NCBI GenBank assembly: GCA_000004985.1
Contig: GG739040.1
DNA: 35,450 nt
Reading direction: 5' to 3' (one strand)
Source: Naegleria gruberi
Taxonomy: Eukaryota
Below the pieces are notes generated by a model. That model worked only from the letters and a program-made list of their open reading frames with translations. It had not been told where the DNA came from and did not search any database. Both the position numbers and the translations under genes were made by a program. Positions 1-35,450 of this stretch are shown here, piece by piece (within the stretch, counting starts at the first letter, position 1; each line of letters begins with the position of its first letter).

Positions 1-650
1 CCTTCCTCTTGATGGATACTATGAGGGATAACAAATTGAGAAAGCTATTCAGGGACCATTGTAAACAAGAAATGAGTTTGGATAATTACTTACTATTGGA
101 CAAAATTACAGATTACAAAATCCTGTGTGAAAAGTCCTTTGAAATTCAAGTATTCCTCTATGATGACATGAGCCCAAATTCTCATTCTGATTCTCTCTCT
201 GATTCAGGTAGTTCTGCAACTGCCAACTCCTCCAACCTGGACCATCAACACAAAAAGAAGAAGAAGAAGGGCTACACTGAGAAGGATCTCCATGAAATTG
301 AAAAGAAAAAGTACGAAATTGCCTTTGAAATTTACACTGATTTCCTCGATATCAATGGAGACAAATCAGTGAATATCAATAAGAGTGCTGCAGATAGAGT
401 TAAGGAACAATTGGATTACTTTGCAAGTGGTGAGAATGAACATTTGACTGATACTCTGTTTGATAATGTGGAAAGTGAAATATGTGTCTTGATGTTGGAT
501 ACTCATCATCGATTCAAGCAAACTGTGGAATTTCAGAAACAAACTCAAAAGCAACATGTTAAGAAGAATAAGGTCAAGTTTGAAAGTAATAAGGTGAAGA
601 ATTCGAGAAGTGATTTGAATCTGGATTCACTTAAAATTCCGACCAAATAA
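1..650 (+). CDS. RGS (regulator of G-protein signalling) domain protein, 5'-partial; stop TAA 648-650
   Basis: Frame 3 is open from the window edge with no upstream stop; the ORF track starts it at TTG 9 and the first ATG is at 12. The translation matches RGS-box landmarks recalled from RGS4-type domains: LFRDHCKQEMSLDNYLLLDKITDYK vs [32 protein letters not shown]...SVNIN vs KIYNEFI...EVNLD; FDNVESEICVLMLDTHHRFKQT vs [23 protein letters not shown]. A low-complexity insert (SDSLSDSGSS...HKKKKKKG, (AAG)5 at 251-265) sits between helices. The RGS box begins at the window edge, so the gene probably continues upstream. Confidence 0.75.
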   Translation, partial: FLLMDTMRDNKLRKLFRDHCKQEMSLDNYLLLDKITDYKILCEKSFEIQVFLYDDMSPNSHSDSLSDSGSSATANSSNLDHQHKKKKKKGYTEKDLHEIEKKKYEIAFEIYTDFLDINGDKSVNINKSAADRVKEQLDYFASGENEHLTDTLFDNVESEICVLMLDTHHRFKQTVEFQKQTQKQHVKKNKVKFESNKVKNSRSDLNLDSLKIPTK

Positions 651-709
651 TGTATATAATAATAATTTGTAAATAATAATTCTTGGATTGGTGTATTTTC
701 AATGTAAAG

Positions 710-870
710 ATTAAAAGCAATTAATAATTAATAAATTGTAATAATTATGTAAAAAATCGGTAAGGTATTATAAATTCATCCGACTCTCGGAATTGCTTAT
801 TAACATCAAATACTACAATAAAATCCATCATCACAACATTTCCTTCATAAAATTAGTACAAATCAATAAA
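710..870 (+). promoter_or_regulatory. candidate polyadenylation signals for the RGS gene (ATTAAA 710-715; AATAAA 817-822 and 865-870)
   Basis: Exact hexamers lie in the AT-rich stretch 60-220 nt downstream of the TAA stop. No experimental support. Confidence 0.3.
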
Positions 871-897
871 AGCATGCTATTAAACCGTTGATGAAAC

Positions 898-907
898 TTG
901 GCGCCAA
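898..907. promoter_or_regulatory. perfect 10-bp palindrome TTGGCGCCAA (E2F-like site), copy 1
   Basis: A GC-rich palindrome (contains GGCGCC) embedded in AT-rich intergenic DNA; context cTTGGCGCCAAtttttt. It matches the canonical palindromic E2F site TTTSGCGCSAAA. An identical 10-mer recurs at 7261-7270. Confidence 0.4.
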
Positions 908-1036
908 TTTTTTGAATTTAAAATTTAAATAAAAAAAATATCATCAATTCGTGATGGAGAAAAATTGCTTAATCATCAGGAGAATTAACAACAACATGAA
1001 TAGTAATATAATAATAGTAATATAAATTGTTTGATC

Positions 1037-1068
1037 AACAAGGTTTCAACCTTGTGGAGCCTTTTTTA
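1037..1068. repeat. inverted repeat (ACAAGGTT / AACCTTGT, 8-bp arms, 2-4 nt loop) followed by GGAGCC and T6
   Basis: Read directly from the sequence: aacaaggtt tc aaccttgt ggagcc tttttta. It is intergenic. Confidence 0.4.
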
Positions 1069-1144
1069 TAAGAATTCTAATAGATTGCCATTAAACCAAT
1101 AATCATCATCAAGAAGAACAATAATTGGCTCTCCATACAGAAGG

Positions 1145-1169
1145 CTACTTCTCTTCTTGCTGATGATAC
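1145..1169 (-). CDS. possible 3' end of a minus-strand gene whose body is in the masked block (..YHQQEEK, stop TAG 1145-1147 by reverse complement)
   Basis: Only 8 codons are readable before the N run. The alternative reading is a plus-strand start (TTG/ATG at 1157-1165) running into the mask. Strand is unresolved. Confidence 0.2.
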
Positions 1170-4100
1170 NNNNNNNNNNNNNNNNNNNNNNNNNNNNNNN
1201 NNNNNNNNNNNNNNNNNNNNNNNNNNNNNNNNNNNNNNNNNNNNNNNNNNNNNNNNNNNNNNNNNNNNNNNNNNNNNNNNNNNNNNNNNNNNNNNNNNNN
1301 NNNNNNNNNNNNNNNNNNNNNNNNNNNNNNNNNNNNNNNNNNNNNNNNNNNNNNNNNNNNNNNNNNNNNNNNNNNNNNNNNNNNNNNNNNNNNNNNNNNN
1401 NNNNNNNNNNNNNNNNNNNNNNNNNNNNNNNNNNNNNNNNNNNNNNNNNNNNNNNNNNNNNNNNNNNNNNNNNNNNNNNNNNNNNNNNNNNNNNNNNNNN
1501 NNNNNNNNNNNNNNNNNNNNNNNNNNNNNNNNNNNNNNNNNNNNNNNNNNNNNNNNNNNNNNNNNNNNNNNNNNNNNNNNNNNNNNNNNNNNNNNNNNNN
1601 NNNNNNNNNNNNNNNNNNNNNNNNNNNNNNNNNNNNNNNNNNNNNNNNNNNNNNNNNNNNNNNNNNNNNNNNNNNNNNNNNNNNNNNNNNNNNNNNNNNN
1701 NNNNNNNNNNNNNNNNNNNNNNNNNNNNNNNNNNNNNNNNNNNNNNNNNNNNNNNNNNNNNNNNNNNNNNNNNNNNNNNNNNNNNNNNNNNNNNNNNNNN
1801 NNNNNNNNNNNNNNNNNNNNNNNNNNNNNNNNNNNNNNNNNNNNNNNNNNNNNNNNNNNNNNNNNNNNNNNNNNNNNNNNNNNNNNNNNNNNNNNNNNNN
1901 NNNNNNNNNNNNNNNNNNNNNNNNNNNNNNNNNNNNNNNNNNNNNNNNNNNNNNNNNNNNNNNNNNNNNNNNNNNNNNNNNNNNNNNNNNNNNNNNNNNN
2001 NNNNNNNNNNNNNNNNNNNNNNNNNNNNNNNNNNNNNNNNNNNNNNNNNNNNNNNNNNNNNNNNNNNNNNNNNNNNNNNNNNNNNNNNNNNNNNNNNNNN
2101 NNNNNNNNNNNNNNNNNNNNNNNNNNNNNNNNNNNNNNNNNNNNNNNNNNNNNNNNNNNNNNNNNNNNNNNNNNNNNNNNNNNNNNNNNNNNNNNNNNNN
2201 NNNNNNNNNNNNNNNNNNNNNNNNNNNNNNNNNNNNNNNNNNNNNNNNNNNNNNNNNNNNNNNNNNNNNNNNNNNNNNNNNNNNNNNNNNNNNNNNNNNN
2301 NNNNNNNNNNNNNNNNNNNNNNNNNNNNNNNNNNNNNNNNNNNNNNNNNNNNNNNNNNNNNNNNNNNNNNNNNNNNNNNNNNNNNNNNNNNNNNNNNNNN
2401 NNNNNNNNNNNNNNNNNNNNNNNNNNNNNNNNNNNNNNNNNNNNNNNNNNNNNNNNNNNNNNNNNNNNNNNNNNNNNNNNNNNNNNNNNNNNNNNNNNNN
2501 NNNNNNNNNNNNNNNNNNNNNNNNNNNNNNNNNNNNNNNNNNNNNNNNNNNNNNNNNNNNNNNNNNNNNNNNNNNNNNNNNNNNNNNNNNNNNNNNNNNN
2601 NNNNNNNNNNNNNNNNNNNNNNNNNNNNNNNNNNNNNNNNNNNNNNNNNNNNNNNNNNNNNNNNNNNNNNNNNNNNNNNNNNNNNNNNNNNNNNNNNNNN
2701 NNNNNNNNNNNNNNNNNNNNNNNNNNNNNNNNNNNNNNNNNNNNNNNNNNNNNNNNNNNNNNNNNNNNNNNNNNNNNNNNNNNNNNNNNNNNNNNNNNNN
2801 NNNNNNNNNNNNNNNNNNNNNNNNNNNNNNNNNNNNNNNNNNNNNNNNNNNNNNNNNNNNNNNNNNNNNNNNNNNNNNNNNNNNNNNNNNNNNNNNNNNN
2901 NNNNNNNNNNNNNNNNNNNNNNNNNNNNNNNNNNNNNNNNNNNNNNNNNNNNNNNNNNNNNNNNNNNNNNNNNNNNNNNNNNNNNNNNNNNNNNNNNNNN
3001 NNNNNNNNNNNNNNNNNNNNNNNNNNNNNNNNNNNNNNNNNNNNNNNNNNNNNNNNNNNNNNNNNNNNNNNNNNNNNNNNNNNNNNNNNNNNNNNNNNNN
3101 NNNNNNNNNNNNNNNNNNNNNNNNNNNNNNNNNNNNNNNNNNNNNNNNNNNNNNNNNNNNNNNNNNNNNNNNNNNNNNNNNNNNNNNNNNNNNNNNNNNN
3201 NNNNNNNNNNNNNNNNNNNNNNNNNNNNNNNNNNNNNNNNNNNNNNNNNNNNNNNNNNNNNNNNNNNNNNNNNNNNNNNNNNNNNNNNNNNNNNNNNNNN
3301 NNNNNNNNNNNNNNNNNNNNNNNNNNNNNNNNNNNNNNNNNNNNNNNNNNNNNNNNNNNNNNNNNNNNNNNNNNNNNNNNNNNNNNNNNNNNNNNNNNNN
3401 NNNNNNNNNNNNNNNNNNNNNNNNNNNNNNNNNNNNNNNNNNNNNNNNNNNNNNNNNNNNNNNNNNNNNNNNNNNNNNNNNNNNNNNNNNNNNNNNNNNN
3501 NNNNNNNNNNNNNNNNNNNNNNNNNNNNNNNNNNNNNNNNNNNNNNNNNNNNNNNNNNNNNNNNNNNNNNNNNNNNNNNNNNNNNNNNNNNNNNNNNNNN
3601 NNNNNNNNNNNNNNNNNNNNNNNNNNNNNNNNNNNNNNNNNNNNNNNNNNNNNNNNNNNNNNNNNNNNNNNNNNNNNNNNNNNNNNNNNNNNNNNNNNNN
3701 NNNNNNNNNNNNNNNNNNNNNNNNNNNNNNNNNNNNNNNNNNNNNNNNNNNNNNNNNNNNNNNNNNNNNNNNNNNNNNNNNNNNNNNNNNNNNNNNNNNN
3801 NNNNNNNNNNNNNNNNNNNNNNNNNNNNNNNNNNNNNNNNNNNNNNNNNNNNNNNNNNNNNNNNNNNNNNNNNNNNNNNNNNNNNNNNNNNNNNNNNNNN
3901 NNNNNNNNNNNNNNNNNNNNNNNNNNNNNNNNNNNNNNNNNNNNNNNNNNNNNNNNNNNNNNNNNNNNNNNNNNNNNNNNNNNNNNNNNNNNNNNNNNNN
4001 NNNNNNNNNNNNNNNNNNNNNNNNNNNNNNNNNNNNNNNNNNNNNNNNNNNNNNNNNNNNNNNNNNNNNNNNNNNNNNNNNNNNNNNNNNNNNNNNNNNN

Positions 4101-6338
4101 NNNNNNNNNNNNNNNNNNNNNNNNNNNNNNNNNNNNNNNNNNNNNNNNNNNNNNNNNNNNNNNNNNNNNNNNNNNNNNNNNNNNNNNNNNNNNNNNNNNN
4201 NNNNNNNNNNNNNNNNNNNNNNNNNNNNNNNNNNNNNNNNNNNNNNNNNNNNNNNNNNNNNNNNNNNNNNNNNNNNNNNNNNNNNNNNNNNNNNNNNNNN
4301 NNNNNNNNNNNNNNNNNNNNNNNNNNNNNNNNNNNNNNNNNNNNNNNNNNNNNNNNNNNNNNNNNNNNNNNNNNNNNNNNNNNNNNNNNNNNNNNNNNNN
4401 NNNNNNNNNNNNNNNNNNNNNNNNNNNNNNNNNNNNNNNNNNNNNNNNNNNNNNNNNNNNNNNNNNNNNNNNNNNNNNNNNNNNNNNNNNNNNNNNNNNN
4501 NNNNNNNNNNNNNNNNNNNNNNNNNNNNNNNNNNNNNNNNNNNNNNNNNNNNNNNNNNNNNNNNNNNNNNNNNNNNNNNNNNNNNNNNNNNNNNNNNNNN
4601 NNNNNNNNNNNNNNNNNNNNNNNNNNNNNNNNNNNNNNNNNNNNNNNNNNNNNNNNNNNNNNNNNNNNNNNNNNNNNNNNNNNNNNNNNNNNNNNNNNNN
4701 NNNNNNNNNNNNNNNNNNNNNNNNNNNNNNNNNNNNNNNNNNNNNNNNNNNNNNNNNNNNNNNNNNNNNNNNNNNNNNNNNNNNNNNNNNNNNNNNNNNN
4801 NNNNNNNNNNNNNNNNNNNNNNNNNNNNNNNNNNNNNNNNNNNNNNNNNNNNNNNNNNNNNNNNNNNNNNNNNNNNNNNNNNNNNNNNNNNNNNNNNNNN
4901 NNNNNNNNNNNNNNNNNNNNNNNNNNNNNNNNNNNNNNNNNNNNNNNNNNNNNNNNNNNNNNNNNNNNNNNNNNNNNNNNNNNNNNNNNNNNNNNNNNNN
5001 NNNNNNNNNNNNNNNNNNNNNNNNNNNNNNNNNNNNNNNNNNNNNNNNNNNNNNNNNNNNNNNNNNNNNNNNNNNNNNNNNNNNNNNNNNNNNNNNNNNN
5101 NNNNNNNNNNNNNNNNNNNNNNNNNNNNNNNNNNNNNNNNNNNNNNNNNNNNNNNNNNNNNNNNNNNNNNNNNNNNNNNNNNNNNNNNNNNNNNNNNNNN
5201 NNNNNNNNNNNNNNNNNNNNNNNNNNNNNNNNNNNNNNNNNNNNNNNNNNNNNNNNNNNNNNNNNNNNNNNNNNNNNNNNNNNNNNNNNNNNNNNNNNNN
5301 NNNNNNNNNNNNNNNNNNNNNNNNNNNNNNNNNNNNNNNNNNNNNNNNNNNNNNNNNNNNNNNNNNNNNNNNNNNNNNNNNNNNNNNNNNNNNNNNNNNN
5401 NNNNNNNNNNNNNNNNNNNNNNNNNNNNNNNNNNNNNNNNNNNNNNNNNNNNNNNNNNNNNNNNNNNNNNNNNNNNNNNNNNNNNNNNNNNNNNNNNNNN
5501 NNNNNNNNNNNNNNNNNNNNNNNNNNNNNNNNNNNNNNNNNNNNNNNNNNNNNNNNNNNNNNNNNNNNNNNNNNNNNNNNNNNNNNNNNNNNNNNNNNNN
5601 NNNNNNNNNNNNNNNNNNNNNNNNNNNNNNNNNNNNNNNNNNNNNNNNNNNNNNNNNNNNNNNNNNNNNNNNNNNNNNNNNNNNNNNNNNNNNNNNNNNN
5701 NNNNNNNNNNNNNNNNNNNNNNNNNNNNNNNNNNNNNNNNNNNNNNNNNNNNNNNNNNNNNNNNNNNNNNNNNNNNNNNNNNNNNNNNNNNNNNNNNNNN
5801 NNNNNNNNNNNNNNNNNNNNNNNNNNNNNNNNNNNNNNNNNNNNNNNNNNNNNNNNNNNNNNNNNNNNNNNNNNNNNNNNNNNNNNNNNNNNNNNNNNNN
5901 NNNNNNNNNNNNNNNNNNNNNNNNNNNNNNNNNNNNNNNNNNNNNNNNNNNNNNNNNNNNNNNNNNNNNNNNNNNNNNNNNNNNNNNNNNNNNNNNNNNN
6001 NNNNNNNNNNNNNNNNNNNNNNNNNNNNNNNNNNNNNNNNNNNNNNNNNNNNNNNNNNNNNNNNNNNNNNNNNNNNNNNNNNNNNNNNNNNNNNNNNNNN
6101 NNNNNNNNNNNNNNNNNNNNNNNNNNNNNNNNNNNNNNNNNNNNNNNNNNNNNNNNNNNNNNNNNNNNNNNNNNNNNNNNNNNNNNNNNNNNNNNNNNNN
6201 NNNNNNNNNNNNNNNNNNNNNNNNNNNNNNNNNNNNNNNNNNNNNNNNNNNNNNNNNNNNNNNNNNNNNNNNNNNNNNNNNNNNNNNNNNNNNNNNNNNN
6301 NNNNNNNNNNNNNNNNNNNNNNNNNNNNNNNNNNNNNN
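1170..6338. other. hard-masked block / assembly gap (5169 N)
   Basis: An uninterrupted run of n. Confidence 0.99.
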
Positions 6339-6340
6339 GA

Positions 6341-6397
6341 AAAGTTAATTACCATGTGTTAGTGCTTCCTCTCCATGATGAATATGCATTCGAATAG
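6341..6397 (+). CDS. possible 3' end of a plus-strand gene emerging from the masked block (..KVNYHVLVLPLHDEYAFE, stop TAG 6395-6397)
   Basis: 18 open codons then a stop, followed by 1.1 kb with no long ORF. The alternative is a minus-strand start ATG at 6353-6355 (MVINF..). Strand is unresolved. Confidence 0.3.
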   Translation, partial: KVNYHVLVLPLHDEYAFE

Positions 6398-6443
6398 ATT
6401 TTACAAACTAATTATTATACATTCATACAATCGTCTACAGTTT

Positions 6444-6754
6444 GTCATCTTACAGAATTCATCATTTTCCAATTGTTTGAATTCTTTTATCATTTAGAAA
6501 TGAGCGGGAACTTTACTCAATCTTGATATTCGAAACTCTTTCTTTGAGAAACAAGCAGATTGGAATTTTAAACAATAGTTGGAGGAGTAAAATACTTTAA
6601 AATGATGTCAATCTTCAATAATTAAGCGGTGACAATGACGACAATAGCCTCAAATATTGGAGCGAATCAACAAACGAAACTAAACTCCAAACTAAATTGT
6701 CATCTACAGTAAGAATCATCCACAAATGAAAACAATCTACAGTAAAGAATCATC
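6444..6754 (+). repeat. three copies of a ~22-nt direct repeat motif TGTCATCT(T)ACAG(T)AA(A)GAATCATC (6444-6465, 6699-6720, 6733-6754) plus a partial copy CGTCTACAGT at 6432-6441
   Basis: Read by eye. Copies 2 and 3 are 34 nt apart and near-identical; copy 1 is a variant (cttacagaattcatca). All are intergenic. Confidence 0.5.
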
Positions 6755-7260
6755 TATTCACATACCTTTAATTTTGTTCACAAATTAACCATTTTAGGAA
6801 ACTTTAAAGTTGGTAATTTCAATAATAATCAACAACAAGAACTTAAGAACAGAGAATCTCTTCTCTTTGGAACACGCTATACATCTTACTAATGTTTTAT
6901 CAAATTTAATTTGAAATCTGACAGTTTTACTTGCGCTTTAGCACTATACCTGCCAAAATATGGGACTTGAATCAAGAACTTCATTATGAGTAATGTACAA
7001 TGACAAAAAACCGTTCACTTACTTTGAGTGATTTCCTACTCGTTATGAGGCATTTGTTGAACATTATTGTTAGTGAAGTTAATGTCAGCAATCAACTAAG
7101 TACCGCCGATGATTTTCATGTTGTTTGCAAGTTAATATTTGAAAGGAAATTGTAAAGCAGCATTTGGTATTGCTTACTGGTTGATCAATTAATATAATAG
7201 TCTATGATTTCATCAAGTTTGGATTCCATTACAATGATGACTCGAGAGATTTATGTAATT

Positions 7261-7270
7261 TTGGCGCCAA
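7261..7270. promoter_or_regulatory. perfect 10-bp palindrome TTGGCGCCAA (E2F-like site), copy 2
   Basis: Context aatTTTGGCGCCAAgtttgg contains a full TTTGGCGC half-site. It is identical to 898-907. Confidence 0.4.
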
Positions 7271-7460
7271 GTTTGGTTTGTAAACAATCTTAAAGTAGAT
7301 GTTGCTCTCAGCAGTGATGGTCCTCTCGTAAAGATGACGACAATACAAACGATCAAATCTTTGGGCATTCATCATTTGATTCGAATACATTACAGAGAAG
7401 AGAAACCTCACTAAATATTTGAGAGAATAAACAAAGAATAAACAATTCAAGTTTTTTCAA

Positions 7461-7466
7461 TTTATT
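7461..7466 (-). promoter_or_regulatory. AATAAA polyadenylation hexamer (minus strand) 20-25 nt downstream of the TAA at 7486-7488
   Basis: Plus strand reads tttatt. The same spacing is seen after the minus-strand stop at 34985. Confidence 0.35.
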
Positions 7467-7485
7467 AGAATACATAAAGTATTTC

Positions 7486-7506
7486 TTAGAGTTGTTGAGC
7501 CATAGA
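7486..7506 (-). CDS. 3' end of a minus-strand gene lying in the masked block (..SMAQQL, stop TAA 7486-7488 by reverse complement)
   Basis: Only 6 codons are readable. Support comes from the AATAAA 20 nt downstream in the same orientation. Confidence 0.4.
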   Translation of the reverse strand, partial: SMAQQL

Positions 7507-10500
7507 NNNNNNNNNNNNNNNNNNNNNNNNNNNNNNNNNNNNNNNNNNNNNNNNNNNNNNNNNNNNNNNNNNNNNNNNNNNNNNNNNNNNNNNNNNNNNN
7601 NNNNNNNNNNNNNNNNNNNNNNNNNNNNNNNNNNNNNNNNNNNNNNNNNNNNNNNNNNNNNNNNNNNNNNNNNNNNNNNNNNNNNNNNNNNNNNNNNNNN
7701 NNNNNNNNNNNNNNNNNNNNNNNNNNNNNNNNNNNNNNNNNNNNNNNNNNNNNNNNNNNNNNNNNNNNNNNNNNNNNNNNNNNNNNNNNNNNNNNNNNNN
7801 NNNNNNNNNNNNNNNNNNNNNNNNNNNNNNNNNNNNNNNNNNNNNNNNNNNNNNNNNNNNNNNNNNNNNNNNNNNNNNNNNNNNNNNNNNNNNNNNNNNN
7901 NNNNNNNNNNNNNNNNNNNNNNNNNNNNNNNNNNNNNNNNNNNNNNNNNNNNNNNNNNNNNNNNNNNNNNNNNNNNNNNNNNNNNNNNNNNNNNNNNNNN
8001 NNNNNNNNNNNNNNNNNNNNNNNNNNNNNNNNNNNNNNNNNNNNNNNNNNNNNNNNNNNNNNNNNNNNNNNNNNNNNNNNNNNNNNNNNNNNNNNNNNNN
8101 NNNNNNNNNNNNNNNNNNNNNNNNNNNNNNNNNNNNNNNNNNNNNNNNNNNNNNNNNNNNNNNNNNNNNNNNNNNNNNNNNNNNNNNNNNNNNNNNNNNN
8201 NNNNNNNNNNNNNNNNNNNNNNNNNNNNNNNNNNNNNNNNNNNNNNNNNNNNNNNNNNNNNNNNNNNNNNNNNNNNNNNNNNNNNNNNNNNNNNNNNNNN
8301 NNNNNNNNNNNNNNNNNNNNNNNNNNNNNNNNNNNNNNNNNNNNNNNNNNNNNNNNNNNNNNNNNNNNNNNNNNNNNNNNNNNNNNNNNNNNNNNNNNNN
8401 NNNNNNNNNNNNNNNNNNNNNNNNNNNNNNNNNNNNNNNNNNNNNNNNNNNNNNNNNNNNNNNNNNNNNNNNNNNNNNNNNNNNNNNNNNNNNNNNNNNN
8501 NNNNNNNNNNNNNNNNNNNNNNNNNNNNNNNNNNNNNNNNNNNNNNNNNNNNNNNNNNNNNNNNNNNNNNNNNNNNNNNNNNNNNNNNNNNNNNNNNNNN
8601 NNNNNNNNNNNNNNNNNNNNNNNNNNNNNNNNNNNNNNNNNNNNNNNNNNNNNNNNNNNNNNNNNNNNNNNNNNNNNNNNNNNNNNNNNNNNNNNNNNNN
8701 NNNNNNNNNNNNNNNNNNNNNNNNNNNNNNNNNNNNNNNNNNNNNNNNNNNNNNNNNNNNNNNNNNNNNNNNNNNNNNNNNNNNNNNNNNNNNNNNNNNN
8801 NNNNNNNNNNNNNNNNNNNNNNNNNNNNNNNNNNNNNNNNNNNNNNNNNNNNNNNNNNNNNNNNNNNNNNNNNNNNNNNNNNNNNNNNNNNNNNNNNNNN
8901 NNNNNNNNNNNNNNNNNNNNNNNNNNNNNNNNNNNNNNNNNNNNNNNNNNNNNNNNNNNNNNNNNNNNNNNNNNNNNNNNNNNNNNNNNNNNNNNNNNNN
9001 NNNNNNNNNNNNNNNNNNNNNNNNNNNNNNNNNNNNNNNNNNNNNNNNNNNNNNNNNNNNNNNNNNNNNNNNNNNNNNNNNNNNNNNNNNNNNNNNNNNN
9101 NNNNNNNNNNNNNNNNNNNNNNNNNNNNNNNNNNNNNNNNNNNNNNNNNNNNNNNNNNNNNNNNNNNNNNNNNNNNNNNNNNNNNNNNNNNNNNNNNNNN
9201 NNNNNNNNNNNNNNNNNNNNNNNNNNNNNNNNNNNNNNNNNNNNNNNNNNNNNNNNNNNNNNNNNNNNNNNNNNNNNNNNNNNNNNNNNNNNNNNNNNNN
9301 NNNNNNNNNNNNNNNNNNNNNNNNNNNNNNNNNNNNNNNNNNNNNNNNNNNNNNNNNNNNNNNNNNNNNNNNNNNNNNNNNNNNNNNNNNNNNNNNNNNN
9401 NNNNNNNNNNNNNNNNNNNNNNNNNNNNNNNNNNNNNNNNNNNNNNNNNNNNNNNNNNNNNNNNNNNNNNNNNNNNNNNNNNNNNNNNNNNNNNNNNNNN
9501 NNNNNNNNNNNNNNNNNNNNNNNNNNNNNNNNNNNNNNNNNNNNNNNNNNNNNNNNNNNNNNNNNNNNNNNNNNNNNNNNNNNNNNNNNNNNNNNNNNNN
9601 NNNNNNNNNNNNNNNNNNNNNNNNNNNNNNNNNNNNNNNNNNNNNNNNNNNNNNNNNNNNNNNNNNNNNNNNNNNNNNNNNNNNNNNNNNNNNNNNNNNN
9701 NNNNNNNNNNNNNNNNNNNNNNNNNNNNNNNNNNNNNNNNNNNNNNNNNNNNNNNNNNNNNNNNNNNNNNNNNNNNNNNNNNNNNNNNNNNNNNNNNNNN
9801 NNNNNNNNNNNNNNNNNNNNNNNNNNNNNNNNNNNNNNNNNNNNNNNNNNNNNNNNNNNNNNNNNNNNNNNNNNNNNNNNNNNNNNNNNNNNNNNNNNNN
9901 NNNNNNNNNNNNNNNNNNNNNNNNNNNNNNNNNNNNNNNNNNNNNNNNNNNNNNNNNNNNNNNNNNNNNNNNNNNNNNNNNNNNNNNNNNNNNNNNNNNN
10001 NNNNNNNNNNNNNNNNNNNNNNNNNNNNNNNNNNNNNNNNNNNNNNNNNNNNNNNNNNNNNNNNNNNNNNNNNNNNNNNNNNNNNNNNNNNNNNNNNNNN
10101 NNNNNNNNNNNNNNNNNNNNNNNNNNNNNNNNNNNNNNNNNNNNNNNNNNNNNNNNNNNNNNNNNNNNNNNNNNNNNNNNNNNNNNNNNNNNNNNNNNNN
10201 NNNNNNNNNNNNNNNNNNNNNNNNNNNNNNNNNNNNNNNNNNNNNNNNNNNNNNNNNNNNNNNNNNNNNNNNNNNNNNNNNNNNNNNNNNNNNNNNNNNN
10301 NNNNNNNNNNNNNNNNNNNNNNNNNNNNNNNNNNNNNNNNNNNNNNNNNNNNNNNNNNNNNNNNNNNNNNNNNNNNNNNNNNNNNNNNNNNNNNNNNNNN
10401 NNNNNNNNNNNNNNNNNNNNNNNNNNNNNNNNNNNNNNNNNNNNNNNNNNNNNNNNNNNNNNNNNNNNNNNNNNNNNNNNNNNNNNNNNNNNNNNNNNNN

Positions 10501-13500
10501 NNNNNNNNNNNNNNNNNNNNNNNNNNNNNNNNNNNNNNNNNNNNNNNNNNNNNNNNNNNNNNNNNNNNNNNNNNNNNNNNNNNNNNNNNNNNNNNNNNNN
10601 NNNNNNNNNNNNNNNNNNNNNNNNNNNNNNNNNNNNNNNNNNNNNNNNNNNNNNNNNNNNNNNNNNNNNNNNNNNNNNNNNNNNNNNNNNNNNNNNNNNN
10701 NNNNNNNNNNNNNNNNNNNNNNNNNNNNNNNNNNNNNNNNNNNNNNNNNNNNNNNNNNNNNNNNNNNNNNNNNNNNNNNNNNNNNNNNNNNNNNNNNNNN
10801 NNNNNNNNNNNNNNNNNNNNNNNNNNNNNNNNNNNNNNNNNNNNNNNNNNNNNNNNNNNNNNNNNNNNNNNNNNNNNNNNNNNNNNNNNNNNNNNNNNNN
10901 NNNNNNNNNNNNNNNNNNNNNNNNNNNNNNNNNNNNNNNNNNNNNNNNNNNNNNNNNNNNNNNNNNNNNNNNNNNNNNNNNNNNNNNNNNNNNNNNNNNN
11001 NNNNNNNNNNNNNNNNNNNNNNNNNNNNNNNNNNNNNNNNNNNNNNNNNNNNNNNNNNNNNNNNNNNNNNNNNNNNNNNNNNNNNNNNNNNNNNNNNNNN
11101 NNNNNNNNNNNNNNNNNNNNNNNNNNNNNNNNNNNNNNNNNNNNNNNNNNNNNNNNNNNNNNNNNNNNNNNNNNNNNNNNNNNNNNNNNNNNNNNNNNNN
11201 NNNNNNNNNNNNNNNNNNNNNNNNNNNNNNNNNNNNNNNNNNNNNNNNNNNNNNNNNNNNNNNNNNNNNNNNNNNNNNNNNNNNNNNNNNNNNNNNNNNN
11301 NNNNNNNNNNNNNNNNNNNNNNNNNNNNNNNNNNNNNNNNNNNNNNNNNNNNNNNNNNNNNNNNNNNNNNNNNNNNNNNNNNNNNNNNNNNNNNNNNNNN
11401 NNNNNNNNNNNNNNNNNNNNNNNNNNNNNNNNNNNNNNNNNNNNNNNNNNNNNNNNNNNNNNNNNNNNNNNNNNNNNNNNNNNNNNNNNNNNNNNNNNNN
11501 NNNNNNNNNNNNNNNNNNNNNNNNNNNNNNNNNNNNNNNNNNNNNNNNNNNNNNNNNNNNNNNNNNNNNNNNNNNNNNNNNNNNNNNNNNNNNNNNNNNN
11601 NNNNNNNNNNNNNNNNNNNNNNNNNNNNNNNNNNNNNNNNNNNNNNNNNNNNNNNNNNNNNNNNNNNNNNNNNNNNNNNNNNNNNNNNNNNNNNNNNNNN
11701 NNNNNNNNNNNNNNNNNNNNNNNNNNNNNNNNNNNNNNNNNNNNNNNNNNNNNNNNNNNNNNNNNNNNNNNNNNNNNNNNNNNNNNNNNNNNNNNNNNNN
11801 NNNNNNNNNNNNNNNNNNNNNNNNNNNNNNNNNNNNNNNNNNNNNNNNNNNNNNNNNNNNNNNNNNNNNNNNNNNNNNNNNNNNNNNNNNNNNNNNNNNN
11901 NNNNNNNNNNNNNNNNNNNNNNNNNNNNNNNNNNNNNNNNNNNNNNNNNNNNNNNNNNNNNNNNNNNNNNNNNNNNNNNNNNNNNNNNNNNNNNNNNNNN
12001 NNNNNNNNNNNNNNNNNNNNNNNNNNNNNNNNNNNNNNNNNNNNNNNNNNNNNNNNNNNNNNNNNNNNNNNNNNNNNNNNNNNNNNNNNNNNNNNNNNNN
12101 NNNNNNNNNNNNNNNNNNNNNNNNNNNNNNNNNNNNNNNNNNNNNNNNNNNNNNNNNNNNNNNNNNNNNNNNNNNNNNNNNNNNNNNNNNNNNNNNNNNN
12201 NNNNNNNNNNNNNNNNNNNNNNNNNNNNNNNNNNNNNNNNNNNNNNNNNNNNNNNNNNNNNNNNNNNNNNNNNNNNNNNNNNNNNNNNNNNNNNNNNNNN
12301 NNNNNNNNNNNNNNNNNNNNNNNNNNNNNNNNNNNNNNNNNNNNNNNNNNNNNNNNNNNNNNNNNNNNNNNNNNNNNNNNNNNNNNNNNNNNNNNNNNNN
12401 NNNNNNNNNNNNNNNNNNNNNNNNNNNNNNNNNNNNNNNNNNNNNNNNNNNNNNNNNNNNNNNNNNNNNNNNNNNNNNNNNNNNNNNNNNNNNNNNNNNN
12501 NNNNNNNNNNNNNNNNNNNNNNNNNNNNNNNNNNNNNNNNNNNNNNNNNNNNNNNNNNNNNNNNNNNNNNNNNNNNNNNNNNNNNNNNNNNNNNNNNNNN
12601 NNNNNNNNNNNNNNNNNNNNNNNNNNNNNNNNNNNNNNNNNNNNNNNNNNNNNNNNNNNNNNNNNNNNNNNNNNNNNNNNNNNNNNNNNNNNNNNNNNNN
12701 NNNNNNNNNNNNNNNNNNNNNNNNNNNNNNNNNNNNNNNNNNNNNNNNNNNNNNNNNNNNNNNNNNNNNNNNNNNNNNNNNNNNNNNNNNNNNNNNNNNN
12801 NNNNNNNNNNNNNNNNNNNNNNNNNNNNNNNNNNNNNNNNNNNNNNNNNNNNNNNNNNNNNNNNNNNNNNNNNNNNNNNNNNNNNNNNNNNNNNNNNNNN
12901 NNNNNNNNNNNNNNNNNNNNNNNNNNNNNNNNNNNNNNNNNNNNNNNNNNNNNNNNNNNNNNNNNNNNNNNNNNNNNNNNNNNNNNNNNNNNNNNNNNNN
13001 NNNNNNNNNNNNNNNNNNNNNNNNNNNNNNNNNNNNNNNNNNNNNNNNNNNNNNNNNNNNNNNNNNNNNNNNNNNNNNNNNNNNNNNNNNNNNNNNNNNN
13101 NNNNNNNNNNNNNNNNNNNNNNNNNNNNNNNNNNNNNNNNNNNNNNNNNNNNNNNNNNNNNNNNNNNNNNNNNNNNNNNNNNNNNNNNNNNNNNNNNNNN
13201 NNNNNNNNNNNNNNNNNNNNNNNNNNNNNNNNNNNNNNNNNNNNNNNNNNNNNNNNNNNNNNNNNNNNNNNNNNNNNNNNNNNNNNNNNNNNNNNNNNNN
13301 NNNNNNNNNNNNNNNNNNNNNNNNNNNNNNNNNNNNNNNNNNNNNNNNNNNNNNNNNNNNNNNNNNNNNNNNNNNNNNNNNNNNNNNNNNNNNNNNNNNN
13401 NNNNNNNNNNNNNNNNNNNNNNNNNNNNNNNNNNNNNNNNNNNNNNNNNNNNNNNNNNNNNNNNNNNNNNNNNNNNNNNNNNNNNNNNNNNNNNNNNNNN

Positions 13501-16500
13501 NNNNNNNNNNNNNNNNNNNNNNNNNNNNNNNNNNNNNNNNNNNNNNNNNNNNNNNNNNNNNNNNNNNNNNNNNNNNNNNNNNNNNNNNNNNNNNNNNNNN
13601 NNNNNNNNNNNNNNNNNNNNNNNNNNNNNNNNNNNNNNNNNNNNNNNNNNNNNNNNNNNNNNNNNNNNNNNNNNNNNNNNNNNNNNNNNNNNNNNNNNNN
13701 NNNNNNNNNNNNNNNNNNNNNNNNNNNNNNNNNNNNNNNNNNNNNNNNNNNNNNNNNNNNNNNNNNNNNNNNNNNNNNNNNNNNNNNNNNNNNNNNNNNN
13801 NNNNNNNNNNNNNNNNNNNNNNNNNNNNNNNNNNNNNNNNNNNNNNNNNNNNNNNNNNNNNNNNNNNNNNNNNNNNNNNNNNNNNNNNNNNNNNNNNNNN
13901 NNNNNNNNNNNNNNNNNNNNNNNNNNNNNNNNNNNNNNNNNNNNNNNNNNNNNNNNNNNNNNNNNNNNNNNNNNNNNNNNNNNNNNNNNNNNNNNNNNNN
14001 NNNNNNNNNNNNNNNNNNNNNNNNNNNNNNNNNNNNNNNNNNNNNNNNNNNNNNNNNNNNNNNNNNNNNNNNNNNNNNNNNNNNNNNNNNNNNNNNNNNN
14101 NNNNNNNNNNNNNNNNNNNNNNNNNNNNNNNNNNNNNNNNNNNNNNNNNNNNNNNNNNNNNNNNNNNNNNNNNNNNNNNNNNNNNNNNNNNNNNNNNNNN
14201 NNNNNNNNNNNNNNNNNNNNNNNNNNNNNNNNNNNNNNNNNNNNNNNNNNNNNNNNNNNNNNNNNNNNNNNNNNNNNNNNNNNNNNNNNNNNNNNNNNNN
14301 NNNNNNNNNNNNNNNNNNNNNNNNNNNNNNNNNNNNNNNNNNNNNNNNNNNNNNNNNNNNNNNNNNNNNNNNNNNNNNNNNNNNNNNNNNNNNNNNNNNN
14401 NNNNNNNNNNNNNNNNNNNNNNNNNNNNNNNNNNNNNNNNNNNNNNNNNNNNNNNNNNNNNNNNNNNNNNNNNNNNNNNNNNNNNNNNNNNNNNNNNNNN
14501 NNNNNNNNNNNNNNNNNNNNNNNNNNNNNNNNNNNNNNNNNNNNNNNNNNNNNNNNNNNNNNNNNNNNNNNNNNNNNNNNNNNNNNNNNNNNNNNNNNNN
14601 NNNNNNNNNNNNNNNNNNNNNNNNNNNNNNNNNNNNNNNNNNNNNNNNNNNNNNNNNNNNNNNNNNNNNNNNNNNNNNNNNNNNNNNNNNNNNNNNNNNN
14701 NNNNNNNNNNNNNNNNNNNNNNNNNNNNNNNNNNNNNNNNNNNNNNNNNNNNNNNNNNNNNNNNNNNNNNNNNNNNNNNNNNNNNNNNNNNNNNNNNNNN
14801 NNNNNNNNNNNNNNNNNNNNNNNNNNNNNNNNNNNNNNNNNNNNNNNNNNNNNNNNNNNNNNNNNNNNNNNNNNNNNNNNNNNNNNNNNNNNNNNNNNNN
14901 NNNNNNNNNNNNNNNNNNNNNNNNNNNNNNNNNNNNNNNNNNNNNNNNNNNNNNNNNNNNNNNNNNNNNNNNNNNNNNNNNNNNNNNNNNNNNNNNNNNN
15001 NNNNNNNNNNNNNNNNNNNNNNNNNNNNNNNNNNNNNNNNNNNNNNNNNNNNNNNNNNNNNNNNNNNNNNNNNNNNNNNNNNNNNNNNNNNNNNNNNNNN
15101 NNNNNNNNNNNNNNNNNNNNNNNNNNNNNNNNNNNNNNNNNNNNNNNNNNNNNNNNNNNNNNNNNNNNNNNNNNNNNNNNNNNNNNNNNNNNNNNNNNNN
15201 NNNNNNNNNNNNNNNNNNNNNNNNNNNNNNNNNNNNNNNNNNNNNNNNNNNNNNNNNNNNNNNNNNNNNNNNNNNNNNNNNNNNNNNNNNNNNNNNNNNN
15301 NNNNNNNNNNNNNNNNNNNNNNNNNNNNNNNNNNNNNNNNNNNNNNNNNNNNNNNNNNNNNNNNNNNNNNNNNNNNNNNNNNNNNNNNNNNNNNNNNNNN
15401 NNNNNNNNNNNNNNNNNNNNNNNNNNNNNNNNNNNNNNNNNNNNNNNNNNNNNNNNNNNNNNNNNNNNNNNNNNNNNNNNNNNNNNNNNNNNNNNNNNNN
15501 NNNNNNNNNNNNNNNNNNNNNNNNNNNNNNNNNNNNNNNNNNNNNNNNNNNNNNNNNNNNNNNNNNNNNNNNNNNNNNNNNNNNNNNNNNNNNNNNNNNN
15601 NNNNNNNNNNNNNNNNNNNNNNNNNNNNNNNNNNNNNNNNNNNNNNNNNNNNNNNNNNNNNNNNNNNNNNNNNNNNNNNNNNNNNNNNNNNNNNNNNNNN
15701 NNNNNNNNNNNNNNNNNNNNNNNNNNNNNNNNNNNNNNNNNNNNNNNNNNNNNNNNNNNNNNNNNNNNNNNNNNNNNNNNNNNNNNNNNNNNNNNNNNNN
15801 NNNNNNNNNNNNNNNNNNNNNNNNNNNNNNNNNNNNNNNNNNNNNNNNNNNNNNNNNNNNNNNNNNNNNNNNNNNNNNNNNNNNNNNNNNNNNNNNNNNN
15901 NNNNNNNNNNNNNNNNNNNNNNNNNNNNNNNNNNNNNNNNNNNNNNNNNNNNNNNNNNNNNNNNNNNNNNNNNNNNNNNNNNNNNNNNNNNNNNNNNNNN
16001 NNNNNNNNNNNNNNNNNNNNNNNNNNNNNNNNNNNNNNNNNNNNNNNNNNNNNNNNNNNNNNNNNNNNNNNNNNNNNNNNNNNNNNNNNNNNNNNNNNNN
16101 NNNNNNNNNNNNNNNNNNNNNNNNNNNNNNNNNNNNNNNNNNNNNNNNNNNNNNNNNNNNNNNNNNNNNNNNNNNNNNNNNNNNNNNNNNNNNNNNNNNN
16201 NNNNNNNNNNNNNNNNNNNNNNNNNNNNNNNNNNNNNNNNNNNNNNNNNNNNNNNNNNNNNNNNNNNNNNNNNNNNNNNNNNNNNNNNNNNNNNNNNNNN
16301 NNNNNNNNNNNNNNNNNNNNNNNNNNNNNNNNNNNNNNNNNNNNNNNNNNNNNNNNNNNNNNNNNNNNNNNNNNNNNNNNNNNNNNNNNNNNNNNNNNNN
16401 NNNNNNNNNNNNNNNNNNNNNNNNNNNNNNNNNNNNNNNNNNNNNNNNNNNNNNNNNNNNNNNNNNNNNNNNNNNNNNNNNNNNNNNNNNNNNNNNNNNN

Positions 16501-19500
16501 NNNNNNNNNNNNNNNNNNNNNNNNNNNNNNNNNNNNNNNNNNNNNNNNNNNNNNNNNNNNNNNNNNNNNNNNNNNNNNNNNNNNNNNNNNNNNNNNNNNN
16601 NNNNNNNNNNNNNNNNNNNNNNNNNNNNNNNNNNNNNNNNNNNNNNNNNNNNNNNNNNNNNNNNNNNNNNNNNNNNNNNNNNNNNNNNNNNNNNNNNNNN
16701 NNNNNNNNNNNNNNNNNNNNNNNNNNNNNNNNNNNNNNNNNNNNNNNNNNNNNNNNNNNNNNNNNNNNNNNNNNNNNNNNNNNNNNNNNNNNNNNNNNNN
16801 NNNNNNNNNNNNNNNNNNNNNNNNNNNNNNNNNNNNNNNNNNNNNNNNNNNNNNNNNNNNNNNNNNNNNNNNNNNNNNNNNNNNNNNNNNNNNNNNNNNN
16901 NNNNNNNNNNNNNNNNNNNNNNNNNNNNNNNNNNNNNNNNNNNNNNNNNNNNNNNNNNNNNNNNNNNNNNNNNNNNNNNNNNNNNNNNNNNNNNNNNNNN
17001 NNNNNNNNNNNNNNNNNNNNNNNNNNNNNNNNNNNNNNNNNNNNNNNNNNNNNNNNNNNNNNNNNNNNNNNNNNNNNNNNNNNNNNNNNNNNNNNNNNNN
17101 NNNNNNNNNNNNNNNNNNNNNNNNNNNNNNNNNNNNNNNNNNNNNNNNNNNNNNNNNNNNNNNNNNNNNNNNNNNNNNNNNNNNNNNNNNNNNNNNNNNN
17201 NNNNNNNNNNNNNNNNNNNNNNNNNNNNNNNNNNNNNNNNNNNNNNNNNNNNNNNNNNNNNNNNNNNNNNNNNNNNNNNNNNNNNNNNNNNNNNNNNNNN
17301 NNNNNNNNNNNNNNNNNNNNNNNNNNNNNNNNNNNNNNNNNNNNNNNNNNNNNNNNNNNNNNNNNNNNNNNNNNNNNNNNNNNNNNNNNNNNNNNNNNNN
17401 NNNNNNNNNNNNNNNNNNNNNNNNNNNNNNNNNNNNNNNNNNNNNNNNNNNNNNNNNNNNNNNNNNNNNNNNNNNNNNNNNNNNNNNNNNNNNNNNNNNN
17501 NNNNNNNNNNNNNNNNNNNNNNNNNNNNNNNNNNNNNNNNNNNNNNNNNNNNNNNNNNNNNNNNNNNNNNNNNNNNNNNNNNNNNNNNNNNNNNNNNNNN
17601 NNNNNNNNNNNNNNNNNNNNNNNNNNNNNNNNNNNNNNNNNNNNNNNNNNNNNNNNNNNNNNNNNNNNNNNNNNNNNNNNNNNNNNNNNNNNNNNNNNNN
17701 NNNNNNNNNNNNNNNNNNNNNNNNNNNNNNNNNNNNNNNNNNNNNNNNNNNNNNNNNNNNNNNNNNNNNNNNNNNNNNNNNNNNNNNNNNNNNNNNNNNN
17801 NNNNNNNNNNNNNNNNNNNNNNNNNNNNNNNNNNNNNNNNNNNNNNNNNNNNNNNNNNNNNNNNNNNNNNNNNNNNNNNNNNNNNNNNNNNNNNNNNNNN
17901 NNNNNNNNNNNNNNNNNNNNNNNNNNNNNNNNNNNNNNNNNNNNNNNNNNNNNNNNNNNNNNNNNNNNNNNNNNNNNNNNNNNNNNNNNNNNNNNNNNNN
18001 NNNNNNNNNNNNNNNNNNNNNNNNNNNNNNNNNNNNNNNNNNNNNNNNNNNNNNNNNNNNNNNNNNNNNNNNNNNNNNNNNNNNNNNNNNNNNNNNNNNN
18101 NNNNNNNNNNNNNNNNNNNNNNNNNNNNNNNNNNNNNNNNNNNNNNNNNNNNNNNNNNNNNNNNNNNNNNNNNNNNNNNNNNNNNNNNNNNNNNNNNNNN
18201 NNNNNNNNNNNNNNNNNNNNNNNNNNNNNNNNNNNNNNNNNNNNNNNNNNNNNNNNNNNNNNNNNNNNNNNNNNNNNNNNNNNNNNNNNNNNNNNNNNNN
18301 NNNNNNNNNNNNNNNNNNNNNNNNNNNNNNNNNNNNNNNNNNNNNNNNNNNNNNNNNNNNNNNNNNNNNNNNNNNNNNNNNNNNNNNNNNNNNNNNNNNN
18401 NNNNNNNNNNNNNNNNNNNNNNNNNNNNNNNNNNNNNNNNNNNNNNNNNNNNNNNNNNNNNNNNNNNNNNNNNNNNNNNNNNNNNNNNNNNNNNNNNNNN
18501 NNNNNNNNNNNNNNNNNNNNNNNNNNNNNNNNNNNNNNNNNNNNNNNNNNNNNNNNNNNNNNNNNNNNNNNNNNNNNNNNNNNNNNNNNNNNNNNNNNNN
18601 NNNNNNNNNNNNNNNNNNNNNNNNNNNNNNNNNNNNNNNNNNNNNNNNNNNNNNNNNNNNNNNNNNNNNNNNNNNNNNNNNNNNNNNNNNNNNNNNNNNN
18701 NNNNNNNNNNNNNNNNNNNNNNNNNNNNNNNNNNNNNNNNNNNNNNNNNNNNNNNNNNNNNNNNNNNNNNNNNNNNNNNNNNNNNNNNNNNNNNNNNNNN
18801 NNNNNNNNNNNNNNNNNNNNNNNNNNNNNNNNNNNNNNNNNNNNNNNNNNNNNNNNNNNNNNNNNNNNNNNNNNNNNNNNNNNNNNNNNNNNNNNNNNNN
18901 NNNNNNNNNNNNNNNNNNNNNNNNNNNNNNNNNNNNNNNNNNNNNNNNNNNNNNNNNNNNNNNNNNNNNNNNNNNNNNNNNNNNNNNNNNNNNNNNNNNN
19001 NNNNNNNNNNNNNNNNNNNNNNNNNNNNNNNNNNNNNNNNNNNNNNNNNNNNNNNNNNNNNNNNNNNNNNNNNNNNNNNNNNNNNNNNNNNNNNNNNNNN
19101 NNNNNNNNNNNNNNNNNNNNNNNNNNNNNNNNNNNNNNNNNNNNNNNNNNNNNNNNNNNNNNNNNNNNNNNNNNNNNNNNNNNNNNNNNNNNNNNNNNNN
19201 NNNNNNNNNNNNNNNNNNNNNNNNNNNNNNNNNNNNNNNNNNNNNNNNNNNNNNNNNNNNNNNNNNNNNNNNNNNNNNNNNNNNNNNNNNNNNNNNNNNN
19301 NNNNNNNNNNNNNNNNNNNNNNNNNNNNNNNNNNNNNNNNNNNNNNNNNNNNNNNNNNNNNNNNNNNNNNNNNNNNNNNNNNNNNNNNNNNNNNNNNNNN
19401 NNNNNNNNNNNNNNNNNNNNNNNNNNNNNNNNNNNNNNNNNNNNNNNNNNNNNNNNNNNNNNNNNNNNNNNNNNNNNNNNNNNNNNNNNNNNNNNNNNNN

Positions 19501-22500
19501 NNNNNNNNNNNNNNNNNNNNNNNNNNNNNNNNNNNNNNNNNNNNNNNNNNNNNNNNNNNNNNNNNNNNNNNNNNNNNNNNNNNNNNNNNNNNNNNNNNNN
19601 NNNNNNNNNNNNNNNNNNNNNNNNNNNNNNNNNNNNNNNNNNNNNNNNNNNNNNNNNNNNNNNNNNNNNNNNNNNNNNNNNNNNNNNNNNNNNNNNNNNN
19701 NNNNNNNNNNNNNNNNNNNNNNNNNNNNNNNNNNNNNNNNNNNNNNNNNNNNNNNNNNNNNNNNNNNNNNNNNNNNNNNNNNNNNNNNNNNNNNNNNNNN
19801 NNNNNNNNNNNNNNNNNNNNNNNNNNNNNNNNNNNNNNNNNNNNNNNNNNNNNNNNNNNNNNNNNNNNNNNNNNNNNNNNNNNNNNNNNNNNNNNNNNNN
19901 NNNNNNNNNNNNNNNNNNNNNNNNNNNNNNNNNNNNNNNNNNNNNNNNNNNNNNNNNNNNNNNNNNNNNNNNNNNNNNNNNNNNNNNNNNNNNNNNNNNN
20001 NNNNNNNNNNNNNNNNNNNNNNNNNNNNNNNNNNNNNNNNNNNNNNNNNNNNNNNNNNNNNNNNNNNNNNNNNNNNNNNNNNNNNNNNNNNNNNNNNNNN
20101 NNNNNNNNNNNNNNNNNNNNNNNNNNNNNNNNNNNNNNNNNNNNNNNNNNNNNNNNNNNNNNNNNNNNNNNNNNNNNNNNNNNNNNNNNNNNNNNNNNNN
20201 NNNNNNNNNNNNNNNNNNNNNNNNNNNNNNNNNNNNNNNNNNNNNNNNNNNNNNNNNNNNNNNNNNNNNNNNNNNNNNNNNNNNNNNNNNNNNNNNNNNN
20301 NNNNNNNNNNNNNNNNNNNNNNNNNNNNNNNNNNNNNNNNNNNNNNNNNNNNNNNNNNNNNNNNNNNNNNNNNNNNNNNNNNNNNNNNNNNNNNNNNNNN
20401 NNNNNNNNNNNNNNNNNNNNNNNNNNNNNNNNNNNNNNNNNNNNNNNNNNNNNNNNNNNNNNNNNNNNNNNNNNNNNNNNNNNNNNNNNNNNNNNNNNNN
20501 NNNNNNNNNNNNNNNNNNNNNNNNNNNNNNNNNNNNNNNNNNNNNNNNNNNNNNNNNNNNNNNNNNNNNNNNNNNNNNNNNNNNNNNNNNNNNNNNNNNN
20601 NNNNNNNNNNNNNNNNNNNNNNNNNNNNNNNNNNNNNNNNNNNNNNNNNNNNNNNNNNNNNNNNNNNNNNNNNNNNNNNNNNNNNNNNNNNNNNNNNNNN
20701 NNNNNNNNNNNNNNNNNNNNNNNNNNNNNNNNNNNNNNNNNNNNNNNNNNNNNNNNNNNNNNNNNNNNNNNNNNNNNNNNNNNNNNNNNNNNNNNNNNNN
20801 NNNNNNNNNNNNNNNNNNNNNNNNNNNNNNNNNNNNNNNNNNNNNNNNNNNNNNNNNNNNNNNNNNNNNNNNNNNNNNNNNNNNNNNNNNNNNNNNNNNN
20901 NNNNNNNNNNNNNNNNNNNNNNNNNNNNNNNNNNNNNNNNNNNNNNNNNNNNNNNNNNNNNNNNNNNNNNNNNNNNNNNNNNNNNNNNNNNNNNNNNNNN
21001 NNNNNNNNNNNNNNNNNNNNNNNNNNNNNNNNNNNNNNNNNNNNNNNNNNNNNNNNNNNNNNNNNNNNNNNNNNNNNNNNNNNNNNNNNNNNNNNNNNNN
21101 NNNNNNNNNNNNNNNNNNNNNNNNNNNNNNNNNNNNNNNNNNNNNNNNNNNNNNNNNNNNNNNNNNNNNNNNNNNNNNNNNNNNNNNNNNNNNNNNNNNN
21201 NNNNNNNNNNNNNNNNNNNNNNNNNNNNNNNNNNNNNNNNNNNNNNNNNNNNNNNNNNNNNNNNNNNNNNNNNNNNNNNNNNNNNNNNNNNNNNNNNNNN
21301 NNNNNNNNNNNNNNNNNNNNNNNNNNNNNNNNNNNNNNNNNNNNNNNNNNNNNNNNNNNNNNNNNNNNNNNNNNNNNNNNNNNNNNNNNNNNNNNNNNNN
21401 NNNNNNNNNNNNNNNNNNNNNNNNNNNNNNNNNNNNNNNNNNNNNNNNNNNNNNNNNNNNNNNNNNNNNNNNNNNNNNNNNNNNNNNNNNNNNNNNNNNN
21501 NNNNNNNNNNNNNNNNNNNNNNNNNNNNNNNNNNNNNNNNNNNNNNNNNNNNNNNNNNNNNNNNNNNNNNNNNNNNNNNNNNNNNNNNNNNNNNNNNNNN
21601 NNNNNNNNNNNNNNNNNNNNNNNNNNNNNNNNNNNNNNNNNNNNNNNNNNNNNNNNNNNNNNNNNNNNNNNNNNNNNNNNNNNNNNNNNNNNNNNNNNNN
21701 NNNNNNNNNNNNNNNNNNNNNNNNNNNNNNNNNNNNNNNNNNNNNNNNNNNNNNNNNNNNNNNNNNNNNNNNNNNNNNNNNNNNNNNNNNNNNNNNNNNN
21801 NNNNNNNNNNNNNNNNNNNNNNNNNNNNNNNNNNNNNNNNNNNNNNNNNNNNNNNNNNNNNNNNNNNNNNNNNNNNNNNNNNNNNNNNNNNNNNNNNNNN
21901 NNNNNNNNNNNNNNNNNNNNNNNNNNNNNNNNNNNNNNNNNNNNNNNNNNNNNNNNNNNNNNNNNNNNNNNNNNNNNNNNNNNNNNNNNNNNNNNNNNNN
22001 NNNNNNNNNNNNNNNNNNNNNNNNNNNNNNNNNNNNNNNNNNNNNNNNNNNNNNNNNNNNNNNNNNNNNNNNNNNNNNNNNNNNNNNNNNNNNNNNNNNN
22101 NNNNNNNNNNNNNNNNNNNNNNNNNNNNNNNNNNNNNNNNNNNNNNNNNNNNNNNNNNNNNNNNNNNNNNNNNNNNNNNNNNNNNNNNNNNNNNNNNNNN
22201 NNNNNNNNNNNNNNNNNNNNNNNNNNNNNNNNNNNNNNNNNNNNNNNNNNNNNNNNNNNNNNNNNNNNNNNNNNNNNNNNNNNNNNNNNNNNNNNNNNNN
22301 NNNNNNNNNNNNNNNNNNNNNNNNNNNNNNNNNNNNNNNNNNNNNNNNNNNNNNNNNNNNNNNNNNNNNNNNNNNNNNNNNNNNNNNNNNNNNNNNNNNN
22401 NNNNNNNNNNNNNNNNNNNNNNNNNNNNNNNNNNNNNNNNNNNNNNNNNNNNNNNNNNNNNNNNNNNNNNNNNNNNNNNNNNNNNNNNNNNNNNNNNNNN

Positions 22501-25500
22501 NNNNNNNNNNNNNNNNNNNNNNNNNNNNNNNNNNNNNNNNNNNNNNNNNNNNNNNNNNNNNNNNNNNNNNNNNNNNNNNNNNNNNNNNNNNNNNNNNNNN
22601 NNNNNNNNNNNNNNNNNNNNNNNNNNNNNNNNNNNNNNNNNNNNNNNNNNNNNNNNNNNNNNNNNNNNNNNNNNNNNNNNNNNNNNNNNNNNNNNNNNNN
22701 NNNNNNNNNNNNNNNNNNNNNNNNNNNNNNNNNNNNNNNNNNNNNNNNNNNNNNNNNNNNNNNNNNNNNNNNNNNNNNNNNNNNNNNNNNNNNNNNNNNN
22801 NNNNNNNNNNNNNNNNNNNNNNNNNNNNNNNNNNNNNNNNNNNNNNNNNNNNNNNNNNNNNNNNNNNNNNNNNNNNNNNNNNNNNNNNNNNNNNNNNNNN
22901 NNNNNNNNNNNNNNNNNNNNNNNNNNNNNNNNNNNNNNNNNNNNNNNNNNNNNNNNNNNNNNNNNNNNNNNNNNNNNNNNNNNNNNNNNNNNNNNNNNNN
23001 NNNNNNNNNNNNNNNNNNNNNNNNNNNNNNNNNNNNNNNNNNNNNNNNNNNNNNNNNNNNNNNNNNNNNNNNNNNNNNNNNNNNNNNNNNNNNNNNNNNN
23101 NNNNNNNNNNNNNNNNNNNNNNNNNNNNNNNNNNNNNNNNNNNNNNNNNNNNNNNNNNNNNNNNNNNNNNNNNNNNNNNNNNNNNNNNNNNNNNNNNNNN
23201 NNNNNNNNNNNNNNNNNNNNNNNNNNNNNNNNNNNNNNNNNNNNNNNNNNNNNNNNNNNNNNNNNNNNNNNNNNNNNNNNNNNNNNNNNNNNNNNNNNNN
23301 NNNNNNNNNNNNNNNNNNNNNNNNNNNNNNNNNNNNNNNNNNNNNNNNNNNNNNNNNNNNNNNNNNNNNNNNNNNNNNNNNNNNNNNNNNNNNNNNNNNN
23401 NNNNNNNNNNNNNNNNNNNNNNNNNNNNNNNNNNNNNNNNNNNNNNNNNNNNNNNNNNNNNNNNNNNNNNNNNNNNNNNNNNNNNNNNNNNNNNNNNNNN
23501 NNNNNNNNNNNNNNNNNNNNNNNNNNNNNNNNNNNNNNNNNNNNNNNNNNNNNNNNNNNNNNNNNNNNNNNNNNNNNNNNNNNNNNNNNNNNNNNNNNNN
23601 NNNNNNNNNNNNNNNNNNNNNNNNNNNNNNNNNNNNNNNNNNNNNNNNNNNNNNNNNNNNNNNNNNNNNNNNNNNNNNNNNNNNNNNNNNNNNNNNNNNN
23701 NNNNNNNNNNNNNNNNNNNNNNNNNNNNNNNNNNNNNNNNNNNNNNNNNNNNNNNNNNNNNNNNNNNNNNNNNNNNNNNNNNNNNNNNNNNNNNNNNNNN
23801 NNNNNNNNNNNNNNNNNNNNNNNNNNNNNNNNNNNNNNNNNNNNNNNNNNNNNNNNNNNNNNNNNNNNNNNNNNNNNNNNNNNNNNNNNNNNNNNNNNNN
23901 NNNNNNNNNNNNNNNNNNNNNNNNNNNNNNNNNNNNNNNNNNNNNNNNNNNNNNNNNNNNNNNNNNNNNNNNNNNNNNNNNNNNNNNNNNNNNNNNNNNN
24001 NNNNNNNNNNNNNNNNNNNNNNNNNNNNNNNNNNNNNNNNNNNNNNNNNNNNNNNNNNNNNNNNNNNNNNNNNNNNNNNNNNNNNNNNNNNNNNNNNNNN
24101 NNNNNNNNNNNNNNNNNNNNNNNNNNNNNNNNNNNNNNNNNNNNNNNNNNNNNNNNNNNNNNNNNNNNNNNNNNNNNNNNNNNNNNNNNNNNNNNNNNNN
24201 NNNNNNNNNNNNNNNNNNNNNNNNNNNNNNNNNNNNNNNNNNNNNNNNNNNNNNNNNNNNNNNNNNNNNNNNNNNNNNNNNNNNNNNNNNNNNNNNNNNN
24301 NNNNNNNNNNNNNNNNNNNNNNNNNNNNNNNNNNNNNNNNNNNNNNNNNNNNNNNNNNNNNNNNNNNNNNNNNNNNNNNNNNNNNNNNNNNNNNNNNNNN
24401 NNNNNNNNNNNNNNNNNNNNNNNNNNNNNNNNNNNNNNNNNNNNNNNNNNNNNNNNNNNNNNNNNNNNNNNNNNNNNNNNNNNNNNNNNNNNNNNNNNNN
24501 NNNNNNNNNNNNNNNNNNNNNNNNNNNNNNNNNNNNNNNNNNNNNNNNNNNNNNNNNNNNNNNNNNNNNNNNNNNNNNNNNNNNNNNNNNNNNNNNNNNN
24601 NNNNNNNNNNNNNNNNNNNNNNNNNNNNNNNNNNNNNNNNNNNNNNNNNNNNNNNNNNNNNNNNNNNNNNNNNNNNNNNNNNNNNNNNNNNNNNNNNNNN
24701 NNNNNNNNNNNNNNNNNNNNNNNNNNNNNNNNNNNNNNNNNNNNNNNNNNNNNNNNNNNNNNNNNNNNNNNNNNNNNNNNNNNNNNNNNNNNNNNNNNNN
24801 NNNNNNNNNNNNNNNNNNNNNNNNNNNNNNNNNNNNNNNNNNNNNNNNNNNNNNNNNNNNNNNNNNNNNNNNNNNNNNNNNNNNNNNNNNNNNNNNNNNN
24901 NNNNNNNNNNNNNNNNNNNNNNNNNNNNNNNNNNNNNNNNNNNNNNNNNNNNNNNNNNNNNNNNNNNNNNNNNNNNNNNNNNNNNNNNNNNNNNNNNNNN
25001 NNNNNNNNNNNNNNNNNNNNNNNNNNNNNNNNNNNNNNNNNNNNNNNNNNNNNNNNNNNNNNNNNNNNNNNNNNNNNNNNNNNNNNNNNNNNNNNNNNNN
25101 NNNNNNNNNNNNNNNNNNNNNNNNNNNNNNNNNNNNNNNNNNNNNNNNNNNNNNNNNNNNNNNNNNNNNNNNNNNNNNNNNNNNNNNNNNNNNNNNNNNN
25201 NNNNNNNNNNNNNNNNNNNNNNNNNNNNNNNNNNNNNNNNNNNNNNNNNNNNNNNNNNNNNNNNNNNNNNNNNNNNNNNNNNNNNNNNNNNNNNNNNNNN
25301 NNNNNNNNNNNNNNNNNNNNNNNNNNNNNNNNNNNNNNNNNNNNNNNNNNNNNNNNNNNNNNNNNNNNNNNNNNNNNNNNNNNNNNNNNNNNNNNNNNNN
25401 NNNNNNNNNNNNNNNNNNNNNNNNNNNNNNNNNNNNNNNNNNNNNNNNNNNNNNNNNNNNNNNNNNNNNNNNNNNNNNNNNNNNNNNNNNNNNNNNNNNN

Positions 25501-28500
25501 NNNNNNNNNNNNNNNNNNNNNNNNNNNNNNNNNNNNNNNNNNNNNNNNNNNNNNNNNNNNNNNNNNNNNNNNNNNNNNNNNNNNNNNNNNNNNNNNNNNN
25601 NNNNNNNNNNNNNNNNNNNNNNNNNNNNNNNNNNNNNNNNNNNNNNNNNNNNNNNNNNNNNNNNNNNNNNNNNNNNNNNNNNNNNNNNNNNNNNNNNNNN
25701 NNNNNNNNNNNNNNNNNNNNNNNNNNNNNNNNNNNNNNNNNNNNNNNNNNNNNNNNNNNNNNNNNNNNNNNNNNNNNNNNNNNNNNNNNNNNNNNNNNNN
25801 NNNNNNNNNNNNNNNNNNNNNNNNNNNNNNNNNNNNNNNNNNNNNNNNNNNNNNNNNNNNNNNNNNNNNNNNNNNNNNNNNNNNNNNNNNNNNNNNNNNN
25901 NNNNNNNNNNNNNNNNNNNNNNNNNNNNNNNNNNNNNNNNNNNNNNNNNNNNNNNNNNNNNNNNNNNNNNNNNNNNNNNNNNNNNNNNNNNNNNNNNNNN
26001 NNNNNNNNNNNNNNNNNNNNNNNNNNNNNNNNNNNNNNNNNNNNNNNNNNNNNNNNNNNNNNNNNNNNNNNNNNNNNNNNNNNNNNNNNNNNNNNNNNNN
26101 NNNNNNNNNNNNNNNNNNNNNNNNNNNNNNNNNNNNNNNNNNNNNNNNNNNNNNNNNNNNNNNNNNNNNNNNNNNNNNNNNNNNNNNNNNNNNNNNNNNN
26201 NNNNNNNNNNNNNNNNNNNNNNNNNNNNNNNNNNNNNNNNNNNNNNNNNNNNNNNNNNNNNNNNNNNNNNNNNNNNNNNNNNNNNNNNNNNNNNNNNNNN
26301 NNNNNNNNNNNNNNNNNNNNNNNNNNNNNNNNNNNNNNNNNNNNNNNNNNNNNNNNNNNNNNNNNNNNNNNNNNNNNNNNNNNNNNNNNNNNNNNNNNNN
26401 NNNNNNNNNNNNNNNNNNNNNNNNNNNNNNNNNNNNNNNNNNNNNNNNNNNNNNNNNNNNNNNNNNNNNNNNNNNNNNNNNNNNNNNNNNNNNNNNNNNN
26501 NNNNNNNNNNNNNNNNNNNNNNNNNNNNNNNNNNNNNNNNNNNNNNNNNNNNNNNNNNNNNNNNNNNNNNNNNNNNNNNNNNNNNNNNNNNNNNNNNNNN
26601 NNNNNNNNNNNNNNNNNNNNNNNNNNNNNNNNNNNNNNNNNNNNNNNNNNNNNNNNNNNNNNNNNNNNNNNNNNNNNNNNNNNNNNNNNNNNNNNNNNNN
26701 NNNNNNNNNNNNNNNNNNNNNNNNNNNNNNNNNNNNNNNNNNNNNNNNNNNNNNNNNNNNNNNNNNNNNNNNNNNNNNNNNNNNNNNNNNNNNNNNNNNN
26801 NNNNNNNNNNNNNNNNNNNNNNNNNNNNNNNNNNNNNNNNNNNNNNNNNNNNNNNNNNNNNNNNNNNNNNNNNNNNNNNNNNNNNNNNNNNNNNNNNNNN
26901 NNNNNNNNNNNNNNNNNNNNNNNNNNNNNNNNNNNNNNNNNNNNNNNNNNNNNNNNNNNNNNNNNNNNNNNNNNNNNNNNNNNNNNNNNNNNNNNNNNNN
27001 NNNNNNNNNNNNNNNNNNNNNNNNNNNNNNNNNNNNNNNNNNNNNNNNNNNNNNNNNNNNNNNNNNNNNNNNNNNNNNNNNNNNNNNNNNNNNNNNNNNN
27101 NNNNNNNNNNNNNNNNNNNNNNNNNNNNNNNNNNNNNNNNNNNNNNNNNNNNNNNNNNNNNNNNNNNNNNNNNNNNNNNNNNNNNNNNNNNNNNNNNNNN
27201 NNNNNNNNNNNNNNNNNNNNNNNNNNNNNNNNNNNNNNNNNNNNNNNNNNNNNNNNNNNNNNNNNNNNNNNNNNNNNNNNNNNNNNNNNNNNNNNNNNNN
27301 NNNNNNNNNNNNNNNNNNNNNNNNNNNNNNNNNNNNNNNNNNNNNNNNNNNNNNNNNNNNNNNNNNNNNNNNNNNNNNNNNNNNNNNNNNNNNNNNNNNN
27401 NNNNNNNNNNNNNNNNNNNNNNNNNNNNNNNNNNNNNNNNNNNNNNNNNNNNNNNNNNNNNNNNNNNNNNNNNNNNNNNNNNNNNNNNNNNNNNNNNNNN
27501 NNNNNNNNNNNNNNNNNNNNNNNNNNNNNNNNNNNNNNNNNNNNNNNNNNNNNNNNNNNNNNNNNNNNNNNNNNNNNNNNNNNNNNNNNNNNNNNNNNNN
27601 NNNNNNNNNNNNNNNNNNNNNNNNNNNNNNNNNNNNNNNNNNNNNNNNNNNNNNNNNNNNNNNNNNNNNNNNNNNNNNNNNNNNNNNNNNNNNNNNNNNN
27701 NNNNNNNNNNNNNNNNNNNNNNNNNNNNNNNNNNNNNNNNNNNNNNNNNNNNNNNNNNNNNNNNNNNNNNNNNNNNNNNNNNNNNNNNNNNNNNNNNNNN
27801 NNNNNNNNNNNNNNNNNNNNNNNNNNNNNNNNNNNNNNNNNNNNNNNNNNNNNNNNNNNNNNNNNNNNNNNNNNNNNNNNNNNNNNNNNNNNNNNNNNNN
27901 NNNNNNNNNNNNNNNNNNNNNNNNNNNNNNNNNNNNNNNNNNNNNNNNNNNNNNNNNNNNNNNNNNNNNNNNNNNNNNNNNNNNNNNNNNNNNNNNNNNN
28001 NNNNNNNNNNNNNNNNNNNNNNNNNNNNNNNNNNNNNNNNNNNNNNNNNNNNNNNNNNNNNNNNNNNNNNNNNNNNNNNNNNNNNNNNNNNNNNNNNNNN
28101 NNNNNNNNNNNNNNNNNNNNNNNNNNNNNNNNNNNNNNNNNNNNNNNNNNNNNNNNNNNNNNNNNNNNNNNNNNNNNNNNNNNNNNNNNNNNNNNNNNNN
28201 NNNNNNNNNNNNNNNNNNNNNNNNNNNNNNNNNNNNNNNNNNNNNNNNNNNNNNNNNNNNNNNNNNNNNNNNNNNNNNNNNNNNNNNNNNNNNNNNNNNN
28301 NNNNNNNNNNNNNNNNNNNNNNNNNNNNNNNNNNNNNNNNNNNNNNNNNNNNNNNNNNNNNNNNNNNNNNNNNNNNNNNNNNNNNNNNNNNNNNNNNNNN
28401 NNNNNNNNNNNNNNNNNNNNNNNNNNNNNNNNNNNNNNNNNNNNNNNNNNNNNNNNNNNNNNNNNNNNNNNNNNNNNNNNNNNNNNNNNNNNNNNNNNNN

Positions 28501-31500
28501 NNNNNNNNNNNNNNNNNNNNNNNNNNNNNNNNNNNNNNNNNNNNNNNNNNNNNNNNNNNNNNNNNNNNNNNNNNNNNNNNNNNNNNNNNNNNNNNNNNNN
28601 NNNNNNNNNNNNNNNNNNNNNNNNNNNNNNNNNNNNNNNNNNNNNNNNNNNNNNNNNNNNNNNNNNNNNNNNNNNNNNNNNNNNNNNNNNNNNNNNNNNN
28701 NNNNNNNNNNNNNNNNNNNNNNNNNNNNNNNNNNNNNNNNNNNNNNNNNNNNNNNNNNNNNNNNNNNNNNNNNNNNNNNNNNNNNNNNNNNNNNNNNNNN
28801 NNNNNNNNNNNNNNNNNNNNNNNNNNNNNNNNNNNNNNNNNNNNNNNNNNNNNNNNNNNNNNNNNNNNNNNNNNNNNNNNNNNNNNNNNNNNNNNNNNNN
28901 NNNNNNNNNNNNNNNNNNNNNNNNNNNNNNNNNNNNNNNNNNNNNNNNNNNNNNNNNNNNNNNNNNNNNNNNNNNNNNNNNNNNNNNNNNNNNNNNNNNN
29001 NNNNNNNNNNNNNNNNNNNNNNNNNNNNNNNNNNNNNNNNNNNNNNNNNNNNNNNNNNNNNNNNNNNNNNNNNNNNNNNNNNNNNNNNNNNNNNNNNNNN
29101 NNNNNNNNNNNNNNNNNNNNNNNNNNNNNNNNNNNNNNNNNNNNNNNNNNNNNNNNNNNNNNNNNNNNNNNNNNNNNNNNNNNNNNNNNNNNNNNNNNNN
29201 NNNNNNNNNNNNNNNNNNNNNNNNNNNNNNNNNNNNNNNNNNNNNNNNNNNNNNNNNNNNNNNNNNNNNNNNNNNNNNNNNNNNNNNNNNNNNNNNNNNN
29301 NNNNNNNNNNNNNNNNNNNNNNNNNNNNNNNNNNNNNNNNNNNNNNNNNNNNNNNNNNNNNNNNNNNNNNNNNNNNNNNNNNNNNNNNNNNNNNNNNNNN
29401 NNNNNNNNNNNNNNNNNNNNNNNNNNNNNNNNNNNNNNNNNNNNNNNNNNNNNNNNNNNNNNNNNNNNNNNNNNNNNNNNNNNNNNNNNNNNNNNNNNNN
29501 NNNNNNNNNNNNNNNNNNNNNNNNNNNNNNNNNNNNNNNNNNNNNNNNNNNNNNNNNNNNNNNNNNNNNNNNNNNNNNNNNNNNNNNNNNNNNNNNNNNN
29601 NNNNNNNNNNNNNNNNNNNNNNNNNNNNNNNNNNNNNNNNNNNNNNNNNNNNNNNNNNNNNNNNNNNNNNNNNNNNNNNNNNNNNNNNNNNNNNNNNNNN
29701 NNNNNNNNNNNNNNNNNNNNNNNNNNNNNNNNNNNNNNNNNNNNNNNNNNNNNNNNNNNNNNNNNNNNNNNNNNNNNNNNNNNNNNNNNNNNNNNNNNNN
29801 NNNNNNNNNNNNNNNNNNNNNNNNNNNNNNNNNNNNNNNNNNNNNNNNNNNNNNNNNNNNNNNNNNNNNNNNNNNNNNNNNNNNNNNNNNNNNNNNNNNN
29901 NNNNNNNNNNNNNNNNNNNNNNNNNNNNNNNNNNNNNNNNNNNNNNNNNNNNNNNNNNNNNNNNNNNNNNNNNNNNNNNNNNNNNNNNNNNNNNNNNNNN
30001 NNNNNNNNNNNNNNNNNNNNNNNNNNNNNNNNNNNNNNNNNNNNNNNNNNNNNNNNNNNNNNNNNNNNNNNNNNNNNNNNNNNNNNNNNNNNNNNNNNNN
30101 NNNNNNNNNNNNNNNNNNNNNNNNNNNNNNNNNNNNNNNNNNNNNNNNNNNNNNNNNNNNNNNNNNNNNNNNNNNNNNNNNNNNNNNNNNNNNNNNNNNN
30201 NNNNNNNNNNNNNNNNNNNNNNNNNNNNNNNNNNNNNNNNNNNNNNNNNNNNNNNNNNNNNNNNNNNNNNNNNNNNNNNNNNNNNNNNNNNNNNNNNNNN
30301 NNNNNNNNNNNNNNNNNNNNNNNNNNNNNNNNNNNNNNNNNNNNNNNNNNNNNNNNNNNNNNNNNNNNNNNNNNNNNNNNNNNNNNNNNNNNNNNNNNNN
30401 NNNNNNNNNNNNNNNNNNNNNNNNNNNNNNNNNNNNNNNNNNNNNNNNNNNNNNNNNNNNNNNNNNNNNNNNNNNNNNNNNNNNNNNNNNNNNNNNNNNN
30501 NNNNNNNNNNNNNNNNNNNNNNNNNNNNNNNNNNNNNNNNNNNNNNNNNNNNNNNNNNNNNNNNNNNNNNNNNNNNNNNNNNNNNNNNNNNNNNNNNNNN
30601 NNNNNNNNNNNNNNNNNNNNNNNNNNNNNNNNNNNNNNNNNNNNNNNNNNNNNNNNNNNNNNNNNNNNNNNNNNNNNNNNNNNNNNNNNNNNNNNNNNNN
30701 NNNNNNNNNNNNNNNNNNNNNNNNNNNNNNNNNNNNNNNNNNNNNNNNNNNNNNNNNNNNNNNNNNNNNNNNNNNNNNNNNNNNNNNNNNNNNNNNNNNN
30801 NNNNNNNNNNNNNNNNNNNNNNNNNNNNNNNNNNNNNNNNNNNNNNNNNNNNNNNNNNNNNNNNNNNNNNNNNNNNNNNNNNNNNNNNNNNNNNNNNNNN
30901 NNNNNNNNNNNNNNNNNNNNNNNNNNNNNNNNNNNNNNNNNNNNNNNNNNNNNNNNNNNNNNNNNNNNNNNNNNNNNNNNNNNNNNNNNNNNNNNNNNNN
31001 NNNNNNNNNNNNNNNNNNNNNNNNNNNNNNNNNNNNNNNNNNNNNNNNNNNNNNNNNNNNNNNNNNNNNNNNNNNNNNNNNNNNNNNNNNNNNNNNNNNN
31101 NNNNNNNNNNNNNNNNNNNNNNNNNNNNNNNNNNNNNNNNNNNNNNNNNNNNNNNNNNNNNNNNNNNNNNNNNNNNNNNNNNNNNNNNNNNNNNNNNNNN
31201 NNNNNNNNNNNNNNNNNNNNNNNNNNNNNNNNNNNNNNNNNNNNNNNNNNNNNNNNNNNNNNNNNNNNNNNNNNNNNNNNNNNNNNNNNNNNNNNNNNNN
31301 NNNNNNNNNNNNNNNNNNNNNNNNNNNNNNNNNNNNNNNNNNNNNNNNNNNNNNNNNNNNNNNNNNNNNNNNNNNNNNNNNNNNNNNNNNNNNNNNNNNN
31401 NNNNNNNNNNNNNNNNNNNNNNNNNNNNNNNNNNNNNNNNNNNNNNNNNNNNNNNNNNNNNNNNNNNNNNNNNNNNNNNNNNNNNNNNNNNNNNNNNNNN

Positions 31501-33569
31501 NNNNNNNNNNNNNNNNNNNNNNNNNNNNNNNNNNNNNNNNNNNNNNNNNNNNNNNNNNNNNNNNNNNNNNNNNNNNNNNNNNNNNNNNNNNNNNNNNNNN
31601 NNNNNNNNNNNNNNNNNNNNNNNNNNNNNNNNNNNNNNNNNNNNNNNNNNNNNNNNNNNNNNNNNNNNNNNNNNNNNNNNNNNNNNNNNNNNNNNNNNNN
31701 NNNNNNNNNNNNNNNNNNNNNNNNNNNNNNNNNNNNNNNNNNNNNNNNNNNNNNNNNNNNNNNNNNNNNNNNNNNNNNNNNNNNNNNNNNNNNNNNNNNN
31801 NNNNNNNNNNNNNNNNNNNNNNNNNNNNNNNNNNNNNNNNNNNNNNNNNNNNNNNNNNNNNNNNNNNNNNNNNNNNNNNNNNNNNNNNNNNNNNNNNNNN
31901 NNNNNNNNNNNNNNNNNNNNNNNNNNNNNNNNNNNNNNNNNNNNNNNNNNNNNNNNNNNNNNNNNNNNNNNNNNNNNNNNNNNNNNNNNNNNNNNNNNNN
32001 NNNNNNNNNNNNNNNNNNNNNNNNNNNNNNNNNNNNNNNNNNNNNNNNNNNNNNNNNNNNNNNNNNNNNNNNNNNNNNNNNNNNNNNNNNNNNNNNNNNN
32101 NNNNNNNNNNNNNNNNNNNNNNNNNNNNNNNNNNNNNNNNNNNNNNNNNNNNNNNNNNNNNNNNNNNNNNNNNNNNNNNNNNNNNNNNNNNNNNNNNNNN
32201 NNNNNNNNNNNNNNNNNNNNNNNNNNNNNNNNNNNNNNNNNNNNNNNNNNNNNNNNNNNNNNNNNNNNNNNNNNNNNNNNNNNNNNNNNNNNNNNNNNNN
32301 NNNNNNNNNNNNNNNNNNNNNNNNNNNNNNNNNNNNNNNNNNNNNNNNNNNNNNNNNNNNNNNNNNNNNNNNNNNNNNNNNNNNNNNNNNNNNNNNNNNN
32401 NNNNNNNNNNNNNNNNNNNNNNNNNNNNNNNNNNNNNNNNNNNNNNNNNNNNNNNNNNNNNNNNNNNNNNNNNNNNNNNNNNNNNNNNNNNNNNNNNNNN
32501 NNNNNNNNNNNNNNNNNNNNNNNNNNNNNNNNNNNNNNNNNNNNNNNNNNNNNNNNNNNNNNNNNNNNNNNNNNNNNNNNNNNNNNNNNNNNNNNNNNNN
32601 NNNNNNNNNNNNNNNNNNNNNNNNNNNNNNNNNNNNNNNNNNNNNNNNNNNNNNNNNNNNNNNNNNNNNNNNNNNNNNNNNNNNNNNNNNNNNNNNNNNN
32701 NNNNNNNNNNNNNNNNNNNNNNNNNNNNNNNNNNNNNNNNNNNNNNNNNNNNNNNNNNNNNNNNNNNNNNNNNNNNNNNNNNNNNNNNNNNNNNNNNNNN
32801 NNNNNNNNNNNNNNNNNNNNNNNNNNNNNNNNNNNNNNNNNNNNNNNNNNNNNNNNNNNNNNNNNNNNNNNNNNNNNNNNNNNNNNNNNNNNNNNNNNNN
32901 NNNNNNNNNNNNNNNNNNNNNNNNNNNNNNNNNNNNNNNNNNNNNNNNNNNNNNNNNNNNNNNNNNNNNNNNNNNNNNNNNNNNNNNNNNNNNNNNNNNN
33001 NNNNNNNNNNNNNNNNNNNNNNNNNNNNNNNNNNNNNNNNNNNNNNNNNNNNNNNNNNNNNNNNNNNNNNNNNNNNNNNNNNNNNNNNNNNNNNNNNNNN
33101 NNNNNNNNNNNNNNNNNNNNNNNNNNNNNNNNNNNNNNNNNNNNNNNNNNNNNNNNNNNNNNNNNNNNNNNNNNNNNNNNNNNNNNNNNNNNNNNNNNNN
33201 NNNNNNNNNNNNNNNNNNNNNNNNNNNNNNNNNNNNNNNNNNNNNNNNNNNNNNNNNNNNNNNNNNNNNNNNNNNNNNNNNNNNNNNNNNNNNNNNNNNN
33301 NNNNNNNNNNNNNNNNNNNNNNNNNNNNNNNNNNNNNNNNNNNNNNNNNNNNNNNNNNNNNNNNNNNNNNNNNNNNNNNNNNNNNNNNNNNNNNNNNNNN
33401 NNNNNNNNNNNNNNNNNNNNNNNNNNNNNNNNNNNNNNNNNNNNNNNNNNNNNNNNNNNNNNNNNNNNNNNNNNNNNNNNNNNNNNNNNNNNNNNNNNNN
33501 NNNNNNNNNNNNNNNNNNNNNNNNNNNNNNNNNNNNNNNNNNNNNNNNNNNNNNNNNNNNNNNNNNNNN
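7507..33569. other. hard-masked block / assembly gap (26063 N)
   Basis: An uninterrupted run of n. Confidence 0.99.
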
Positions 33570-33723
33570 GATTTTGGATTTTCGTGATGATCATTGTGAT
33601 GTGTTGGGAATTAGATATGCATCTTCATTGAATTATAACCGGATACTTTTGGAAATCAATGGAAGAAATTGTTGGAGAGATGAGGAATTTAATGCTGATT
33701 GTAAAGGATGGCATGTTTTATGA
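33570..33723 (+). CDS. C-terminal 50 codons of a frame-1 ORF emerging from the masked block (..ILDFRDDHCDVLGIRYASSLNYNRILLEINGRNCWRDEEFNADCKGWHVL, stop TGA 33721-33723)
   Basis: The frame is open from the mask edge. It overlaps the frame-2 ORF starting at ATG 33659 by 65 nt, so the two may be one gene joined by a +1 shift or indel. I see no homology. Confidence 0.3.
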
Positions 33724-34090
33724 AATATTGACTGATTCGAAGATTCCTGCCATTCAATTGTTTTGGGAAACGTTGTTTCACATTCTCAGAGATAGTCCAA
33801 TAATTATGGGCAGTATGAAATGTAAGAGATTTTACAATTTGGAGCTACCAATAGTTTCTGATCATATTCTGAGGAATATTATTGTGCATGTGATGAGGGC
33901 AGTTCAAGAACCAGTTTGGTTTTTGGAAATGATTGTCAATTCGGATAGAAAAAGGAGGGAAACTGTTCATTGTTTGGGATTTGAAGCGTATGTGAAACAT
34001 GTGCAAATTACGAATGGAAACCATGATCTGTATTCTGCCATTGTTGAGGAAAAGAAAGACTGGACTAGTTTGGTATCTCAAAAGGAGTGA
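33659..34090 (+). CDS. hypothetical protein segment A (143 codons), frame 2, ends at TGA 34088-34090
   Basis: Long ORF in AT-rich DNA, with an upstream in-frame TGA at 33629. Segments B and C follow in the same frame. Confidence 0.4.
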   Translation: MEEIVGEMRNLMLIVKDGMFYEILTDSKIPAIQLFWETLFHILRDSPIIMGSMKCKRFYNLELPIVSDHILRNIIVHVMRAVQEPVWFLEMIVNSDRKRRETVHCLGFEAYVKHVQITNGNHDLYSAIVEEKKDWTSLVSQKE

Positions 34091-34096
34091 CGATTC

Positions 34097-34450
34097 TTGA
34101 AATTTCTATCCGAATCAATGGATAGTTATCCAATGATTATGAAAGAATCAATCTATTCGGATTTTATTAATTCACAATTTCAAAGAGATTATGACAATGT
34201 CACCAAGTACAGTATTGATCTAGCTCAATTTCTCTACCTTAAACGAAATATTCCTATTAATCCAAATCAATCTGAACATTTATTTTCATTACTGGCAGCC
34301 ACACCTCTATTCAAACAAATATTTGACAAGCAATTGGAACAAGGGACCGATAGGAGAGTTTTTATAGATCAAATTTTCTTAAGAGAGTCAATTCTGACAT
34401 CTTTTATTTTAAATATGAACTTGGACATTTTGGAAATGTGTTATGAATAA
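34097..34450 (+). CDS. hypothetical protein segment B (117 codons), same frame as A, ends at TAA 34448-34450 then CAA TGA
   Basis: It starts 6 nt after the stop of A in the identical frame. That is too close to be an independent eukaryotic gene, so it is a continuation of A (via intron or read-through) or part of a pseudogene. Confidence 0.35.
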   Translation: MKFLSESMDSYPMIMKESIYSDFINSQFQRDYDNVTKYSIDLAQFLYLKRNIPINPNQSEHLFSLLAATPLFKQIFDKQLEQGTDRRVFIDQIFLRESILTSFILNMNLDILEMCYE

Positions 34451-34456
34451 CAATGA

Positions 34457-34906
34457 GAAATATTAGATGACAAGTCAATTGATTCGAATCTTTCCAAATG
34501 TCCTATTGTAAGCTATTTCATTCAAGCATCACTTACAGCAGAAAACATGATTGATGACCCCAAGAAAATGGTCAATCTCACATGTATGTATATTGAAAAG
34601 TTTACAGAACTATTCGAATCTAGAAATAGGAAAATTTGGGAAAGTTCAATGAGGGATATAATGGTAAAATTGGTAACAGTAGCAAGCTCTGAACTCTGCT
34701 CACTAACTGTTGGATCATATGAGTGGAAACAATGCTATACTGAACTATTCAAAAGACTCATTACAAAGAATATTGAAAAATTTGAACCAAATACGGATCT
34801 ATCATTTGTCTATTCTATTTCATGTCCACAAATTGTAAAATTCCTATTCGCAGAACAACCAAAACAATTCGTACAAATGTTGGAATTGAACGAAAACATT
34901 ATTTGA
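34457..34906 (+). CDS. hypothetical protein segment C (frame open from 34457; first ATG 34547), same frame as A and B, ends at TGA 34904-34906
   Basis: Same frame again. It carries 30 open codons upstream of the first ATG (EILDDKSIDSNLSKCPIVSYFIQASLTAEN-MIDDPKK..). Confidence 0.35.
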   Translation, partial: EILDDKSIDSNLSKCPIVSYFIQASLTAENMIDDPKKMVNLTCMYIEKFTELFESRNRKIWESSMRDIMVKLVTVASSELCSLTVGSYEWKQCYTELFKRLITKNIEKFEPNTDLSFVYSISCPQIVKFLFAEQPKQFVQMLELNENII

Positions 34907-34958
34907 ACGGTGGGCGAATGAACTTTATGCCCGGATTTTAGAAGAATTAGTATTTTGA

Positions 34959-34964
34959 TTTATT
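34959..34964 (-). promoter_or_regulatory. AATAAA polyadenylation hexamer (minus strand) 21 nt downstream of the TAA at 34985-34987
   Basis: Plus strand reads tttatt. The arrangement matches that at 7461-7466. Confidence 0.35.
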
Positions 34965-34984
34965 CTTCAGCAAACGCTAATAAT

Positions 34985-35450
34985 TTACAAGGATGGTTTA
35001 ACGATTGGCTTTGATGGTTTCTTACATGTCTTTCTCTTGATACAAATCTTCTTCTTGATTGACTTGCAACACTTTTTCTTTCCACCAACCAATTTGAATT
35101 TCTTACAAATCTTCTTTCCCTTTGAACGTTTCAAACACTTCTTATAATACTTCTTCTTGATACATCTTGGAGGAATAATAATTGTCTTGGCACAATACTT
35201 CTTCTTTTGATATTTGACACATTTGGAAATAGTCTTCTTGTGCTTACAGAACTTGATGGTCTTATGCTTGGCACAGAAGAATTTCTTCTTAATGAGACAA
35301 CACTTCTTAACTGATTTTCTCTCCTTACAATATTTAACCTTCTTATACTTGGCACATTTCTTTGCCCATGAAACAATCTTGCACTTTTTAACATATCTAC
35401 ATTTGGAAACCTTCTTATTGTAGGAATCAACAGTGTACTGTCGCAAATCT
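34985..35450 (-). CDS. Lys/Cys-rich periodic-repeat protein, 5'-partial (open to window end), stop TAA 34985-34987
   Basis: Over 153 open codons. Composition is 56 Lys (37%) and 17 Cys, with Cys at residues 16, 22, 31, 40, 49/50, 58, 67, 76, 85, 95, 104, 114, 126/127, 135, 141. That is a 9-residue period with units such as CAKYKKVKY, CKERKSVKK, CAKHKTIKF, CKHKKTISK. The underlying DNA is a degenerate ~27-nt tandem repeat. Lys is mostly AAG. An AATAAA lies 21 nt past the stop. Caveat: a stop-free in-frame repeat unit will keep an ORF open by itself. Confidence 0.45.
   Translation of the reverse strand, partial: DLRQYTVDSYNKKVSKCRYVKKCKIVSWAKKCAKYKKVKYCKERKSVKKCCLIKKKFFCAKHKTIKFCKHKKTISKCVKYQKKKYCAKTIIIPPRCIKKKYYKKCLKRSKGKKICKKFKLVGGKKKCCKSIKKKICIKRKTCKKPSKPIVKPSL
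35030..35410. repeat. degenerate ~27-nt tandem repeat (plus-strand motifs cttcttcttgat / ggcacaga / gacacatttgg recurring)
   Basis: Periodic CTT/TTT-rich units punctuated by ACA/GCA every ~27 nt. It also generates open shadow frames (35131-35430 minus, 35214-35423 plus). Confidence 0.5.

Follow-up and report, generated by a model that had tools for sequence, protein, structure and literature searches.

Three collinear reading frames near the end of a Naegleria gruberi scaffold are probably fragments of one decaying duplicated gene

Three open segments in one reading frame

The window analysed here is a whole N. gruberi scaffold of 35,450 bp, 88% of which is N-masked, so that its readable sequence consists of three islands (positions 1–1169, 6339–7506 and 33570–35450). 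The third island carries, on the plus strand, three open segments in frame +2, termed A (33641–34087), B (34091–34447, 119 open codons) and C (34457–34906, 149 open codons, with its terminal TGA at 34904–34906). The stops that separate the segments lie where the initial annotation had placed them: a single TGA between A and B (stop 1, 34088–34090), and the run TAA-CAA-TGA between B and C (34448–34456), in which stop 2 (TAA, 34448–34450) and stop 3 (TGA, 34454–34456) are two codons apart. Under random placement, two of three stops would fall this close together with p = 0.028. Segment C converges on a K/C-rich ORF of the minus strand, which has its end at 34985. No gene model exists at the locus, where no N. 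gruberi protein was recovered for A, B or C. Published values for N. gruberi put introns at 203 bp on average, with 1.7 exons per gene and 33% GC (PMC8296547), and an RNA-seq dataset exists for the species (PRJEB23822; PMC6142364).

Between 33659 and 34903, frame +2 contains 3 stops in 415 codons, compared with 33 and 32 stops in the other two plus-strand frames. At ~0.08–0.09 stops per codon, the chance of meeting at most three in 415 codons is far below 1e-9 (1e-13 at a rate of 0.091), and that of a single open run of 119–149 codons is 1e-5 to 1e-6. Because stops are so few relative to chance, we conclude that frame +2 is protein-coding now or was so recently. The open frame had been described as beginning at 33659, but the same gene runs upstream of this position in frame +1, where a coding remnant (33571–33639, plus strand; ILDFRDDHCDVLGIRYASSLNYN) enters from the masked part. 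The edge of the mask (33569/33570) falls in the middle of a codon, which indicates that mask boundaries were set independently of gene models.

Read-through or codon reassignment had been one of the options proposed for this arrangement. In such a recoding scheme, read-through, selenocysteine at TGA or a variant code would give one continuous frame; the frame is otherwise open, TGA accounts for two of the three stops, and N. gruberi has selenocysteine machinery. However, the remaining stop is a TAA, followed by a TGA two codons on, and neither a SECIS nor any other recoding element was detected by the Rfam scan of 33570–35450. The scaffold also carries an annotated RGS gene (ORF 3–647, 215 codons; RGS domain, Pfam E = 2.4e-8), which is 100% identical to an N. 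gruberi predicted protein. It terminates at TAA, and neither this ORF nor the K/C-rich ORF (154 codons) contains an in-frame stop, from which we take the standard code to be in use. A frameshift and a deletion, described below, also show damage to the gene independently of the stops. Recoding is therefore extremely improbable at this locus. A ciliate or diplomonad source with a variant code, suggested by the AT-richness and the in-frame stops, was discarded on identification of the scaffold as N. gruberi.

Relatives of the gene and lesions upstream

Relatives were sought by an exhaustive phmmer search of 1.84 billion representative proteins with segment A alone as the query, which returned two partial relatives. 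The first, P0008 (E = 7.6e-21), is 88% identical over segment A residues 2–51 (P0008 residues 56–105) and comes from an ENA metagenome contig of 3,288 nt, L002. At the DNA level, L002 matches window positions 33570–34030 at 396 of 407 aligned bases (~97%), with four indels in addition, and this near-identity indicates a sister copy, carried by a different strain or a very closely related species. The second relative (P0009, E = 2.5e-7), 60% identical over segment A residues 2–43 (its own residues 109–150), is XP_002671944.1, an N. gruberi 'predicted protein' of 150 aa also listed as NAEGRDRAFT_72947 (UniProt D2VVA5). Since N. gruberi itself encodes it (on a scaffold of 309 kb), it is a paralogue. 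The peptide encoded by the upstream remnant (33571–33639) is identical in P0008/L002 and 57% identical to residues 63–85 of NAEGRDRAFT_72947. In window coordinates, L002 ends at 34030 and NAEGRDRAFT_72947 at ~33800, both upstream of stop 1.

Pfam recognised no domain in segments A, B and C or in their joined product, the best match being a sub-threshold one to HEAT_ATR (E = 0.03, 14.6 bits against a cut-off of 27 bits). A PDB sequence search with the pieces and the joined product gave no match, and scans of JGI metagenome and viral contigs with the joined protein found no relatives. A word-index homology search with the joined product returned zero matches, a false negative given the later recovery of both relatives by phmmer. 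When the K/C-rich neighbour was used as an anchor for orthologous loci, low-complexity matches only were obtained, and no relevant tandem or dispersed repeats were found across the region. The AlphaFold model of segment A, computed without an alignment, was helical and uninformative (pLDDT 41). Judging from these searches, the gene family is a small, Naegleria-specific orphan without a recognised domain.

The upstream remnant and segment A are read in a single frame in P0008, as …ILDFRDDHCDVLGIRYASSLNYN-GCFWKSME-DSKIYATVYLRRFYE-EIVGEM…, and the window departs from this reading at two sites. At 33640, an extra C turns C into CC (TATAAC-C-GGATAC in the window, TATAACGGATGC in L002), and this 1-nt insertion shifts the frame from +1 to +2. 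Between 33666 and 33667, the window lacks, in frame, the 45 nt (15 codons; L002 2932–2976) that encode DSKIYATVYLRRFYE; in NAEGRDRAFT_72947 the counterpart of the deleted 15–16 residues is DSNVYVPALYLRKFYE. A GAAGA direct repeat flanks the 45-nt segment in the undeleted L002, which is the pattern expected of a slippage deletion. Because L002 and NAEGRDRAFT_72947 both read through the first site and keep the residues at the second, the extra C and the deletion are directly seen to be derived in the window. Polarity was tested at these two sites, the three in-frame stops lying outside the reach of both relatives, and the uninterrupted status of NAEGRDRAFT_72947 applies to its annotated 150 residues.

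These alignments also bear on the start of the gene, which the initial annotation had placed at ATG 33659. In the relatives this codon corresponds to an internal Met (…FWKSME…). Since they align to segment A from internal positions (56 in P0008 and 109 in NAEGRDRAFT_72947), the ancestral start should lie ~110 codons upstream, within the mask.

Lesions of its own are present in L002. It lacks 53 nt that are present in the window (33809–33861, with unambiguous boundaries), carries an extra G 14 nt beyond this deletion and, relative to NAEGRDRAFT_72947, has a stop and a frame change in its N-terminal region. Between the window and L002 there are 2.7% substitutions and, within 460 nt, four indels; three of these break the frame, and each lineage has its own. 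GT…AG was found at none of the boundaries of the indels between the two copies.

Over 133 comparable codons, the window and L002 differ by 3 synonymous and 8 non-synonymous substitutions (pS 0.039, pN 0.025, pN/pS 0.64). Finding at least 8 non-synonymous changes among 11 has a probability of 0.004 for omega 0.1, 0.022 for 0.15, 0.20 for 0.3 and 0.85 for 1; with n = 11 substitutions only, omega ≤0.15 is rejected (p = 0.02) and omega ~0.3 is compatible. As a control, the RGS gene compared with its metagenomic orthologue (L001) gave a pN/pS of 0.21, with pS saturated. Constraint on the locus looks relaxed in this small sample of 11 substitutions. The independent frame-breaking lesions of L002 agree with relaxed constraint.

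A different source of the lesions would be sequencing or assembly error close to the tip of a small scaffold built from Sanger reads, in which case the gene would be intact in the organism, and both the extra C and the stops would be miscalled bases. The locus does lie within the last 1.9 kb of the 35-kb scaffold, and the extra C lengthens C to CC. Yet five separate lesions would have to be explained in this way, including the clean 45-nt deletion with its GAAGA repeat, which is no base-calling error. Among random substitution errors, only a few in a hundred make a stop, so three stops would require dozens of them, whereas the region agrees at ~97% with L002, a metagenome contig obtained independently by Illumina sequencing, and this independent copy is frame-broken as well. 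We consider an artefact very unlikely.

Segments A, B and C might instead be three separate small genes arranged head to tail, for example in a polycistronic unit. Each segment has an in-frame ATG (33659, 34118 and 34547, respectively), and synonymous codon usage differs along the locus: segment A resembles the RGS and K/C-rich ORFs, whereas B and C taken together are richer in A-ending codons (Fisher p = 0.0075), a contrast that may be noise or may reflect regional differences in decay. However, spacers of 27 and 96 nt are too short for eukaryotic promoters and UTRs, the frame shared by all three segments has a chance probability of 1/9, and the ATG of A is internal to the longer ancestral ORF. 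Operons of this kind are not known in Naegleria, and we find this arrangement scarcely credible. The three segments are not paralogous to one another, by which an origin as tandem paralogues was ruled out as well.

In-frame stops, candidate introns and a snoRNA-like match

Candidate introns were examined by enumerating every frame-preserving (3n) GT…AG interval that removes stops and by scoring donors against the generic consensus GTAAGT/GTATGT, which may differ from Naegleria's own; nothing usable on a Naegleria splice-site consensus or on Naegleria snoRNAs was found in the published literature. Around stop 1, the short candidates have weak donors (GTGACG for a 39-nt interval, and GTTTGG). 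The interval of 138 nt that runs from the sole perfect donor (GTATGT at 33988) to a TAG acceptor at 34125 includes 33 open codons, which would be lost. In leave-one-out codon log-odds, 33986–34126 ranks at the 83rd percentile and 34088–34126 at the 63rd. Because the flanks of stop 1 are coding-like and no good splice signals accompany it, its best reading is a nonsense mutation, most likely by point substitution. For stops 2 and 3, the best donor of any 3n interval matches the consensus at 4/6 positions, and the 99-nt candidate proposed previously (34440–34538, GTTATG…TTACAG) has a donor of 3/6; frame +2 is open through all 27 codons past stop 3 inside this candidate. Short frame-preserving introns, another option of the initial annotation, are thus poorly supported, with weak donors for stops 2 and 3 and, at stop 1, a coding-like interval whose sole good donor would cost 33 open codons.

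The Rfam scan of 33570–35450 gave one match, a similarity to the C/D snoRNA snR75/U15 (RF01185) at 34448–34537 on the plus strand (29.9 bits, E = 8e-4). The match covers the full 88-position model and is below the gathering score of 40; in ~8.3 kb of other Naegleria DNA used as controls (the first and second islands, L001 and L002), the best E was 0.13. It begins at the TAA of stop 2 and leaves 8 nt and 1 nt of the 34440–34538 candidate at its ends. By codon log-odds the stretch is the least coding-like of the neighbourhood (8th percentile).

The likeness to snR75 and the SNORD15 clan (CL00045) is collinear, with both antisense elements in snoRNA order (UUAGAUGAC.AGUC…UGAUUCGA and CAUUCA.GCAU). 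In contrast to snR75, the boxes are defective: the C box reads CAAUGAG where RUGAUGA is canonical, and the D box reads CUUA where CUGA is canonical, with no CUGA on the plus strand of 34440–34686. The window match further differs from snR75 by a 3-nt insertion before the D' box, by a central mismatch in each antisense element and by the lack of a terminal stem, its flanks being non-complementary. A C/D snoRNA should have at least 10 nt of unbroken antisense to rRNA, with the 5th nt upstream of D/D' paired to the target. The first antisense element could form 10 contiguous pairs with a conserved LSU stretch (…CCUCGUCAUCUAAUUAG…), although N. gruberi's own rRNA may differ from it. This element is mutated at the position that in yeast pairs with the methylated G, and the D' box is displaced by 3 nt. 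The snoRNA-like match is at best a relic, possibly of an inserted or intron-hosted snoRNA, or else a match by chance. Its low coding score, combined with the clustering of stops 2 and 3, would be in keeping with a former intron or a small insert of non-coding DNA, possibly derived from a snoRNA.

An alternative that draws on these features is a functional gene, truncated at its N terminus and beginning with ATG 33659, in which the in-frame stops are removed by two short frame-preserving introns, the second of which (34440–34538) hosts, or formerly hosted, an snR75/U15-type snoRNA. Several observations that run against a pseudogene would suit such a gene. Over the 1,237 nt past 33667 the frame is kept, interrupted by stops yet never shifted, which is somewhat unexpected in view of the four indels in 460 nt that separate the window from L002. 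The frameshift lies 19 nt 5' of ATG 33659 and the deletion is in-frame, so both upstream lesions are harmless to the ORF from 33659. Stops 2 and 3 are clustered beneath the snoRNA-like match, which an insert or intron fits better than independent substitutions do, and the match, with its 8th-percentile coding score, falls within the candidate intron. Short introns are also accepted in Naegleria annotation, a minimum of 30 bp having been used for N. fowleri (PMC8296547).

Splicing of this gene would nevertheless depend on weak donors (GTTATG at 3/6, and none above 4/6, for stops 2 and 3; GTGACG for the 39-nt interval at stop 1), and use of the perfect donor at 33988 would cost 33 coding-like codons. 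The putative second intron would contain 27 codons of open frame after stop 3, and the snoRNA-like element, which lacks canonical C/D boxes, would leave it with ends of 8 nt and 1 nt. In L002, the sister copy, the frame is broken within segment A, and the pN/pS of 0.64 also speaks against a functional gene. As the frame is kept over 1.24 kb and the upstream lesions spare the ORF from 33659, we leave this truncated spliced gene a small share of the probability, although on balance we judge it unlikely. We give little credence to the proposal that 34440–34538 is a former or current 99-nt intron hosting a snoRNA of the snR75/U15 family, in a coding host that has decayed, or is decaying, into a non-coding snoRNA host gene. 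If true, it would provide an early-branching (heterolobosean) case of snoRNAs hosted in introns and of a degenerating host gene; were the snoRNA-like element real and expressed, it would offer a way into how snoRNA genes are organised in Heterolobosea.

Probable origin of the locus and its parent family

The explanation that we favour, and hold to be probable, is that the three ORFs are fragments of one unannotated, non-processed duplicated pseudogene of the NAEGRDRAFT_72947 family. A recently inactivated pseudogene had been among the options of the initial annotation, and it gains support from the two further derived lesions upstream, from the lesions that L002 acquired on its own and from a pN/pS of ~0.6. 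The ancestral gene would have started ~110 codons upstream of ATG 33659 and would have encoded a predicted helical protein of ~540 residues or more. On the NEG-M scaffold this gene would have accumulated at least five lesions, comprising the +1 frameshift at 33640, the slippage-type deletion of 45 nt, the TGA at 34088 and the TAA-CAA-TGA at 34448–34456. Stops 2 and 3 could have arisen by two substitutions, or could belong to a small non-coding insert or former intron. Judged by its sequence, the locus would no longer yield a functional translated product.

Like non-processed pseudogenes in general, the window copy has an annotated paralogue in its own genome, and it combines a frameshift, a deletion and nonsense codons with the lack of a gene model; its substitutions, 11 in number, may be near neutral. 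Unlike typical members of that class, it belongs to an orphan parent family, for which neither a function nor a domain is known. Identity to the paralogue reaches only ~58–60%, which points to an old duplication and a recent decay. The locus accordingly differs from a dead-on-arrival copy and more closely resembles the loss of a once-functional, divergent paralogue. For annotation, three ORFs in one frame would thus become an ordinary decaying gene copy with a named paralogue, and no new biology would be implied unless the snoRNA-like element is real and expressed.

The paralogue itself aligns by tblastn with the L002 copy over residues 10–150 (58% identity) and with the window over residues 63–150 (56–57%). 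In contrast to the window copy, NAEGRDRAFT_72947 is annotated, lies on a different scaffold (309 kb) and is uninterrupted over 150 residues. Its gene model stops where the frame of the window runs ~370 codons further, which would mean a truncated model or a difference in length between the two genes.

Codon choice and a snoRNA-like match within the focal frame

Synonymous codon choice is unequal along the focal frame when segment A (window 33659–34087) is compared with segments B and C (34091–34903). Among the K, E, Q, L(TTR) and R(AGR) codons, G-ending forms make up 50% in segment A vs 24% across segments B and C (p = 0.0075, Fisher test), and the reverse trend is seen for C-ending two-fold codons (9% in segment A, 22–28% in B and C). 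The second and third stop codons of the frame (TAA 34448–34450 and TGA 34454–34456) lie exactly within a match on the plus strand to RF01185 (snR75, a box C/D snoRNA family; 34448–34537, 29.9 bits, E = 8e-4), whose score is below threshold yet statistically unusual. Both antisense elements are discernible in this match, and its C and D boxes are defective.

Relatives of the focal gene and sensitivity of the homology search

A word-index protein search with the joined translation of A, B and C returned zero matches, though the collection contains both P0008, the protein of the sister copy on ENA metagenome contig L002 (88% identical to the focal product over 50 residues), and the annotated N. 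gruberi paralogue P0009 (XP_002671944.1, NAEGRDRAFT_72947), encoded on a 309-kb scaffold. Where matches are short and partial, a 'no homologue' outcome of the word-index search cannot be relied on. The P0009 gene model stops at residue 150 (…LFWESLFHII), and the window and L002 copies stay in frame beyond this point; P0009 may be a truncated gene model, or the paralogue itself may be incomplete.

Neighbouring genes and a GC-rich palindrome

On L002, an ORF of 767 residues (369–2672, plus strand) without a recorded Pfam match lies 135 nt upstream of the relative of the focal gene. The corresponding N. gruberi ORF is expected within masked sequence, around window 31100–33400. On the other side, an unannotated K/C-rich minus-strand ORF (34985–35450; 56 Lys and 17 Cys among 154 codons) remains open as far as the end of the scaffold and converges on the focal frame, the two stop codons being 78 nt apart. 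It is made up of degenerate short direct repeats, and a database search with it gave only low-complexity matches (P0006, P0007).

An RGS-domain gene truncated by the scaffold start occupies window 1–650 (plus strand). Its orthologue, 73% identical, was found on ENA metagenome contig L001 (1291–1923), and more distant relatives were found in Willaertia magna. The DNA similarity between the window and L001 (76%) stops inside the RGS coding region, short of the 3′ intergenic sequence.

The GC-rich palindrome TTGGCGCCAA occurs at 898–907 and 7261–7270, once in each of two AT-rich, intergenic-looking islands (2 observed vs 0.03 expected). Neither L001 nor L002 contains it. These two sites hold the only GGCGCC in the readable window sequence, and the palindrome appears similar to an E2F-type TTTSGCGC site.

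Follow-up and report, generated by a model that had tools for sequence, protein, structure and literature searches.

The window analysed here corresponds to one complete small scaffold of Naegleria gruberi, 35,450 bp in length. Bases are present at 4,218 of the 35,450 positions, and the other 31,232 are N, in two runs (1170 to 6338 and 7507 to 33569) that represent scaffold gaps. An ORF at positions 9 to 647 encodes an RGS domain (Pfam PF00615, 3.8e-8), and an N. gruberi "predicted protein" matches its product at 100% identity. In-frame stops in a neighbouring plus-strand gene prompted us to consider an alternative genetic code, an idea that was dropped because the organism is N. gruberi, which uses the standard genetic code. 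These stops are more likely to reflect introns or decay.

The extreme end of the scaffold carries a minus-strand ORF rich in lysine and cysteine. It comprises 154 C-terminal codons (34988 to 35449, minus strand), followed by a TAA stop (34985 to 34987, minus strand), and was delineated by translation and by phmmer homologues; there is no annotated model for it. A reading made previously from the sequence only had described an ORF open to the window end, with ~37% Lys and 11% Cys and with AATAAA 21 nt past the TAA. All of these features were recovered: our recount gives 36.4% Lys and 11.0% Cys, and the AATAAA hexamer, a putative poly(A) signal, lies at 34959 to 34964 on the minus strand. Since the ORF sits at the very end of the scaffold, it is cut by the assembly and not by the window. 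We conclude that the ORF represents the 3' half of a genuine but unannotated N. gruberi gene, truncated by the scaffold end. The missing 5' part lies beyond that end and is expected to contribute at least ~150 further codons, the first of them encoding a signal peptide.

Cysteine register and repeat structure

The cysteine-periodic region of the ORF extends from C17 to C142 (35024 to 35401, minus strand) and includes 17 cysteines with a median gap of 9 residues, in a register that matches the family alignment described below. Successive Cys-to-Cys gaps are 6, 9, 9, 9, 1, 8, 9, 9, 9, 10, 9, 10, 12, 1, 8 and 6. When each CC doublet (1+8) is taken as 9, there are 13 consecutive intervals of 9 to 12, which agrees with the earlier description of cysteines spaced 9, or sometimes 10 or 12, residues apart over at least 13 units. 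Chance would give 1.7 pairs of cysteines separated by exactly 9 residues (i, i+9); the ORF has nine, a number reached in 0 of 100,000 shuffled sequences.

The same reading had proposed that the ORF is built on a 27-nt coding repeat, which our data do not bear out. Tandem Repeats Finder detects no array in the ORF region, even at a score of 30, and nucleotide autocorrelation, measured against codon-shuffled controls, is low at lag 27 (z=1.5) and higher at lags 54 (z=4.2) and 81 (z=3.2). At the protein level, we held the cysteine positions fixed and shuffled the remaining residues. Under this test, non-Cys residues exhibit no similarity at a lag of 9 amino acids (z -0.9 to 0.5), and are similar at a lag of 27 amino acids (z=4.1 over residues 17 to 105). 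A super-period of 18 residues, hinted at by the nucleotide signal at lag 54, was rejected, because the protein signal at lag 18 reaches only z=1.1 to 1.8.

In agreement with these lag tests, a 27-residue (81-nt) super-repeat occurs three times, at residues 23 to 49, 50 to 76 and 77 to 105 (35135 to 35383, minus strand). Each 27-residue unit consists of three distinct 9-residue modules, such as CAKYKKVKY, CAKHKTIKF and CAKTIIIPP. The 9-residue period is a feature of cysteine placement and composition, and lies within an 81-nt repeat that is itself old and by now divergent.

Relatives, selection and the state of the window copy

An exhaustive phmmer search of 1.84 billion representative proteins with the window ORF retrieves 12 proteins at E<=1e-3. 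The named matches are N. gruberi NAEGRDRAFT_76199 (P0007, XP_002668872; 5.6e-69), N. gruberi NAEGRDRAFT_67458 (P0009, XP_002677436; 9.5e-22), N. fowleri FDP41_004030 (P0011, XP_044561448; 1.5e-9) and N. lovaniensis C9374_009239 (P0014, XP_044544590; 8.5e-6). All of these are Naegleria proteins annotated merely as predicted or hypothetical, and the remaining matches are environmental. Another N. fowleri protein, P0018, was found by a profile search. From a word-indexed protein search we recovered just two fragments, both from a soil sequencing run (SRR3989338); the search missed an N. gruberi protein that is 96% identical to the ORF, and it returned no N. gruberi gene model over the ORF itself. 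Each soil fragment opens with a segment resembling a signal peptide, continues with TVDSY and lysine- and cysteine-containing modules, and overlaps the first ~50 residues of the window ORF (76 to 80% identity). JGI metagenome contigs scanned with P0001, an environmental relative, and with the window ORF yielded no related locus.

The matches share more with the ORF than a phmmer score. They carry the same cysteine register, a C-terminal block of the form PRC..K..KKC.KRS.G.KIC.K...GGK..C, and a linker of the D-x-Y class. In the window, the block is the best conserved of the family (PPRCIKK..KKC.KRS.G.KIC.K(F/Y)..VGGKK.C...KK..C by alignment) and occupies 35024 to 35173 on the minus strand, and the linker motif is TVDSY (residues 6 to 10; 35420 to 35434, minus strand), which aligns to VDSY of P0001, P0002 and P0009. 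The window copy differs from its named homologues in being truncated and unannotated. By these sequence features, the ORF belongs to a small uncharacterised family that, among named sequences, is found in Naegleria only.

The sequence-only reading had matched the ORF to no known family, and the databases that we searched give the same result. Pfam has no match to the window ORF, and none to seven family proteins other than the SAM and PB1 domains of the NAEGRDRAFT_76199 model discussed below. A sequence profile search of PDB gives merely a chance match to ribosomal L17 (E=0.41), and there is no fold match in PDB. The Naegleria homologues are without a name, Pfam family, structure or published function: their locus tags are absent from the indexed literature, and their accessions are absent from the supplements of a copper paper on N. 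gruberi and N. fowleri and of a transcriptome study of N. fowleri cysts and trophozoites.

Selection within the family was measured on spliced coding sequences of an N. fowleri gene (8001 to 9343 of contig L003) and an environmental relative, the L002 gene. The two proteins are 60% identical and have 32 of 34 cysteine columns in common, and their divergence (dN=0.33, dS=1.83, dN/dS=0.18) reveals purifying selection. The N. fowleri gene contains two introns of the form GTAAGT...AG (8239 to 8346 and 9133 to 9227 of L003), is single-copy and has ordinary neighbours (genes for ribosomal protein S24e, kinesin and a bromodomain protein). The L002 gene has one 44-nt intron, GTAAGT...ATAG (1743 to 1786), at which a prokaryote-style gene caller had split it, and AAATAAA occurs ~40 nt after its stop, similar to the AATAAA of the window.

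The window ORF is therefore a real, selected coding sequence, as the sequence-only reading had favoured, given a sister copy at 96% identity, a cysteine register kept in N. fowleri, N. lovaniensis and environmental homologues, and the low dN/dS within the family. A non-coding minisatellite, or repetitive A/G-rich DNA in which an ORF stays open by chance, would explain why other frames are also partly open (105 codons in minus frame +1, and 70 and 62 codons in plus-strand frames). However, the absence of a tandem array at scores of at least 30, the weak nucleotide signal at lag 27, and protein homologues in three species with conserved cysteines and constrained substitutions refute this explanation. 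Codon use in the ORF (AAG 42 : AAA 14, TGT 15 : TGC 2) is also similar to codon use in the RGS gene at the other end of the window.

The closest relative, NAEGRDRAFT_76199, lies on a separate 39.8 kb scaffold. It is 96% identical to the window ORF over residues 19 to 154, with zero indels and five substitutions, all of which are conservative (I/L, Q/N, T/S, I/V and V/I). Its database model is 443 amino acids long and joins SAM and PB1 domains (Pfam) to the repeats, which begin at KYVKKCKIVSW. As judged from the window sequence, the apparent splice acceptor of this model corresponds to the AG of an AGA codon (R18; 35396 to 35398, minus strand). Coding conservation with P0001, P0002 and P0009 extends upstream of the junction (TVDSY..KKC), and therefore the fusion is probably an artefact. 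On these sequence comparisons, a protein in which SAM and PB1, domains of cytosolic signalling, precede a 16-Cys domain of secretory type is most likely the product of an error in gene modelling.

The window copy has a blemish of its own at the scaffold edge (35437 to 35450, minus strand), where a 1-nt indel is probable from the comparison of frames with homologues. The sequence in the ORF frame is DLRQYTVDSY here, and the adjacent frame reads ICD at 35440 to 35448; homologues have VCDKYTVDSY (P0001 and P0002) or ICDSY (P0009) at this site. One added base at 35438/35439 would restore ICD(K/S)YTVDSY. This anomaly could be either a sequencing error in the last dozen bases or a frameshift in the copy. 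The latter would fit the window ORF being a non-functional duplicate, haplotig or pseudogene of NAEGRDRAFT_76199, a situation compatible with any function of the family. The high identity shared with NAEGRDRAFT_76199, itself on a small scaffold, the probable frame disruption and the location at the extreme end of a gap-rich scaffold are all consistent with such a copy. We nonetheless consider a non-functional copy unlikely: the 154 codons are intact, five of five differences from the sister copy are conservative, and single-base sequencing errors are common at the ends of scaffolds. Two points can be flagged in the N. gruberi reference annotation, namely the unannotated fragment of a gene in the window and the model NAEGRDRAFT_76199, which is probably mis-fused.

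Architecture of the full-length proteins

Full-length members of the family range from P0009 (301 amino acids) through P0018 (369), P0011 (379) and the product of the spliced L002 gene (380) to P0014 (430). By eye, signal-peptide-like N-termini are present in P0001, P0002, P0009, P0011, P0014, P0016, P0018 and the L002 gene product, and the full-length members begin with MK or MR, followed by a hydrophobic stretch and then small residues. In an AF2 model of P0009, residues 3 to 18 form an isolated helix. The signal peptide is followed by a (V/I)D(S/T)Y-type motif, a cysteine-periodic half, a Cys-free D-x-Y linker and a second half, and some members end in C-terminal DTYKP/DSYKP repeats. Motifs of the D-x-Y class thus occur after the signal peptide, between the halves and at C-termini, and the short linkers (VDSY, DTYKP) are Cys-free and contain Tyr, Pro and Lys. 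The window ORF carries one linker motif and the C-terminal half. Full-length members have no obvious hydrophobic membrane span and no known domain.

The cysteine scaffold is the most constant property of these proteins. The median gap is 9 in every member, and 103 of 209 inter-Cys gaps across the family (49%) are exactly 9, with 69% between 8 and 11. Mature proteins of the five full-length members have 30, 32, 32, 37 and 33 cysteines. Members contain 14% to 39% Lys and have a pI of 9.2 to 10.3; with the exception of its sister copy, the window ORF is the most lysine-rich member (36% versus 14 to 28%). Because the cysteine columns stay in register even in members at 14% Lys, the cysteine scaffold is the conserved feature, and extreme lysine content is a trait of the N. 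gruberi copies.

Residues that flank each cysteine follow a pattern, with hydrophobic or aromatic residues at -1, +1 and +3, a basic residue at +2, and never a hydrophobic residue at -2, which is suggestive of beta strands. An AF2 model of the window ORF based on a 12-sequence alignment has a mean pLDDT of 58, and predicts long beta-hairpins in residues 61 to 140 at a pLDDT of 72 to 86 (means of 10-residue blocks, 69 to 86). Model confidence is best in the region of the conserved C-terminal block. An AlphaFold model of a full-length paralogue is too poor for fold assignment (mean pLDDT 48.6). The models are of low confidence overall, and the predicted hairpins are their sole moderately confident elements.

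This architecture bears on two proposals of the sequence-only reading, that the protein might bind nucleic acids or metals. A basic intracellular binder of either kind would account for very high lysine content with regular cysteines, and if the fused NAEGRDRAFT_76199 model were real, one member would have its repeats attached to cytosolic SAM and PB1 domains. However, all other full-length relatives start with a signal peptide and are presumably directed to the secretory pathway, which argues against nucleic-acid binding, and the fusion is most likely artefactual, as described above. Metal binding is disfavoured by the spacing of cysteines in the window ORF, which has two adjacent CC pairs and otherwise single cysteines ~9 residues apart, with no CxC or CxxC chelating clusters. 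Metallothioneins and protamine-like proteins resemble the Naegleria family in being rich in Cys and/or Lys/Arg, but are cytosolic or nuclear proteins without a signal peptide. Metallothioneins also have ~30% Cys in clustered CxC/CxxC motifs, whereas cysteines make up 9 to 11% of the Naegleria proteins (11% of the window ORF) and are evenly spaced and mostly isolated. An intracellular role, including the version in which the fusion is real, is therefore very improbable.

Candidate roles of a secreted, cysteine-periodic family

Naegleria is a bacterivorous amoeba, and one candidate role is that of a secreted cationic antimicrobial or membrane-active protein, whose lysine-rich, disulfide-stabilised, amphipathic beta-hairpins would disrupt bacterial envelopes, possibly after processing. 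Precedents exist, as Naegleria produces pore-forming peptides from multi-peptide precursors, and Cys-braced cationic beta-hairpins are an established type of antimicrobial peptide. The signal peptides, a pI of about 10, the predicted hairpins and the alternation of hydrophobic and basic positions around the cysteines would suit this role. However, the mature proteins have 280 to 400 residues and 30 to 37 cysteines without recognisable processing sites, and neither Pfam nor the PDB profile search reveals similarity to known antimicrobial families. Whereas defensin-type peptides are shorter than 100 amino acids with 2 to 4 disulfides, or have clear processing sites, the Naegleria proteins are 300 to 430 amino acids long and exhibit no spacer pattern. 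Moreover, relatives with 14 to 18% Lys keep the cysteine scaffold, indicating that selection preserves the scaffold and not the charge. Overall, an antimicrobial function seems unlikely.

Alternatively, the proteins could form an extracellular adhesive or coat in which Lys, the Tyr of the YKP motifs and Cys mediate adhesion, as in the cement proteins of mussels and barnacles. Several members carry repeated (V/I)D(S/T)YKP motifs at their ends, and these, together with high lysine, 9 to 16% aromatic residues and a secretion signal, are reminiscent of such proteins. The window copy has a single such motif, however, its C-terminus (KKPSKPIVKPSL) is without Tyr, and there is no evidence of Tyr modification. 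We regard an adhesive role as improbable.

We favour the remaining possibility raised by the sequence-only reading, that of a structural protein. Specifically, we infer that the family comprises secreted, disulfide-cross-linked polycationic structural proteins, most plausibly of the cyst wall, a reading to which we attach slightly less than even confidence. Secretion of the window copy, formation of disulfides and a role in a wall or matrix would each be part of this reading. The protein would be secreted and its cysteines oxidised to disulfides, which may stabilise a rod rich in beta-hairpins and possibly also connect separate molecules. The resulting polycationic extracellular material could bind anionic polymers of a wall or matrix, most plausibly in the cyst wall, and might act much as apicomplexan oocyst wall proteins do, without kinship to them.

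Several observations count against the structural reading. The probable frameshift at the scaffold edge means that the window copy could be defective, and the odd numbers of mature cysteines in two members (37 and 33) do not favour a structure held together by disulfides. Only ~1 to 3 genes were found per genome, a small number for a protein that would be a main constituent of the wall. Also, since extreme lysine content is not conserved across the family, binding based on charge may not be the core function.

Secreted structural proteins with periodic cysteines are a known kind, in which the Naegleria family appears to have no detectable relative by sequence. The nearest functional analogy is with the oocyst wall proteins of apicomplexans (COWP/OWP). 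COWPs are larger than the Naegleria family proteins. Like those oocyst wall proteins, the Naegleria proteins have a putative signal peptide, no obvious transmembrane span and regularly spaced cysteines, but their cysteine period is 9, not 10 to 12, and they are much more basic. COWPs carry a signal peptide, lack a transmembrane domain and have a cysteine every 10 to 12 residues, and their intra- and intermolecular disulfides are proposed to strengthen the wall (PMC12548878). No apicomplexan protein is among the named phmmer matches, and neither the ORF nor seven family proteins have a Pfam match that would connect them, suggesting that the two groups are analogous and not homologous. Antifreeze proteins of the Tenebrio type likewise combine short repeats with strictly periodic cysteines in an all-beta structure, as is predicted for the Naegleria family. 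The Tenebrio protein has a 12-residue repeat with a cysteine every 6 residues, and is a disulfide-braced structure of the beta-solenoid/hairpin type.

A broader proposal, which we consider possible but distinctly less probable than the structural reading itself, is that the 9-residue cysteine period reflects a lineage-restricted, disulfide-laddered beta-hairpin fold that has no counterpart in PDB. Such a fold might provide the protein framework of the cyst wall in Naegleria, N. fowleri included, and its origin would then be separate from that of the periodic-cysteine wall proteins of apicomplexan oocysts. Our literature searches found no published identification of cyst-wall or extracellular-matrix proteins of Naegleria, and retrieved no older study of the chemistry of the N. 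gruberi cyst wall. If the proteins are indeed components of the wall or cell surface, they would give access to the question of how Naegleria constructs its resistant cyst, and would be a case in which periodic-cysteine wall proteins evolved independently. As the family is also present in the pathogen N. fowleri, its members would then be candidates for a genus-specific diagnostic antigen.

Gene content and gaps of the scaffold

Because the window represents an entire N. gruberi scaffold, its two runs of N (1170-6338 and 7507-33569) are scaffold gaps. They bring the N content to 31,232 of 35,450 positions (88%), and readable sequence is confined to 1-1169, 6339-7506 and 33570-35450. The first of these segments carries an RGS-domain gene (1-650, plus strand) that is 100% identical to the N. 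gruberi predicted protein P0003 and includes a Ser-rich insert and a run of six lysines. Relatives of this protein are found in ENA metagenome assemblies (73% and 66% identity) and in N. lovaniensis (47%). The AT-rich DNA 3' of the gene (646-1025) contains several short tandem repeats with periods of 7, 11 and 14, as detected by TRF, and looks like ordinary AT-rich intergenic sequence.

Surroundings of the Lys/Cys-rich gene

An interrupted plus-strand reading frame of ~445 codons (33572-34906) converges on the minus-strand Lys/Cys-rich (K/C) gene, with 78 nucleotides between the two stop codons. The frame has no Pfam match and contains three in-frame stops: TGA at 34088-34090, TAA at 34448-34450 and TGA at 34454-34456. 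Excision of a 99-nucleotide GT...AG interval (34440-34538) would remove the second and third stops and preserve the frame; no good intron was found around the TGA at 34088-34090. This frame could correspond to an intron-containing gene or to a gene that is decaying.

At the scaffold edge, the K/C gene probably carries a one-base indel (35437-35450, minus strand). The neighbouring frame there reads ICD; in homologues, precisely this position is taken by (V/I)CD(K/S)Y, ahead of TVDSY.

The sister copy and detection of the family

The sister copy P0007 (NAEGRDRAFT_76199) is located on a different N. gruberi scaffold of 39.8 kb, and in its database model the K/C repeat exon is fused to a SAM and a PB1 domain. 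This model probably represents two genes merged by the predictor, the acceptor being a cryptic AG within the repeat ORF. When the Lys-rich window ORF was used as a query, this 96%-identical protein was missed by word-indexed search, and was recovered only by an exhaustive HMMER search. The discrepancy between the two methods is worth bearing in mind for low-complexity queries generally.

Variation in modules, architecture and introns

Two fragments from soil run SRR3989338, P0001 and P0002, are near-identical except for an in-frame block of ~107 residues that is additional in P0001. The block comprises 12 Cys modules and lies between two KKVCD.Y motifs, and could reflect either natural variation in module copy number or a protein-level assembler jump. 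There are also longer environmental relatives of 713-742 amino acids: P0016, encoded at 3836-5977 of environmental locus L001 in a gene that adjoins several Ras-family GTPase genes, and its extended version P0017. Their family domain is C-terminal and far less basic, and is preceded by an additional N-terminal region that is rich in Cys and contains numerous C-P motifs.

The N. fowleri gene has two introns (8239-8346 and 9133-9227 of locus L003), the single intron of an environmental relative occupies a third site, different from both (1743-1786 of locus L002), and the corresponding stretch of the window ORF is intron-free. No intron position is common to these family members, and the differing positions point to a young family in which introns have been gained or lost.
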